Counted from the first letter of the stretch, positions 1 through 64,000 are shown. The stretch: 64,000 nt of DNA from Deltaproteobacteria bacterium GWA2_38_16 (GCA_001797335.1 MGPE01000005.1:39929-103928), one strand, 5' to 3'. Translations and numbers: made by a program. The notes: generated by a model from the letters alone, not told the origin.

Positions 1-728
1 CATGCACTTTTTATAGTGGATCTTTTTGTCCAAAATCCAGGAGCAATACAGGTTTGATAATCACGAGAAGCTTGAAGATCTTTTAATTTTTTGACAAAGG
101 AGGCCGTGTCTGCTTCTTGGGGAGTTGCTTTGGGAAGGAGGTCAAAAAAAGAACGCATCTGTGAAATAAGTTCTGCTTTCAACTCTGAATCTGGTTTAAC
201 TCCTATTTGTATTTTATGATAAACACCCAAAATAGAAAATGCCATCTCTTCAATCTTAGCAAGCTGGCTATTGTCTTGGATATTTAGGTGGCGAGCCCCT
301 TCCCGAGTGAGTAGAGCCGCGGATCCTTCTAGGGTGAGTTTAAGTTCTTCAGCTCTAGGTAAATTGGCATCAATAGTACTTTGAGGCTGATGAATGGTTT
401 TAAATGTTTTTTCTTCTCCTTCAATGATAAACGTTTTTCGATCTTCTTCTTGAAAAAAGAAATTTAAATTAGAGCCTTCAAGATCCTGAGCAATGGCTAA
501 GCCTTGTTGTTGATAGAGTCCAACTATTTCTGGAGCAATATCATGATTTGTTAAAATTTCTACGGATACTGATTTTAAAGCGGTAATGATGAGTTGTTTG
601 GCTTCCCGAATTTTGGTTTCTCGATAATCTCCGCCGCCGGTGACATTGGATCCTCCTGCAAAGCTTACACCGGAGAAAGACATTAAAAGTAAGAGCGCCA
701 TAGAGTAAGTTATTGTGTTTCGGTTCAT
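1..728 (-). CDS. Secreted hypothetical protein (partial, runs off window start)
   Basis: Not in ORF track. ATG at 728 with GGAGG RBS upstream. Translates MNRNTITYSMALLLLMSFSGVSFA-GGSNVTGGGDYRETKI..., a signal peptide followed by a Gly-rich mature N-terminus; read by eye as open to the window edge. Confidence 0.8.
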   Translation of the reverse strand, partial: MNRNTITYSMALLLLMSFSGVSFAGGSNVTGGGDYRETKIREAKQLIITALKSVSVEILTNHDIAPEIVGLYQQQGLAIAQDLEGSNLNFFFQEEDRKTFIIEGEEKTFKTIHQPQSTIDANLPRAEELKLTLEGSAALLTREGARHLNIQDNSQLAKIEEMAFSILGVYHKIQIGVKPDSELKAELISQMRSFFDLLPKATPQEADTASFVKKLKDLQASRDYQTCIAPGFWTKRSTIKSA

Positions 729-730
729 AT

Positions 731-1534
731 TTATTTACCTCCTTCGGTCAGTTTAAAAAGATAGGTCGAAAGTTGATAGGTTTGGGTTTTTCTGCCACGA
801 CTTAAAAATTTTGCAAGTTCCAAGCGAAATACTTCCATGCGCTTTTCAGCTTCTTTCAGTTTAGAGGGATCTATAGACATTGTAATATTGCCAAATTTTC
901 TTTCTTGTACATCTTGGGTTCCTAGGCTTGCCAACGTTTTTTCAAGGACTTGTCTATGAAATTTTTTTAGAGCGTCATTTCTAAGATCAGATTTTACAGA
1001 AAAAAATTCATTGGTTTTTACCCAGGTTCCTTTTTTATTTTTGATGAGTTCAAGTCTTTCTAGGCGTTCAATGGCCAGGTCGACTTCTGCTTTTGAAATT
1101 TTAAGGCGCTTGGCGATCCAGGCAGGATCGGATTTAAAGGTGTCCAGTTCTGTCATTTCTAAAATAGCGTAATGATGCCAATCAGAAACAATCTTAAAGG
1201 CATCCAAGGTTAATGTATGAAATGTTTGCTTGGGGTGAAGGGTTTCTAATCTTTTTTGAATAAATTCTTTTGATTGAACTGTTTTAGCCGATTCCAATCG
1301 GACCAAATGACAAAAATAATCAGCTTCTTTTTCGTCTAAGTGAAGGCGAGAAGCAATATTCAAGGCCGAGTCTTCAGAAATATGTTTTTTGCCTTGCAGT
1401 ACCATACTGAGCTGCCCATGGCTGATGTTTAGGAATTTCGAAAAAGCTCTTAAAGAATACTGAGGGTTGGTTTTTAGTTTTTCGACCAAGGTCGTTTTTA
1501 AGTAGCTTCGGTAACTGGTGTGTTCAAAAATCAT
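731..1534 (-). CDS. TIGR02147 family (HTH + DUF4423) protein
   Basis: YRSYLK..NPQYSLRAFSKFLNISHGQLSMVLQGK HTH, SDWHHYAILEM, IAKRLKIS, KFHRQVL and C-terminal YQLSTYLFKLT are typical of the family. Start moved to ATG 1534. Confidence 0.85.
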   Translation of the reverse strand: MIFEHTSYRSYLKTTLVEKLKTNPQYSLRAFSKFLNISHGQLSMVLQGKKHISEDSALNIASRLHLDEKEADYFCHLVRLESAKTVQSKEFIQKRLETLHPKQTFHTLTLDAFKIVSDWHHYAILEMTELDTFKSDPAWIAKRLKISKAEVDLAIERLERLELIKNKKGTWVKTNEFFSVKSDLRNDALKKFHRQVLEKTLASLGTQDVQERKFGNITMSIDPSKLKEAEKRMEVFRLELAKFLSRGRKTQTYQLSTYLFKLTEGGK

Positions 1535-1570
1535 GACGCCCCTTGTATAGGGGAAAAAGAAACTTGTCAA

Positions 1571-1623
1571 GTTTTCTAGAAAACAATTCGGTTTCATATG
1601 GAAAACGGTTTCTAATAGAAACC
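1571..1623. promoter_or_regulatory. Cluster of three palindromic operator-like sites between divergent promoters
   Basis: GTTTTCTAGAAAAC (1571-1584, perfect), GGTTTCATATGGAAAAC (1590-1606) and GGTTTCTAATAGAAACC (1607-1623), flanked by TTGACA boxes on both strands. Confidence 0.55.
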
Positions 1624-1642
1624 ACTTTGTTTTCAACCTATA

Positions 1643-1671
1643 TTGACAGGGCGTTCTTTTGTCTTTATATA
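1643..1671 (+). promoter_or_regulatory. sigma70-type promoter
   Basis: TTGACA-17 nt-TATATA upstream of the AGGAGG RBS and ATG 1712. Confidence 0.55.
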
Positions 1672-1711
1672 TGGGCGCCATGACGTACCCCAAAAAAGGA
1701 GGAAGAAAAAA

Positions 1712-2836
1712 ATGAAACAACAGATAATATATTTTTTAAACTGTCTTATAATGATGCTTACTTTAGAGGTAAGTGCAGCGGATTTTGAAAGTTTAAAAGC
1801 CACTCTAAGTAGATGGGAAAGTTGTGCTACTGAAATACATTCAGCCCTTATTGCGCAAGATGATACCCGTATTCAATCACACATAGGTGAACTGAGGAAT
1901 ATTTTAGTAGATGCGCCTTCCCTTCAAGCGAACATTCAGTCAATGGTGCAACAATGGGATATGAAGCCAGAACTGAAGACTGAATTTTTGAAAAGAGTAG
2001 AAGGGCAATTAGAATTTTTAAGAGATTTAGGACGTCAAGCAGAGATGATGCTTCCTTTAATATTAAGAAAAAAAGCTTTAATCCAAGAACGGGAGAGATT
2101 ATCAAACCAGCGTGAATCGGCATGGCAAAGGTATAAAGAGCTCAATGACCAAGATAATGCTCATGAACGAGAAATTAATGGTCGAATAGCAGAAAGCTGG
2201 GAATGGAAAACATTTGGGAAAATAGCTCCTCGATTTAAGGAAGAGCTAAGCTATGTTGGACATATTGGGCGTCCTTTTAAAGATCATCCAGGTAATGCTG
2301 CTTTAATTGCAGCGGACCATGCATATTATAATTTAAAGGGATCTATAGAGCCTCAAATAGCCAGTTTAGAAACACAAATTAAAACTGTAGTTCCCTCTAT
2401 GGAGCCTATTTCTCAGCTATATGGAGTGCTTCAAAAGCAAGCACGGATTTTAGATGGAATGCTGGTTGTCATAGAAGGAGGCGGAGGATTAGCCGGTGCT
2501 TTAGTTAGGACCGGAGAGGTTGTTCAAAGTTTAAGTGGAGTTGAAGATGTGTTTATGGATTCTGTGAGTGAGCGTGCGGCTAGAAGTGTTCTTGAAATGG
2601 TTTCCAGGGATTCTTCTTTATTTCAACCTGGCAGTATTAATTCCAAAACACTAGAAGCTATGCGTACAAAAGTGTTTGAAGGGATGGATCCACGAGTTAT
2701 AGACGCTGAAAGAGCGGATATGTTGATTGCGCAGCATTTTTTAAGAATGAAAGAGGGTGCTCCTTGGTCTTTAGAAACTTTAAAGCCTTTCGTAAAAACA
2801 CTTTTCACCGAAGCCATTCGACGCCCCAAGATGTGA
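1712..2836 (+). CDS. Secreted coiled-coil hypothetical protein
   Basis: AGGAGG RBS; MKQQIIYFLNCLIMMLTLEVSA signal peptide; helical, coiled-coil-rich sequence. Confidence 0.7.
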   Translation: MKQQIIYFLNCLIMMLTLEVSAADFESLKATLSRWESCATEIHSALIAQDDTRIQSHIGELRNILVDAPSLQANIQSMVQQWDMKPELKTEFLKRVEGQLEFLRDLGRQAEMMLPLILRKKALIQERERLSNQRESAWQRYKELNDQDNAHEREINGRIAESWEWKTFGKIAPRFKEELSYVGHIGRPFKDHPGNAALIAADHAYYNLKGSIEPQIASLETQIKTVVPSMEPISQLYGVLQKQARILDGMLVVIEGGGGLAGALVRTGEVVQSLSGVEDVFMDSVSERAARSVLEMVSRDSSLFQPGSINSKTLEAMRTKVFEGMDPRVIDAERADMLIAQHFLRMKEGAPWSLETLKPFVKTLFTEAIRRPKM

Positions 2837-2912
2837 GATTGTTTTTAGATGTGACGTTTTTGAAGTGCTTTTAACCCTTCCTTTAAGATAAAGTAAAAAA
2901 AGTAAAGGGGGG

Positions 2913-3449
2913 ATGATAATGAAATATAGTTTCATTTCTCGAATTATTTTTTGGGGGCAAAAGATAAAATATGGGAAAACGTTACAGCCTGCCTATTGGT
3001 GGGGAAAATCCCCCTGGCTTTTACTGGGGCTACAAATTTTTTATCGCTGTTTGGATAGACGAGGCTCTTCGTTAGATTCTTCTTTAAAAGCACTGGTGTC
3101 TCTTAGGGTTTCACAGCTTAATCACTGTGCTTTTTGTTCTGATATCAGTTTTTCAAAATTACAAAAGTTGAATATCTCAGAGCAAAAAATTAAAAGCCTC
3201 TCAGAGCATGTTTTAAGTTTAGATTTTACAAAAATTGAACATACAGTACTGGCCTATGCAGATGCAGTTACCCAAAATACTTCCACAGAAGAGGTATTAA
3301 AAACCCTTCGTACGCTATTTTCAGAAAAAGAAGTCATAGAGCTTACTGCCTGGATTGCATTTCAGAATATGTCGAGTAAGTTTAATGCTGCTTTAAACAT
3401 TCCCGCACAAGGCTTTTGTACACTTCAGTATCACCTTACAAAAGAATGA
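2913..3449 (+). CDS. Carboxymuconolactone decarboxylase / AhpD-like protein
   Basis: LVSLRVSQLNHCAFC (CxxC), LAYADAVT, FSEKEVIELTAWIAFQNMSSKFNAAL. Confidence 0.85.
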   Translation: MIMKYSFISRIIFWGQKIKYGKTLQPAYWWGKSPWLLLGLQIFYRCLDRRGSSLDSSLKALVSLRVSQLNHCAFCSDISFSKLQKLNISEQKIKSLSEHVLSLDFTKIEHTVLAYADAVTQNTSTEEVLKTLRTLFSEKEVIELTAWIAFQNMSSKFNAALNIPAQGFCTLQYHLTKE

Positions 3450-3819
3450 GTTGGGGGATAGTGGCAAAGTGCTTATCGGAAGATAGAAGCGCTAAATCAT
3501 GTTGTAAACAAAGAGCGCCTATCCACAGATCATTGGTTGGGATAGGAGTCCCCTGAGATCTAAGTTGTTGAAATAATTTTGCGTAATGATGTGTGGTGTC
3601 TTCGTCGGGAAGTAATATTTCAGTTCGAGGAGAGCCTAGAAAGCGAGTCAGAAGCTTTTCATTTTCTAGCCCTTTTTTCCCGCACAAAAATCCTGCTCTG
3701 AGCTCTGCAATAACAATGAGTGGGGTATAGATTTTTTCATGTTTTTGGAGCTCAAACTTAATAGGAGTTTTTCCACGAAAAAAATCAACCAGGGCATTGG
3801 TATCTATGGCAATGTTCAT
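3436..3819 (-). CDS. vapC: Type II TA toxin, PIN domain (VapC family)
   Basis: IAIDTNA, VIAELRAG, PIPTNDLWIGA and LLSSDKHF PIN motifs. Confidence 0.92.
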   Translation of the reverse strand: MNIAIDTNALVDFFRGKTPIKFELQKHEKIYTPLIVIAELRAGFLCGKKGLENEKLLTRFLGSPRTEILLPDEDTTHHYAKLFQQLRSQGTPIPTNDLWIGALCLQHDLALLSSDKHFATIPQLILL

Positions 3820-4070
3820 TTCCAGAGTTCTTCATCAATTTGATGTTGTTCTGCTAAAGCTTTTAGAATGGCTTTATCTTCTATCCACTGACCAGATAAA
3901 TAGTCGAGGTCATGATAACGACATTCTTCTTCTCCGAGTCCAAGAGAGCGGGTGAGGGTTTCTAAGACCCACGTATTTAAACTTTGGGCTTTTTTGTGTG
4001 CCAATTTTTTGATTTGTTTATCCAGGGATTCATTAATCCCACGGATAGTATATTGTTTTGAATACTTCAT
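3816..4070 (-). CDS. Antitoxin (RHH-type) partner of VapC
   Basis: KQYTIRGINESLDKQIKKLA..SLN RHH-like N-terminus, HDLDYLSGQW; 4-bp overlap with vapC. Confidence 0.8.
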   Translation of the reverse strand: MKYSKQYTIRGINESLDKQIKKLAHKKAQSLNTWVLETLTRSLGLGEEECRYHDLDYLSGQWIEDKAILKALAEQHQIDEELWK

Positions 4071-4115
4071 TATGCCTACAGTATATTCTAAAAATGCATG
4101 CAAGTCAAGTTACTT

Positions 4116-4613
4116 TTAGTGTAGCTCGACTTCTTCTGGGGAAACGCCTTCTAGTTTGGCAATGGCAGCTCTCACACTTTCTAAATCTGGTCCGATGATA
4201 AAACGAACAAAAGCAACATCGGCTCCGAGGGCTAATAAATCTCCTCCTAAGACAGATAAAAATCCACTATTTCCATATAAAAAGGCAACATTTACTCCTG
4301 CTACGAGATAGGCATCTGCTCTCAATCCATAATAAGTGCCTGCGATATCTGATGAAAAACCAAAATATTGTAAAAATATTCCTTCTAATGCAGAAGCACT
4401 GGCTCCAATCCCAATTCCGGAGAAAGCAACTTTATAGTATGTAGGAGTATATCCATCGCTGCAATCCATTGTACCGTATTTACCTCCACCATTAATGACA
4501 AAGAAGGATGTAACGCCATCTAGGGAACAGGTGAGTCGGGTATGCCCTGCATAGGAATAGTTAGAGATGAATAGTGTTAATAGAACGAGACTTGATAGAA
4601 AGATTTTTTTCAT
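4116..4613 (-). CDS. Secreted protein, DUF992-like
   Basis: GGAGG RBS, signal peptide, two Cys, Gly-rich GIGIG...IAGTYYGLRADAYLVAG pattern resembling DUF992. Confidence 0.55.
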   Translation of the reverse strand: MKKIFLSSLVLLTLFISNYSYAGHTRLTCSLDGVTSFFVINGGGKYGTMDCSDGYTPTYYKVAFSGIGIGASASALEGIFLQYFGFSSDIAGTYYGLRADAYLVAGVNVAFLYGNSGFLSVLGGDLLALGADVAFVRFIIGPDLESVRAAIAKLEGVSPEEVELH

Positions 4614-4723
4614 AAACGATACCTCCAAATTCAAAACAATATGTGATGGCATGATTTTGTCAATATGTTTCATTTCACTAAGCCTTGACTCTGTTTATTC
4701 ATTTAGATAGTTTGAGAAGAATT

Positions 4724-6205
4724 ATGGAAGAAATTTCAGAACAAACCAAACAGCGGTTAACAAAACTTCAAAAAATAAAAGCCAAGGGGGAAAATCCTTA
4801 TCCTAATGATTTTTTTCCCTCTGTGACAGCGCAAAAACTTCATTCTCAGTATGATGCTCACACCCGAGAGACTTTAGAAAACAATAAAGAAACTTTTTCA
4901 ATGGCAGGCCGCGTGTTGGGAGTGAGAGCGTTTGGGAAAGCCGCTTTTTTGCAACTTCAAGATCGTACCGGAAAAATTCAAGCCTATGTGGCGCAAGATC
5001 TTTTGGGAGAGGAAGCCTTTAAAGCCTTCATGGAGCTCATGGATATTGGAGACATTGTGGGTATTTGTGGCTCTCCCTTTAAAACCAAAACCAATGAATT
5101 GACGTTAAAAACTACTTCAGCCCGTGTGTTATCAAAATGCCTTCATCCGCTTCCTGAAAAATGGCATGGGCTTCAAGATATCGAAACCCGTTATCGCCAG
5201 CGTTATTTGGATTTAATTGTAAATCCAAAAGTGAAAGAAGTATTTCAAGTTCGTTCAAAACTTATTCAAGAAATTAGAAATTTTTTTATTGCTAGAGATT
5301 ATTTAGAAGTCGAAACGCCGATGATGCATCCCATCGCCGGTGGAGCTTTGGCCAAACCGTTTGTCACTCATCACAATACGTTAGATATGGACCTTTATCT
5401 TCGAATTGCCCCAGAGCTTTATTTAAAGAGGCTTGTGGTGGGAGGATTAGAGCGTGTGTTTGAAATTAACCGAAATTTTAGAAATGAAGGAATTTCTATT
5501 CAACACAATCCCGAATTTACGATGATTGAATTTTATGAAGCCTATGCAACGTATGACCGGTTGATGAATCTTACAGAAGAGTTAATTGTGCATCTTGCAA
5601 AAAGTGTTTTAGGAAAAGAAGAAATAACCTATCAAGGAGAAACAATTTATCTTAAAAAACCTTGGGCCAGATACACCTTAAAAGAATCGGTTCTAAAATT
5701 TACAGACTTTAAGGAAAAAGACTTGGATGATCCTAAAAAAATTATTTCTTATTTGGAAAAGGAGAGGGTTAATTTACCGCTGAATCGAGAGCTGGGATAT
5801 TTACAAACTGCGTTATTTGAAGCAGCAGTAGAGAAAAAACTTATTCAGCCTACGTTTATTTATCAATATCCCTTGGCGGTGTCGCCACTCTCTCGTAAAA
5901 ACGATCAAGATTCGCAATACGTGGATCGATTTGAGCTTTATATCTATGGTCGGGAAATGGCCAATGCATTTTCAGAGCTCAATGACCCGATGGATCAAAA
6001 AGAGCGCTTTTTAAAACAAATGGAAGGAAAAGCCTCTGGCGATGAAGAATCTCATGAAATGGATGAAGATTATGTGCGAGCCTTAGAATATGGAATGCCA
6101 CCCACGGCAGGAGAAGGCATTGGTATTGATCGGCTGGTGATGCTTTTTACGGACTCTCCCTCCATTCGAGATGTAATTTTATTTCCTCAACTTAAAAAAG
6201 TGTAA
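4724..6205 (+). CDS. lysS: Lysine--tRNA ligase (class II)
   Basis: OB-fold, RYRQRYLDL, YLRIAPELYLKRLVVGG, FRNEG, HNPEFT, YGMPPTAGEGIGIDRL. Confidence 0.98.
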   Translation: MEEISEQTKQRLTKLQKIKAKGENPYPNDFFPSVTAQKLHSQYDAHTRETLENNKETFSMAGRVLGVRAFGKAAFLQLQDRTGKIQAYVAQDLLGEEAFKAFMELMDIGDIVGICGSPFKTKTNELTLKTTSARVLSKCLHPLPEKWHGLQDIETRYRQRYLDLIVNPKVKEVFQVRSKLIQEIRNFFIARDYLEVETPMMHPIAGGALAKPFVTHHNTLDMDLYLRIAPELYLKRLVVGGLERVFEINRNFRNEGISIQHNPEFTMIEFYEAYATYDRLMNLTEELIVHLAKSVLGKEEITYQGETIYLKKPWARYTLKESVLKFTDFKEKDLDDPKKIISYLEKERVNLPLNRELGYLQTALFEAAVEKKLIQPTFIYQYPLAVSPLSRKNDQDSQYVDRFELYIYGREMANAFSELNDPMDQKERFLKQMEGKASGDEESHEMDEDYVRALEYGMPPTAGEGIGIDRLVMLFTDSPSIRDVILFPQLKKV

Positions 6206-7327
6206 ATGAATCTGGAAGCTAAGATTGCGGTTCATCAACTTCTTCGTGGGACCTCTTTTATTTCTTTTACGGCATGGATAACCCTTTTAGGCATTAGTAT
6301 TGGGATTGCTTCTTTAATTGTGGTGATGTCGGTCATGAATGGATTTGAAAAAGAATTACAAGCCAATACGATTCAAGCAGAGTCTCATATTATTTTATAT
6401 CGAAAAGATAAAGGAATTGAAAATTGGCAGCAGATGAAAGCCAAAATTTATGAAGCAGATCCTTCTATCGAAGAAGTGATGCCTATTACTTATAACGAAG
6501 TTTTATTTATAAAAGAGGGGAGAGTCCATGGAGGTATTTTAGAAGGGCAGGAAAAAGAATTTTCTTCGGACGGGGCTTTTTTGGGAAAAGAATTAGCTCA
6601 TAAACTTCAGGCTCGTCCCGGAGAAAATATTAAAATTTTATTATCTCAAAAATTAGTTGCCCTTAAAATGATTAATACCTTTGATTCGGGTCTTTATGAA
6701 TATTCTTCCCGGTATGCCTATGCACCGTTAAATTTTACCCAAAAAAATCTGGGATGGGGAAATGCCGTATCGGCATTTAAAGTAAAAGTGAAAGATCCCT
6801 CTCAGGTAAAGACACTTGCTCGAAAAATTAGAAACCACATCTCCTTTCCTTTTTTTGTGAGAACCTGGATGGATATGAACCGAAATATTTTAATTGCTTT
6901 AAAAATGGAAAAAGTGGTGATGAGTATTATTTTAGGGGCCATTATTTTAGTGGCTCTCTTTAATGTGGTGAGCTCTCTTCTCATGATTGTGATTGAAAAA
7001 ACCAAAGAAATTTCTATTTTAAAGGCCATGGGGATGCAGCAAAAAAATATTGCTCGGATTTTTTTATGGCAAGGAACCTTTGTGGGATTATCTGGGACTG
7101 TTTTTGGAATTCTTCTGGCATTAGGAATTTCATGGCTTTTAAGAACATTTCATTTTATTTCTTTAAGTCCGGATATTTATTATTTATCGTATTTACCTGT
7201 GGAGGTGAGGGGAGTGGAGGTGATGATGGTTTGTATAGGAATGTTTTTAGTTTCGTTATGCGCTTCTATTTATCCTGCTAAACGAGCGGCCAAGCTCTAT
7301 CCAGTTGAAGGAATTCGATATGAATGA
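6206..7327 (+). CDS. lolC: Lipoprotein-releasing ABC transporter permease (LolC/E family)
   Basis: SVMNGF, EKTKEISILKAMG, YPAKRAAKL; lies between lysS and lolD. Confidence 0.9.
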   Translation: MNLEAKIAVHQLLRGTSFISFTAWITLLGISIGIASLIVVMSVMNGFEKELQANTIQAESHIILYRKDKGIENWQQMKAKIYEADPSIEEVMPITYNEVLFIKEGRVHGGILEGQEKEFSSDGAFLGKELAHKLQARPGENIKILLSQKLVALKMINTFDSGLYEYSSRYAYAPLNFTQKNLGWGNAVSAFKVKVKDPSQVKTLARKIRNHISFPFFVRTWMDMNRNILIALKMEKVVMSIILGAIILVALFNVVSSLLMIVIEKTKEISILKAMGMQQKNIARIFLWQGTFVGLSGTVFGILLALGISWLLRTFHFISLSPDIYYLSYLPVEVRGVEVMMVCIGMFLVSLCASIYPAKRAAKLYPVEGIRYE

Positions 7328-8000
7328 TCTTTTAAGAGTTGAAAAATTGCATAAATCTTTTTGGATTGATCATAAAGAAATTCAAGTGATTAAAAATGTT
7401 AGTTTTCAAGCGCAAGAAGGAGAAATGATTTCTATTGTCGGAGCTTCCGGGGCAGGAAAAAGTACGCTTCTTCATATTTTAGGGGCCCTAGATCGGCCGA
7501 CCTCTGGGGAAGTATTTTTTGAAAATGAATCCCTCTTTCAAAAAAGAGATACAGAACTTTCTTTGTTTAGAAATAAAAAAGTAGGGTTTATTTTTCAATT
7601 TCATCATTTGTTGCCAGAATTTAATGCTGTGGAAAATGTGATGATGCCTGCTCTTATTTCTGGGATGAATAAAAATATGGCGCGGGGTTTAGCAGAAAAA
7701 AAATTAGAAGAAGTAGGCCTTTCGCATCGCTTACGTCATAAACCGGGAGAACTTTCAGGGGGAGAACAACAACGGGTGGCTATTTCTAGAGCGCTGATGC
7801 TTCATCCAAAGTTATTATTGGCCGATGAACTGACTGGAAATCTCGATACAAAAACAGGAGAACAAATTCAAGAACTTTTGTTAGGACTCAATCAAACCTA
7901 TCGAATGACCGTGATTGTGGTGACTCATAATGAGGCATTAGCCCAAAGACTTCCTAAACGATTTCAAATGGTAGATGGAAATTTGCTTTACAAAGGATGA
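7320..8000 (+). CDS. lolD: Lipoprotein-releasing ABC transporter ATPase
   Basis: GASGAGKSTLLH, GFIFQFHHLL, LSGGEQQRVAI, ADELTGNLD. Confidence 0.93.
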   Translation: MNDLLRVEKLHKSFWIDHKEIQVIKNVSFQAQEGEMISIVGASGAGKSTLLHILGALDRPTSGEVFFENESLFQKRDTELSLFRNKKVGFIFQFHHLLPEFNAVENVMMPALISGMNKNMARGLAEKKLEEVGLSHRLRHKPGELSGGEQQRVAISRALMLHPKLLLADELTGNLDTKTGEQIQELLLGLNQTYRMTVIVVTHNEALAQRLPKRFQMVDGNLLYKG

Positions 8001-8073
8001 AGTGTTTGCTACGATCCACCAGTTTTATCAAAAAAGATCAATTATATTAAGGACTTAGTTGTAAAGAATAACC

Positions 8074-10329
8074 ATGCTGTTGAATAAAAAAGTTTTTATT
8101 TTTAGTCTCCTTGTTTTTTCCCTCCACTCGCCTCTCTATGCAGAGCAAATTATTCATCGGGTATCTATTGAAGGAAATCGTCGAGTTGAAAAAGATGCGA
8201 TTTTAAATCAAATTAAAACAAAGCCTCGTACCCCGTATTCTCAGGATCAAGTGAAAAGCAGTATTCAGTCCATTTATAACTTAGGGTTTTTTGATAATAT
8301 TGAAGTGGATTTAGTATCCGAAAAAGAAGGGGTTCATCTTATTTATCGGGTGTGGGAAAAGCCTGCCATTCGAAAAATTGAATATGAGGGGTATAAAAAA
8401 TTAGATTTATCAGACATTCGGGCCGTTGTAGAGCTTAAAGAATATTCTATTTTAAATCTGCATAAAATTACTGAAACCAAAGAAAAGATTTTAAAACTCT
8501 ATGAACAAAAAGGTTTTTTTCTGGCCCAGGTTAAACACACAATTACGGAAGATAAAAAAGATAATGAAGTAGACCTTACCTTTCATATCGACGAACTGGA
8601 TAAAGTTAAAGTCCGAAAAATTAATTTTATTGGGAACCATGCTTTTTCAGATGATGAACTCAAAGGCTTTATGGCCACGAAAGAAAGTGGTGTATTTTCC
8701 TGGCTCACCAAAAGTGATAATTTTCAAGAAGAAGTGCTTAAAGGGGATATGGGAAATATCGCCTATTTTTATAATATTAAAGGCTATGTAAAAATTAAAG
8801 TTGATCCACCGGTTGTCACCATTTCTCCAGATAAAAAATGGATTTATATTGTAGTCCCTCTTCAGGAAGGGGAGCTTTATAACATTGGCAATATTGATTA
8901 TGCAGGAGAGCTTATTTTTTCAAAAGATGAATTAAAAAAAGAAAGAGGGATTCAATCGGATGCGCTGTTTAATGGAGATATGCTTCGCCAGGAAGTCTTA
9001 CGATTAGCCGATCTTTATAAAGATCAAGGCTATGCATTTGCAAACGTTAATGTACAATCCAGCACTCGGGATAAAGATAAAAAAGTGGATCTCATCTTTG
9101 ATTTTGAAAAAGGGCAAAAAGTGTATTTTGGAAATATTAATGTGGTCGGGAATACCTCTACCCGAGATAAGGTGGTCCGTCGCGAACTATCCATTCATGA
9201 AGGAGATTTGTATAGTGAAACCAAGCTTCGAAAAAGTATTGATCGGGTTCGGGCGTTAGGATTTTTTAGTGAAGTGACCTATACAAAACCTCAAGGAAAG
9301 AGTTTAGATGTGGTGGATTTAGAAGTCGCAGTGAAAGAGCGTTCTACGGGGGCACTGACGGTGGGGGCGGGATGGAGTTCTGTGGATAAATTTGTGGCTA
9401 ATGCACAAATTTCTCACAGTAACCTCTTTGGAAGAGGGCAAGAAGTCGCTCTCAATGCTCAGTTGTCTACCGGAGACAATGGAACGTCGACTTACAGCAC
9501 CAGTTTTACGGAACCCTATACCCTAGATACGCTGTGGAGCTCTGGATTTGATGCGTATAATGTAAAAACCGGAACCACCAATTATGATGAAATAAAAACC
9601 GGAGGAGATGTTCGCATTGGGCATCCCATCGGTGAGTTCATGAATACGTATCTCACCTATAAGTTAGAGAATACCAGATTAAAAGAGGTTACTACCACCG
9701 ATGATGCACTTATTCCCTCGCGGAGAGGGATTACTTCTGCGGTGGTAGGGACATTTATTTATGATGGCAGAGATGATCGACAACGGCCCTCTAAAGGTTT
9801 TTATGAGACCTTTTCTACAGAATTAGCAGGCTTAGGGGGAGATTATCATTATTCTAAAAATATTTTACGTTCTCGTTTTTATTACCCCATGTTTTTTAAT
9901 GGGGTGTTTAGAGTCAATACAGAACTGGGTGGATTACTTCCAACGACGAATGAAGCGGTACCGGTAGGAGAGCGTTTTATTTTAGGGGGGGTTAATACCC
10001 TACGGGGATATATGCCTCAATCCGTAGGACCGCTGAAACAAGATAAAGATGGAAAGTCTGTTTTGATTGGGGGAGATCGCGAGTGGTTTACCAATATAGA
10101 ATATGAAATTCCTCTGATTAGTTCTATGGGAATTAAAGGAGTTACTTTTTACGACGCTGGAAATGCCTTTGATGGCCTAGATATGGGTCGAATTAGGCAA
10201 GATATAGGCTTTGGATTTAGATGGTTTTCACCGTTTGGGCCCCTTCGCGTAGAAGTGGGGTTTCCGGTTAAACCCGAATCGGGAGAGAAAAGACAAGTAG
10301 TCCAATTTGCAATAACACCACCCTTTTAA
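8074..10329 (+). CDS. bamA: Outer membrane protein assembly factor BamA
   Basis: POTRA repeats (IEGNRRVE, GNTSTRDKVVRREL), LRGY motif, RWFSPFGPLR, terminal Phe. Confidence 0.96.
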   Translation: MLLNKKVFIFSLLVFSLHSPLYAEQIIHRVSIEGNRRVEKDAILNQIKTKPRTPYSQDQVKSSIQSIYNLGFFDNIEVDLVSEKEGVHLIYRVWEKPAIRKIEYEGYKKLDLSDIRAVVELKEYSILNLHKITETKEKILKLYEQKGFFLAQVKHTITEDKKDNEVDLTFHIDELDKVKVRKINFIGNHAFSDDELKGFMATKESGVFSWLTKSDNFQEEVLKGDMGNIAYFYNIKGYVKIKVDPPVVTISPDKKWIYIVVPLQEGELYNIGNIDYAGELIFSKDELKKERGIQSDALFNGDMLRQEVLRLADLYKDQGYAFANVNVQSSTRDKDKKVDLIFDFEKGQKVYFGNINVVGNTSTRDKVVRRELSIHEGDLYSETKLRKSIDRVRALGFFSEVTYTKPQGKSLDVVDLEVAVKERSTGALTVGAGWSSVDKFVANAQISHSNLFGRGQEVALNAQLSTGDNGTSTYSTSFTEPYTLDTLWSSGFDAYNVKTGTTNYDEIKTGGDVRIGHPIGEFMNTYLTYKLENTRLKEVTTTDDALIPSRRGITSAVVGTFIYDGRDDRQRPSKGFYETFSTELAGLGGDYHYSKNILRSRFYYPMFFNGVFRVNTELGGLLPTTNEAVPVGERFILGGVNTLRGYMPQSVGPLKQDKDGKSVLIGGDREWFTNIEYEIPLISSMGIKGVTFYDAGNAFDGLDMGRIRQDIGFGFRWFSPFGPLRVEVGFPVKPESGEKRQVVQFAITPPF

Positions 10330-10345
10330 AGGAGGAGATAATCGT

Positions 10346-10861
10346 ATGAAAAAAATAATCGTGATAACAGGAATAGGGATTAGTAGTTTATTTCTAATCA
10401 GTGGATCGCTTCAGGCGATGAATGTAGGTTATGCCGACATTCAACAAGCCATTCAATCGGTGAAAGCCGGTAAAAATGCCAAAGAACGTGTTGAAAAAGA
10501 AGTTGCGAAACGTAAAAAAACTTTGGATAAGATGCGTGGAGAAATTGAAAAATTAGAAGCAGATTTTAAAAAGCAAGAATTGGTATTGAGCGAAGAATCT
10601 AAGCAGAAAAAAAGAGCAGAATATACAAAAAAAGTTCAAGAGCTTCAAGAATCTGTGTCTAAAAATCAGCAAGAAATGCAGCAAGAGGAGCAAAAAGCTC
10701 TAGCCCCTATTTTAGATAAAATGAGTGATGTGCTTAAAAAACTCAGTAAAGAAAAAGGGTATGATATGGTGGTCATGAAAGGGGCTCTTCTTTATGCCGA
10801 AGATTCTCATGATTTGACCAGTGAACTGATTAAAGCTTTTGATAAGGAATATAAGAAATAA
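10346..10861 (+). CDS. skp: OmpH/Skp periplasmic chaperone
   Basis: Signal peptide, VGYADIQ, coiled coil, GYDMV..LLYA..DLT; directly after bamA. Confidence 0.9.
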   Translation: MKKIIVITGIGISSLFLISGSLQAMNVGYADIQQAIQSVKAGKNAKERVEKEVAKRKKTLDKMRGEIEKLEADFKKQELVLSEESKQKKRAEYTKKVQELQESVSKNQQEMQQEEQKALAPILDKMSDVLKKLSKEKGYDMVVMKGALLYAEDSHDLTSELIKAFDKEYKK

Positions 10862-11362
10862 GTGACTAAGTCTCATCAATTTACAGAGCTCTCTCCAGAA
10901 CAAATTAGAGGGATTTTGCCTCATCGGTATCCTTTTTTGTTGGTGGATCGAATTTCAGAAGTGAAGATTTCGGCCACCTCTCCTGTGGGGGATCAAATTG
11001 TTGGCTATAAAGGAGTGACCCAAAATGAACTTTTTTTCCAAGGGCATTTTCCCGATCGACCAGTCATGCCAGGGGTTTTGATTATTGAAGCGTTGGCGCA
11101 GGTATCTGCACTTCTTATTTATCGGAATGTAACGGCGACCAAAGAAGATTTTCATTTGTATTTGGGAGGGATAGATGGAGCAAAATTTCGAAAACCCGTT
11201 CTTCCTGGAAATTTATTGCGATTGGAAGCCACTGTCAAAAAGGTAAGTATGAAAAAGTTTTTTATGACTCAAGTAAAAGCTTTTATTGTGCAAAATAACA
11301 AAGAAGATTTAGTGGCTGAGGCTAGCCTTTCTTCTGCCATCGTTTTAAAGGAGCCTTCATGA
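10862..11362 (+). CDS. fabZ: 3-hydroxyacyl-ACP dehydratase
   Basis: [33 protein letters not shown]. Confidence 0.96.
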
Positions 11363-12276
11363 TGATTCATCCATCCGCCATCATTCATCCAAAGGCAACC
11401 CTTTCTCCCTCTGTTGAAGTGGGGCCTTATGTGGTAATTGGTGAAGGAGTGAGTGTGGGAGAGGGAACCCAAATTTTAGCCCATTCAATTATCGAGGGGC
11501 CAAAAGTCGTGATTGGAAAAAATAATGTGATTGGTCCTCATGCTCATGTCAGAAGTCATACACAGGTAGGAGAGGGAAATCGATTTCTTCCTTTTTGTGT
11601 AATAGGAGGAGAACCTCAGGATTTAAAATTTAAAGGAGAAGAATCCACTCTTGAGATTGGAAGTTTTAATGTATTCCGAGAATCTGTAACGGTGAATCGG
11701 GGAACGGCCCATGGGGGTGGCGTGACCAGAGTGGGAAATCATAATTTGATCATGGCCTATGCACATGTGGCCCATGACTGCCAGATTGGAAATTATGTGG
11801 TGATGGCCAATAGCGTGGGGTTATCGGGGCATGTGGAAATTCAAGATCATGCTATTTTAGGAGGATTGGTCGGAGTTAGTCAATTTTGTCGCATTGGACA
11901 ATTTGCTTATGTTGGAGGATGTAGTTCAACGGATAAAGACCTTCCTCCCTTTATGATTTCGGCAGGAGCCATTCGAAATGATATTAGTGTGAGAGGAGTG
12001 AATGCGATTGGATTAAAGCGTCATGGAGTGGATCTTGAAGACATTCGTGCTTTAAAAGAAGTGTATAAGCTTTTATATGTGAGTGATTTATTGTTTCAAG
12101 AAGCGTTGACGATTGTTAAACGTCAATGGCTTCATATCCCCCAGGTCAAACAACTGGTTGAGTTTATTGAAAGCTCAACACAAGGTGTAGTCATACGTGA
12201 AAGAAAATCTCAAAGACAGCCAGAAGATCAATATTGCCGTGATAGGAGCGGGATATCTGGGGAAGTTTCACGCTGA
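11359..12276 (+). CDS. lpxA: UDP-GlcNAc (or GlcNAc3N) acyltransferase
   Basis: IHPSAII, hexapeptide repeats, [31 protein letters not shown]. Confidence 0.95.
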
Positions 12277-13204
12277 AAAATATTCAAAACTTCCAACCGT
12301 TAATTTAGTAGGCGTTATCGATCTTGATAAAGACCGAGCAACCGCTATTGCCGAGTTGCATCACACGCAGGCTTTTACCCAGTACCAAGATATTTTAACA
12401 AAAGTGGATGCGGTGAGCATCGCAGTTCCTACAGATCAGCATTATGCCGTTGCGAAAGAGTGCTTAGAAGCGGGGCTTGATGTCCTCATTGAAAAACCCA
12501 TTACGCATAAAATTTGGGAAGCCCAATCACTTCTGCGTTTGGCCAAAGAAAAAGACAGAATAATTCAAGTGGGGCATTTAGAGCGATTTAATCCAGCGAT
12601 TCAAAAATTGACGACTATTTTAACCCGTCCTTTATTTATTGAGTGCCACAGACTTCATTCTTTTGTTCAACGAGGAACGGAAGTCGATGTGATTTTAGAT
12701 CTCATGATCCATGATTTAGATATTATTTTAAGTCTTGTTCGATCTCCGGTTTCTAAAATTCATGCCATTGGGGTAACCGTTTTATCAAATCATTTGGATA
12801 TTGCAAATGTGCGACTTGAATTTGAAAGTGGGTGTGTGGCTAATATCACAGCCAGCCGGGTATCTTTAAAAGCCATTCGAAAAATTCGTTTGTTTCAGCC
12901 GGATTGTTATGCGGCAGTGGATTTTCACAAATCTGCCATTGAAATCTATAAAAAAACTGTATCTCAAGGAGAACAACCCGAAATTTCTGGAGACATGATC
13001 GAGTTTGATAAAAAAGATGTTTTAGAAGAAGAAATTAAAGCATTTGTGAACGCTATCCAAACCCGAACTCCACCCTTGGTGTCTGGAAAGGAAGCCTTAG
13101 AAGCTTTAAAACTGGCACATGATATTTTGGGGACCATCCGGAAATCTGCACATCAACAGTATCCCGATTTGGTTACTCAGATATCGGATTTTCGTTTGTT
13201 ATGA
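12197..13204 (+). CDS. Gfo/Idh/MocA oxidoreductase, probable UDP-GlcNAc 3-dehydrogenase (GnnA-like)
   Basis: [30 protein letters not shown]; position between lpxA and lpxB. Confidence 0.85.
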   Translation: MKENLKDSQKINIAVIGAGYLGKFHAEKYSKLPTVNLVGVIDLDKDRATAIAELHHTQAFTQYQDILTKVDAVSIAVPTDQHYAVAKECLEAGLDVLIEKPITHKIWEAQSLLRLAKEKDRIIQVGHLERFNPAIQKLTTILTRPLFIECHRLHSFVQRGTEVDVILDLMIHDLDIILSLVRSPVSKIHAIGVTVLSNHLDIANVRLEFESGCVANITASRVSLKAIRKIRLFQPDCYAAVDFHKSAIEIYKKTVSQGEQPEISGDMIEFDKKDVLEEEIKAFVNAIQTRTPPLVSGKEALEALKLAHDILGTIRKSAHQQYPDLVTQISDFRLL

Positions 13205-15441
13205 CACAGCCTTCTCGAAAATCTATTTTTATGGTAGCAGGTGAAGCCTCTGGAGATCTACACGGAGCTTCCCTCATTCAAGCTCTTCTTAAAAAAGATC
13301 CTTCGCTCAGAATTTATGGGGTTGGAGGAGAGGCGATGAAACAAGCGGGGATGGAAATTCTTTTTCATTCTTCCGAGCTTGCGGTAACAGGTTTTTTTGA
13401 AGTTATATTTAAATTTAGAAAAATTTTATCTATTTTTTCTTCTATTGTAAAACACTTAAAAAAATCTTCTCCTGATGTGGTTATTCTTATTGATTACCCA
13501 GATTTTAATTTGCGATTGGCCAAAAAATTACATCGTCTTTCTATCCCTATTTTTTATTATATTAGTCCTCAAGTGTGGGCATGGAGGCGATATCGTGTTT
13601 ATTCTATCCGAAAGTGGATCAATCGAATGTTTGTGGTTTTTCCCTTTGAAGTCGATTTTTATAAAAAATATGGAGTGGAAGTAGATTTTGTTGGGCATCC
13701 GTTATTAGAGGTAGTTCATACTACAGTCATCCCCCGACCTGATCCCCGAAAAACCATTGGCCTTCTTCCCGGGTCTCGACACAATGAGATTCAATATTTA
13801 TTAAAACCAATGTTAGAGGCTGCACGGTTGATGTATGATCGTTATCCACAGGTTCAATTTTTATTACCCGTAGCGCCTACCCTCAAGGCAGAAGACATGG
13901 CGGTAGAAGTAAAAAAATATAATGTTCCTATAGATATAGTTACAGGGAGTTCTTTATATGATGTGGTTTCACGGTGTGATGTGGTGGTGAGTTGTTCTGG
14001 AACTGCAACATTGGAAACAGCTATTTTGGGAAAGCCCATGGTTATTATTTATAAGTTAAGTGCACTGTCTTATTATCTGGGGCGGTTGATCATTCGACAT
14101 TTAGAGTTTTTTGGAATGCCCAATATTATTTTAGGCAAGAAAGTAGTGCCGGAGCTTCTTCAGTCCGAGGTAACCGGAGAAAATATTGCTTCTCAAGTGT
14201 TTCGCTATCTTGGGGATCCGGTACTTTGTGAAAAGACCTCTCAGGAATTATTACAGGTGAAAACAAAACTTGGGGAACGTGGGGCGAGTCAAAGGGTGGC
14301 GGAGAAAATTTTAAAGGAGTTAGATAACAGTAGCGTGTCTCGAGGAATTGATGGATATCCCTCCTTATTTAGATTACTTCATTATATTTCCTCTCCTCTC
14401 CTCTGGCTGGCCTCTTTAGGCTATGGTGTGGGAGTGCACCTTCGCCATGCACTCTATCGCCTGGGGATTTTTAGACGTAAAAAAGTACCTGCCAAAGTCA
14501 TCTCCATTGGAAATATTACTGTTGGAGGTACTGGGAAAACCCCTCTCACGCTTTATTTGGGAAAAGCTCTTCAGGAGCGAGGGAAAAAAGTAGTAATCTT
14601 GAGTCGTGGTTATAAGCGAAGAAGTAAAAAATCCTGGGACTGTGTTTCCGATGGAGAAAAAGTGCATTTGTCTGCCCAAGAAGCCGGGGATGAACCCTAT
14701 CTTATGGCTTCAAAATTAGAAGGTATTCCCATTTATGTCGGAGCCAAGCGCCTTCAGTCAGCCCAAGAAGCCTTAAAACGCCATGCGGTGGATGTATTTT
14801 TACTGGATGATGGATTTCAACATACAAAACTTCATCGCGATTTTGATTTTGTAACGATCGATGCAACTTCTTTTAAATATTCTGCTCATTTACTTCCCTA
14901 TGGATTATTTCGTGAACCTCTTTCATATTTAAGAAGGGCCGATTGTTTAATTTTAACCCGAACTCATCAAATTAATCCTATTCAAAAAGAAAATATTAAA
15001 AAAAGATTAAAATATTTTAATCCCTCAGCTCCTATTTTAGAAGCTAATTACCGTCCTGTGGGGTTAAAGCACATGGTTTCTCAAGATAGCCTGCCTATTG
15101 AAGCACTTTCCGGAAAAAAAGTATTTGCTTTTGCAGGGATTGGAAATCCTACTTCCTTTCAAAAAGTCATCCGAGATTTAAAAGCAGATGTTGTTGGATT
15201 TAAACGGTATTTAGACCATCGTGCCTATACCATAAAAGATATAGAACGAATTTTAGCTAAAGCGCAGGAGAAAAAAGCAGATTTAATTTTAACAACAGAA
15301 AAAGATGCTGTGCGAATTTTAGGATTTATCCCCACCTCTGTCATTCTGAGCAAAGCGAAGAATCTCCCCCTGTATTCTCTTTCCGTTGACTTACAATTTA
15401 CTTCACCCCATCAGATTGCTGATGTATTAAATGCCATATGA
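13201..15441 (+). CDS. lpxB: Fused lipid A disaccharide synthase / tetraacyldisaccharide 4'-kinase (LpxB::LpxK)
   Basis: N-half: AGEASGDLHG, IDYPDFN, SPQVWAWR, GHPL, LPGSR, SGTATLE. C-half: ISIGNITVGGTGKTP, LSRGY, GDEP, LLDDGFQH, LLPYGLFREP, TTEKDAV. One frame, no stop. Confidence 0.93.
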   Translation: MTQPSRKSIFMVAGEASGDLHGASLIQALLKKDPSLRIYGVGGEAMKQAGMEILFHSSELAVTGFFEVIFKFRKILSIFSSIVKHLKKSSPDVVILIDYPDFNLRLAKKLHRLSIPIFYYISPQVWAWRRYRVYSIRKWINRMFVVFPFEVDFYKKYGVEVDFVGHPLLEVVHTTVIPRPDPRKTIGLLPGSRHNEIQYLLKPMLEAARLMYDRYPQVQFLLPVAPTLKAEDMAVEVKKYNVPIDIVTGSSLYDVVSRCDVVVSCSGTATLETAILGKPMVIIYKLSALSYYLGRLIIRHLEFFGMPNIILGKKVVPELLQSEVTGENIASQVFRYLGDPVLCEKTSQELLQVKTKLGERGASQRVAEKILKELDNSSVSRGIDGYPSLFRLLHYISSPLLWLASLGYGVGVHLRHALYRLGIFRRKKVPAKVISIGNITVGGTGKTPLTLYLGKALQERGKKVVILSRGYKRRSKKSWDCVSDGEKVHLSAQEAGDEPYLMASKLEGIPIYVGAKRLQSAQEALKRHAVDVFLLDDGFQHTKLHRDFDFVTIDATSFKYSAHLLPYGLFREPLSYLRRADCLILTRTHQINPIQKENIKKRLKYFNPSAPILEANYRPVGLKHMVSQDSLPIEALSGKKVFAFAGIGNPTSFQKVIRDLKADVVGFKRYLDHRAYTIKDIERILAKAQEKKADLILTTEKDAVRILGFIPTSVILSKAKNLPLYSLSVDLQFTSPHQIADVLNAI
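13726..13749 (+). repeat. Degenerate GTCAT-tagged palindromic repeat within lpxB
   Basis: GTCATCCCCCGACCTGATCCCCGA encodes VIPRPDPR in a variable loop. Confidence 0.4.
15340..15367 (+). repeat. GTCAT-tagged palindromic repeat, in frame in the lpxK domain
   Basis: TGTCATTCTGAGCAAAGCGAAGAATCTC; one mismatch to the intergenic copy at 17436. Confidence 0.85.
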
Positions 15442-16304
15442 TGTACCGATGTGCTTTGTGGGTATGTGATGGACTGAGCGTATTTTTAAATTTTCTACCT
15501 AAATCTTTTTTAAAATTTTTAGCCAGAGGGATTGTGTTTGTTTGGTATTGGATCATTCCCTTTCGAATCAATGTGGTTCAACGGACTTTAACCATTGCTT
15601 ATGGTCAGGAAAAAACAAAAGAAGAAATTCAGCATCTTTTAAAACAAAATCTACTTCATTATGTGTATTTACTCATTGAATTTATTCAATGGCGAACGCT
15701 CTCACTTGAAACTATTCAAAAACGAACTCAGATGGAAAATCTTTCTGTCTTGCTAGAGGCTCTTAAAGAAAATAAAGGAGTTATTCTTTTAACGGCGCAC
15801 CTTGGTAATTTTGAATGGATGGCGGGAGTGGCTCCATTGTTTAACCTGCCTTTACATATTATTGTGCGCCCGATGAAAAGTAAATTATTTGAGCATATTA
15901 TTTCGAGTCAACGTCAGAAAACAGGAGTGAGTTTAATGGGTCCTGAAAATTCAAATTGGCACATCTTAGATCTCTTCAAAAAAAATCAAATCGTAGGTGT
16001 TATTTTTGATCAACGCAGAGGATCTGGAATTTTGGTTGATTTTTTTAAAAAGCCCGCCTTAACCACCCAAGGGTTAGCGTATTTACTGGAACGTTCAGAG
16101 GCGATTGTGGTTCCGGTTTATACCTATAGAAGTGACTTAGGGGAAATGGTTGTTCATGTGGATCCGGCTGTTTCATACAAAAAGGTTGGCACCCGTAAAG
16201 AAAATATATATTATAATACTCAGAGGTATACGGATGTTGTGGAACAGATGGTGCGATGTCACCCGGAACAATGGTTTTGGATTCATGATCGATGGAAAAT
16301 GTAA
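15438..16304 (+). CDS. lpxL: Lipid A late acyltransferase (LpxL/HtrB family)
   Basis: TAHLGNFE, FDQ, VDFF, PEQWFWIHDRWK. Confidence 0.9.
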   Translation: MMYRCALWVCDGLSVFLNFLPKSFLKFLARGIVFVWYWIIPFRINVVQRTLTIAYGQEKTKEEIQHLLKQNLLHYVYLLIEFIQWRTLSLETIQKRTQMENLSVLLEALKENKGVILLTAHLGNFEWMAGVAPLFNLPLHIIVRPMKSKLFEHIISSQRQKTGVSLMGPENSNWHILDLFKKNQIVGVIFDQRRGSGILVDFFKKPALTTQGLAYLLERSEAIVVPVYTYRSDLGEMVVHVDPAVSYKKVGTRKENIYYNTQRYTDVVEQMVRCHPEQWFWIHDRWKM

Positions 16305-17256
16305 GCTTTTTATAAGCATTGGTGTTCTTTTTCTCTTTTTATCTTGTGGCGGCGGTTTCCAATCCATTGAAAAATTAGAAAAAATTGAGCCTCCGAAAGA
16401 TATTGAAAGTGCTATTCGCATTGAACCCGCTAAAAAACCTTCTAAAAAAACAAAAACAGTTTTTCAAGTTACAAGACAACTTTCAGCATTTGAAACCAAA
16501 GAGGCTAAAAAACGAGCCAAACAATTTTCTCATCTAAACGTTTTTAGGGTGGGAGAAAAAGTAACCATGGCTTTAACGTGGTTTGCCATTAAAGCTGGGG
16601 ATGTGACGTTAGAAGTTCATCCCTTTGTTTATGTGGGAGATCGCAAAACCTATCATTTTGTGGGTACAGCCAAAACCTCTGGGGCCATGAATCTGATTCA
16701 TAGTGTGGATGATTCGATAGAAAGCTATGTGGATCAAGAAACTTTTTATCCTTATAAAGCGGAACTTCATGGAAAAGAAACCGATCGCATTCGAGAAGGG
16801 CTTGTCCTTTTTGACTATATAACGAAAAATATTGAATATTGGATGAAGGTCGTGCATGTCAAAAAAGGAATTAAAGAAAAGCGCAGAACCGATCCTTTTG
16901 TTCCAGGAGTGATTGATATTTTTACCTCAGCATTTTATTTAAGAGCACAGGATCTAAAAGTAGGCGAAATTTATCATGCAGAAGTATATAATGCGGGAAA
17001 ACGTATTACGGTTGATGCGGAAGTATTACGAAAAGAAAAATTAGAAACGGAAATTGGGGAATTTGATACCTTGGTCGTTCGACCTATTGCCAAATTTGAA
17101 GGAATTTTACAAACCTCGGGAGATTCTACCATTTGGGTGACCGATGATGACCGCCATTTCGTTTTACAACTTGAAACGAAAATTAAAATAGGCTATGTAG
17201 TGGCCAAGCTTAAAAAAATTGAAGACTCAGAATACCAGTTACCCAAAAAGGAGTAA
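16285..17256 (+). CDS. DUF3108 family lipoprotein
   Basis: LFLFLSC lipobox-like; FRVGEKVT, GEFDTLVVRP, IWVTDDDRH, IKIGYV typical of DUF3108. Start uncertain. Confidence 0.75.
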   Translation: MIDGKCKLFISIGVLFLFLSCGGGFQSIEKLEKIEPPKDIESAIRIEPAKKPSKKTKTVFQVTRQLSAFETKEAKKRAKQFSHLNVFRVGEKVTMALTWFAIKAGDVTLEVHPFVYVGDRKTYHFVGTAKTSGAMNLIHSVDDSIESYVDQETFYPYKAELHGKETDRIREGLVLFDYITKNIEYWMKVVHVKKGIKEKRRTDPFVPGVIDIFTSAFYLRAQDLKVGEIYHAEVYNAGKRITVDAEVLRKEKLETEIGEFDTLVVRPIAKFEGILQTSGDSTIWVTDDDRHFVLQLETKIKIGYVVAKLKKIEDSEYQLPKKE

Positions 17257-17259
17257 GTT

Positions 17260-17427
17260 ATGGCCATTAGCCCAGAATTATTAGAAGTGATTGCCTGCCC
17301 ACAATGTAAAGGAGATTTAGAGTTAACAGCAGCCCAAGATTGGTTTATTTGCCATGCCTGTCAACTTAAATATCCCATTCGCGATGATATCCCGATTATG
17401 CTTATTGAAGAAGCAACGTCTTTTTAA
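17260..17427 (+). CDS. Trm112/YcaR family protein
   Basis: Not in ORF track: MAISPELLEVIACPQCKGDL...ICHACQLKYPIRDDIPIMLIEEA (55 aa), AGGAG RBS. Confidence 0.92.
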   Translation: MAISPELLEVIACPQCKGDLELTAAQDWFICHACQLKYPIRDDIPIMLIEEATSF

Positions 17428-17435
17428 TGAGGGAA

Positions 17436-17463
17436 TGTCATTCTGAGCGAAGCGAAGAATCTC
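17436..17463 (+). repeat. GTCAT-tagged palindromic repeat
   Basis: TGTCATTCTGAGCGAAGCGAAGAATCTC directly before the waaA ATG. Confidence 0.85.
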
Positions 17464-18735
17464 ATGTTTATCCTTTACAATATTCTTTTAACTTTGCTTT
17501 GTCTTTTAGGACTTCCTTATTTTTTATTTAAACTTGCTTTTGAAAAACGCTATCAATATGGGGTGTGGGAGAGACTGGGGTTTCTTTCAAAAGACAAAAA
17601 AGAAAAAATTTTAGATCAATGCCCCATTTGGTTTCATGCGGTATCTGTTGGAGAGGCATCTGCCGTTTATCCTCTCTATAAAGCCTTTAAAGAAAAATAT
17701 CCTCATCAGATGGTTCTTTTTTCAACTACCACAAAAACCGGTCAAGATTGGATGGAGCATAAATTATTTTCAAAAGATGTATTGATTTATTTTCCTATCG
17801 ATCTGTATTGGAGTGTGAGACGGGTTTTAAATGTTGTTCGACCTACCGCTTTTATTGCGGTTGAAACGGAAATATGGCCTAATTTTTGGTGGTTGGCGCA
17901 AAAATACCATCAAACAAAACTGGCTTTAATTAATGGAAGGCTGTCCGATCGTTCTTTTCATCAGTATACTAAGGTTCGTTTTTTCCTAAAGCATGTTTTA
18001 AATAAAGTAAGCATGGTTAGTTGCCAAACTGAACGAGATCAAGAACGGTTTATTGCCTTAGGAGCTCCCTCTGCACGTGTGGCGGTGGGAGGAAATCTTA
18101 AATTTGAAGTTTCTATCAATGATGCCTCAAAAAAACAATTGGGAGTAGGGGATGCCCCTATTTTGGTAGGAGGCAGTACACATGCGGGAGAAGAAGAAAT
18201 TTTAATTCGATGTTATCAGGAACTTAAATCTTTTTTTCCATCTCTTTGTTTAATTTTGGCTCCCCGTCATCCGGAACGATTTAAAGAAGTAGAAAATTTA
18301 ATTCTTCAAATGGGGGAAGCCTGCTTTTTAGAATCGCATATAGAAAAAGAGCCATGGCCCAAAAATTCTATTTTATTAATTGATGGGATGGGGAAACTTC
18401 CTTCATATTATTCCTTGGCAACCATTGTCTTTATGGGTAAAAGTTTAACCGCTGAAGGGGGACAAAATTTTTTAGAACCTGCCGCCTTAGGAAAAGCTAT
18501 TATTTTTGGGCCTCATATGGAAAATTTTAGACAGAGTGCAGAGGAATTTTTAAAGAAAGAAGCAGTGCTTGAAGTTCGCTCTGAAAATGAATTAAAGAAT
18601 GCGCTTCAAAAACTCTTAGATTCAACAGTATTAAGAGGAGTTTTAGAAAAAAGAGCAAAAGAATTGGTGAATAAAAATAAAGGTGCTCTGGCATTAAACT
18701 TAAAGTATATTGAAACCTATGTTCAAAACCATTGA
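17464..18735 (+). CDS. waaA: Kdo transferase
   Basis: IWFHAVSVGE, ETEIWPN, INGRLSDRS, GNLKF, GSTHAGEE, LAPRHPER, GGQNFLEPA, GPHMENF. Confidence 0.96.
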   Translation: MFILYNILLTLLCLLGLPYFLFKLAFEKRYQYGVWERLGFLSKDKKEKILDQCPIWFHAVSVGEASAVYPLYKAFKEKYPHQMVLFSTTTKTGQDWMEHKLFSKDVLIYFPIDLYWSVRRVLNVVRPTAFIAVETEIWPNFWWLAQKYHQTKLALINGRLSDRSFHQYTKVRFFLKHVLNKVSMVSCQTERDQERFIALGAPSARVAVGGNLKFEVSINDASKKQLGVGDAPILVGGSTHAGEEEILIRCYQELKSFFPSLCLILAPRHPERFKEVENLILQMGEACFLESHIEKEPWPKNSILLIDGMGKLPSYYSLATIVFMGKSLTAEGGQNFLEPAALGKAIIFGPHMENFRQSAEEFLKKEAVLEVRSENELKNALQKLLDSTVLRGVLEKRAKELVNKNKGALALNLKYIETYVQNH

Positions 18736-19741
18736 ACAATTTCCAAATGCCTCTCTTTTAGTATTGGGAGATGTTATTTTAGATTGCTACCTTTGGGGAC
18801 AAGTTGAGAGAATTTGTCCTGAGGCTCCCGTTCCAGTTGTGGAAGTGACCCGCGAATCGATGATGCTCGGAGGAGCGGCTAATGTGGTGACCAATTTAAA
18901 ATCTTTAGGTGCTCAGGTATCTTTGTGTGGAGTGGTAGGGAAAGACGAGGCGGCTCAAGAAATTTCTAAAAAATTAAAAGAAATGGGAGTAGATTCCCAT
19001 GGTTTAATTTGTGAATCTCATCGCCCGACATCTAAAAAAACCCGTATTGTCGCTGGGCATCAGCAGGTGGTTCGATTTGATCATGAAACCAAAGCCTGTG
19101 TGGCATCAGAAACAACACAAAAAATTTCTGCCTTTTTAGAGAAAAATTGGAAAAAATTTGATGCCATTATTATTTCTGATTATGGGAAAGGGATGATTAC
19201 TCCTCTTCTTTTAGAAAAAATAACAAAACTTCATGAGAAAAATTCAAAACTTATTTCTGTCGATCCCAAAGAACGTAATATGGAATATTATAAAGGTGTA
19301 TCCTTAATAACCCCTAATAAAAAAGAAGCTTCTTTTGCAGCCCAAAAAGATATTGAAACAGAAGAAGATTTAAAGGAAACGGGAAGAAAAATTATTCATC
19401 GGCTTCAATGTGAAAACTTGGTGATTACTCTGGGGGCCGATGGAATGGCATTGTTTAAAAAATCAGGTGAATTTTTAAAAATTCCAACCTTTGCCAAAGA
19501 AGTGTTTGATGTGAGTGGAGCTGGAGATACAGTGGTCAGTGTCTTAACGTTGGCCTTAAGCTGTGGTGCATCCTTAGAAGAAGCTGCTGTGTTGGCTAAT
19601 TTTGCAGCTGGGATCGTGGTGGGAAAAATTGGAACAGCTTCTGTGACCCCCGAAGAGCTTAAGAAATATATTCAGGTTGAAAAAAAACGTATTTCTCCCA
19701 CAAAATTATCTTTTGAGTCCTTGACATCCCCTGTTTTGTGA
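18710..19741 (+). CDS. hldA: D-glycero-beta-D-manno-heptose-7-phosphate kinase (RfaE domain I)
   Basis: GDVILDCY, RICPEAPVPV, GGAANV, SDYGKG, VFDVSGAGDTV, VGKIGTA. Confidence 0.93.
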   Translation: MKPMFKTIEQFPNASLLVLGDVILDCYLWGQVERICPEAPVPVVEVTRESMMLGGAANVVTNLKSLGAQVSLCGVVGKDEAAQEISKKLKEMGVDSHGLICESHRPTSKKTRIVAGHQQVVRFDHETKACVASETTQKISAFLEKNWKKFDAIIISDYGKGMITPLLLEKITKLHEKNSKLISVDPKERNMEYYKGVSLITPNKKEASFAAQKDIETEEDLKETGRKIIHRLQCENLVITLGADGMALFKKSGEFLKIPTFAKEVFDVSGAGDTVVSVLTLALSCGASLEEAAVLANFAAGIVVGKIGTASVTPEELKKYIQVEKKRISPTKLSFESLTSPVL

Positions 19742-19777
19742 TTAATGTAAATCAAACTTTTTAAAAGGAGTACAAAT

Positions 19778-20632
19778 ATGAAAAAAATAGTGTTTAGTTT
19801 GTTGTTCTTAATTATTTCTCTTCCCGTATTTTCTGCAGAAAATCGTGAAATTCAAAAAGGATTTGTTGAAGACATGTATTTAGGAGAAATGGATCCTTTT
19901 GTAGTTGGAGATGCGTGTATTTTGAATGTTCGAACAGAAGATAAACTTTATGGATTGGTTCAGGCGGATGATTCTTGCTATGGTAAGGAACAAGAGCTGA
20001 AGTCTTTAAAAGGAAAATGGATTTCTATTTCCAATTCTCATTTAACGACCATAGATAATAAAGAAGCGATTAGAGTTTTGAAAGAGTTTGATTCAGAACC
20101 TTTTTATCTTTGGTGGGATGGAGAGCTTGACCAAGTACTTACTGTTTCTTTTGAAAAAGCAAAAAAATTAAAATCTCCTGGGCTGGAGAAGCTTAGAGAG
20201 TTGGGGAAGAAAATGCTCAATGAAGAGATTGGTGGGAATGCAGCCAACGTTTCTCTTTTTAAATGGGTAGCTTTTGAATCCCCTCTTTCTTTAAAAGATG
20301 CGATTCGCAATCTAATTTATGCTGAAGATGGGTCAGAGTATTTAGAAGAGGTCAGTGTCTATGATGTGCCAGCTAATGATAAAAGTCTTGAAGAAGCTGC
20401 CTTTAAATTGATCCCATCGGAAGATAGAGATGGCTGGACAGAATTTAGAGGAGAACTGACGGATGTACTTATAGATCTCTCTCGAGAAACTACTCGATAT
20501 GAAAAAGAGTGGAGATATATTTTCTTTAGCGGTGGATTAGGAGGAGCTTTTGACTATTCTACCTCTTTTATTGCTGTCTTTGATCGAGCAACCGATGAAG
20601 TGATTATCCTTGTTCAAGGATATAGCGAATAG
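19778..20632 (+). CDS. Secreted hypothetical protein
   Basis: AAGGAG RBS, MKK signal peptide, own TTGACA box (19721) and terminator; no recognised domain. Confidence 0.7.
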   Translation: MKKIVFSLLFLIISLPVFSAENREIQKGFVEDMYLGEMDPFVVGDACILNVRTEDKLYGLVQADDSCYGKEQELKSLKGKWISISNSHLTTIDNKEAIRVLKEFDSEPFYLWWDGELDQVLTVSFEKAKKLKSPGLEKLRELGKKMLNEEIGGNAANVSLFKWVAFESPLSLKDAIRNLIYAEDGSEYLEEVSVYDVPANDKSLEEAAFKLIPSEDRDGWTEFRGELTDVLIDLSRETTRYEKEWRYIFFSGGLGGAFDYSTSFIAVFDRATDEVIILVQGYSE

Positions 20633-20655
20633 TTCTCTTTATTTACTTATTTCTT

Positions 20656-20697
20656 AAAAAGCGCTCATTAAGCTAAGTTCTTATGAGCGTTTTTTTT
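20656..20697 (+). terminator. Rho-independent terminator
   Basis: AAAAAGCGCTCAT-loop-ATGAGCGTTTTTTTTT. Confidence 0.75.
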
Positions 20698-20704
20698 AAT
20701 TTTT

Positions 20705-21241
20705 ATGAGTATTCCAAAAGAACCGAGTCGAGTGAAATTGATTGTGAGCAGTATTTATTCAGATCAAGTGGCGTGTGAAAAAGTCGTCTCTTTACTCAAA
20801 GAAAAATTTGGTCTTATCGATATCATAGAGGCGCACTTTCCCTTTACCTTTACGACGTATTATCACAAAGAAATGGGAGAGCCTCTTTTTCGATCTTTTT
20901 TGAGTTTTCAAAAACACATTTTAAGAGAAGCGTTGCCGGATATTAAACTTTTTACCAACGAAATTGAAAATAGTCTTGCAAAAGAAGGGGGGCGGCGTAC
21001 TATAAACATTGATCCAGGATACATCAATGATGCGCAGCTTATTTTAGCAACTGGGAAAAATTTTTCGCATCGGATTTACTTGGGAAAAGGTATTTTTGGG
21101 GATTTAACGCTTATTTATTCAAAGGGTGAGTTTCATGCACAGCCATGGACCTATCCGGATTATCAACAAGAACCTATTTTAGGACTTCTAAAGAAAATGA
21201 GAGAGCGTTATTTAATTGAGTGTGAGGAGAATAGGGGATGA
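20705..21241 (+). CDS. DUF4416 family protein
   Basis: FTFTTYYHKEMG, LPDIKLFTNEIE, RTINIDPGY, LATGKNFSHRIYLGKGI, PWTYPDY. Confidence 0.88.
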   Translation: MSIPKEPSRVKLIVSSIYSDQVACEKVVSLLKEKFGLIDIIEAHFPFTFTTYYHKEMGEPLFRSFLSFQKHILREALPDIKLFTNEIENSLAKEGGRRTINIDPGYINDAQLILATGKNFSHRIYLGKGIFGDLTLIYSKGEFHAQPWTYPDYQQEPILGLLKKMRERYLIECEENRG

Positions 21242-21777
21242 ATCAAAAACTTAAAAAAATAAAAATGATTATTTTAGATGTCGATGGCGTCTTAACCGAT
21301 GCGGGGCTTATGATTGGATACAATGGTTTTGAATATATGAAATTTAATGTTCAAGATGGCGCGGGCATCGTGTTGGCTCAAAAAATAGGATATCGCTTTG
21401 CGATGATCACAGGGAGAAATACCGCCATTATTTCCCGAAGGGCCAAAATGTTACATATTAAAGATGTATATCAAAATAAACTTTATAAAATGGATTCTTA
21501 TAAAAAAATATTAAAAAAATACAAACTGAAAGATGAACATATTTGTTATATTGGAGATGATATTTTAGATCTGCCCATTTTAATGCGGGTTGGATTTTCA
21601 GCTGCTCCTCAAGACGCTGTGCCTGATGTTAAAAAACGAGTAGATTATGTTGCTAAACGTTTAGGGGGATGTGGGGCGGTACGAGAAATTATTGATATTA
21701 TTTTAGATGGTGCAGGAGTCAAAGATCAGTTTGTTAAAGATATTATGAAAGGCTACAAAGCAGGAAAACCGGCATGA
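21238..21777 (+). CDS. kdsC: Kdo 8-phosphate phosphatase
   Basis: LDVDGVLTD, FNVQDG, ITGR, YIGDDILDL, GGCGAVRE. Confidence 0.93.
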   Translation: MNQKLKKIKMIILDVDGVLTDAGLMIGYNGFEYMKFNVQDGAGIVLAQKIGYRFAMITGRNTAIISRRAKMLHIKDVYQNKLYKMDSYKKILKKYKLKDEHICYIGDDILDLPILMRVGFSAAPQDAVPDVKKRVDYVAKRLGGCGAVREIIDIILDGAGVKDQFVKDIMKGYKAGKPA

Positions 21778-22562
21778 AAGTCACGGTCATCATTCCTGCC
21801 CGCTACGCCTCTAGTCGATTTCCGGGAAAACCTTTAGCGCTTATTTCTGGAAAACCCATGGTTTGGCATGTGTATGAACGAGCTTCTAAGGCATCACTGG
21901 TAGATGAAGTTTTTGTGGCGACTGAAGATCATCGGGTGGAAGAGTGTGTTAAAAATTTTGATGGAAAAGTGGTGATGACTTCTTCAAATCACCAAAGCGG
22001 TACAGATCGTATGGCAGAAGTGGCAAAAAATATTTCATCAGATATTTTTATTAATGTACAAGGGGATGAACCTCTTATTTCTCCCGATCTGATTGATCAG
22101 GTGGCCTCAGCATTGATTAACTCTGAAAAAACGGTAATGAGTACCGCTAGAATTCCTTTTAAAACCAAAGAAGATTTTTTAAATCCCAATATGGTAAAAG
22201 TATTGTGTGATCAAGAAGGATACGCGCTTTATTTTTCCAGGTATCCCATTCCTTTTTTAAGAAAAACATGGACAGAAACCCGAAATTGGAATGATTTATT
22301 GGGATCTTATTCTTTATCTCACATTGAAGAGGCCCACGTTCAAAAACATTTGGGAATTTATGGATTTAAACGACAACTTCTATTGAATTTTTCAAGCTGG
22401 ACGCCTACTTCTCTTGAAAAAATGGAAGAACTAGAACAACTGCGTGCGTTGGAACATGGAGTAAAAATAAAAGTAGTCACAACAACGCATGAATCGGTGG
22501 CTGTAGATACGCCTGAAGATTTAAAGAAGGTCAATGAGCTTTTTAGTCCCAAACATTCGTAG
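21774..22562 (+). CDS. kdsB: CMP-Kdo synthetase
   Basis: IIPARYASSRFPGKPL, SGTDR, NVQGDEP, LYFSRYPIP, LEQLRALEHG, VDTPEDL. Confidence 0.97.
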   Translation: MKVTVIIPARYASSRFPGKPLALISGKPMVWHVYERASKASLVDEVFVATEDHRVEECVKNFDGKVVMTSSNHQSGTDRMAEVAKNISSDIFINVQGDEPLISPDLIDQVASALINSEKTVMSTARIPFKTKEDFLNPNMVKVLCDQEGYALYFSRYPIPFLRKTWTETRNWNDLLGSYSLSHIEEAHVQKHLGIYGFKRQLLLNFSSWTPTSLEKMEELEQLRALEHGVKIKVVTTTHESVAVDTPEDLKKVNELFSPKHS

Positions 22563-23820
22563 AATTTACGGACGTCTGATCCCTCCCCCCGATAAATCTA
22601 TTTCTCATCGGGCGTTGATGTTGTCTGCCCTGGCTCAGGGAAAATCAGAAATTAAAAATTTTTTAAGAGCCGAAGATTGTTTGGCCACGGCTCGAGCTTT
22701 AAAAATGATGGGGGTAGAAATTATTGAAGAGAAAAATAATTTATGTGTTTCGGGACAAGGTCTTTTTTCTCTTAAAAAACCGTCTCATGTTTTGGATGTG
22801 GGAGATTCGGGAACTACTCTTCGACTCTTAACGGGTATTTTATCTGCCCAAAAATTTTCTTCGGTGATTACCGGAGGGGATTCTTTGGTAAGACGTCCTG
22901 TGAAAGAACTGCTCTATCTTCTTCGAAGTATGGGAGCGCATGTCGAAGGACATGAGGATGATTCTTATCCTCCCGTGCATCTCTATCCGGTGACTAAAAA
23001 ACTGGTAGCTATCACCTGTAAACCTTCAACTGTCTCTGCCCAAATTAAATCAGCACTTCTGTTGGCCGGTCTTTATGTCGAAGGACAAACAGTGATTCAA
23101 GAAACTATTCACACAAGAGATCATACGGAACGATTGCTCAAATTGTTTGGGGCTGCCGTTCGAGAGGTGGATTCCAAGGTACAATTAACTCCCTCAGAGC
23201 TTCAAGGCCAATCCGTAACGATTCCCGGAGATATTTCAGCGGCTTCTTTTTTTATAACCCTGGCATTGCTATTACCAGAGTCTGAACTGGAGGTGGAAGA
23301 AGTAGGGCTTAATTTTACACGAACCGGATTTTTAGATGTCATTCAAGCCATGGGAGCCACGTGTGAGATAGATCCCTTGATCAAAGATTCCTATGAGCCT
23401 ACGGGAAGAATTTTTGTCAAAGCATCGCCACTCAAGGGAGTAACGGTTTCTAAAGAACTTACGATTCGTACTATCGATGAATTGCCTCTGGTTGCCTTAT
23501 TGGCTACGCAAGCTCATGGAGAAACCAAAATTTTAGATGCTGGGAATCTGCGATTTAAAGAAAGCGATCGTTTAAAAGCAGTTGCTTTAGAACTTTCCAG
23601 GCTGGGGGCCCATATTGAAGAAGAGGAGTCTGGGCTTGTTATTCAGGGGCCAACTCCTTTAAAGGGAGCAAAAGTCAAAAGTTATCACGATCATCGAATG
23701 GCCATGATGCTGATGCTTGCCGGAATGATTTCAGAGGGAGAAACCCAAATTGATTCTATTGAGTGTATTTCAAAATCATTTCCTAATTTTTTGATGGTTC
23801 TAGGAAAATTGTCAGAATGA
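22534..23820 (+). CDS. aroA: EPSP synthase
   Basis: PPDKSISHRA, SAQIKSA, TRDHTER, IDELP, KESDRL, DHRMAM. Confidence 0.93.
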   Translation: MSFLVPNIRRIYGRLIPPPDKSISHRALMLSALAQGKSEIKNFLRAEDCLATARALKMMGVEIIEEKNNLCVSGQGLFSLKKPSHVLDVGDSGTTLRLLTGILSAQKFSSVITGGDSLVRRPVKELLYLLRSMGAHVEGHEDDSYPPVHLYPVTKKLVAITCKPSTVSAQIKSALLLAGLYVEGQTVIQETIHTRDHTERLLKLFGAAVREVDSKVQLTPSELQGQSVTIPGDISAASFFITLALLLPESELEVEEVGLNFTRTGFLDVIQAMGATCEIDPLIKDSYEPTGRIFVKASPLKGVTVSKELTIRTIDELPLVALLATQAHGETKILDAGNLRFKESDRLKAVALELSRLGAHIEEEESGLVIQGPTPLKGAKVKSYHDHRMAMMLMLAGMISEGETQIDSIECISKSFPNFLMVLGKLSE

Positions 23821-24485
23821 AAAAAATAACCATTGTCATAGATGGTCCTGCTGGATCGGGAAAAAGTACCGTCAGTCAAAAATTAGCCAAGAAATTGGGA
23901 TATACATATCTCGATAGTGGGGCACTGTATCGTTCTATAGCCTTAAAGGCGAGCCATAAAAAAGTAAAATCTCAAAACTCACAACAACTCTATCGTTTGT
24001 GTAAAAACAGTATCATTGCTTTTAAAAAAAAAGAGGGGAAGCAGCATGTTTTTTTAGATCACAAGGATATTACTCAAAAAATTAGGACCCGAAAAATAAG
24101 TCTTTTGGCTTCTCTCTATTCTAAACTGCCCGTGGTTCGAAAAGCACTTTTGTATCAGCAACAAAAATTGGGGAAAAAAGGAGGCATGGTTGCAGAAGGG
24201 CGGGATTTAGGAACCGTTGTCTTCCCAAAAGCAGAACTTAAATTTTTTCTTATTGCTTCCTTAAAAGAGCGGGCTAAAAGGCGGTATTTGGAACTAAAAG
24301 AGAAATTTAAAAAAATATCTTTGCGCCATATTGAAAAAGAAATTCAAAAACGAGATAAAGAAGATTCAAAACGGGCCCTAGCCCCCTTAAAAAAAGCCAA
24401 AGATGCTATCTCGTTAGATACAACTTCCCTCACCATTGACCAAGTGGTGTCTCGCATGTATAAAGAATTTTTAAAACGCGTATGA
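23817..24485 (+). CDS. cmk: Cytidylate kinase
   Basis: IDGPAGSGKST, LDSGALYR, EGRDLGTVVFP. Confidence 0.96.
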   Translation: MKKITIVIDGPAGSGKSTVSQKLAKKLGYTYLDSGALYRSIALKASHKKVKSQNSQQLYRLCKNSIIAFKKKEGKQHVFLDHKDITQKIRTRKISLLASLYSKLPVVRKALLYQQQKLGKKGGMVAEGRDLGTVVFPKAELKFFLIASLKERAKRRYLELKEKFKKISLRHIEKEIQKRDKEDSKRALAPLKKAKDAISLDTTSLTIDQVVSRMYKEFLKRV

Positions 24486-25345
24486 AAATCATTGTTCCAC
24501 AAAATGCGGGTGTCTGCTGGGGAGTAGAACGAGCCATTGATATGGCGTATAAAACAGTAGAGACGCCTACTCAGCATCATATTGTAAGTCTGGGCCCTCT
24601 GGTCCATAACCCTGAAGTTGTCGAAGATTTTAAACAAAAAGGGGTAGAAGTTGTGAATAATTTAGAAGAAGCTAAAGAAGGTACTGTGATCTTTCGTTCC
24701 CATGGAGTTCCTGTTCAATATTATAATGATGCAAAATCTAAAAATTTAAAAGTGGTGGATGCTACATGTCCTTTTGTAAAGCGCTCTCAAAATTATGCCA
24801 GGCGTTTAAGTCGACAAGGATATTTTGTGGTGATTGTGGGAGATGAAAAACATCCCGAAATGAAAAGTGTTCGAAGTTTTGTCGAAGGTCCACATATTGT
24901 ATCCATGGACCCCAAAATTGTAGACCAAATTCCTTCAACTCAAAAAGTAGGTATTGTCGCACAAACCACTGTGCCGTTGACGATGTTAGAAGCAATGGTT
25001 TCGAAGGCTCAAAAAAGATTTCCAGAGGTCAAAGTACACGATACCATTTGCGATGCCACCAAGGTCCGTCAAGAAGAAGCCGCCGAAACAGCCAAACAAG
25101 TAGATTGCATGATTATTATTGGGGGGAGAGAAAGCTCTAATACCAAGAAACTCACTAAAATTTGTAAAGAGATTCAGCCCAAAAGCTTTGAAATTGAACA
25201 CGAAAGAGAAATTGATTTTTCTTGGTTTCAAGGAGTGCAAGTGCTGGGGATTACGGCTGGTGCTTCTACGCCTGTGCCTGTTATTCAACGGGTGTGTGAT
25301 TATATTTTGTCTAATCTTTCTTTTAAGGCGTCTAGTTCTTTTTGA
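24482..25345 (+). CDS. ispH: HMBPP reductase
   Basis: AGVCWGVERA, LVHN, RSHGV, DATCPFV, QTT, DTICDATKVRQ, SSNT, TAGASTP. Confidence 0.96.
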   Translation: MKIIVPQNAGVCWGVERAIDMAYKTVETPTQHHIVSLGPLVHNPEVVEDFKQKGVEVVNNLEEAKEGTVIFRSHGVPVQYYNDAKSKNLKVVDATCPFVKRSQNYARRLSRQGYFVVIVGDEKHPEMKSVRSFVEGPHIVSMDPKIVDQIPSTQKVGIVAQTTVPLTMLEAMVSKAQKRFPEVKVHDTICDATKVRQEEAAETAKQVDCMIIIGGRESSNTKKLTKICKEIQPKSFEIEHEREIDFSWFQGVQVLGITAGASTPVPVIQRVCDYILSNLSFKASSSF

Positions 25346-26295
25346 AGGGCGTGGATATCTTTGCTCATTTGAGGAAGTTGTTTCCACAAAGCCATCATTC
25401 TAAAAAATTCTTTAATGGGCATAGCAGGGCTTCCTAAAAGCGTTTCTCCAGGCTCGGTGTTTCTTAAAATACCGGCTTGTGCAGCAATTTTGCTTTGAGG
25501 GGCAATGTCTATATGGTCGGGAATACCGGCTTGCCCGCCGAGCATCGAACCATCTCCAACAGTAGAGCTTCCAGCAATTCCCACTTGGCTGCATAAAATA
25601 CAATGGTTTCCAATGTGAACGTTGTGTCCAATTTGGACCAGATTATCAATTTTGGTTCCCTGTTTAATTCGAGTTTCACCGGTGGTGGCTCTATCGATGG
25701 CTGTATTAGAACCAATTTCTACATCATCTTCGACGATGACTTTTCCAATTTGAGGAATTTTATAATGTTGTTTTCCATCCCACACAAATCCAAATCCATC
25801 ATCACCAATAATAGAGCCTGCATGGAGAATCACTCTTTTCCCAATGTGGGTATTTGGAAATAGGGTGACATGAGGATATAAAATACTGTCTTGATCAATG
25901 CGTGCGTCTTGTCCAATGTAGACTCCTGGATAAATTACCACATTTTTCCCAATTTTAGCACCCCGTCTGACAGTGACAAAAGGATAAATAATGACTGAAG
26001 GATCAATTTGGGTATTTTCTTCTACCCAGGCCCTGGGATCTATTCCTGGTTTTAAGGTTTCAGGTCTTTGAAAGAGTTCTAGAGTTTTTGCAAAAGCCAG
26101 TTTTGGATTAGGGGCGATCAAAACGGTTTTCGACGTTTCTAGGGGATGATCTGAAATTAAAATAGAAGCCGTTGTTTTTTCAAGCTGAGAAGGATGAGTA
26201 ATAAATGTAACCTCTTGAATGGCTTTAATTTCTCCTTCAGCATTTCCAATGAGCTCAGCTTCAAGATGGGTGGCTAATTGTTGAATGGTTAACAT
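25300..26295 (-). CDS. lpxD: UDP-3-O-acylglucosamine N-acyltransferase
   Basis: IGDDGFGF, KIPQIGKV, IDRAT, KIDNLVQIGHNV, SQVGIAGS. Confidence 0.96.
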   Translation of the reverse strand: MLTIQQLATHLEAELIGNAEGEIKAIQEVTFITHPSQLEKTTASILISDHPLETSKTVLIAPNPKLAFAKTLELFQRPETLKPGIDPRAWVEENTQIDPSVIIYPFVTVRRGAKIGKNVVIYPGVYIGQDARIDQDSILYPHVTLFPNTHIGKRVILHAGSIIGDDGFGFVWDGKQHYKIPQIGKVIVEDDVEIGSNTAIDRATTGETRIKQGTKIDNLVQIGHNVHIGNHCILCSQVGIAGSSTVGDGSMLGGQAGIPDHIDIAPQSKIAAQAGILRNTEPGETLLGSPAMPIKEFFRMMALWKQLPQMSKDIHALQKELDALKERLDKI

Positions 26296-26461
26296 ACGGA
26301 TGACTTTCTTGTAAGAAAAATAACGCTAAACGTCAAATGTATTTTTGTGAAAAATAGACTATCCTTGACAACGGCAGTAGAGTTTAGTACATCTATTTTT
26401 ACCTAATTCCTTGAAAGGAATAGGAATTTTTTATTTTAGGAGGTTTTTTTCAAGTTTGTTA

Positions 26462-28204
26462 ATGGCAGAATCAGAGAAAAGTTTTAAAGAATTATTTGAA
26501 GAGAGTTTAAAAGGACGACATTTTACAGAAGGTGAGGTTGTTGAAGGAACCGTCATTCAAATTACCAAAGATTTTGTTATTGTCGATATCGGCTATAAAT
26601 CAGAAGGCCAAATCCCACTCCGAGAATTTTTAGATACCAAAGGTCAGCTCTACATTAAAGAAGGTGATAAGTTCCCTGTCTATCTAGAAAGAATAGAAAA
26701 TGAAGATGGACTGGTACAATTATCTCGCCAACGCGCAGAAGCCCTTCAAGTCTGGGATGAAATTTTAAAAGCAGCCAATGAAGGACATATTGTAGAAGGT
26801 TTGGTGGTCGATAAAGTAAAAGGCGGATTATCGGTGGATATTGGTGTAAAAGCCTTTTTACCTGCATCTCAAATTGATATGCGTCCTCCTAAAAATTTAA
26901 ATCAATACGTTGGGAAGAAATATCGATTTAAAGTCATTAAGCTCAATAAAAAACGAGGCAATGTGGTTTTATCGAGACGTGCTGTTATCGAACAAGAACG
27001 AGAAGAAAAAAGATCCACACTGCTTCAAAACATGGAACCCGGAAATGTGGTTGAAGGGACCGTTAAAAATATTACCGAATATGGGGCTTTTATTGATTTA
27101 GGCGGGATGGATGGACTTTTACATATTACCGATATGTCATGGGGAAGATTAAAACATCCTTCAGAAATTTTATCAGTAGGGGACAGCATTCAAGTCAAGA
27201 TCCTGGCTTATGATCAAGAAAAAGAGCGCGTGTCGTTGGGATTAAAACAAATTCAGCCAGATCCTTGGGATCAAGTAAAATATAAGTATCGTGCGGGAGA
27301 TAAAATAAAAGGTAAAATCATTAATTTAGCTGACTATGGAGCCTTTGTTGAAATTGATAAAGGAGTGGAAGGTTTAATTCATGTGAGTGAAATGTCTTGG
27401 ACTCAAAAAATTAAGCATCCTTCTCAAGTGGTCGCAGTGGGAAATCAAGTGGAAGCACAAGTGTTGGACATTGATACCGTCAATCGCCGAATTTCGTTGG
27501 GGCTTAAACAGCTGTTAGATAATCCTTGGGAAAGTTTAGCCACGAAATTTCCTCCAGGTACTCACATTAAAGGACAAGTGAAGAATGTAACCGACTTTGG
27601 AGTTTTTGTCGGGGTTGAAGAAGGCATTGATGGACTTGTTCATGTGTCCGATATTTCTTGGACGCAAAAAAATATTAAACCTCAGGAGCTTTATAAAAAA
27701 GGGCAAGAGATTGAGGTTGTGGTGCTCAATATTGATCCTGAAAATGAAAAATTTTCTTTGGGTGTTAAACAGCTTGAGAAAGATCCTTGGCAAGAAGTGG
27801 AAGCCAATCTTAAAAAAGGCAGTGTGATTGAAGGGAAAATTACCAAAATTGTTGACTTTGGTCTTTTCGTAGAAGTGGCTCCCTATGTGGAAGGGCTTGT
27901 GCATATTTCAGAAATTACGAAAGAAAAAGTAGATGATCCAAAATCTCTCCATAAGATAGGAGAAGTGGTACGGACAGAAGTTTTGGGAATTGATCACCGG
28001 GAAAGAAAACTTTCTTTAAGTATTAAATCCTTAGCTCATAGAGAAGAAAAAGAAACCATTTCTAAGTACATGACAGAAGGCAAAAAACAGCCCAAGAAAA
28101 AATTAGGCGATCTCTTTGAAAAAGAAGGTTTAATTCAAAAATTAAAGCGCACTGTTAAAAAAGCAAAATCAGACGATAAAGAAGACAGTAAAAAAGAAGA
28201 ATAA
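26462..28204 (+). CDS. rpsA: 30S ribosomal protein S1
   Basis: Six S1 repeats (DIGYKSEG, AFLPASQ, DGLLHITDMSW, EGLIHVSEMSW). Confidence 0.97.
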   Translation: MAESEKSFKELFEESLKGRHFTEGEVVEGTVIQITKDFVIVDIGYKSEGQIPLREFLDTKGQLYIKEGDKFPVYLERIENEDGLVQLSRQRAEALQVWDEILKAANEGHIVEGLVVDKVKGGLSVDIGVKAFLPASQIDMRPPKNLNQYVGKKYRFKVIKLNKKRGNVVLSRRAVIEQEREEKRSTLLQNMEPGNVVEGTVKNITEYGAFIDLGGMDGLLHITDMSWGRLKHPSEILSVGDSIQVKILAYDQEKERVSLGLKQIQPDPWDQVKYKYRAGDKIKGKIINLADYGAFVEIDKGVEGLIHVSEMSWTQKIKHPSQVVAVGNQVEAQVLDIDTVNRRISLGLKQLLDNPWESLATKFPPGTHIKGQVKNVTDFGVFVGVEEGIDGLVHVSDISWTQKNIKPQELYKKGQEIEVVVLNIDPENEKFSLGVKQLEKDPWQEVEANLKKGSVIEGKITKIVDFGLFVEVAPYVEGLVHISEITKEKVDDPKSLHKIGEVVRTEVLGIDHRERKLSLSIKSLAHREEKETISKYMTEGKKQPKKKLGDLFEKEGLIQKLKRTVKKAKSDDKEDSKKEE

Positions 28205-28219
28205 CAACAACACCTGAAT

Positions 28220-29113
28220 ATGAGTAAACATCCATTTTTGGTTTTTCTGGCCATTGTGGGTGCTTTTTTTATTCTCCTTGTTACCGTTATCACCGTAGGT
28301 ATCTTTTTATTCTTTGGCCAAAAGCCTTCTATTATGAAAGCCGATAGCATCGGGATATTAAAGATTGAAGGGATTATTGTAGAATCAGATCCTATTTTAA
28401 AAACCATTCGAAAATTTAAAGAAGATAACAGTATCAAAGCAATAATTGTTCGCATTGATTCTCCAGGTGGGGTGGTGGGGCCATCACAAGAGATTTATAG
28501 TGAATTAAAAAAATTAAAATCAGTAAAAAAAGTCGTAGCATCCATGGGAGCCTTGGGGGCTTCAGGGGCCTATTATATTGCCTGTGCAGCAGATAAAATT
28601 ATTGCCAATCCTGGAACATTGACGGGAAGTATTGGGGTTATTATGGAGTTTGCCAACCTTCAAAAACTCTATCAGTGGGCAAAATTGGATCACACGGTCA
28701 TTAAAAGTGGAAAAATGAAAGATGTGGGATCTCCTTTTCGTCCGATGAATCCAGAGGAAAAAGAATTTTTAAATCAATTGGTGTTTAATGTTCATCATCA
28801 GTTTAAAGATGTGGTGGTGTCTGAAAGAAAAATTAAAAGTAGCGATGTAGAAAAAGTCACCGATGGCAGAATTTTTACAGGAGAACAGGCAAAGGCTTTA
28901 GGTCTTATCGACCAATTGGGAAATTTTGAAGACGCCATAGAGGTAGCTAAAGAATTGGGTCATATTAAAGGAAAACCAGAGCTTTTATATCCTCCCAAAG
29001 AACGTATGCCGCTTCTTCGATATTTAGTAGATGAATCCCTCAATAAATTTATTGATCAGGTGACAACTAAAAATAGTATTACTTCTCCTCTTCTTTTTTT
29101 AATGCAGCCATGA
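28220..29113 (+). CDS. sppA: Signal peptide peptidase SppA (36K type)
   Basis: RIDSPGG, ASGAYYIA, TGSIGV, KSGKMKD, DGRIFTG. Confidence 0.94.
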   Translation: MSKHPFLVFLAIVGAFFILLVTVITVGIFLFFGQKPSIMKADSIGILKIEGIIVESDPILKTIRKFKEDNSIKAIIVRIDSPGGVVGPSQEIYSELKKLKSVKKVVASMGALGASGAYYIACAADKIIANPGTLTGSIGVIMEFANLQKLYQWAKLDHTVIKSGKMKDVGSPFRPMNPEEKEFLNQLVFNVHHQFKDVVVSERKIKSSDVEKVTDGRIFTGEQAKALGLIDQLGNFEDAIEVAKELGHIKGKPELLYPPKERMPLLRYLVDESLNKFIDQVTTKNSITSPLLFLMQP

Positions 29114-29622
29114 AACAACTGTGGGCTCCCTGGCGGATGGATTATATTAAAGATATCCGAAAAAATGAGAAGAAAGCGTGTATCTTTTGCACGCACCCCA
29201 AGAAAAAAAATCAAATGCAATTTTTGGTTTTAGCACAAACTCCTTTGAGTTTTGTGATCATGAATAAATATCCTTATAGCAGTGGGCATCTTTTGGTGGT
29301 TCCCAAACGTCATGTGTCAGAATTTACAGCATTAAATTCTGAAGAAGGGTTAGACCTTTTTTTAACTCAGCAAAAGACAATTGAAATTTTAAGGAAAGTT
29401 TTAAAACCTCAGGGGATCAATATTGGGATGAATGTGGGAAAAGCTGCAGGAGCAGGGATTGATGCCCATCTTCACACTCATATTGTACCTCGATGGTTTG
29501 GAGATACTAACTTTATGGCCGTAACCGCCCATTCCAGAGTTATTCCAGAAGGTTTGTTAAAGACATATCAGAAACTCCAACCTCATTTTACATCATCCCC
29601 GCGAAGGCGGGGATCCGTTTAA
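29110..29622 (+). CDS. HIT family (Ap4A phosphorylase-like) protein
   Basis: LWAPWR, CIFC, NKYPY..GH, HLHTHIVPRW. Confidence 0.92.
   Translation: MKQLWAPWRMDYIKDIRKNEKKACIFCTHPKKKNQMQFLVLAQTPLSFVIMNKYPYSSGHLLVVPKRHVSEFTALNSEEGLDLFLTQQKTIEILRKVLKPQGINIGMNVGKAAGAGIDAHLHTHIVPRWFGDTNFMAVTAHSRVIPEGLLKTYQKLQPHFTSSPRRRGSV
29592..29616 (+). repeat. dRS3-like palindromic repeat forming the HIT C-terminus
   Basis: ATCATCCCCGCGAAGGCGGGGATCC hairpin; encodes SSPRRRGS. Confidence 0.75.
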
Positions 29623-29651
29623 GTTTCCTTCAAAAGCATCCGATACGAAAT

Positions 29652-30674
29652 GTGATGGTAAGAGAAAGTGCAGCCATAAAACTTATGGTCGAAGAACATC
29701 CTTTATTTGATCGTTTGAAAGACATTATTGATGCCCACGATCGTTTTATTGTGACAACTCACATTGTTCCCGATGGCGATGGACTTGGGGGAGAAATTGC
29801 GCTGGCGACCTATATTAAACAACTTGGGAAAACGTGTCATATTATTAACTCTGATCCTACCCCGGATAAATTTAATCTTGTTGATTCTGAAAATGAAATT
29901 AAAATGTGGAAAGAGGGAATGCCTCTTCCCAAAGCCCAAGTGGTTTTTGCTATCGATGTCAATGATTGGGAAAGAGTGGGGGGGCTTAAAAAACATCTTG
30001 AAGCATTAAAAAGCGAAATCATTTTTATTGATCACCACATTGCCGATGAAAAGATGAGATCTCTTCATATTATTGATGAAGATGTGTCTTCTATGGGGGA
30101 GCTTCTCTATCGATTTTTTAAATATGTAAAAGCTGAGATCACCTTTAAAATGGCGCTGGCTATGTATGTATCTATTTTTACTGATACCCGTGGTTTTAGA
30201 CACAGAAAAACAACAGCTCTTTCCCATGCCATTTGTGCAGCACTGGTGGAAACGGGAGTAAATCCAGATTTTGTGTATAAAAAAGTTCATCAAATGAGAG
30301 CGCTTTCTGAAATGAAGCTTTTGGGGGAAGTGTTAAATCATGTTCAAATAACAGCCCAAGGGAAAATTGCTTGGCTAGAAGTATCTCAAGAACTTCAAAA
30401 AAAATATGGAGCTATAGCCGAAGATTCGCAAGGATTTGTAGATCAGCTGATGATCTTAAAAGATGTGGAAATAGGAATCTTATTTCGGGAAGAGCCCACA
30501 GGAAAGATTACGGTGAGCTTTCGGTCCAAAGGGAATGTGGAAATTTTTCCCATGGTCAAAAAATTAGGGGGCGGTGGGCACGCCTATGAAGCTGGTATCC
30601 TCATGAAAAAAGGAACGTTAAAAGAAGTGGTTCAAAAAGTCCTCTTAGAAATTAAAAAATTAGTGTCATCCTGA
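29652..30674 (+). CDS. DHH/DHHA1 phosphoesterase (NrnA-like)
   Basis: THIVPDGDGLG, IDHH, TDT, SFRSK, GGGGH. Confidence 0.9.
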   Translation: MMVRESAAIKLMVEEHPLFDRLKDIIDAHDRFIVTTHIVPDGDGLGGEIALATYIKQLGKTCHIINSDPTPDKFNLVDSENEIKMWKEGMPLPKAQVVFAIDVNDWERVGGLKKHLEALKSEIIFIDHHIADEKMRSLHIIDEDVSSMGELLYRFFKYVKAEITFKMALAMYVSIFTDTRGFRHRKTTALSHAICAALVETGVNPDFVYKKVHQMRALSEMKLLGEVLNHVQITAQGKIAWLEVSQELQKKYGAIAEDSQGFVDQLMILKDVEIGILFREEPTGKITVSFRSKGNVEIFPMVKKLGGGGHAYEAGILMKKGTLKEVVQKVLLEIKKLVSS

Positions 30675-30691
30675 GCGTAGCGAAGGATCTC
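30664..30691 (+). repeat. GTCAT-tagged palindromic repeat supplying the DHH stop codon
   Basis: TGTCATCCTGAGCGTAGCGAAGGATCTC. Confidence 0.85.
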
Positions 30692-30694
30692 GTC

Positions 30695-33319
30695 TTAATG
30701 GCTTTGAGTTGCCAGTGCCTTAAATTCTTCTAATTGTTGGAGCCCACCTTCAAATCGTTGAGCACCTCTTTCTACATTAGGTATTGTTTCTAAAAAATGA
30801 TCAGGAACATATGAGGCATTCAAATCCTCAAAAATCCTATATGCTGTATGCGCGGTTGTTTTTCCTTTCCCAGCAAACTGATCCAATAAATATTTTATTG
30901 TAGGGCCTAGCTCTTCTCCTGAAGGTCCTCCTAGGGATTGCATCGTTTTAAAAAATTCAGTTCGATAGCGTTCAATAGCGCGTTCAAGACGAGTAGCGGC
31001 CATCATATATTCTTGGCTTTCTAATAAACGACCTGAAATGACGACATGGCTGGCACGGCTGACAATTTTAGGGATACCCCCTGCAGTGCTTGCTTTTGGA
31101 AAAACCAATTGAGAGTGTTCGCTTCCCGTGGGGCGATAATGGACACTAAATACATCGACTTGACCAGGTTTGGTGGGATGAGGGTTTGCATCAATACGAT
31201 AATATCCTCGTTCTGTCATGACAGGGCCAGAAGTAGGTCCTAAGGGCATGTCGCCTGCCGTATCTCCCAGCCTATGCCAAGCGCTTGCCGAGCCTGGAAC
31301 ATAGGTGGAGGCGGTAGGAAGATCAGAGGCGGTTTCTGTAAGAGGAACGGTTTTAGAAATGACAAGGGATTTGGCTTGGCGGAGCTGGGCAAGGGAGCGA
31401 ACGCCTGCATAAATCCCAGCTATATCTAAAGCACTAAAGGATCCAGCCAGTACGGCACTAAATACATGAGAGTTAAAATCATCTAATTCGTGAAGAGCTG
31501 CATTGGGATCTCCCCCCATGTCAGAAACAATCGAAGCGTAGAGAGTTTGATAATTTTGGCTAGCTTCCCCAGCATTTAAAACTTCTCTTCCTGTAAAGGC
31601 AATACCAGTTCCAAAAGATAGGGCAGTGGTACCCACCACTGCATATCCTGCGGCGGTCATCACTCCGGCGCCAGCTCCATAGGCCGCTAATCCTAAAGCT
31701 CCCACACCGGTTAAGAGTGCTAATGCTCCAATACCTAGTCCACCCCAAAAATACACTTTGTCCCACCATTCTTTACTTTCTTTATCGATTTTAATTCCTT
31801 GGGTGGCCGTGCAAATGGCATCCATCATTTCAGGGTGTTCAAACGCTAGTTTCCACACTCTTAAAGGATCACGTTTTAAAAATTCTTTAAGTGCTTCTTT
31901 TGGATTTTTGCTTTTTAAATCATTCAGTTCTTGGACCTGTGTCCGAATCGTATCTTGTTGGTCTTTTAAAGCCGAATTGAGATGATCTTGGGTAATAGTG
32001 GGTAGATGCGAAGGATCATCATCTATACTATCGACAAAATCTCTGAAGGGTTTGGTAAATAAAAGAGGAGATTTTGCCATTTCAGCTAAATGAATATCGA
32101 CGGGGAGGCGTTCTTTAAAAGCATCTTTTTGACGAGCTAAAAAAAGCTCAGGAAGCCGTGGTTCTCGAACAAGTGGATACATCGGGGTGACGTTTAGAAA
32201 TGAAAACTGTGGATTAGATTCTCCTTCAATTTGCCATTGGGGAGCGTGTTTAAGCCACTGGGAATATTCTTCAAAGTAGGAAGGAATATATGTAGATCCT
32301 TTGGGTCTGGTTCCTCCCATTAAACTTTCAAACATGTTTTGAATAGGCCATTCAAATGCTTGTAGATCGGGATTTCTAGTTTCTTTCATGCGCCATAGGG
32401 CTCCCACTCCTTCTTCAATCGTGGGAGCAATTCTTTCTGGAGCGTATTCTTCAAAGGCTCCCCGACTAAAGACAGGGGTAAATTCTTGCCCATATTCTTG
32501 AAATCCCCCTTGAAATCCCATTGTTGGGCGATCTGCATAACGGGCAACCGTCTCATAATATCTGGGAAGTACTCGTATGGCTTTAATTCTGTTTACCGAC
32601 GTTTGCAGTTGAGCCATCATGTCTTGTTGTTTTTGCGCAATGTTTGTGTGAGTGGTTTGGTTCATGACGTGTCCTAAAAGCGGTAAGTATTTTCCTTTGT
32701 CTACTGGGAGAGTTCCAAAAACTTCTTTTATGGCCAAATCCATGTCTTCTGGAACGGGGGTAGAGAATGTACTTTTATACATCCAATAATTGGTAAACAT
32801 GGCTTCCATCGTCTGATCAGAAAGATCATCCACAAATGTGTCTAAGGTGATTTGTTCTGTGATGTGAGATGTGTCTTTGGCAAGATCTTCAATGGTAGAA
32901 GTGCTTTGCGAAACAGGTCCTGAAATTTTTGAACACGCAAGTGGTCGGTCGGATTGTAAAAATACCCTAAAGGCTTGAGACTCTGCACCCTGTTGGCCAC
33001 TACACTCACCAAATTGAGTGCTCAAATCCAACGCGCGTGCGAGCCTTTTTGTTTTTCCATACAGTGCTTGGTATTGGTCTTCGGGCAATTGGGAACTGGC
33101 TAATAAGGTTTGGGATTCTTCTAAAATTTTTTGAGCCATGTTTTGGCTGGGAACCATTTCTAAAAGTTTATGGGCTTCTAAGAGGCGGCCAAATTGGGTG
33201 TTGGGTGCAACGATGGCAAGTGGCACCTGTGCATAGACTGTGTAAGGAGTGGCTAAGGTCCCTACAAAGCATACACACACCCAGAGGGATGTTATCTTTT
33301 GTAAAAACGTGGACTTCAC
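30695..33319 (-). CDS. Large secreted/membrane hypothetical protein
   Basis: 874-aa ORF with signal peptide and Gly/Ala-rich hydrophobic helices at about aa 525-580 and 620-640. Confidence 0.75.
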   Translation of the reverse strand: MKSTFLQKITSLWVCVCFVGTLATPYTVYAQVPLAIVAPNTQFGRLLEAHKLLEMVPSQNMAQKILEESQTLLASSQLPEDQYQALYGKTKRLARALDLSTQFGECSGQQGAESQAFRVFLQSDRPLACSKISGPVSQSTSTIEDLAKDTSHITEQITLDTFVDDLSDQTMEAMFTNYWMYKSTFSTPVPEDMDLAIKEVFGTLPVDKGKYLPLLGHVMNQTTHTNIAQKQQDMMAQLQTSVNRIKAIRVLPRYYETVARYADRPTMGFQGGFQEYGQEFTPVFSRGAFEEYAPERIAPTIEEGVGALWRMKETRNPDLQAFEWPIQNMFESLMGGTRPKGSTYIPSYFEEYSQWLKHAPQWQIEGESNPQFSFLNVTPMYPLVREPRLPELFLARQKDAFKERLPVDIHLAEMAKSPLLFTKPFRDFVDSIDDDPSHLPTITQDHLNSALKDQQDTIRTQVQELNDLKSKNPKEALKEFLKRDPLRVWKLAFEHPEMMDAICTATQGIKIDKESKEWWDKVYFWGGLGIGALALLTGVGALGLAAYGAGAGVMTAAGYAVVGTTALSFGTGIAFTGREVLNAGEASQNYQTLYASIVSDMGGDPNAALHELDDFNSHVFSAVLAGSFSALDIAGIYAGVRSLAQLRQAKSLVISKTVPLTETASDLPTASTYVPGSASAWHRLGDTAGDMPLGPTSGPVMTERGYYRIDANPHPTKPGQVDVFSVHYRPTGSEHSQLVFPKASTAGGIPKIVSRASHVVISGRLLESQEYMMAATRLERAIERYRTEFFKTMQSLGGPSGEELGPTIKYLLDQFAGKGKTTAHTAYRIFEDLNASYVPDHFLETIPNVERGAQRFEGGLQQLEEFKALATQSH

Positions 33320-33395
33320 AACAAACGTTCCCCTTAGCTATATATTTTAACTTCAAATAGCCTAAACTCAAAGTTTTGAATTATTAAAATCAGAT

Positions 33396-33443
33396 GAGAT
33401 TGCCATCCCTGCCTTCGCAGGGACAGGCTTCCTCGCAATGACA
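33396..33443 (-). repeat. GTCAT-tagged palindromic repeat (long form)
   Basis: Reverse complement TGTCATTGCGAGGAAGCCTGTCCCTGCGAAGGCAGGGATGGCAATCTC. Confidence 0.8.
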
Positions 33444-33450
33444 GTAAAAT

Positions 33451-33478
33451 TTGACATTTTGCGTTTTTTGATTACCAT
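33451..33478 (+). promoter_or_regulatory. sigma70-type promoter
   Basis: TTGACA-16 nt-TACCAT. Confidence 0.45.
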
Positions 33479-33519
33479 TAAAAGTATAGTACGTAACTTG
33501 TCACTACAAGGGGGGAATC

Positions 33520-34221
33520 GTGAAAACACTTCTTATTTTTATTGTTACTGTAGGGACTTTTTTTATTTTACCCGCATTTGCTGATCAACCGGCAGAGATT
33601 ACTAAAAAGTCTGCACTCTCTGAAAAAGATCAAAAAGCCATGGAACAAGATATGAAAGAACTCGAAACTCTAACAGGTGAAAATCAAGTGGTTCAATCTC
33701 AGCCTCAAGCGGAGCAGAAACGAGAGGTGGCAGCCTCCTCTACTCAAAATCCAGAATTTTATAAATTTTTTGGAAAAGATATGTCCATCCGGGGAGATGG
33801 AAAATTTATTTATATTAAGGCTGGCCCTACATCGATTGTCGTAGATTCCAAAGGACGTGTGCAGATTAAGTCTGCTGATAATGTCTTTATGCAATCTAAA
33901 AAATCTATTTTTCTTCAGGCCGATGAAAATATCAATATGATGGCTGGGGGAGAAATTATTCAAACCAAAATGGGAGGGCCTAAGCCTGCTTCAGAACCAG
34001 TGGCTCCGCAAGAAGAAGTAAAGCCTTCTTTAGAAATAAAAGGAGAAACAAAAACTCCTGAAGTAATGAAAGCACCCCAAGAAGTTAAAAAAGAGGAAAT
34101 AAAAGCAGAAGAAAAAGTGGAAAGTAAAGAGCCGGCTTCTGAAGCTCCAAAAGAAAGTATTCCTGAGAAAATACCTGAGATGACTTCTGAGCCTGTCATT
34201 GAAGAAGAAGTGATAGAATAA
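33520..34221 (+). CDS. Secreted protein with short beta-repeat segment and Glu/Pro/Lys-rich tail
   Basis: Signal peptide; 8-residue periodic VQIKSADN/VFMQSKKS/IFLQADEN/INMMAGGE. Confidence 0.7.
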   Translation: MKTLLIFIVTVGTFFILPAFADQPAEITKKSALSEKDQKAMEQDMKELETLTGENQVVQSQPQAEQKREVAASSTQNPEFYKFFGKDMSIRGDGKFIYIKAGPTSIVVDSKGRVQIKSADNVFMQSKKSIFLQADENINMMAGGEIIQTKMGGPKPASEPVAPQEEVKPSLEIKGETKTPEVMKAPQEVKKEEIKAEEKVESKEPASEAPKESIPEKIPEMTSEPVIEEEVIE

Positions 34222-34230
34222 TGCTTTTGG

Positions 34231-36798
34231 TTAGTCGATGAGTTCTCCACTACTTAGAAAATATCGAAGCACCTGCGCCTGGGTAAAAGGCGTATAAGAC
34301 ATCATTTCTTTATCTTTGAGATTAGGAATAATAAGATATTCATGCTTCCCTGATGGATGAAAACGAATGGCAGATCCATGGAGAGATTCAGGAGGATTGA
34401 GCTCCGTATCGACTTTAACGATTTCTCCTTGGTGAATATTTTTAGAGAGAAGCCACTGAACCCGAGGAGGGCTAATCAATCCTGCGACTCTGGCCAAATT
34501 AATGCCGCTTAAAATAGGAACTGTCCAATCTCCTAAAGAGAGTTGAAGGAGAACACTTTTATCTTTCCAATCTTTGGTATAGTTCATGGGATCGGCGGGA
34601 TCCACAGCCCATTGTCCTAAAAAGGCAAAGCGTAAAAAGTCAGGAGTATTTCGAGTGAGCCCAAGGCCTTCTTGGTAAGTGATGGTATAATCAATATGAT
34701 AATCTAAAAGCCCAAAAGAATTAAAAATATCAAGCTCTATGCGATCTCCACGGTCTGAAGCTAACCGGGATAAAAATCCTTTTTGATCATTAATAGGAGT
34801 TTTAAAAACCGTGTTTTTGGTTTTGTTTCTGAGGAAAACGGTTCCTTTGGGATCTAACGGTTGAAGTACGGCAAACGCATCTTCGGTTCGGCCACTATTA
34901 ATGGTCAAATAGGTTTTATTGTTTTCATGAATGCCAATAAATGCGGGTCCCCATAATTGATAGAAGATGCGCTTGGCATTAAATTTAGAACTGGTTCTAA
35001 AAAGAATATCGGTAAGGCCTCCTCCCCCCACATTTAAAATCCCAGTTTTGACCTCTGGTTCTGTTCCCATGAGAAGTCCCCCAATCATGCCTCCCATGGA
35101 CATGCCGATATAGTGAATTTTGGTATTGGGTCCCCCTACGTCTAAAATACCATCACGATTAAAGTCGCCTTCAATAATCTCTAAGGTTCCATTGTTATTG
35201 AGATCCCGTCCTAACTCTTTTACAACTCGGGTCAGTTGAAAAAAATCTACAATGGTTTGACGGACAATATCTCGGGTAGAAAAAAAGTTAGCAGAGAAAA
35301 AATCTTCTCCAGAATCTGTAATCCCATCTTCATTGACATCGGTGGCTCTTCCTTCACGGGTCAAAACACGTAAAATACCTTGTCTAAAAATTCGATCAAT
35401 AAGGCGGCCTATGAGAGATTCTGTTTGTAAATCTTTGTCATTAATCGTAACGCCCACCATTTGTCCTAGTTCTTTTAGTTCTTCTTTAACTGCCTCTTTT
35501 TCTTCAGAAGTGGCAGCCATAGGAAAAGTAAAGAAACGTTTTAAATAAACCGGAATGGCAGCTAAGAAATTATCAGGCCCATGACCGGCAGCATCAATGG
35601 TAATGGTTGCCATTCCTCCTTCAGCCATTTTGTTGGCTAGCCCAATGGCATCAATCCGGTTTCTTTTGTTCCCATGTCCAAAGATGGTGATAGGGAAAGG
35701 GGCTTTGTGTCCTGGGGTTTCTTTGGGGATGGCCATCATAAAATAAACGGGTTCAGGAACAGAGCTTTGCAAAGATTCAGAATTATTTTTATTAAATTGA
35801 GGAGAAAGATAACTTCCAAATACAAAATAATTGACGGAACTCCAATCAATGAGCTCATCAAAGGGGAATCCATCAATGAGATGAAGTTTGGCGGCTAAAG
35901 AAGTAAGATTTACAAATACTTTTTGAAGGACTGTGGGGGTTAACGTATAGCTATTGCCATCGATATCAAAAGGAAAGGTCTTAAGATCAGAAATCTCGCG
36001 AAACTGAGGAGGATATTGGGAAGAAAGTTGAGACAGCATGCCTTTTCCATAAAGGCCCTCTCGGATGAGTTTTAAATTTCGGGTGATGGATTGTGTGGTA
36101 AATTCCCAACAATAAACAATATCTTGGGTATTTATACCTGCCGTTTTTAATTCTTCTAAAAGTGTTTGGGAAGATTGGACATCCGTTGTGATAGGTGTTC
36201 CATCAAGGCCTTTTAAAGCATGGGTTAAGATGACGCCATAATGACTTTCTTCTTCCAACGGAGTTAAAGGGCGTAAAATCACCGTATTGGTTTCGTCTTC
36301 GTAAAAGGAATTACGGTTAGATTCTTTAAATAAAAAATTATTAAGGGTGCTTTGAGGATCATTGGGAAAATAAGAGGTTGGTTTTTCAATTAAATATTCA
36401 AAAAGTCCAGATCCAAAATCCAAAGGAACCGTTTTTCCATAGGAAGAAGATGTTTTGGTAAGGTTTATTACTTTAATCGAAGAAGCCTGAAGGGTGGCAA
36501 GATCCAACGGCTCACTAAAGGAGACTAAAATAGGAGAAAAAGTTCCAAATCCATTAAGCTCATTTATTCTATCTCTCATTCTTTTTTCAAATTGAGAGTT
36601 TTTAGTGAGTAAAAACGGGTAATGAATTTTTAACCCTGTCGGAGAAGTTGCATCAGGAAGTGTAAAAGTGTTGTTGGGAAAAGGAACTTTTGGAAAGGGT
36701 AGGGCGTTGGGATCAAATAGCATTTTGGGAGTACTATGGGCAGTAATACTAATAAAGACAAACAACAGAAAGACCCATATCCCCCTGCCCAAGTTCAT
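34231..36798 (-). CDS. Secreted Ig-like + alpha/beta-hydrolase (Pla-1/cef-like lipase)
   Basis: PFPNN, LNGFGTFSPI, FTTQS, IFGHG, IDAAGHG, RDIVRQTIVD, GMSMGG nucleophile elbow, DPADP. Confidence 0.75.
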   Translation of the reverse strand: MNLGRGIWVFLLFVFISITAHSTPKMLFDPNALPFPKVPFPNNTFTLPDATSPTGLKIHYPFLLTKNSQFEKRMRDRINELNGFGTFSPILVSFSEPLDLATLQASSIKVINLTKTSSSYGKTVPLDFGSGLFEYLIEKPTSYFPNDPQSTLNNFLFKESNRNSFYEDETNTVILRPLTPLEEESHYGVILTHALKGLDGTPITTDVQSSQTLLEELKTAGINTQDIVYCWEFTTQSITRNLKLIREGLYGKGMLSQLSSQYPPQFREISDLKTFPFDIDGNSYTLTPTVLQKVFVNLTSLAAKLHLIDGFPFDELIDWSSVNYFVFGSYLSPQFNKNNSESLQSSVPEPVYFMMAIPKETPGHKAPFPITIFGHGNKRNRIDAIGLANKMAEGGMATITIDAAGHGPDNFLAAIPVYLKRFFTFPMAATSEEKEAVKEELKELGQMVGVTINDKDLQTESLIGRLIDRIFRQGILRVLTREGRATDVNEDGITDSGEDFFSANFFSTRDIVRQTIVDFFQLTRVVKELGRDLNNNGTLEIIEGDFNRDGILDVGGPNTKIHYIGMSMGGMIGGLLMGTEPEVKTGILNVGGGGLTDILFRTSSKFNAKRIFYQLWGPAFIGIHENNKTYLTINSGRTEDAFAVLQPLDPKGTVFLRNKTKNTVFKTPINDQKGFLSRLASDRGDRIELDIFNSFGLLDYHIDYTITYQEGLGLTRNTPDFLRFAFLGQWAVDPADPMNYTKDWKDKSVLLQLSLGDWTVPILSGINLARVAGLISPPRVQWLLSKNIHQGEIVKVDTELNPPESLHGSAIRFHPSGKHEYLIIPNLKDKEMMSYTPFTQAQVLRYFLSSGELID

Positions 36799-36886
36799 AT
36801 ATCAAGTATAAAGAATTTTGCATCTTATTGACAAGAAGATTTCATTTTTGCTATTCAATAGGATACAGTACCAAAGGGAGTAAACA

Positions 36887-37828
36887 ATGATTGAAGTCCA
36901 AAATTTAACTAAACAGTATGGGAATTTAAAGGCTATTGATGATATTTCTTTTCGCGTGAACCAAGGTGAAATTATTGGGTTTTTAGGCCCAAATGGAGCT
37001 GGAAAAACAACCACGATGCGAATTTTAACCTGTTTTATGCCGGCTACTTTTGGAAAGGCCACGGTCTGTGGATTTGATGTTTTTCATGAATCTCATGAAG
37101 TGAAGAAAAGAATTGGGTATTTACCTGAAACCCCACCTTTGTATCCTGAAATGACGGTGAGTTCTTATTTAAATTTTGTAGCCAAGTTAAAAGATATTCC
37201 AAGAGATAAGGTGAGACATGCTATAGATCGTGTCATTGCCAGGTGTCATTTGGGAGATGTACAAAATCGGATTATTGGTCATTTATCTAAAGGGTATCGC
37301 CAGCGGGTGGGTTTAGCTCAAGCCCTGATTCATGATCCTCAAGTGCTTATTTTAGATGAACCAACCATTGGATTAGATCCTAAACAAATTATTGATATTC
37401 GCACACTGATTAAAGAATTGGCCGGAGATCACACCGTCATTTTAAGTACCCATATTTTGCCTGAAGTGACGCAAACCTGCCAAAAGATCATTATTATTAA
37501 TGAAGGAAAAATTGTGGCCATTGATACGTATGATCAATTGGCGTCTCAACTCAGAAAAACCGATCGTGTCGAGATTAAAATTAAAAATAGTGAAAAGGGG
37601 TTTGAAACTTTAAAAACTATTCCTGGAGTGATTGAGGTCATGAGAGATGAGGTACGAAAAGGGACCTTTATTGTGGAATGCCAAGGGGGAGATTCTATTT
37701 TAGAGTCGATCTCTAAAACTGTTGTGAACCATAACCTGGGACTTCTAGAAATGAAGTTACAGTCCTTTAGTTTGGAAGAAGTCTTTTTAAAATTAACGAC
37801 GGAAGATGAAGGAGGAATGTCTTCATGA
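36887..37828 (+). CDS. ABC transporter ATPase (GldA-like)
   Basis: GPNGAGKTTTMR, LSKGYRQRVGLAQA, LDEPTIGLDP, STHILPEV. Confidence 0.92.
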   Translation: MIEVQNLTKQYGNLKAIDDISFRVNQGEIIGFLGPNGAGKTTTMRILTCFMPATFGKATVCGFDVFHESHEVKKRIGYLPETPPLYPEMTVSSYLNFVAKLKDIPRDKVRHAIDRVIARCHLGDVQNRIIGHLSKGYRQRVGLAQALIHDPQVLILDEPTIGLDPKQIIDIRTLIKELAGDHTVILSTHILPEVTQTCQKIIIINEGKIVAIDTYDQLASQLRKTDRVEIKIKNSEKGFETLKTIPGVIEVMRDEVRKGTFIVECQGGDSILESISKTVVNHNLGLLEMKLQSFSLEEVFLKLTTEDEGGMSS

Positions 37829-38589
37829 GAAGTATTTGGGCTATAACAAAGCGGGAGCTTAAGAATTATTTTTTAACCCCCATTGGATATTTGGTTGTCA
37901 TTGTATTTGTAGCCATTATGAGTTGGATGTTTTGTGCAGCCATGATTGATTTTTTAAAGCGTGCCCAAAGCTATATGGCTTTTGGAGGCATGGGAGAGAT
38001 GAATTTAAATGCAATGATTATTCAACCCGTGCTGGGAAACATGGCGGTTATTTTTCTGTTGATGGGGGCTTTGATTACCATGCGTCTTTTGGCAGAAGAA
38101 CGAAAAATGAAAACCATTGAATTGCTTTTGACTTCTCCCATTCATCCTTATCAAATTGTGTTGGGGAAATTCTTTTCTGTGCTTTTACTTCTGATGTTGA
38201 TGCTTTCAGTGACATTTATATATCCTATTGTTTTAATGATTTTTGGAAATCCAGATATTAAACAAATATTAGCAGGATATTTGGGCGTTTTTTTATTTTG
38301 TGCAGCATTTTTATCGTTTGGACTTTTTATTTCTGCTCTCACAGAAAATCAAATTACTGCTGGTGCCATTACGTTTGGATTATTTTTGTTCTTTTGGATT
38401 ATTAGCTGGATTTCTGCCTCCCCAGATTCTTTTATTGGAAAAGTAGTGGCTTATATTTCTATTATTGATCATCTGGCCAATTTTATTCGGGGGCTGATTG
38501 ATACCAAAGATGTAATTTATTATGTGAGCTTTATCTTTTTTGGATTATTTTTAACCCATCAAGCGATTGAATCTCAGCGGTGGAGGTAA
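37825..38589 (+). CDS. ABC-2 permease (GldF-like)
   Basis: KRELKNYFLTPIGY, TMRLLAEERK..TIELLLTSP, TENQI. Confidence 0.9.
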   Translation: MRSIWAITKRELKNYFLTPIGYLVVIVFVAIMSWMFCAAMIDFLKRAQSYMAFGGMGEMNLNAMIIQPVLGNMAVIFLLMGALITMRLLAEERKMKTIELLLTSPIHPYQIVLGKFFSVLLLLMLMLSVTFIYPIVLMIFGNPDIKQILAGYLGVFLFCAAFLSFGLFISALTENQITAGAITFGLFLFFWIISWISASPDSFIGKVVAYISIIDHLANFIRGLIDTKDVIYYVSFIFFGLFLTHQAIESQRWR

Positions 38590-38592
38590 CCT

Positions 38593-39960
38593 ATGAAGTT
38601 TCAACTTCAACGTTCAACATCTTATACACTTAATGCCGTGATCTTAGGATTTGTGGTCTTTGGAATCTTAGCACTCTTAAATTTTATGGGTACTCGGCAT
38701 TACAAGCGGTTTGATTTTACCCAACAAAAACTTTTTTCTTTAGCTCCGCAATCGATCAAAGTAGTTAAAGCGCTAAAGGATGAAGTAACAGTGACTGGAT
38801 TTTTTCAGGCAAAAGAAAAGGCTCAATTTGATGATCTTTTAAATAAATATACCTATTACTCAGATAAGGTGAAAGTGAAATTTGTGGATCCAGATAAAGA
38901 TGTCCAAATTGCTAAAGCATATAATGTTAAAAAATATCAAACCATGATCGTTGAAAAATCAAAACGGGAATCTCGATTTGAGGGATTGTCTGAAGAAAAA
39001 TTAACCAATGCCATTATTAAAGTGGGGAAAGAAAAAACGCCGATCATTTATTTTACGAAAGGGCATGGAGAAAAAGAGATTAAAGATACAGACCGAGAAG
39101 GGTATTCGTTGGTTCAAAATCAATTGAAAGAATCCGGATATGAAGTCAAAGATCTTTTGCTTTTAGAAGTAAATGAAATTCCAAAAGATGCTACAGGCGT
39201 AGTGATTCCTGGCCCTCAAAAACCTTTTTTACCGAAGGAAGCAGATCTTATTTTGGCGTATTTGAAAAAAGGGGGAAGGGCGATTATTTTATTAGATCCT
39301 GAAAGTAAAAAAATAGGATTAGATCCAGTGCTAGCTTCTGTGGGAATCACTGCACAGGAAGATTTGATTATTGATCCGGTGGCCACTCTCTTTGGACAAG
39401 GGGCCGCGACCCCTGTTATCTCTACCTATAGCGGGCATGATATTGTAAAGGAACAAAAAATAGCTTCTTTTTATCCCATGGCACGTTCTTTAACGATTGC
39501 TCCAACGCTTCCTAATAAAAATATCAAGGTAGAATCCATTGGAAAAACTTCTACCAATAGCTGGGGGGAAGTAGGTTCTGTGAAGTCTGGAAAAGTTAAA
39601 TTTGATGAAGGGCAAGATCATAAAGGCCCTTTAAATTTAGCCGTTGCAGCGTGGGGAAATTGGGATGGAAGTTCCAAAAAAGAAGATGAAATGAGGCTTG
39701 TGGTAATGGGAGATTCTGATTTTGCCAATAACCGATCTTTTGAATTTGCGGGAAATGGAAATCTATTTTTAAATTCTATTGCCTGGATGATTGCCGATGA
39801 AACCGCCATTTCGATTCGACCCAATCAGGCAAGCCAGGGGAGGTTGATGCTGACTCCTTGGCAGGTCCGAACTATTTTTATTGTGACAATTATTTTAATT
39901 CCTTTGATTGTACTAGGATCTGGGACGGTCGTGTGGACATTACGGAGAAGGGTTGCATGA
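38593..39960 (+). CDS. GldG-like ABC transporter auxiliary component
   Basis: RFDFT..FSL, FVDPD, YFTKGHGE, GDSDF, NLFLNSIAW, C-terminal TM helix. Confidence 0.88.
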   Translation: MKFQLQRSTSYTLNAVILGFVVFGILALLNFMGTRHYKRFDFTQQKLFSLAPQSIKVVKALKDEVTVTGFFQAKEKAQFDDLLNKYTYYSDKVKVKFVDPDKDVQIAKAYNVKKYQTMIVEKSKRESRFEGLSEEKLTNAIIKVGKEKTPIIYFTKGHGEKEIKDTDREGYSLVQNQLKESGYEVKDLLLLEVNEIPKDATGVVIPGPQKPFLPKEADLILAYLKKGGRAIILLDPESKKIGLDPVLASVGITAQEDLIIDPVATLFGQGAATPVISTYSGHDIVKEQKIASFYPMARSLTIAPTLPNKNIKVESIGKTSTNSWGEVGSVKSGKVKFDEGQDHKGPLNLAVAAWGNWDGSSKKEDEMRLVVMGDSDFANNRSFEFAGNGNLFLNSIAWMIADETAISIRPNQASQGRLMLTPWQVRTIFIVTIILIPLIVLGSGTVVWTLRRRVA

Positions 39961-40961
39961 ATAAATTTAAAGTAACGTGGATTTTAGGGGGGCTTTTCTT
40001 AATTCTGATAGCGTATGTCTATTTTATTGAAATTAAAGGGGGCGAAAAGCGTAAAGTTGAAAAAGAAAAAGAAGAAAAAGTGTGGGTGTTTGATAAAGAC
40101 AAAGTGGAATCCGTGAGTCTTAAAACAGAAAAAGGAAAATTTACCGCTAAACGCACAGGTGAAAAAGAATGGCTTTTAGAAGAACCGTTAAAAGTAAAAG
40201 CTGATAAATTGGTATGGAATAATATTGTAGATTCTCTCTATGATCTTAAATTTTCTCGGGTGGTATCAGAAAAAGCCGATGATTTAGTTCCTTACGGATT
40301 AAAAGATTCAAAGTATATAGTTGAAATAACGATTTCTGGAGAAAAAGAAAAAAAGATTTTAAGTATTGGGGATGATAATCCTGTGGGAGATTCTGTGTTT
40401 GTAACCGTTGGACCAAGCCAAAAAGTGGTTTTAGTGCCCCAGTTTATTTCCTCTACATTAAATAAAGACATAAAAGATTTTCGGGAGAAAAAGCTCTTTA
40501 CATTTGATGAGACAAAAACTCAAGAAGTGACTCTTGAAAAAGCCAAAGAGCCAAAATTAGTCTTAAAGAAAGAGCCAGGAAAAGAAATAGACAAATGGTT
40601 TATTCTTTCAACTCCTAAAAAAGAAGAGGCAGATGCTTCTAAAGTGACAGAACTTTTAAATACATTAAATTTCTTAGAAGTAAAAACCTTTGAAGATGAA
40701 TCCCCAAAAGAGTTAGCCAAATATGAGCTTAATGCCCCTCAACTTAAAGTTACTATTCGAGATGAAAAAACAGCCCAACTACAATTGCTTTTTGGCAAGA
40801 AAACCAATGACGGTGTTTTTGTATCTAAAGCCTCTGAAAAACCCGTTTATCAGGTGAATGCCACTATCTTAGATCGATTGTCTTTAGATCCTAAAAAATT
40901 CACCAAGCTCCCCGAACCTAAAAAAGAAAATATAGAAGCCCTGCCAGAGCAAAAGAAATAA
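39957..40961 (+). CDS. DUF4340 domain protein
   Basis: N-terminal TM, two repeats (W..EP..KAD; YGL/YEL..P); follows gldG. Confidence 0.85.
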   Translation: MNKFKVTWILGGLFLILIAYVYFIEIKGGEKRKVEKEKEEKVWVFDKDKVESVSLKTEKGKFTAKRTGEKEWLLEEPLKVKADKLVWNNIVDSLYDLKFSRVVSEKADDLVPYGLKDSKYIVEITISGEKEKKILSIGDDNPVGDSVFVTVGPSQKVVLVPQFISSTLNKDIKDFREKKLFTFDETKTQEVTLEKAKEPKLVLKKEPGKEIDKWFILSTPKKEEADASKVTELLNTLNFLEVKTFEDESPKELAKYELNAPQLKVTIRDEKTAQLQLLFGKKTNDGVFVSKASEKPVYQVNATILDRLSLDPKKFTKLPEPKKENIEALPEQKK

Positions 40962-40969
40962 CGGCCAGC
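40919..40969 (+). repeat. Left direct repeat of cassette (copy of 46073-46123)
   Basis: 41-bp perfect core AGAAAATATAGAAGCCCTGCCAGAGCAAAAGAAATAACGGC (40925-40965); 51 bp with 2 mismatches. Confidence 0.93.
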
Positions 40970-40981
40970 TGTGTTTGTCTC

Positions 40982-41019
40982 GTCATTGCGAGGAGCCTGC
41001 AAGGCGACGTGGCAACCTC
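40982..41019 (+). repeat. GTCAT-tagged palindromic repeat (long form)
   Basis: GTCATTGCGAGGAGCCTGCAAGGCGACGTGGCAACCTC. Confidence 0.8.
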
Positions 41020-41092
41020 AGCAAGTTCAGGAGAATATGTGCCTCCTTAGTTTAAAAATTTCATGGAATCAGATGTTGGATATTCTGATGAT

Positions 41093-42897
<1,805 letters not shown>

Positions 42898-42960
42898 TGT
42901 ATACTACTTATCGGAAAACCAGGTGGTATCCTGAAGTTTTGTAACTGACCTGCCCCCGAT

Positions 42961-42999
42961 GAGATTGCCACACCTCATTTCATTCGGCTCGCAATGACA
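42961..42999 (-). repeat. GTCAT-tagged palindromic repeat (long form)
   Basis: Reverse complement TGTCATTGCGAGCCGAATGAAATGAGGTGTGGCAATCTC. Confidence 0.8.
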
Positions 43000-43008
43000 G
43001 GTGCTTTA

Positions 43009-43761
43009 TCACCGAAGAAATAAGCTCAAGGCCTCAGTGAGAAACTGATTTATTTTAAAATGATTTTTAAGATAAAAATGCGCATGAGAATTATTCTTTT
43101 TTCCTATTCGTATTTTTAAAATTGAATGAGTAGGTAAACAAAAGACATCTTCATCGGTTTGATCATCCCCAACATAGATAGCGCGTTTCATTTTAAGTTG
43201 ATGCATGGCAATTTTTAATGAAGTTCCTTTATTGAATTTAGAAAAAGGTAATATATTGATCACTGATTTTCCAAAAACTATCTTGGGTGTTGGATATAAT
43301 TTTGAAAGATGACGTAGGAGTAAGGCCTTTGTGTTTACTTTCGCTCGTACATTACGATAGTGAATGGAGAGCGAATATTTTTTATCTTCTAATTCAATGC
43401 CTTGAATATCAGGCGTGATATTTAAAAGCTGTTTTTTCCATTTTTTACATATTTTATAAAAATTTATTTTTAATTTTTTTTCTAACTTTAGCCCTTCTAG
43501 ACCATGATTCCCAATAAACAGTGTAGGGGTAAAAGAGCACAGGGTTTTTAGATCAGTAATGCTTCTACCTGAAACAATAACAATGGGGGTGTATAGATAT
43601 AATGTTTCTAAAAGTTTTTGTGTTTTGAGAGGAAGTCTTGCTTCAGAAATTTTTGACGTTAAAGGAGTAAGGGTCCCATCATAATCAAAAGCAAATAGAG
43701 TTTGAGGATGGCAGTATGTTTTAAGTTTTTGAAGTCCTGCTTGAGTGAAAAAGGGCTTCAT
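43009..43761 (-). CDS. otsB: Trehalose-6-phosphate phosphatase
   Basis: AFDYDGTL, IVSGR, GNHGLE, EDKKYSLSIHYR, NKG, YVGDDQTDEDVF. Confidence 0.92.
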   Translation of the reverse strand: MKPFFTQAGLQKLKTYCHPQTLFAFDYDGTLTPLTSKISEARLPLKTQKLLETLYLYTPIVIVSGRSITDLKTLCSFTPTLFIGNHGLEGLKLEKKLKINFYKICKKWKKQLLNITPDIQGIELEDKKYSLSIHYRNVRAKVNTKALLLRHLSKLYPTPKIVFGKSVINILPFSKFNKGTSLKIAMHQLKMKRAIYVGDDQTDEDVFCLPTHSILKIRIGKKNNSHAHFYLKNHFKINQFLTEALSLFLR

Positions 43762-46018
43762 CAATATTGGCTTTCCAAAATTCTTTTTCTCCTCGGCGAA
43801 TAGCCATGGTGGCGAGCCTTTGTAAAATGCGATTCCGTTGACGAACGCGGGATGCATCAATAAGCATTCTACCGGCCCATCGAAATACGTTATATTCTTG
43901 TACGTACGATCTCATGCTACGCATTCTTTCTCTTTGTTCAAAAGGATGCATCGAAAGTGCTGCATGAAGCGCATCTGCTGACTCATCAATATCATAGGGA
44001 TTGACAATAATGGCCTCCGGAAGTTCTCGAGAAGCTCCTGTAAAGTGACTTAAAATAAGTACCCCTTGTTCGTCATTTCTGGCAGAAATAAATTCCTTTG
44101 CGACAAGGTTCATTCCATCATGAAGGGAGTTCACAAAACAAAGATCGCTCCCTCTATAATATTCAAAAATTTGGGAAGGTTCATGATGTTCTATTTTTAA
44201 GATAATAGGAGGGTTTTGAGAACTATTGAATTTTTTATTAATGCGTTCTGATGCTTTTTTGACATCTTCTTGAAGGTGGCGATAGGTTTCAATTCTAGAT
44301 CTGGAAGGAGCTGCAATTTGAATAAATGAAAATTTTCCAAGCCACTCGGGATGTTGCTCTAAAAGCCTTTCTACAGCTAAGAATCTTTCAATAATTCCTT
44401 TGGTATAATCTAAACGTTCAATACCTAAGCCCACTAAGGTTTTATTGGAAAGGCCATTGAGAGAGCGAATTTTATGACAGCATTCTTGAATAGGTTTTTG
44501 TAAATCTAACCAATGGGGAGGCCATTCAATAGAAATAGGATAGGCTTTAACTGCGGTCATTTTTTCTAAGAATGAAATAGTAGAGTGTTCCTTATCAATA
44601 CGACATTCCAGGAACCGGTCGATGGTTTCAATAAAGTTGTTACAATGAAACTGAATGTGAAAACCAACAATAGTACTTCCCAATAGCCCTTCTAAAATTT
44701 CTTCTTTCCAGGGACAAATGCCAAAAGCTTCTGGATTAGGCCATGGGATATGCCAAAAAGTAATAATGATTGCATCTGGGAGTTTATCTCGAATGAGCTT
44801 TGGCAGAAGAGCAAAATGGTAATCTTGAATTAAAATAATTGGGTCTTTGGATTTAACTTCTGACAATACAACTTCAGAAAATTTTTTATTTACACGCACA
44901 TATTGTTCCCAATCCTGAGAACGAAAAGTGGGGCGGGTATGAGCGATATGACATAAAGGCCAAAGACCCTCATTCGAAAATCCATAATAATATCCTTCTT
45001 CCTCTTCTTTTGTTAGCCACACACGTCGTAAGATATATTTAGGATCGTCTAGAGGAACTTTAAGATGATTCTTTTCATCCACAAACTCCCGATCAGCATT
45101 TCCATTTCCATGAGCAATCCAGGTGCCAGAGCATGTTTTCATCACAGGCTCTAATGCGGTTACCAAGCCACTGGCAGGATGTTGAACTTCAATATTTCCC
45201 TCTTTTGTGCGATTGTGAATATAGGGTTCTCGATTTGAAACAATGATGATTTCATCTCCTGAAAGTTCTTTATTTAAAATTTCTTTTAAAACTTTGGGTG
45301 TCCAACTGATTAAACTTTCGTCCCGAATGCGCTGATTGGTTTGAAGTTCTTTGATGAGAGCTCTTAAATCTTTTACCAAGGGCTTTACTTCTGAGGAAGT
45401 CATTTCAAAAGAAGGTTTAAAAATTCCTTCTCCTGTGAGAAGCGTTCTCATGGCTCCAATCCAGCCTCTCCAGCTCCATTGCGCAATCATAACGGTTAAA
45501 ATCGAAATAATAATTCCAAGGAGAATAAAAAATATACGCACATACCATTTGGTTTCTTGACTTCTTTTTTCAATAAAGCTCATGTCATGAATTAAAAAAA
45601 TATGTCCTAAGAGCCTATCTTTTACCATTAAAAGATTTTTAGTAATGTGAATATCCCCGCTTTTTAATTTCATTACCTTTGATGGTTTGATTTCAAATTC
45701 AGGATTAAGGCATTTAATTTCTTTTGGAAAAAGTTCCGTTTTATATTGAAGTATTCCGTCGCTGCTACAATAGCCTGCAGCCATAAGACGATCATCTAGA
45801 GTAATTTTTGTAAGTAAAGATACAATTTTTGATTTTTCTCCCAGGGCTAGTCGTCTTGCCAAAGAGTCGTGGACAGCATTAGAAATTAATTTTCCTCTCA
45901 GATCCAAGTCTCTTGTAAACCAATGAAAGGTAAGAGTATCCACCAGTGGAGTAATACTTAAAGCAATAAGAAATAAAACCACCAGCAATGGTACGATGAA
46001 TCGTAAGGACAATTTCAT
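43721..46018 (-). CDS. otsA: Trehalose-6-phosphate synthase with N-terminal TM-periplasmic-TM extension
   Basis: IVSNREP, ASGLVTAL, YYYGFSNEGLWPLCH, QDYH, FWHIPWP, RLDYTKG, DGMNLVAKE, LSHFTGA. Confidence 0.93.
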   Translation of the reverse strand: MKLSLRFIVPLLVVLFLIALSITPLVDTLTFHWFTRDLDLRGKLISNAVHDSLARRLALGEKSKIVSLLTKITLDDRLMAAGYCSSDGILQYKTELFPKEIKCLNPEFEIKPSKVMKLKSGDIHITKNLLMVKDRLLGHIFLIHDMSFIEKRSQETKWYVRIFFILLGIIISILTVMIAQWSWRGWIGAMRTLLTGEGIFKPSFEMTSSEVKPLVKDLRALIKELQTNQRIRDESLISWTPKVLKEILNKELSGDEIIIVSNREPYIHNRTKEGNIEVQHPASGLVTALEPVMKTCSGTWIAHGNGNADREFVDEKNHLKVPLDDPKYILRRVWLTKEEEEGYYYGFSNEGLWPLCHIAHTRPTFRSQDWEQYVRVNKKFSEVVLSEVKSKDPIILIQDYHFALLPKLIRDKLPDAIIITFWHIPWPNPEAFGICPWKEEILEGLLGSTIVGFHIQFHCNNFIETIDRFLECRIDKEHSTISFLEKMTAVKAYPISIEWPPHWLDLQKPIQECCHKIRSLNGLSNKTLVGLGIERLDYTKGIIERFLAVERLLEQHPEWLGKFSFIQIAAPSRSRIETYRHLQEDVKKASERINKKFNSSQNPPIILKIEHHEPSQIFEYYRGSDLCFVNSLHDGMNLVAKEFISARNDEQGVLILSHFTGASRELPEAIIVNPYDIDESADALHAALSMHPFEQRERMRSMRSYVQEYNVFRWAGRMLIDASRVRQRNRILQRLATMAIRRGEKEFWKANIDEALFHSSRTSKT

Positions 46019-46071
46019 ATCATTATCATTCTATATAGATGATCTAAGATGGGGCAAGGCAAATTTTCAAA

Positions 46072-46944
46072 TTAAAAGAGAAAATATAGAAGCCCTGCCA
46101 GAGCAAAAGAAATAACGGCAAGCGTTCTCAATTCTCCATTATCGTAGCAGCGCTTTAAAGAAAAGGGCCAGGATTGAAAATGACTATCCCGAAAGGGAGT
46201 GAGGTGAGGAATAAATTTTGGGACATGAGACATATAGTATAAAAAGGGATTTCCAAAATGTTCTTTTAAGGATTCTTCTTCTTTTTGAACCGTATCTTGA
46301 TAAATCAAAAAAAAGAGTAAAAGTAGGGGAATAAAAAGCCAATAGGTTTGTCCCAAAATTAAAAATCCAACTCCAATACTAAAACTTCCTATATATAACG
46401 GATTTCGGGTAAAAGCATAAGGACCAGAAATGGTCAACTCTTTGGTTTTAATAATAGTTCCTGCTGCCCAGAGTCTAATCAATTCTCCTAAAATAATAAA
46501 AAGAATGCCAATGGCTAAAGATGTGGGTGTAGCCTTAAAAAGCCATAAATACAAAAGCGCCAAAGGCCAGGCAATAAAAAGCCTTAGTTTTTTAGGATTT
46601 TTAGAAGAAACATAGACTTTGAGCCAAACAGAAAGAGGATGAATCCGAATAGAGTCTGAAATATGATGGGAAGTGTTTGGATATATTTCTGAAACCGCGT
46701 TTTTTAATCCATTCATTCCGTCAGAAGTAATACATTTTATGTCAGATTCTTTGATGCCTGTTTTTTTAAGATCGGCTAAAAATAATTTCCAGTCTCGTTC
46801 ATTTTCATGTGAAGGAAGCATGTAATGGATAAGTTTTTTAGAACCGTTACTATTTACACCATAAGCAACTAAAATGGCTCTCGTTTTTTTCCAAAAAATA
46901 GGGTGATGAAGAAGGAGCCCGTCTAGAATAATTTCAGAGTACAT
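46072..46944 (-). CDS. IS256-transposase-fragment fused to isoprenylcysteine/phospholipid methyltransferase-like membrane domain
   Basis: N-term: IILDG..AILVAYGV..G..W..FL..L..GI..ITSDG..GLKNAV..YP. C-term: GELIRLWAAG..K..LTISGPYAFTRNPLYIGS..EE..L..FG..Y..VPKFIP. Confidence 0.8.
   Translation of the reverse strand: MYSEIILDGLLLHHPIFWKKTRAILVAYGVNSNGSKKLIHYMLPSHENERDWKLFLADLKKTGIKESDIKCITSDGMNGLKNAVSEIYPNTSHHISDSIRIHPLSVWLKVYVSSKNPKKLRLFIAWPLALLYLWLFKATPTSLAIGILFIILGELIRLWAAGTIIKTKELTISGPYAFTRNPLYIGSFSIGVGFLILGQTYWLFIPLLLLFFLIYQDTVQKEEESLKEHFGNPFLYYMSHVPKFIPHLTPFRDSHFQSWPFSLKRCYDNGELRTLAVISFALAGLLYFLF
46073..46123 (+). repeat. Right direct repeat of cassette
   Basis: Matches 40919-40969 (perfect core 46079-46119). 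Confidence 0.93.
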
Positions 46945-46951
46945 GGGTGGG

Positions 46952-47278
46952 TTAAGCTTTAAGAATTTTTCCGAGCTTTAAAGCTAAGCCTAAATCCCCT
47001 TTGACTTTAAGTTTTCCGGTCATGAAAGCAAGTTGAGGATTTAGGGTTCCTTGAACAAGATTTACTAAGTCTTTATCTGCCATGGTAATGGTACAGTGGG
47101 GATTATCGGTAGATCCAGATTTCACTTCACTTTTTTGATCGGTACAATCAATTGACCAGGTGCCTCCCTCAATACCGGTAATATTAAATAAATAAATGGC
47201 ATTAATTTCTTTTCCGAGATCTGGATTTTCTTGAAACCGACGAGCAATTTTTTCTTCAAAAATGATTTTTGGATTCAT
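46952..47278 (-). CDS. SCP2 sterol/lipid-binding domain protein
   Basis: YLFNITG..GGTWSID, LNPQLAFMTGKLKVKGDLGLALKL. Confidence 0.92.
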   Translation of the reverse strand: MNPKIIFEEKIARRFQENPDLGKEINAIYLFNITGIEGGTWSIDCTDQKSEVKSGSTDNPHCTITMADKDLVNLVQGTLNPQLAFMTGKLKVKGDLGLALKLGKILKA

Positions 47279-47295
47279 GAGTGTAAGGCCTCCTC

Positions 47296-49089
47296 TTATT
47301 CGTACATGGATTGGAGAACATCTTTATATTTTTCGCTGCAATATTTTCGTTTTACCTTTAGAGAGGGAGTCAATTCTCCTGTTTCAATGGTAAAGTCATT
47401 TTTTAAGATTTTAAATTTTTTAATGGTTTCAAAACTGGGAAGGTTTTTATTGGTTTCAGAAATAACGGTAGAAATGAGTGTTTCAACTTTAGGGTGGTGG
47501 TAGAGTTCATTTTTTAAAGAGGGCAGATGTTCATGTTGGGCAAATTTTACCATTTCTTCATCATTTAACGTGATGAGAGCGGTTAAATAATTTTTTTTGT
47601 CTCCATACACCATGGCTTGGCTAATATAGCGATTGGTTTTTAAAAGGTTTTCAATTTTTTGAGGAGCTACATTTTTTCCGCCCGATGTTACAATAATATC
47701 TTTTTTGCGGTCGGTGATTTTAAGATGGCCCTTTTCATTGATATAGCCAATATCTCCGGTGCAAAACCAACCCTCTTTAAACACTTCCTGGGTGGCTTCG
47801 GGATTTTTATAATATTCTTTAAAAATTTTAGAACTTTTTACCAGGATTTCTCCATCTGGGGCGATTTTAAGTTGAACTTCTCCTAAAACGGGACCGACAG
47901 TTCCAAATTCATAATCTGTGTCTTTATTCACACAGATAGCCGCTGTGGTTTCGGTTAACCCGTAGCCTTCTAAAATCAAAAATCCAGCAGTATGGAAAAA
48001 TTCTGCAATTTCCCGACTGAGAGGAGCTCCTCCTGAAACAAAATAACGGATGCGACCACCAAATTTTTGTTTTAATTTTTGAAAAACAAGCTTTGTGGCT
48101 AACGCGTATTTTAGAGAAAGAAGGGGGGTAAGGCTTTGTCCGCCTTGTAATCTTTGACTGACTTCTTTTCCGACATTCATGCTCCAAAAAAAGATTTTCT
48201 TTTTTAACGAAGATCCATCGGCCACTTGAGAAAGGATTTTATTATATACTTTTTCATAAATTCGAGGGACGGCAAACATAAAAGTGGGGCGAATTTCGGA
48301 CAAATTATCGACAAGTTGTGGGATGCCTTCTGCAAACGCATGTGTCCACCCAAAAGCCAATCCACAGTAGAGTTCTACTCGAGCAAAAATGTGAGCAAAC
48401 GGTAAAAAACTTAAAATCATGTCTTTTTCTGTGAGAGAGAGGGTGTTGACAATATCAGAGAGCTCCGAAATAAAATTAGCATGTGTTAAGACGACCCCTT
48501 TTGGGACGCCGGTGGTCCCCGACGTATAGACAATGGTTACAGGATCTTGGGGGTTTGATTTTTGAAGGAGCTCATCAAATTTTTGTGGATTTTGAGTTTT
48601 ATGATGAATCCCTTTTTGACAAAATTCTTCTAAAGGAAGAGCGGGAGCCAATTCTTTGGGATCTTTATTGTGTCTAAAAATAACAATGGTTTTTAAGTGG
48701 GGGAGATTTTTTTGAACGGATAGCACTTTTTCAAGTTGGAGTTCATTTTCGACAAAAATAGCTTTGGCTTGAGAATTTTGTAAAATATATTCTACTTCAG
48801 AAGTAATGTTGGATTGATAAATAGGAACCGTGATGGCTCCAGCGCTTAAAATAGCTAAATCACAAAAGGCCCATTCCGCCGAGGATTGTGAAAGAAGTGC
48901 TACTCTATCTCCTCGTTCAACGCCACTCTCGATTAAGGCAAAACAAATTTCTTGAACGAAATTATAATATTCTTGGAAGGTGATGTCTTCCCAGGTACTA
49001 TTCACTTTTCGTTTAAATGCAATATGGCCAGCACTTTGTGCGATGCGATTTCGAAATGTGCTCGTCAATGTGTGAGAAATGACTGTCAT
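47296..49089 (-). CDS. Long-chain fatty acid--CoA ligase
   Basis: IVYTSGTTGVPKG, SGGAPL, EGYGLTET, GWFCTGDIG, ITDRKKD, ELTPSLKVKR. Confidence 0.93.
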   Translation of the reverse strand: MTVISHTLTSTFRNRIAQSAGHIAFKRKVNSTWEDITFQEYYNFVQEICFALIESGVERGDRVALLSQSSAEWAFCDLAILSAGAITVPIYQSNITSEVEYILQNSQAKAIFVENELQLEKVLSVQKNLPHLKTIVIFRHNKDPKELAPALPLEEFCQKGIHHKTQNPQKFDELLQKSNPQDPVTIVYTSGTTGVPKGVVLTHANFISELSDIVNTLSLTEKDMILSFLPFAHIFARVELYCGLAFGWTHAFAEGIPQLVDNLSEIRPTFMFAVPRIYEKVYNKILSQVADGSSLKKKIFFWSMNVGKEVSQRLQGGQSLTPLLSLKYALATKLVFQKLKQKFGGRIRYFVSGGAPLSREIAEFFHTAGFLILEGYGLTETTAAICVNKDTDYEFGTVGPVLGEVQLKIAPDGEILVKSSKIFKEYYKNPEATQEVFKEGWFCTGDIGYINEKGHLKITDRKKDIIVTSGGKNVAPQKIENLLKTNRYISQAMVYGDKKNYLTALITLNDEEMVKFAQHEHLPSLKNELYHHPKVETLISTVISETNKNLPSFETIKKFKILKNDFTIETGELTPSLKVKRKYCSEKYKDVLQSMYE

Positions 49090-49107
49090 AAAGATGTAGG
49101 AAAGAGG

Positions 49108-50805
49108 TTATGGGACAGGGTGAAAAACCAATTCTGTTTCATCCACCAGTTTAACTTCATCGACTTCAATATTAATATCCTTTTCCGCGGTCAAGTTTAA
49201 TTCGGTATTGACGGCACGAATCGTATGTTTTCCGGCGGTAATTTCAAATTTTAAAATGGGCGTTGTGCCAATTTTAGTACCATCAACATAAATATCGCTA
49301 TTGGGTACGGTTTTAATATTCAGGAATCCACTCCCAATAGCAACTAAAATTTTATTAATGTTATGGGTGGGGGTTGTCAAGGATATATTTTCTTCCACGT
49401 CTTGGTAACCTGCTTTTTTAAGCAGTATTTTTAATTCTTGATGTTGAGGAAGGTGAGGAATAGCCAAAGGGGTTTGCCCAAAGAGCTTTTCATCAATATG
49501 CACATCTGCATTTTGGGGGTCCGTATCAATTCTTAAAACTGATGTTTGAGTAACGGGAGTGGGTTTAGATTGTTGAGGGATTTCAGATTGAATCATTCGA
49601 GTGGGATTTTGATTTAAAAATAAAAGAAGAAGGCTCAAGGTAACTACGGCTAATCCTAAAACACCAATTTGTAGCCAGACTTTGTGGGTATAGGGTTCTT
49701 GAGGCAGAGGCATTTCTTCTTCAACCTTTTCTTTATCTGCCTTCCATTGGACATCGGTTCTTGTAGATTCTTTCACTTCCGAAACTTTTGTTTTTTCTGG
49801 AGTAACTTCTAGGACTTTCTTTTCTATTTCTGGAGGTTTGGCTACCTCAATCATCGTTTTTTTATGTTCTAAAATTTCTAAGGCAAATAAAGAACGAACA
49901 AAAGAAGCCACATGACTCGATGTAAAATCGGGATTTAAAGTGTGAAGGAATTTTGAAAGATCCCGGTGAAATTGATGAGCTGTTTGATAGCGTTTATTGG
50001 GATCTTTGGACAGTGCTTTTAAAACAATTTCTTCTAATTCAAAAGGAATGTCTGGATTGAACAAGCTGGGAGCAGGAATTTTAGCTTCTTGAATTTTTTT
50101 AAGGGTGGCCAAATCATTATTGCTTGCAAAAAGCCGTTGATGGGTGAGCATTTCAAAAAGAATAATGCCGGTTGAGAAAATATCGGTTCGTTGGTCAATG
50201 GGGGTGCCACTGGCCTGTTCTGGAGACATGTAGCCAAATTTTCCTTTTAAAACTCCGGATTTTGTTTTTCCATCTTGGCTTCGGGTTTTAGCAATGCCAA
50301 AATCAATAAGCTTTACTTCACCCTCGTAAGAAAGAAGAATATTTTGAGGACTAATATCTCGGTGAACAATTTGAAGGGCTTCTCTTTCCCTCTTATCTCG
50401 GAATCGATGGGCGTAATCTAATCCCTCACAAATTTTATTGACGATATAGACAACATGTTCAAGAGGAAGAATGCGTTTGATTTCTTCGGCACGAGCCAAG
50501 ATTTGGCGCAGATTTTTTCCGTCCACAAATTCCATGGAGAGATAATAGTTTTGATCGATTTCACCAAATTCATAAATTTGGACAATGTTGCCATGAGTGA
50601 GTTGGCTTGTGACCTTGGCCTCATCAATAAACATAGAAATAAATTCTTGGTTGGAGCTTAAATTGGGAAGAATGCGCTTTAAGGCAACAATTTTTTCAAA
50701 GCCTCCTGGGCCAACGGTCTGGGCCATAAAGATTTCAGCCATCCCGCCAGTGGCAATCTTATCCAGAAGGAGAAATTTCCCAAATTTTGTGGGTTGGAAA
50801 GCCAT
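49108..50805 (-). CDS. Hanks-type Ser/Thr kinase with TM and PEGA domains
   Basis: IATGGMAEIF, ALKR, HRDISPQN, DFGIAK, YMSPEQ; TM helix; PEGA motifs (DPQNADVHID..GQTP; IYVDG..GTTP). Confidence 0.93.
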   Translation of the reverse strand: MAFQPTKFGKFLLLDKIATGGMAEIFMAQTVGPGGFEKIVALKRILPNLSSNQEFISMFIDEAKVTSQLTHGNIVQIYEFGEIDQNYYLSMEFVDGKNLRQILARAEEIKRILPLEHVVYIVNKICEGLDYAHRFRDKREREALQIVHRDISPQNILLSYEGEVKLIDFGIAKTRSQDGKTKSGVLKGKFGYMSPEQASGTPIDQRTDIFSTGIILFEMLTHQRLFASNNDLATLKKIQEAKIPAPSLFNPDIPFELEEIVLKALSKDPNKRYQTAHQFHRDLSKFLHTLNPDFTSSHVASFVRSLFALEILEHKKTMIEVAKPPEIEKKVLEVTPEKTKVSEVKESTRTDVQWKADKEKVEEEMPLPQEPYTHKVWLQIGVLGLAVVTLSLLLLFLNQNPTRMIQSEIPQQSKPTPVTQTSVLRIDTDPQNADVHIDEKLFGQTPLAIPHLPQHQELKILLKKAGYQDVEENISLTTPTHNINKILVAIGSGFLNIKTVPNSDIYVDGTKIGTTPILKFEITAGKHTIRAVNTELNLTAEKDINIEVDEVKLVDETELVFHPVP

Positions 50806-50899
50806 GAAGTGAACGATACCCCCCTTAAGTTCTTATTATACCATAAGTTTTTAAATATAGTTATTTACTTGCCGTTAAGGAGTGGGTAAACTATTTCCC

Positions 50900-51508
50900 A
50901 TGGCAAAAGGGGCCAAGGTATATGGGCTAACTGGTGGAATTTCCACGGGAAAATCTACTGTCTGTGCTTATTTTAAAGAGCTAGGAGTGGCTGTGATTGA
51001 TGCTGACCATATTTCTCGGGATATCTGTCAACCCGGAAAAGCTGCTTTTTACAAAATTCGAGAAGTATTTGGAGAAACCGTATTGACCCCAGAGGGGAAA
51101 CTAGATCGTGAAAAATTAGCTCAAATTGTTTTTTCAGATGCAGTAAAGCGAAAACAGTTAGAAGCCATCACGCATCCTTTGATTATGGAAGCGATTCGGC
51201 ATCAGATTGAAACTTTGGTTAAAGAAGGGAAAAAAAATATTCTGGTAGAAGCAGCTCTCATTTTTGAGGCTGGTTATGAGAAAGATTTTGATGGGGTGAT
51301 AGTAGTCACCTGTACGCCAGAACAACAACTTAAAAGATGTATGCAAAAAAGACGCATTTCAATGACAGAAGCCAAAAAGTGGATCCAGACTCAATTATCT
51401 TTAGAAGAAAAAGAAAAAAGGGCTATGGTTGTGATTGATAATTCTCAAACTCCAAAACAAACGCAGGAAAAAGTTAAAGAACTTTTACAAAAACTCTCAT
51501 GGCGCTGA
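50900..51508 (+). CDS. coaE: Dephospho-CoA kinase
   Basis: GLTGGISTGKST, IDAD, LDREKL, LEAITHP, VIDN. Confidence 0.95.
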   Translation: MAKGAKVYGLTGGISTGKSTVCAYFKELGVAVIDADHISRDICQPGKAAFYKIREVFGETVLTPEGKLDREKLAQIVFSDAVKRKQLEAITHPLIMEAIRHQIETLVKEGKKNILVEAALIFEAGYEKDFDGVIVVTCTPEQQLKRCMQKRRISMTEAKKWIQTQLSLEEKEKRAMVVIDNSQTPKQTQEKVKELLQKLSWR

Positions 51509-52176
51509 CCAAACTTTTAAAAGCAGATTTTCACATGCACACAAAAGATGATCCCCAGGATAAAAAATTTGTGCGCCATTCTGCAGAAGCCCTGATTGAT
51601 CATGCAGCAAAATTGGGATTTGAAGTGCTCTCCATTACAAATCACAATAAAATTACCTATAGTCCTTATTTAAGAGAATATGCTGCGGTAAGAGGGATTT
51701 TACTATTGCCAGGAGTGGAAGTTACCGTTGAAAAAAAGCATATTTTACTGATTAATTATTTGGGGCCTTTGGGATTTAAAAAAATAGAGGATTTAAAAAA
51801 TATTCATACCCCTCAAGTATTAATTATTGCGGCTCATCCTTTTTTTCCGGCTTCGACCACACTTAAACAAAAACTTATTGACCATATTGATGTCTTTGAT
51901 GCTGTTGAGTACTGTCATTTTTATTTAAACTGGATTAATTTTAATCGAAAAGCGGTTCGGATTTCGAAGCAATACGAGAAGCCTTTGGTGGGGACATCGG
52001 ATGCACATACCTTAGCGCAGATGAATCATACGTATACGATGGTAGAGGCAGGGAAGACGTCTTCAGCGGTAGTGGAGGCCATTAAAAAAGGGAAGATAAA
52101 GCTTGTGACGCACGCTCTTCCCTTAAGAGTAATGTACTCAGTATTCCATATGTTTGGAACATCTATCTTTCGATAA
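51499..52176 (+). CDS. PHP domain phosphoesterase
   Basis: DFHMHT, ITNHN, PGVE, AAHP, SDAH. Confidence 0.88.
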   Translation: MALTKLLKADFHMHTKDDPQDKKFVRHSAEALIDHAAKLGFEVLSITNHNKITYSPYLREYAAVRGILLLPGVEVTVEKKHILLINYLGPLGFKKIEDLKNIHTPQVLIIAAHPFFPASTTLKQKLIDHIDVFDAVEYCHFYLNWINFNRKAVRISKQYEKPLVGTSDAHTLAQMNHTYTMVEAGKTSSAVVEAIKKGKIKLVTHALPLRVMYSVFHMFGTSIFR

Positions 52177-52188
52177 TTGGCGCTAAGT

Positions 52189-52881
52189 TTATTTCTTTTT
52201 CCCTCCTTTTTCTTCTTTGTTATCTTTTTTATCTTTATCAGTATCTTTATTATCGTTGTTATTGCCTCCTCCATTATTACCATTGTTATTATTATTACCA
52301 CCGCCATTATTGTTATTATTACCACCGCCATTGTTAGAGGCTGAGGCTACAGTTCGTCCTTTTTTCAAACCTTCTTCTTTATTAAAGGACAGCTTTGAGG
52401 AGTCTTTAGTTAATTTGTCTTCGAAGAAAATAGAAGCCATTTTATCTTTATTGCTTCCCTCATTAAATTTCTGATTTTGGTCTTTGCCCTTCTGGGTATC
52501 TTTAAAATCTTCTTTTTCTGTCATCCCCATCATCTGATGTTCAATTGCTTTTGCAATTTCATGGTTCATTTTAGACATCATTTCTTTTTCAATATTTCCT
52601 TTAAACTCCATGTTAGAGGTCACTTCAGGCATACGAATATTTTCTCCACGACGTTCATGAGTCGCCGTCATGGCTCGTTCTATGGTTGCATGTGCCATGT
52701 TCATGGCATTACGTTCCATAGATAGACTTGGACCTTCTGCCATTCCAGCAGCATGCTCGGCGCGTTCGATGATGGATGCACCAATGTCTTGAGCTTGTGC
52801 AGACATATTCAGAAAACTTGCAAGTCCTATGCACAAACCTACGCTTCCCCATCGCACACATATTCTGCGAAGTAGTTTCAT
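52189..52881 (-). CDS. Secreted low-complexity protein (Met-rich, NNGGGNNNN repeats)
   Basis: AGGAG RBS, signal peptide, Met/Glu/Lys-rich, Asn/Gly tandem repeats. Confidence 0.65.
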   Translation of the reverse strand: MKLLRRICVRWGSVGLCIGLASFLNMSAQAQDIGASIIERAEHAAGMAEGPSLSMERNAMNMAHATIERAMTATHERRGENIRMPEVTSNMEFKGNIEKEMMSKMNHEIAKAIEHQMMGMTEKEDFKDTQKGKDQNQKFNEGSNKDKMASIFFEDKLTKDSSKLSFNKEEGLKKGRTVASASNNGGGNNNNNGGGNNNNNGNNGGGNNNDNKDTDKDKKDNKEEKGGKKK

Positions 52882-52925
52882 ACACGTCTCCTTAATTTCT
52901 ATTTTACGCCTACTAGAAGAGAGTG

Positions 52926-53840
52926 TTAGTGGCTCTCATGAAATCTTAATGAACCCAAAATGGCCGTGGTAGCAGCTGAATGACTTTTCTCACGTAAGTA
53001 AGCAATATGAATGGTATTTTTAAGAGGTTTTAATGTTTTTTCTTTAAAGATGTGAAGGGATTTAGATTTTGTCCCTAACTTTAAAATATGGTGACTGGGT
53101 AAAACGCCCGCCCCTAAATCTGAAAGAATTAAAGTTGCCACTCCTTGAACATCCATGACGGTTGATCGGGTGTTGAGTGCAAAATGTTTTTTAGGGAAGT
53201 GATGATTAAACCACATGCGTAAAACCGGAGAGCCTTTTAAATAGTCAATATAGTGTAGGGATTCAAAATATTTTTTTTCTTTCCGAATGGAACCTTTCTT
53301 TTTTAAGTACGACTGAGAAGCGCAGAGAAGAAGGATTTCATCATAAGTAGGTTCTGTGTGAATTCGTCGATCAAATCCAAAAGAGTCGACAAACGCAAAA
53401 TCCAGATCTCCTTTTAAAATAAGGGCATTCATTTCGTAGGCATATCCAAAACGAATATCCAGATGAAGCAAGGGATGGGTTTTGGAAAATTGGGATAAAA
53501 TAGGGATGACACAGTTAGTGCCAAACTCAATCGGCATGCCAATGGATACGGTTCCGGAAAGTTCTTTTTGAACTCCTTGCAGGGTTTCTAGGGTGTGTTC
53601 AATAGACCAAAGACCTTGTTTGCAGCTCTCATAGAAGATTTTTGCCGGAGGTGTAGGAATGAGTTTTTGTTTAATGCGGTCAAAAAGTTTTATACCTAAG
53701 GAATCTTCTAAATTTTTCATGTGTTGGCTCACTCCGGATTGAGTCAGGTGAAGTTCTTGGGCGGATTTAGTCATGCTGTGTGTTCGGTAAACACATTCAA
53801 AAAGTCGCAGATGGTTCAAATTTAGCTTATCAATAATCAT
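52926..53840 (-). CDS. LysR family transcriptional regulator
   Basis: SMTKSAQELHLTQSGVSQHMKNLEDSLGIKLFDR HTH plus substrate-binding domain. Confidence 0.93.
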   Translation of the reverse strand: MIIDKLNLNHLRLFECVYRTHSMTKSAQELHLTQSGVSQHMKNLEDSLGIKLFDRIKQKLIPTPPAKIFYESCKQGLWSIEHTLETLQGVQKELSGTVSIGMPIEFGTNCVIPILSQFSKTHPLLHLDIRFGYAYEMNALILKGDLDFAFVDSFGFDRRIHTEPTYDEILLLCASQSYLKKKGSIRKEKKYFESLHYIDYLKGSPVLRMWFNHHFPKKHFALNTRSTVMDVQGVATLILSDLGAGVLPSHHILKLGTKSKSLHIFKEKTLKPLKNTIHIAYLREKSHSAATTAILGSLRFHESH

Positions 53841-53909
53841 AATGAGTTCATATCAATACTAATAATTTCCAATAATGCAAGGAATTAGATACATAGGTCC
53901 CATTAACAC

Positions 53910-53962
53910 GTCATCCTGAATGAAATGAAGGATCTGGATTCTTCGCTAACGCTCAGAATGAC
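53910..53962. repeat. Inverted doublet of GTCAT-tagged repeats (REPIN-like)
   Basis: GTCATCCTGAATGAAATGAAGGATCT directly followed by the reverse complement of GTCATTCTGAGCGTTAGCGAAGAATCC. Confidence 0.85.
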
Positions 53963-53987
53963 AAAACTTAAATGGAGGTATCTTAAA

Positions 53988-54566
53988 ATGAAAAAAATAA
54001 TCTTAACCGTATTAACAATAGTGTTCGTAACCACAAACGCTGGTGCGATTGTGATGAGACCTGGGCATGAAAGACCCATCTTCGGAGCCGCTATGGAAAA
54101 AGTAGATGCTCAAGGCCATTTTGAATTGGCCAGTAACATCTTTTTGGAACTTACCAAACGCGATAGTTATAGAGCCTATAATACTGACCCCACAGGCATG
54201 TTATTGACCTATACGGTTCCTTCTGTGAAATTGTCTTCAGATGAGAGTGATCAATTTGTATCTCAAAAATTGGTAATTACAGATAAAAGAGACGTGGGAT
54301 GTGGTTCTGTTCAATATATTGCCAGTCTTCGTCCAGAGCCTATTCTTCATTATTTACCTGTTGAAAAAACGCGTGAAATGCAACATCGCTTTACCGTGGT
54401 ATTAATAGATCATAGCCAACGCGTATGTGAAGACTATCGTCCCTATCTATGGGAAGCTTCTGTGAGAGAAGGATATGGCTGGTGTGGAACCATGGATGCT
54501 ACGATGGAAATCGTTGGAAATCCTGAACGAGTCTATACCATTCAACCTTTGAACGAAATAAACTAA
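53988..54566 (+). CDS. Secreted hypothetical protein
   Basis: GGAGG RBS, MKK signal peptide, GCGS and DHSQRVCED motifs. Confidence 0.7.
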   Translation: MKKIILTVLTIVFVTTNAGAIVMRPGHERPIFGAAMEKVDAQGHFELASNIFLELTKRDSYRAYNTDPTGMLLTYTVPSVKLSSDESDQFVSQKLVITDKRDVGCGSVQYIASLRPEPILHYLPVEKTREMQHRFTVVLIDHSQRVCEDYRPYLWEASVREGYGWCGTMDATMEIVGNPERVYTIQPLNEIN

Positions 54567-54579
54567 ACCGTTTTTCAAC

Positions 54580-54605
54580 TGTCATTCCCGCGCAGGCGGG
54601 AATCT
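54580..54605 (+). repeat. dRS3-like GTCAT-tagged repeat
   Basis: TGTCATTCCCGCGCAGGCGGGAATCT (ATTCCC-N8-GGGAAT). Confidence 0.85.
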
Positions 54606-54615
54606 AGTACTTTGT

Positions 54616-54654
54616 AAAATCCCTCTGGGGCTTAAACTTCAGAGGGATTTTTTT
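54616..54654 (+). terminator. Rho-independent terminator
   Basis: AAAATCCCTCTG-loop-CAGAGGGATTTTTTT. Confidence 0.8.
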
Positions 54655-54699
54655 ATGCTTATGATTTCTTTGGATCTTGCCGAAAAGAAGAGTGCTGAT

Positions 54700-56589
54700 A
54701 TGGATTTTTTATATTTTAAACAAGCAAGGCATAAGTTATTGAAATTAAAAGAGAAATTCGAATCCTTTTCTCTTCGTAAAAAACTATTGTGCCTAGTAGG
54801 GGTGCTTAGCTTTTTAATTTTTGTGAGTGGGATTATTGCCTTTCAGGGAGTGCAACGGGTTTATCGCCTTTCTTACCCTATTGCAAAAACAGGCTATCCC
54901 CTGGCTTCTTCGGTCATGAATGCGCTTCATTCTCTGGAATTTTCAAGAGCCTTGGCAATTCAATATGCCCTGGAGCAAGATTCTTTTAGAATTTCATTTT
55001 TAAAAAAGCAATTTGACGATGCCTTTCAATCATCTAAAGAAGAATTAGAAAAAGTGTCAGAAATCCCTGCTCTTTCTAAAGAATTAAAATCTCATTGGGG
55101 AGATATTAAAAAATCTCAGGAAAAATTTGAGGCAGTCAGTATTTTACTCATGACGGCTCATGAAGATCAACTGAAACTCTCTCTTTCTCGCTATGATGAA
55201 ATTAAAGAAGCCAATCGCATTGTTCAAGAAATAATTCAAAAATTAAATTCTATCTCAGGGAAATATGCCAAAAATAATACCCTTCAATTTACGAACATTG
55301 CGCTTCAGGTAATGCTCTTAGAGCAGCGGTATTTATATCAACCCGCGCTATCAACACCTCTTTCTTTAACACCAGAAAAAAGTAAAGAAGAAGAAACTCG
55401 CATTATTCAAAGCAAAGAAAAATTTCGCTCTTATATGGTGCAATTTTCAAAAAGTTTTGAGGTATTTAAACAATTATTTCAGCCCAAAGATCAAAAAGAA
55501 TTGCAAGCGGTCACGGTACTCTACACCCGATTTTGTGAAAAAGTGGAAGGAGAAGACGGTGTTTTTCTCATTAGTGAAGATGAAGTTTCAAAGCTGGGAA
55601 CTGTTTCCTTTCAACTTGATGAGCTTCAAAAAACCTATGAAGACGGGGCTTTGGTGGGACGGAAAGTTCAAAAGATACTGTCTAGTCAAATGCAAACCGC
55701 TAGTTCAGCTATTTTAGGTTTGAAACGTTCTTCATATTTAACCATTTTAGGATTTACCCTTTTATTTATGATGTGCGGCATTGTTTTGGGAACGTTGATT
55801 TCAAAAAGTATTCTTTTCCTTGAAAAAAATATTCAAGAAAGAACCGAAGCTTTGACTCAGGCTAATTTAAAGCTCTTGCAAGCCAATGAACTGAAATCTC
55901 AGTTTTTATCTAATATGTCTCATGATTTAAGAACTCCCTTAAATAGTATTTTAGGATTTACGCAAATTGTGCTTTCAGACAAAGGGAATTTATCCCTTCA
56001 ACAGACGAAAAATTTGAATAATGTTTTAAAGCATGGGCAAGAACTTCTTCAGATGATCAATCTAATTTTAGAGTTTTCTAAAATGCAGGCCGCACAACTG
56101 AAAATAAGTGTCGAAGAATTTTCCTTTGAGACTTTATTAGATGAATGTTTGGAAGCAGCCGAAGTTTTAATTCATGGAAAAAAAATTACGCTCCTAAAAG
56201 AAGTTCAAACCCACCTTCCTCATCTTCAAACAGATCGAGCTAAAATAAAGCGCATTCTTTTAAACCTTCTTTCCAATGCTGCTAAATTTACAGAGAAAGG
56301 AAGCATTAAGGTTTCTGTAAGACAGAAAGAAGAGTGCCTTTGTTTTTCGGTCACCGATACGGGGAAAGGGATTTCACAAGAACATCTTTTTACGGTATTT
56401 CAAGAATTTAATAATACCTCAACGCACCCAGAAAGTTCTGGATTAGGACTGGCGATTTGTAAAAACTTTGTCACGATTTTAGGAGGAACTATTGATCTAG
56501 AAAGTGTTCCTGGAAATGGGACCATATTGACAGTAAAAATTCCTTTTATTTATCAATCTAAAGAAGAAAAATTAAAGGAGGCGGCATAG
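54700..56589 (+). CDS. Membrane sensor histidine kinase with large helical periplasmic domain
   Basis: 2 TM, KSQFLSNMSHDLRTPLN, NAAKFT, DTGKGI, GLGL. Start uncertain. Confidence 0.9.
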   Translation: MDFLYFKQARHKLLKLKEKFESFSLRKKLLCLVGVLSFLIFVSGIIAFQGVQRVYRLSYPIAKTGYPLASSVMNALHSLEFSRALAIQYALEQDSFRISFLKKQFDDAFQSSKEELEKVSEIPALSKELKSHWGDIKKSQEKFEAVSILLMTAHEDQLKLSLSRYDEIKEANRIVQEIIQKLNSISGKYAKNNTLQFTNIALQVMLLEQRYLYQPALSTPLSLTPEKSKEEETRIIQSKEKFRSYMVQFSKSFEVFKQLFQPKDQKELQAVTVLYTRFCEKVEGEDGVFLISEDEVSKLGTVSFQLDELQKTYEDGALVGRKVQKILSSQMQTASSAILGLKRSSYLTILGFTLLFMMCGIVLGTLISKSILFLEKNIQERTEALTQANLKLLQANELKSQFLSNMSHDLRTPLNSILGFTQIVLSDKGNLSLQQTKNLNNVLKHGQELLQMINLILEFSKMQAAQLKISVEEFSFETLLDECLEAAEVLIHGKKITLLKEVQTHLPHLQTDRAKIKRILLNLLSNAAKFTEKGSIKVSVRQKEECLCFSVTDTGKGISQEHLFTVFQEFNNTSTHPESSGLGLAICKNFVTILGGTIDLESVPGNGTILTVKIPFIYQSKEEKLKEAA

Positions 56590-56590
56590 C

Positions 56591-57679
56591 GTGGCTACAA
56601 AATCAAAAATTTTAATTGTAGATGATGTGAAAGATAATGTGGATATTTTAGACCAGTATTTTAAATTAAAAGAGTTTGAGACAATTTTGGCATATGGTGG
56701 GAAAGAAGCCATTGAAAAAGCAGAGAAATTTGAGCCTGATATTATTCTTCTAGATATTATGATGCCCGATCTCGATGGATTTCGGGTGTGCGAAATTTTA
56801 AAAAAAGAAAGAACTCATTTTAAAAACATTCCCATTATTTTAGTAACGGCGAAAGATGACGTAGAGAGCAAAGTCAAAGGACTTTCTCTTGGGGCAGATG
56901 ACTATGTGACCAAACCCTTTAGTGTTCAAGAACTGGAAGCGCGTGTCAGATCCGCCCTTCGGTTAAAGAAAGCACTGGAAGAGTTAAAAGAGCTCAATGA
57001 GCTTAAAAACCAATTTTTAGGAATGGCGAGCCACGATATTAAAGGCCCTATTGGACGTATTGAAAAATTAACAGAAGAACTACTTTTGAAAAAAGAAAAA
57101 AGTTGGACACCGGAGCAATTGGAGCATCTAAAAAAAGTAAAACAAGAAGCGGAAGTTGTTTTTAACCTGATTTCAGATCTTTTAAATGTGGTCAAAATTG
57201 AAGCTGGAAAAGTAGGAGTTGAATTTCAAAAGGTCAATGTGGAAAAATTGATTGAAGAAGTATTTAAAATGAATGAAATGGCAGCCGGTGCCAAAAAACT
57301 TCACATTAAAACGGTGATTGATCCTAAAGTTCCAGAAGTGTTGGCAGATCCCTTGCGTTTGTTAGAAGTATTAGAAAATTTGATTACGAACGCCATGAAA
57401 TTTTCAAAATCTGGCGGGGATATTACGATTCAACTTAAAAAAGTAAAAAAGGGTATTGAAATTACAATTTCAGATCAAGGGGTGGGAATTCCAGAAAAAG
57501 AACTTCCAAGACTGTTTGATCGATTTGCCAGACTTTCCCCTCAGCCCACGGCGGGAGAGAAGGGAACGGGACTGGGCTTATCCATTTGTAAGCAAATTAT
57601 TGATCTCCACAAAGGGACCATTGCTGCCAAAAGTGAAGTGGGGCATGGGACGACGTTTACGATCTTTCTTCCTGGTTAA
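56591..57679 (+). CDS. REC-histidine kinase hybrid
   Basis: ILIVDD, LLDIMMP, ASHDIKGP, NAMKFS, DQGVGI, GTGLGL. Confidence 0.92.
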   Translation: MATKSKILIVDDVKDNVDILDQYFKLKEFETILAYGGKEAIEKAEKFEPDIILLDIMMPDLDGFRVCEILKKERTHFKNIPIILVTAKDDVESKVKGLSLGADDYVTKPFSVQELEARVRSALRLKKALEELKELNELKNQFLGMASHDIKGPIGRIEKLTEELLLKKEKSWTPEQLEHLKKVKQEAEVVFNLISDLLNVVKIEAGKVGVEFQKVNVEKLIEEVFKMNEMAAGAKKLHIKTVIDPKVPEVLADPLRLLEVLENLITNAMKFSKSGGDITIQLKKVKKGIEITISDQGVGIPEKELPRLFDRFARLSPQPTAGEKGTGLGLSICKQIIDLHKGTIAAKSEVGHGTTFTIFLPG

Positions 57680-57695
57680 TTTCATGCTATGAGCT

Positions 57696-59561
57696 TTGAG
57701 TATGGCTCAATCGTGGATTGTTACGCTACATCCGAGTGTTCACTATAAACTTCAAACAGAGTATCAAGATGCAAGGGCTTCTATTATTTCTATAGAGACG
57801 CTGGCTCAGAAATTTATTCAACAAAAGCCTGTCATCCCGGACAAATCGCTTGATATTAAATTTGAGTGGAGAGGGGCTATCGAACGATATATTGAATGTT
57901 TAAAATCTCACAAAGTATCTCCGAAAGAATTTCAAAAAGTAGCGCACAGCTTTCCTTCATTTAAAAAGGATTTTTATGTAAAGGTAGCAGAGGTGTATGC
58001 AGCGCATGAAGAGTCGGGTGGCATGAAGAGTCGGCGACAGGACCCGGAAGGCTATGTAGATAGAGATAAAATAATGGTTCTGGCGCATCAGCTTTCCCCC
58101 GTACAAGAAGAGTTCCTAGAGCACTTATCCACGTTTGCAGAAGTAAAAAAAATTAGCACTCTTTCATCAGCCCTTAAGCCCTCTCCTTTGACTGTCTGGG
58201 AAGCCCCTACCCAGGAAAGTGAAATTAATTCTATTGCCCAAGAAATTGGTAAGCTCATTAAGAAAAAAACGCCTCTTTCTTCTATTTACATTTTTAGTGG
58301 TGATCTGGAACGCCAAAAATCAGATTTTAAAGTTATCTTTAATCGTGAACATATTCCTTATTCTTTTTGGAATGACGTTAGAGATACCGTCGAGTGTGTT
58401 TCTATTTTTCCTTTTGAGCCTAATACCGTTGTTTTTGGTGAGATGGGAGCCGTTTTTATTTCAGGAGCTTCTTATGTGGCCAAAGACGCTTTTTTAATGA
58501 CGGAAGATGAAAGAAGCTATTTTAATGAGAAGCTGGGAAAGAATGTTTTTAAAACACAGGCTGAAACAAAAGAAGAAACAAAAGAACTTTTGTCTTTTTT
58601 GATAAGCCATTCCAAAAAACTGTATGTGAGTTATACGCATCATCTGACGGTTTCATTTAAAGAATTTTTAGAAGAGCATAAAAATTATTCTTTTAAAAAA
58701 CTCGCCTTTCAATCGGAACTGGCAGAACGAGTGCCTCAAGTAATTTTAAAATCTTTAAAGCCTCTTTCTTTGCTAGTACTCAAGCAAAAAAAAGAAGAGA
58801 TTTTACCCCAGAGCTATTCTGTTCGAGCGCTCACCCAATATGAGCGGTGCCCCTATGGATTTTTGTTGAAGGAATGCTTGCATTTAGAGCCTGAAAAAAA
58901 AATAACTTCTGAATTGTCCTATGCTGAAGAAGGGGAGCTCGTTCATACTATTTTATTTAGATATTTTACAAAACCTAGTTCTTTAGAAAAATGTTGTGAA
59001 GAAGCATATGCTGTGATTTCGGATAAGTTTAAAAAAGAAATTTTATATCCTGACCGTTTAAGGATTGAAAAAGGGCTAAGCCACTTTTTAAAAGCAGAAA
59101 AAGAATGGCAAACAAAAAGCCGGTTTACTCCAACATTTTTTGAACGCCCTTTTGATAAATTCCCTCTTTCTTGGAAAGGAAAAACTATTTATCTTCGAGG
59201 AAAGATTGACCGCATTGATATCGATGAAAAAACAAAAGAATTTAAGGTCATTGATTATAAAACAGGATCTCATATCCCTAAAAGTTTTCAACTTCAATTG
59301 TATGCTATGGCGATGGAAACACTGTTTTTGAAAGGGTATCATGTGGCAGAGGGTGTTTTTTATATGCTTAAAAATAGTGAAATGAAAAAAGGGTTTGAGT
59401 GCCCGACGCTTTCTGAATGGCAGTTGGAAAAAGAAAAAACAGTAGAAAAAATATTTGAGCTTGTCCACCAAATTGAATCTTTCTCTTTTCCCGCTACTCC
59501 GCATACCTGCTATGATTCTTGTGAAACAAAAAATGTGTGCGAACATACAGAAAATATTTGA
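57696..59561 (+). CDS. addB: AddB-like PD-(D/E)XK nuclease with Fe-S staple
   Basis: YSVRALTQYERCPY, GELVH, RGKIDRID, VIDYKTG, QLQLY, C-terminal Cys cluster. Confidence 0.7.
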   Translation: MSMAQSWIVTLHPSVHYKLQTEYQDARASIISIETLAQKFIQQKPVIPDKSLDIKFEWRGAIERYIECLKSHKVSPKEFQKVAHSFPSFKKDFYVKVAEVYAAHEESGGMKSRRQDPEGYVDRDKIMVLAHQLSPVQEEFLEHLSTFAEVKKISTLSSALKPSPLTVWEAPTQESEINSIAQEIGKLIKKKTPLSSIYIFSGDLERQKSDFKVIFNREHIPYSFWNDVRDTVECVSIFPFEPNTVVFGEMGAVFISGASYVAKDAFLMTEDERSYFNEKLGKNVFKTQAETKEETKELLSFLISHSKKLYVSYTHHLTVSFKEFLEEHKNYSFKKLAFQSELAERVPQVILKSLKPLSLLVLKQKKEEILPQSYSVRALTQYERCPYGFLLKECLHLEPEKKITSELSYAEEGELVHTILFRYFTKPSSLEKCCEEAYAVISDKFKKEILYPDRLRIEKGLSHFLKAEKEWQTKSRFTPTFFERPFDKFPLSWKGKTIYLRGKIDRIDIDEKTKEFKVIDYKTGSHIPKSFQLQLYAMAMETLFLKGYHVAEGVFYMLKNSEMKKGFECPTLSEWQLEKEKTVEKIFELVHQIESFSFPATPHTCYDSCETKNVCEHTENI

Positions 59562-59599
59562 CACGGGTTTTCATTTTTTAGTACTTTGTCTAAATCGTT

Positions 59600-59878
59600 G
59601 TGAATAAAACTGAACTTATTGAAAAGCTAGCCAAAGAAAATGTAATTACGAGGCGTGAATCTGAAAAAGTCATCAATATCGTTATTGATACCATTCAAAA
59701 AGCCCTCAAAAAAAGAGAAGATGTTAAAATTTCTGGATTTGGCCGCTGGTTTGTGAATCATCGAAAGGGGCGGGTGGTAAAAAATCCACAAACAGGTGAA
59801 AAAATTACCATTCATTCTTTCTATATTCCTACTTTTCGGCCTGCCAAACAGCTTAAGAATATTTTGCGCTCTTCCTAA
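59600..59878 (+). CDS. HU/IHF family DNA-binding protein
   Basis: MNKTELIEKLA, VKISGFG, KNPQTGEKITI, PTFRPAKQLK. Confidence 0.93.
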   Translation: MNKTELIEKLAKENVITRRESEKVINIVIDTIQKALKKREDVKISGFGRWFVNHRKGRVVKNPQTGEKITIHSFYIPTFRPAKQLKNILRSS

Positions 59879-59885
59879 AAATATG

Positions 59886-59939
59886 TGATACACAACGCTT
59901 GTGGATAACAGGTTCTTTTCTGTGATTTTTGGTGTATAA
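59886..59939. promoter_or_regulatory. DnaA-box cluster
   Basis: TGTGGATAA (59900-59908, perfect), TGATACACA and GGTGTATAA (one mismatch each). Confidence 0.45.
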
Positions 59940-59981
59940 GCTTCGGATATAGTTTAATTTTTAGAAAATTGTTCTTTTTTT

Positions 59982-61979
59982 ATGCACACGTTAACGCAAG
60001 AAAAAATCATTCAAAGTCAGGCTCAATCTGTAGTGGTAGAGGCTCAACCCGGCAGTGGGAAAACCAGAATTTTAGTAGAACGATTGGTGACGTATATTCA
60101 AAAATATGGGATTAAGCCAGAATCCATCGTAGCCATTACCTTTACAGAAAAAGCAGCTCATGAAATTAAAGAACGCATTCAGAATAAAGTAGATATTCCT
60201 ATTGAAAAATGTTGGATATCCACCATTCATGGATTTTGTCACCGCATTCTAAGAGAAACAACGCCTATTGATTTTTTAATTTTAACGCAAGAGCAGGCTC
60301 TCTTTTTAAAAGATCAGGCCATTGAACAATCTTTAAAAGAGCTGGTGGATCGTCGAGATCCTTCTGTGATTTCTCTTTTATCTCAAGATGGATTTCCAAA
60401 ATTAAAAACGCTTCTTATGTTTTTATTTTCAAAGCGGGAAACCCTCCATTTTCTTAAAGAAGATCTTAAAGTAGATCCTCTATCTTTAGATTTTTATAAG
60501 AATCTTTTTTGTGTATTTGAGCATGTGAAAGGCCATTATGAAAAAGCCAAACAAAAGCGGAGTGCCTATGATTTTGATGATCTTTTAATCAAATGTGTGG
60601 AGCTCTTAAAACAAAATACATTGGTTTTATCGCATTATCGGAAACTTTTTAAACTCATCATGGTGGATGAATTTCAAGATACTAATGATATTCAGCGAGA
60701 GATTGTTGAGTTTTTTAGGGATTTTGTTTCTTTAATGATTGTAGGAGATCCCAAGCAATCCATTTATCGATTTAGGGGGGCAGAAGTGTCTCTCTTTTAT
60801 GATGTAAAACAAGATATGCTTCAAAAAGAAGGTTTTTGTTTTGAAATGGTCGAAAATTTTAGGAGTACTCAAAGACTTATTGAATTTACAAATGCTTTAT
60901 TTAAACCCTTGTTGGAATCTAGATTTCAAGCGTCTTTGCCAGCACGGACGCAAGAATTTGGTAACCCTATAGAATATTGGAAACGAAAAGAAGATGAAAA
61001 TACGTTAACGGCTGAAGAAGGGCGCATTCAAGAAGCCGCCTGGATGGCACGGCATTTAAAAAAAGTTAAAAAGAAAACATCCTCCTCCTCTTGGTCTGAT
61101 ATGGCCATTTTATTTCGTGCGATGACTTTTAGTCATATTTATGAAGAGGCGCTGACCCAAGAAGGCATTCCCTGGGTGAGAACGGATGGTGGATATGTTT
61201 ATGAGAGTCAAGAAGTGTGTGAACTCGTGTCTCTTTTAAAATGGGTGTTAAATCCTCAAGATGATTATGCCCTATGGAATGTGTGTATTTCAAGTTGGAG
61301 TGGTCTTTCCTCAAAAGTGATTACCTCCTTAGGGATTGAACGTGCCAGAAGAAGGCTAAAGCTCTATGATCTTTTACAGGAGAAAAAAGACATTCAGAAA
61401 TTTTTGGTCTTACTTCAGCAGCTTGTAGAACAAAAAGAAAAGATGTCTTTGGAAGAGTGGTATCGGCTTCTTCCGTTGGTGTTTACCAAACATGTGTATA
61501 AGTTTTTAAGAATTGTGAGAGAATTTGAAGCCCAAAATCCCCAAAGTTCTTGGAAGGATTTTTTACAGTATGTAGAAGCCTTGCAAAAATATGGGATAGC
61601 TGCTTCTGAACCTCCCCAAGATATCGAGCAAGAAGGGGTAAGGCTTTTAACCATTCATCAATCTAAGGGATTAGAATTTGATACGGTTTTAATTCCGGAT
61701 ATGAGTTATTTGCCCAGAGGAGAAAGCTCTTGGGTTTTAATTGACAAAAAATTAGGGTTTGGATTAAAGGGAGATGCTATTTATACGGAAATTAAGAAAC
61801 AAGAACAGGAACTAGATTTGGCTGAATCAAAACGTCTTTTTTATGTGGCTGTTACCCGGGCTAAAAATCATCTTATTTTATCCCACAGTTCAAAAAAACC
61901 AAAAATTCATACCTGGGCTCGTTTTATGGATGACTATAAACCTCTTTTAATGTCTTATATCCAAGAAGGAGAATTTTAA
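59982..61979 (+). CDS. addA: UvrD/AddA-like SF1A helicase lacking the C-terminal nuclease
   Basis: AQPGSGKT, AITFTEKAA, STIHGFC, VDEFQDTN, VGDPKQSIYRFRGA, NFRS, TIHQSKGLEF, RLFYVAVTRA. Confidence 0.75.
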   Translation: MHTLTQEKIIQSQAQSVVVEAQPGSGKTRILVERLVTYIQKYGIKPESIVAITFTEKAAHEIKERIQNKVDIPIEKCWISTIHGFCHRILRETTPIDFLILTQEQALFLKDQAIEQSLKELVDRRDPSVISLLSQDGFPKLKTLLMFLFSKRETLHFLKEDLKVDPLSLDFYKNLFCVFEHVKGHYEKAKQKRSAYDFDDLLIKCVELLKQNTLVLSHYRKLFKLIMVDEFQDTNDIQREIVEFFRDFVSLMIVGDPKQSIYRFRGAEVSLFYDVKQDMLQKEGFCFEMVENFRSTQRLIEFTNALFKPLLESRFQASLPARTQEFGNPIEYWKRKEDENTLTAEEGRIQEAAWMARHLKKVKKKTSSSSWSDMAILFRAMTFSHIYEEALTQEGIPWVRTDGGYVYESQEVCELVSLLKWVLNPQDDYALWNVCISSWSGLSSKVITSLGIERARRRLKLYDLLQEKKDIQKFLVLLQQLVEQKEKMSLEEWYRLLPLVFTKHVYKFLRIVREFEAQNPQSSWKDFLQYVEALQKYGIAASEPPQDIEQEGVRLLTIHQSKGLEFDTVLIPDMSYLPRGESSWVLIDKKLGFGLKGDAIYTEIKKQEQELDLAESKRLFYVAVTRAKNHLILSHSSKKPKIHTWARFMDDYKPLLMSYIQEGEF

Positions 61980-61984
61980 AAACG

Positions 61985-62857
61985 GTGAGCGATCTTCAGT
62001 ATCAATATTTTAAAGGATTTTTTGAGGGTCATGAAAAATATATTTTAACCTATCAATCGTGGAGACCCATCTTTTGTGAAAAAGTGGTTGTTCTGCTTCA
62101 TGGGTTAGGGGAGCATGTGGGACGGTATACTCCCTTGATTGAGGCTTTTAAAAATAAGGGAATTGCGTTTTACGGATATGATCAACGAGGGCATGGATTA
62201 TCGAATGGAAAAAGAGGACATGTGCCTAGCTTTCAACATTTGGCAGAAGATTTTTTAAGATTTTTAAAATTGGTATCCGTTCATGAAAATAATAGGCCTT
62301 TATTTGTATTTGCACACAGCTTGGGAGGGCTTGTGTGTTTAAATTATCTCATCGATTATCATCAAAAAGGAGGGGTTTTACCCCAAGGCGTTATCCTTTC
62401 AAATCCCATTATCAAATTGGCGCTTGTCCCACCGGCATGGAAAGTAAAATTAGCGACTACGGTTTCAAAAATTTTACCCGGGCTTTTATTTCATAATGAA
62501 GTAAATTTGAATGACTTATCTCATGATCCAAAAATTGCTGAAAGCTTTGATCAAGATCCCTTGTGTCATCAAAAAATTTCTGCTGGCTTTTATGTGGAAA
62601 TGCTCAAAGCCATGGAAAGGGTAAAAAATAACCCAGGGGCGATTTTGGCCCCTACGCTGATGCTCTTGGGTGGCCAAGATCGGGTGATTGATCCAAAAGA
62701 GAGCCAGGAATTTTTTTCAAATATGAAAGCCCAAAAATCTTTAAAGCTGTATCCCACTTTTTATCATGAGCTGGTTCATGAAATTGGAAAAGAAAAAGTG
62801 TTTGTAGATATAGACGAGTGGATTCTTGGGTTTCAAGAAAAAGTGAGTGTGGGATGA
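61985..62857 (+). CDS. Lysophospholipase / monoacylglycerol lipase (alpha/beta hydrolase)
   Basis: HGLGEHVGRY, DQRGHGLS, AHSLGG, YHELVHE. Confidence 0.9.
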   Translation: MSDLQYQYFKGFFEGHEKYILTYQSWRPIFCEKVVVLLHGLGEHVGRYTPLIEAFKNKGIAFYGYDQRGHGLSNGKRGHVPSFQHLAEDFLRFLKLVSVHENNRPLFVFAHSLGGLVCLNYLIDYHQKGGVLPQGVILSNPIIKLALVPPAWKVKLATTVSKILPGLLFHNEVNLNDLSHDPKIAESFDQDPLCHQKISAGFYVEMLKAMERVKNNPGAILAPTLMLLGGQDRVIDPKESQEFFSNMKAQKSLKLYPTFYHELVHEIGKEKVFVDIDEWILGFQEKVSVG

Positions 62858-63396
62858 AGGACAAAGAGCGACTTTTAGTTTTACTCAAAGAAAAATCATA
62901 TCTTAAAAAGAAAGTTATTTTATCCTCTGGAAAAGAATCTAATTTTTATATTGATGTCAAACAAACGGCGTTGCATCCCGAAGGCATGGTTCTTATTGGA
63001 AAGCTTATTTTTGAGCGACTCAAAACAGGGGAAAAAGTAGAGGCTATCGGTGGGATGACGATGGGAGCAGATCCCTTAACGGTAGCTACTTCTTTTTTTA
63101 GTTATTTAGAAAAAAAACCATTACCCTCATTTTTCATCCGCAAAGAACCCAAAAAACATGGAACTGCTCAGTGGGTGGAAGGAACTTATAATTTAAAATC
63201 TGGTATGCCTGTCGCCATTATCGAAGATGTGGTGACAACCGGAGCCTCCACTCTTTTAGCCATTGAACGAGCTATTCAGGCTGGCTATGTCGTTAAGCGT
63301 GTGATTGCCATCGTAGACCGTGAAGAAGGTGGCAAAGAAGAAATTCAAAAAGCTGGATACGCTCTAGAATCCCTCTTTACCCAATCTGATTTTTAG
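62854..63396 (+). CDS. pyrE: Orotate phosphoribosyltransferase
   Basis: LSSGKESNFYID, IRKEPKKHG, IEDVVTTGAS, IVDREEG. Confidence 0.96.
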   Translation: MKDKERLLVLLKEKSYLKKKVILSSGKESNFYIDVKQTALHPEGMVLIGKLIFERLKTGEKVEAIGGMTMGADPLTVATSFFSYLEKKPLPSFFIRKEPKKHGTAQWVEGTYNLKSGMPVAIIEDVVTTGASTLLAIERAIQAGYVVKRVIAIVDREEGGKEEIQKAGYALESLFTQSDF

Positions 63397-63518
63397 ACAC
63401 TGTTCTTGGATATAAATTTAAGCCGTGTGCCGTTATTCTAGCTAGGAGAGTATTTATAATTTTTTTTATTGTTTTTTCATGATTTTTCATGTATATTATA
63501 TTTAGAGGTTTGAGATTT

Positions 63519-63737
63519 ATGGCACCCTTTAAAAAAGCAAATATTTCAACAGTTCTTTCTGTAAATGTAAAGAACGCTTTGATGTTTTTTTGTAAAAAAC
63601 GAGGTTTAAAAATGAGTCATTTCATTGAAGAAGCCATTCAAGAGCACCTAGAAGATGAGATGGACTTAGAAACTTTTGAAGCCCGAAGAACTGAAAAAAG
63701 AATCTCTTTGGCTGAAGTGCTTAAACATTTAAAATGA
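63519..63737 (+). CDS. Antitoxin (RelB/RHH-like)
   Basis: Small ORF with SHFIEEAIQEHLEDEMDL..ISLAEV; 4-bp overlap with relE. Confidence 0.8.
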   Translation: MAPFKKANISTVLSVNVKNALMFFCKKRGLKMSHFIEEAIQEHLEDEMDLETFEARRTEKRISLAEVLKHLK

Positions 63738-64000
63738 CTTACCGTATTGAATTTGTAAGTTCTGCAGAAAAAGAATTTAAACGCCTTCCTCGAGATATTC
63801 AAGAGAGGCTCTTAAAAGTATTTAAAATTCTAGAGATAGATCCTTATTCAGAAATTTTAAAAATCCGAAAAATTCAAGGAAGAGATGATTTGTTCCGAAT
63901 AAGAATAGGTGCTTATCGTCTCATTTATTCTATGGAACTTTCATCAAAAATTGTTATTATTCGAATCAGGCATCGAAAAGATGTTTATCATCATTTATAA
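63734..64000 (+). CDS. relE: RelE/ParE family toxin
   Basis: YRIEF..AEKEFKRL, FRIRIGAYRLIY, IRHRKDVY. Confidence 0.92.
   Translation: MTYRIEFVSSAEKEFKRLPRDIQERLLKVFKILEIDPYSEILKIRKIQGRDDLFRIRIGAYRLIYSMELSSKIVIIRIRHRKDVYHHL

Follow-up and report, generated by a model that had tools for sequence, protein, structure and literature searches.

How did an operon of predicted trehalose-synthesis and sensor genes come to lie between two convergent genes, each of which runs to a complete 3' end inside one copy of a 51-nucleotide (nt) direct repeat? The locus was analysed within a 64,000-nt stretch of the genome of Deltaproteobacteria bacterium GWA2_38_16 (G000), referred to here as the window, and positions are counted from its first letter (Table 1). 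Comparison of sequences within the window showed that 40919-40969 and 46073-46123 are direct repeats identical at 49 of 51 positions, with a perfect 41-nt core (40925-40965 and 46079-46119), and these figures agree with those of an earlier note on this DNA, which had reported 41 bp perfect and 51 bp with two mismatches. The mismatches, A at 40924 versus G at 46078 and C at 40966 versus A at 46120, flank the core, lie no more than 6 nt from the repeat ends and are silent in the frame of the membrane methyltransferase (MT) gene (CTT/CTC and CTG/CTT, Leu); the first silent change is backed by the unchanged MT protein obtained on collapsing the repeat, and the second was read off the repeat sequences. 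The copies are spaced 5,154 nt apart, with 5,103 bp between them. This pair was alone among repeats of at least 30 nt in the window in having high identity, three other families being 63 to 74% identical, and exactly two copies were found in the whole 1,999,042-bp (2.0 Mb) genome, which excludes a chance origin of the pair.

Table 1. Positions of the repeat copies, the block between them and the neighboring genes, in window coordinates.
Feature	Position	Strand	Description
DUF4340 gene	39957..40961	+	334 aa from recorded ATG
Left repeat copy	40919..40969		DUF4340 residues KKENIEALPEQKK and TAA stop; on the minus strand a pseudo-3' end of MT with in-frame TAG at 40918-40920
Block (putative insert)	40970..46072	- (all genes)	5,103 bp; otsA, otsB, hybrid sensor kinase; no mobility gene
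Small dispersed hairpin-type element (GTCATTGCGAG...GGCAA)	40982..41031	+	12 nt inside left end of block
Hybrid sensor histidine kinase	41093..42897	-	TM, PAS, HisKA, HATPase, receiver
(GA)17 tract in kinase gene	42330..42363		Read as (Ser-Leu)n; site of frameshift
Second copy of hairpin-type element family, inverted	42949..42998	-	Between kinase gene and otsB
otsB, predicted trehalose-phosphatase	43009..43860	-	64-67% identical to relatives' copies
otsA, predicted trehalose-6-phosphate synthase	43721..46018	-	GT20 domain at residues 257-720; 250-residue N-terminal extension
MT	46072..46944	-	290 aa; Mutator-transposase fragment at residues 20-93, PEMT/ICMT domain at 150-232 (Pfam)
Right repeat copy	46073..46123		Native MT 3' end (...LAVISFALAGLLYFLF, stop 46072-46074)
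SCP2 gene	46952..47278	-	Conserved right-hand anchor of variable slot; MT-SCP2-acyl-CoA-ligase-like-kinase synteny in relatives

The left copy contains the final 13 codons of the DUF4340 gene and its TAA stop at 40959-40961, and the right copy contains the final 16 codons of the minus-strand MT gene. The codon and stop positions bear out the earlier assignment of the left copy to the DUF4340 3' end (+) and the right copy to the MT 3' end (-). All four stops that had been claimed for the two genes in the two copies were located: the plus strand has TAA at 40959 and at 46113, and the minus strand has TAG at 40918-40920 and TAA at 46072-46074. Two gene labels of the earlier note did not hold: the ORF named plainly "methyltransferase" combines a Mutator-transposase fragment and a PEMT/ICMT domain in one fusion, and "HK" stands for a single hybrid kinase gene that a frameshift in a (GA)17 tract interrupts. 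The DUF4340 gene comes last in an operon conserved among relatives (ABC-ATPase / ABC-2 permease / GldG-like / DUF4340), and the tail of its product past KK(E) is encoded by the repeat. Since the homologues of six relatives have KKEEKK in common and then diverge, the 11-residue non-conserved tail in G000 can be attributed to the repeat. The MT fusion is likewise conserved in relatives, its Mutator fragment spanning just profile positions 179-250 of 379, and the G000 protein lacks the final 35 to 50 residues present in six fusion-type homologues. Its helix LAVISFALAGLLYF, which lies in the right copy, aligns with the matching helix of nine homologues, and the right copy is therefore native MT sequence. 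When the block was removed in silico and the repeat collapsed to one copy, the DUF4340 and MT proteins were identical to the present ones and their genes overlapped by 44 nt; a tail-to-tail overlap had been predicted. The parallel drawn with another gene pair in the window was also correct, ispH (LYTB; 24482-25345, +) and an lpxD-like gene (25300-26295, -) overlapping by 46 nt.

The block carries a predicted OtsA/OtsB trehalose pathway, to judge from a GT20 synthase gene (PF00982, E 6.5e-123) adjacent to and co-oriented with a trehalose-phosphatase gene (PF02358, E 4.3e-23). The otsA product is 85 to 90% identical to that of three relatives. The family has no orthologue of the kinase, the best matches of 34 to 39% being in the paralogue range too. 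In G000 the kinase gene is broken by the frameshift into ORFs at 42199-42897 and 41093-42136; an in-frame 600-aa form is present in another assembly, and the length of the (GA)17 tract varies among assemblies so as to place the gene in all three frames. PADLOC, run on the block ORFs and MT, gave a weak generic ATPase-domain match for the kinase and none for the other three block ORFs or MT. A comparison of composition inside and outside the block, which had been proposed as a check, gave no independent sign of acquisition: among 771 genome windows the block is ordinary, at the 15th percentile for GC (0.362) and the 50th for tetranucleotide distance.

Genes that could have moved the block were sought. 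Pfam searches of all block ORFs (40970-46072) detected no recombinase or transposase, and genome-wide profile maps placed every recombinase of the genome (two Xer-sized tyrosine and three serine recombinases) on other contigs, in agreement with the earlier description of the block as recombinase-free. Profile searches of the genome found no IS4-type transposase, full Mutator transposase, Ku or non-Xer-sized tyrosine recombinase; PF01609 had 0 matches genome-wide, and PF00872 matched a 74-residue fragment in MT only. That conserved, domesticated fragment is the sole mobile-element trace beside the block, and no inverted repeat joining the two block ends was found.

The locus was compared with its counterparts in the family. 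Counting G000, otsA is present in four of nine family genomes, and the three relatives that carry otsAB have it at three other loci. Two genes that are neighbors on G000 contig C8 have orthologues that flank otsA in G003, and otsA occupies two further contexts in G001 and G006; DNA homology to these copies is limited to window positions from about 43027 to 46046. The slot after DUF4340 was empty or held different genes in the six relatives examined: in G004, DUF4340 and SCP2 converge directly; G007 has an HNH gene bounded by a 38-nt repeat of its own (79%); G005 has a 1958-aa ORF and MT; and G003 and G006 have other genes. Because otsAB sits elsewhere in relatives and the slot is variable, this is not the native site of the cargo. 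Retention of the cargo at the site by all relatives, which had been named as grounds for rejecting an insertion, was thus not observed. As to an empty site, the cargo is missing from the slot in relatives, but DUF4340 abuts MT in none of the eight family relatives. No empty allele with the DUF4340/MT overlap was seen in relatives, metagenome contigs or read sets, and a metagenome scan for a closer relative yielded only homologues of at most 41% identity.

Segments of similar anatomy recur in this genome. About nine further isolated direct repeats, 34 to 115 nt long, bound segments of 0.5 to 28 kb in G000, with toxin-antitoxin pairs, a peptidase and a 24-kb polysaccharide cluster among the cargo. 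With the otsAB locus counted, a repeat copy lies no more than 10 nt from the stop codon of an ORF of at least 100 aa at 7 of 10 loci, compared to 6% of random windows. Empty sites were seen in relatives for two sister loci of G000. The P-type-ATPase and MgtE genes are convergent, abutting and cargo-free in all eight of eight relatives, and in G000 this locus holds two cassettes and three repeat copies, the middle copy having 6 nt of extra flank in common with the right copy and 3 nt with the left. At another sister locus the cargo is absent from all three relatives that have the PNP gene. Mismatches lie no more than 6 nt from an end in two of five other imperfect repeat pairs or arrays. The repeats have no common motif, the 10 segments no conserved ends, and no recombinase was found in or beside any of them.

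Starting from what was directly observed (the repeat, the intact genes, the lack of a recombinase, otsAB elsewhere in relatives and the recurrence of the scar in the genome), we consider it probable that the locus arose by a one-off insertion with long target duplication and not through a self-mobile element. The earlier note had proposed such an insertion of the HK-otsB-otsA block, and the lack of a recombinase, the location of the cargo in relatives and the intact genes left by the collapse all support it, and the collapse supports the view that the long duplication left both neighbors intact. Before the event, we infer, the DUF4340 gene (+) and the MT gene (-) overlapped tail to tail by 44 nt. 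DNA of the same lineage, 5.1 kb long with the otsA-otsB-hybrid-kinase operon, would then have been joined into the overlap by host break-repair or replication functions, about 51 nt of target ending up on each side. The simplest route that we infer would begin with two strand breaks separated by about 51 nt, after which the incoming DNA would be joined to the staggered ends and the gaps filled in by synthesis. The duplication would have covered the entire overlap, each gene retaining a complete 3' end and stop, and for this reason the insertion would have been able to persist. Two later substitutions would have set the copies apart. At its length, the perfect core would permit RecA-type deletion or amplification of the block from time to time, and excision of the block between the repeats is plausible.

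The mismatches can also be read in another way. One near each end of a perfect core is what a crossover between two polymorphisms predicts, as in a Campbell-type integration, in which a circle with a 51-nt copy of the MT 3' end (excised, for example, from the filled site of another strain) would have recombined in the 41-nt core, homologously or through a trans-acting site-specific system, so that attL and attR differ at donor/recipient polymorphisms. The silence of both mismatches in the MT frame, the end-proximal mismatches in two of five other imperfect repeats and the flank sharing in the ATPase/MgtE array, which is the attL-attP-attR pattern of tandem integrations, are in keeping with this. 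Recombination between slightly different copies thus fits the end-proximal mismatches and the array at least as well as a staggered break. However, silent differences are equally expected under purifying selection after simple duplication, the 10 segments lack both a nearby recombinase and a common repeat motif, and the locus-specific homology of the first circle would be unexplained, so that a duplication-making event would still be required. A circle junction is unlisted in four runs, though their contigs are unable to show one. We give Campbell-type integration a real but minor chance. It is improbable that there was no insertion. On that reading the operon would be long resident, and a local templated patch or gene conversion, with the purine-rich microhomology AAAAAGAAAA / AAAAGAGAAAA as its seed, would have copied the nearby MT 3' end onto the end of the DUF4340 gene to give the left repeat copy. 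The KKEEKK ending of DUF4340 homologues, whose AAAAAAGAAGA-type coding sequence resembles the first 10 nt of the repeat, would suit such a patch, as would the native composition of the block and the unobserved empty allele. Yet otsAB lies elsewhere in all three relatives that have it, the kinase has no family orthologue, nine other repeat-bounded segments have the same anatomy, two of them with empty sites in relatives, and there is no known bacterial route for a 41-nt patch copied from 5 kb away.

Assembly records bear on a further possibility, that the chromosome is empty (left flank, one repeat, right flank) and that the 5.15-kb block, together with one repeat copy, exists as a separate circle or at another place. 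The run contigs were assembled on 31-letter words (which we take to mean k = 31), and with a 41-nt core such contigs would look alike whether the block is integrated or the site is empty and a circle exists beside it; in X19, one contig indeed passes from 40731-40924 to 46079-46303, skipping 5,154 nt. Every 31-mer of this bridging contig also exists in the integrated form, however, and it therefore proves nothing. All four half-junctions were reproduced without differences in independent runs (X4 records 18, 20 and 21; X19 record 1), and each mismatch was linked to its own flank in independent-run contigs, which upholds the earlier argument from the mismatches against a simple assembly duplication. 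Coverage, named beforehand as a possible sign of misassembly, gave no such sign, insert and flank contigs being equal in depth in X4 (5.3-8.6 versus 5.8-6.7), X9 (3.7-5.5 versus 4.8-5.6) and X19 (2.9-5.9 versus 3.2-3.8). There are records from 12 to 21 contigs for each of four proteins (MT, DUF4340, kinase and otsA), the longest contig in common being 313,412 nt, and one ENA contig of 11,526 nt is given for a variant MT and one of this length for a variant otsA, presumably the same one. Such an artefact is accordingly quite improbable. A decayed integrative island or non-autonomous transposon, mobilised by a lost or trans-acting integrase or by a long-duplication transposase of the IS1634/IS1549 type, is very improbable. 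Integrase-mediated islands classically leave direct repeats that copy a gene 3' end, and the adjacent MT bears the Mutator-transposase fragment. That fragment predates the insertion, however, because it is fused to MT in G005, G003 and four metagenome proteins without the block; in addition, the block has no terminal inverted repeats, the 10 segments have no conserved ends, and the genome has neither PF01609, a full PF00872 transposase nor a non-Xer-sized tyrosine recombinase.

Insertion with long target duplication was reportedly described for restriction-modification gene units by Nobusato et al. (2000, Gene 259:99), and the otsAB locus fits this kind of event already in the literature. Such units were also treated by Furuta, Abe and Kobayashi (2010, NAR 38:2428; PMC2853133), whose criteria are direct repeats of more than 30 bp, an insert of less than 20 kb, a repeat unique in the genome, no mobile element in or beside the insert, and a related genome with a one-copy empty site; restriction and modification cargo was demanded by their screen rather than by the mechanism. 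The otsAB block has a unique repeat longer than 30 bp, is shorter than 20 kb and has no mobile element, and its cargo is otsA, otsB and a hybrid kinase. The cases are alike in being few-kb blocks without a mobility gene, bounded by unique target-copy repeats of more than 30 bp that often touch gene 3' ends. Repeat lengths differ from case to case, and the overlap with gene ends amounts to 15 and 2 bp in the two 46-bp Haemophilus influenzae cases; the paper also alludes to "the transposon of Mycoplasma" (PMC2853133). The otsAB case differs in that its cargo is a trehalose-synthesis and sensor operon instead of a restriction-modification unit, its empty site is deduced whereas theirs was seen in a sister strain, and its duplication covers the 44-nt overlap of two convergent genes, rescuing both. 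The idea of these authors that DNA cutting by the cargo itself drives insertion (PMC2853133) cannot apply to the otsAB block, because its cargo is not restriction-modification.

Other known systems resemble the locus less completely. In integrase-mediated islands and prophages at gene or tRNA 3' ends, repeats likewise rebuild the 3' end of the target gene, and tandem arrays have a middle attP-like copy, as at the ATPase/MgtE locus, but no integrase lies in or beside the otsAB block or the nine others, and their repeats have no shared core. Elements of the IS1634 and IS1549 type make long target duplications of variable length, tens to hundreds of bp, and have an IS4-type transposase and terminal inverted repeats, whereas the block has neither inverted repeats nor a transposase and the genome no PF01609. 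Integron gene cassettes are similar as small, promoter-poor cassettes, often toxin-antitoxin pairs, that are separated by repeats in arrays; unlike attC palindromes, however, the G000 repeats copy the local target, and there is no IntI or common site.

A wider reading can be offered only tentatively, and we think it rather doubtful. In this Bdellovibrionota-like groundwater bacterium, most flexible genes (toxin-antitoxin pairs, the peptidase, the 24-kb polysaccharide cluster and the trehalose/sensor operon) may enter by one host-driven, sequence-independent route that copies 34 to 115 nt of target and favors gene 3' ends, especially overlapping convergent ones; recombination within the repeats would then carry the repeat-bounded cassettes from strain to strain and stack them, as the attL-attP-attR-like triple array suggests. 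If true, insertion with long target duplication would be a general mode of cassette mobility and not a peculiarity of restriction-modification genes. The scar has been in the literature since 2000, mostly tied to restriction-modification genes, and here the cargo has no DNA-cutting activity. One 2-Mb genome holds ten sharp-bounded segments, including a stacked array with an empty site in eight relatives, and the population was found in about 20 public groundwater and soil runs. It is a good natural system for studying the origin of long target duplications, repeat-mediated excision and stacking, and the preference for gene 3' ends. For annotation, the insertion accounts for otsAB at a different locus in each relative and for a pseudo-3' end of one gene serving as the tail of another.

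The two copies of the repeat were identical at 49 of 51 positions with a perfect core of 41 nt, as the earlier note had described, and the sequence occurred exactly twice in the 1,999,042-bp genome (19 contigs); the three other repeat families of at least 30 nt in the 64-kb window were 63 to 74% identical. The right copy encodes the helix LAVISFALAGLLYF of the membrane methyltransferase (MT), which aligned with the corresponding helix in all nine homologues compared. In the same alignment, the three stand-alone homologues stopped near the C terminus of the MT, and the six fusion-type homologues extended 35 to 50 residues further; the full-length strain variants of the MT (five of five) had the same C-terminal end. 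The DUF4340 proteins of six relatives had KKEEKK in common, followed by unrelated tails of 0 to 13 residues, and that of the source genome ended in ...PEPKKENIEALPEQKK, so its last 11 residues and stop derive from the repeat. The tail encoded in this way is the MT sequence read backwards. These comparisons indicate that the right copy is the native copy, the MT 3' end, and that the repeat supplied the DUF4340 tail. When the block was deleted in silico, the DUF4340 and MT proteins were both unchanged and their genes overlapped by 44 nt, in agreement with the earlier prediction that collapsing the copies yields two tail-to-tail overlapping genes. The ispH and lpxD-like genes, the other such pair claimed for the window, were indeed convergent with a 46-nt overlap, which shows that convergent overlaps are normal here. 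Neither repeat mismatch changes an MT residue, as the computed deletion confirmed for the first and as read from the sequence for the second.

Features of the locus, of the slot 3' of DUF4340 in family relatives (genomes G003 to G007), and of other repeat-bounded segments of the source genome. Bare numbers are window positions, C numbers are contigs of the source genome, on which the window is C5:39929-103928, and records are contigs of metagenome runs X4 and X19 aligned to the window.
Feature	Location	Strand	Size or repeat	Contents or remark
ABC ATPase/ABC-2 permease/GldG-like auxiliary protein/DUF4340 operon	left of repeat
DUF4340 protein on record	start 39957		334 aa
Left repeat copy	40919-40969
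Block	40970-46072
Hybrid sensor kinase gene	41093-42897	-		two ORFs joined across (GA)17 tract
(GA)17 tract	42330-42363
otsB	in 40970-46072	-		trehalose-phosphatase
otsA	in 40970-46072	-		GT20, E 6.5e-123
Right repeat copy	46073-46123
MT ORF	46072-46944	-	290 aa	right of repeat
SCP2, AMP-binding enzyme, Ser/Thr kinase	right of repeat
Small element, window copy	40982-41031	+
Small element, window copy	42949-42998	-
Small element, window copy	~33432	-
Small element, further copies	C5:139839, C6:197000, C6:207653, C15:57293
X4 record 18				core to block left end
X4 record 20				block right end to core, carries right-copy G
X4 record 21				core to MT flank
X19 record 1				DUF4340 flank to core
G004 slot				DUF4340 directly convergent with SCP2, <60 nt apart, without MT
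G007 slot	locus L026, 8653-10081		38-nt, 79% direct repeat of its own	129-aa ORF and 392-aa HNH-endonuclease gene within the repeat
G005 slot	locus L028, 1132-7008			1958-aa ORF with no Pfam match and MT, convergent, 7-nt overlap
G003 and G006 slots				other genes
Segment	C6:135294/137151		48 nt; 1.9 kb	two unknown ORFs 3' of PNP_UDP_1 gene end
Segment	C15:26642/27178		44 of 45 nt; 0.5 kb	Xre-type HTH gene after thiolase stop
Segment	C5:199675/200747		34 nt	MNT-HEPN pair
Segment	C6:41511/42538		45 of 47 nt	two unknown ORFs
Segment	C2:229985/232401/233188		three copies, 39-45 nt	S8 peptidase gene; Gp49(HigB-like)-HTH_37 pair
Segment	C6:166618/167770		57 of 58 nt
Segment	C5:108380/109839		86 of 87 nt
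Segment	C2:309121/333035		~105 nt, 3 mismatches; 23.9 kb	glycosyltransferases, flippase, radical-SAM enzyme, after response-regulator gene
Segment	C1:71682/99306		63 nt + ~50 nt at 94%; 27.6 kb	to 99368; loci L074, L075

The MT ORF fuses an N-terminal Mutator-transposase fragment (74 residues, profile positions 179 to 250 of 379, the region of the MLPSHENERDW motif) to a PEMT/ICMT membrane methyltransferase. This arrangement was also present in G005 (50% identity), G003 (37 to 42%), and four metagenome proteins (46 to 51%), and this recurrence indicates that the fragment is an old domesticated piece, not the agent of the insertion.

OtsA and OtsB convert UDP-glucose and glucose-6-phosphate to trehalose, and the co-oriented hybrid kinase encoded in the same block may couple the trehalose operon to a signal. 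The two frames of the kinase gene join at the (GA)17 tract, which is read as (Ser-Leu)n in the PAS region. Other assemblies contained an in-frame 600-aa kinase and three further variants of tract length or frame; because all three frames were found among the assemblies, the tract is a candidate slipped-strand on/off switch of the kinase, the alternative being sequencing noise in a dinucleotide run. The kinase had no orthologue in the family genomes, where the best matches (34 to 39%) were in the paralogue range, and its only close relative was an 88% identical protein on a 1.2-kb metagenome contig. A role of the cargo as a defence system was set aside, since PADLOC returned only a weak generic ATPase-domain match, to the kinase. 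The comparison of composition inside and outside the block proposed in the earlier note was carried out for GC content (0.362 for the block versus 0.378) and for tetranucleotides (50th percentile of 771 windows); both were ordinary for the genome and gave no compositional sign of foreign DNA.

The otsA gene was present in four of the nine family genomes, including the source genome. In G003, otsAB is flanked by orthologues of two neighbouring genes of contig C8 in the source genome, and G001 and G006 carry it in two further contexts. Compared with the relatives, otsA was 85 to 90% identical and otsB 64 to 67%, similar to flanking genes (60 to 75%), and these values point to vertical inheritance of the pair with a change of location rather than to a recent import. 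No repeats of at least 20 nt were found at the block ends around otsAB in G003, G001, and G006; relocation there either made no such scar or the scar decayed. The slot 3' of DUF4340 had different contents in every relative examined, so the outcome that the earlier note had named as adverse, all relatives keeping the cargo, did not hold, with otsAB lying elsewhere. The repeat around the HNH-endonuclease gene of G007 may be a scar of this type from an earlier event. The adjacency of MT and SCP2 was conserved in G003 and G005. DUF4340 abutted the MT, as at an empty site, in none of the relatives, and for this reason the ancestral overlap at this locus is one that we infer. A scan of metagenome contigs with the MT gave four loci, all at most 41% identical, a scan of genome contigs with DUF4340 gave no closer relatives, and the source genome was the only species representative of its genus among the relatives listed.

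A small hairpin-type element, GTCATTGCGAG...GGCAATCTCA, was present in about eight copies in the genome, and a related element, GTCATCCCGAGG...GGGATCTCA, lies after the DUF4340 stop in G006. The depth of the GTCATTGCGAG element in metagenome contigs reached about 600, compared to about 7 for the surroundings, indicating that it is common to many organisms. A literature search with GTCATTGCGAG gave no relevant paper, the matches being, by title and abstract, unrelated human, plant, and pathogen studies. An Rfam search of 40500-46500 at E values up to 1 gave no match for either the repeat or the element. Predicted folds of both were no better than those of shuffled sequences (z of -0.6 to 0.0), with the sole exception of the right copy on the MT strand (z of -2.3), for which 5 of 200 shuffles were equally stable.

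The stretch containing the repeat occurred, always as contigs, in some 20 public runs of groundwater and soil that belong to 11 studies. The contigs of four of these runs (X4, X9, X19, and X20; Logan) were aligned to 38000-49000, and all half-junctions were reproduced without difference by independent contigs. Such contigs were presumably built from 31-letter words (k = 31). One X19 contig (record 1; 419 nt, depth 3.74) joined 40924 to 46079 and skipped 5,154 nt, but it was not accepted as an empty allele because the 41-nt core is longer than the 31-letter word and all words of the joined form are also present in the integrated form. A circle junction did not appear among the contigs of the four runs, although contigs of this type would not reveal one. 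Depths in X19 were 2.9 to 5.9 for insert contigs and 3.2 to 3.8 for flank contigs. The MT, DUF4340, kinase, and OtsA proteins were each recorded from 12 to 21 contigs, and the longest contig, of 313,412 nt, was shared by all four, which favours the integrated arrangement in other assemblies.

A genome scan for exact direct repeats on the same contig with unrelated flanks yielded ten loci, including the otsAB block. In 7 of the 10, a repeat copy lay no more than 10 nt from the stop codon of an ORF of at least 100 aa, compared to 6% of random 45-nt windows. A repeat pair on contig C9 was rejected: it is a leader that paralogous genes for secreted proteins have in common, and its flanks are 82 to 96% similar. 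No motif common to the 10 repeats or to the cassette ends was seen by eye. The earlier note had described the cassette as lacking a recombinase, and none was found near the block or any other repeat-bounded segment. At C2:229985-233232 (locus L069), repeats separate a P-type-ATPase 3' end, the S8 peptidase gene, the Gp49/HTH_37 toxin-antitoxin pair, and an MgtE 3' end, in that order, and the middle copy has extra flank in common with both outer copies in an attL-attP-attR-like manner. The P-type-ATPase and MgtE genes were convergent and abutting without cargo in all eight family relatives, and the three of eight relatives with the gene of the PNP locus all lacked the cargo there. Events in which DNA entered the ends of convergent genes and the target was copied thus recurred in this genome, and the cargo-free sister sites support this. 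A likeness of the TTTAGA extra flank of the ATPase/MgtE repeat copies to the native sequence of relative G002 was discarded as too short. At C2:309121-333108 (loci L072 and L073), the ~105-nt repeat is a duplicate of the last part (3' end) of a response-regulator gene of OmpR type, and the cargo is a polysaccharide-synthesis cluster with several GT4 glycosyltransferases, a flippase, and a B12/radical-SAM enzyme; the 10 ORFs scanned in this segment included no recombinase.

The results support the earlier proposal that the otsAB/kinase block was inserted with a long target duplication that left the flanking genes intact, and the event was probably a host-mediated illegitimate insertion in which ~51 nt of target were duplicated. 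Most simply pictured, two strand breaks 51 nt apart in the target would be followed by joining of incoming DNA to the broken ends and then by fill-in synthesis, and the duplication would span the entire 44-nt overlap because of selection. Ku-dependent end joining was rejected as the mechanism because the genome lacks a Ku gene; an IS4-type transposase and a full Mutator transposase were likewise not found in it, and its recombinases are two Xer-sized tyrosine and three serine enzymes. That the block is a decayed island or transposon is scarcely credible.

The main rival is a Campbell-like event, in which a circular block that already bore a copy of the MT end, not quite identical to the resident one, recombined with the resident site. 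Mismatches that are silent and lie close to the repeat ends speak for it, as does the resemblance of the triple array to attL-attP-attR, but it requires some recombinase or recombination at very short homology and still needs a prior event to make the duplication, and we regard it as unlikely. A local templated patch, with no insertion at all, is very unlikely. An empty chromosome and a separate circle mis-joined by the assembly is a highly improbable arrangement, against which stands the match of insert depth to flank depth in X19. RecA-type deletion or amplification of the block through the 41-nt perfect core would be plausible.

Furuta, Abe and Kobayashi (2010) are said to have followed earlier work by Nobusato et al. 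2000 in their definition of such events. In the former (PMC2853133), an "insertion with long target duplication" is an insert of <20 kb that is flanked by repeats of >30 bp and free of other mobile elements, and whose site in a sister genome has a single repeat copy. The examples given there include two duplications of 46 bp in Haemophilus influenzae, both overlapping the 3' ends of genes, and others of up to ~400 bp in Helicobacter pylori; the paper treats the mechanism as unknown and proposes DNA breakage by the restriction enzyme. The otsAB block agrees with this description in insert size, repeat length, and freedom from other mobile elements. Its cargo differs, consisting of otsA, otsB, and the hybrid kinase where theirs consisted of RM genes, and a sister genome with an empty site was not seen at this locus. 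The block is assigned to this known class, and the main points of interest are that a single genome has ten such segments and that the cargo is not an RM system.
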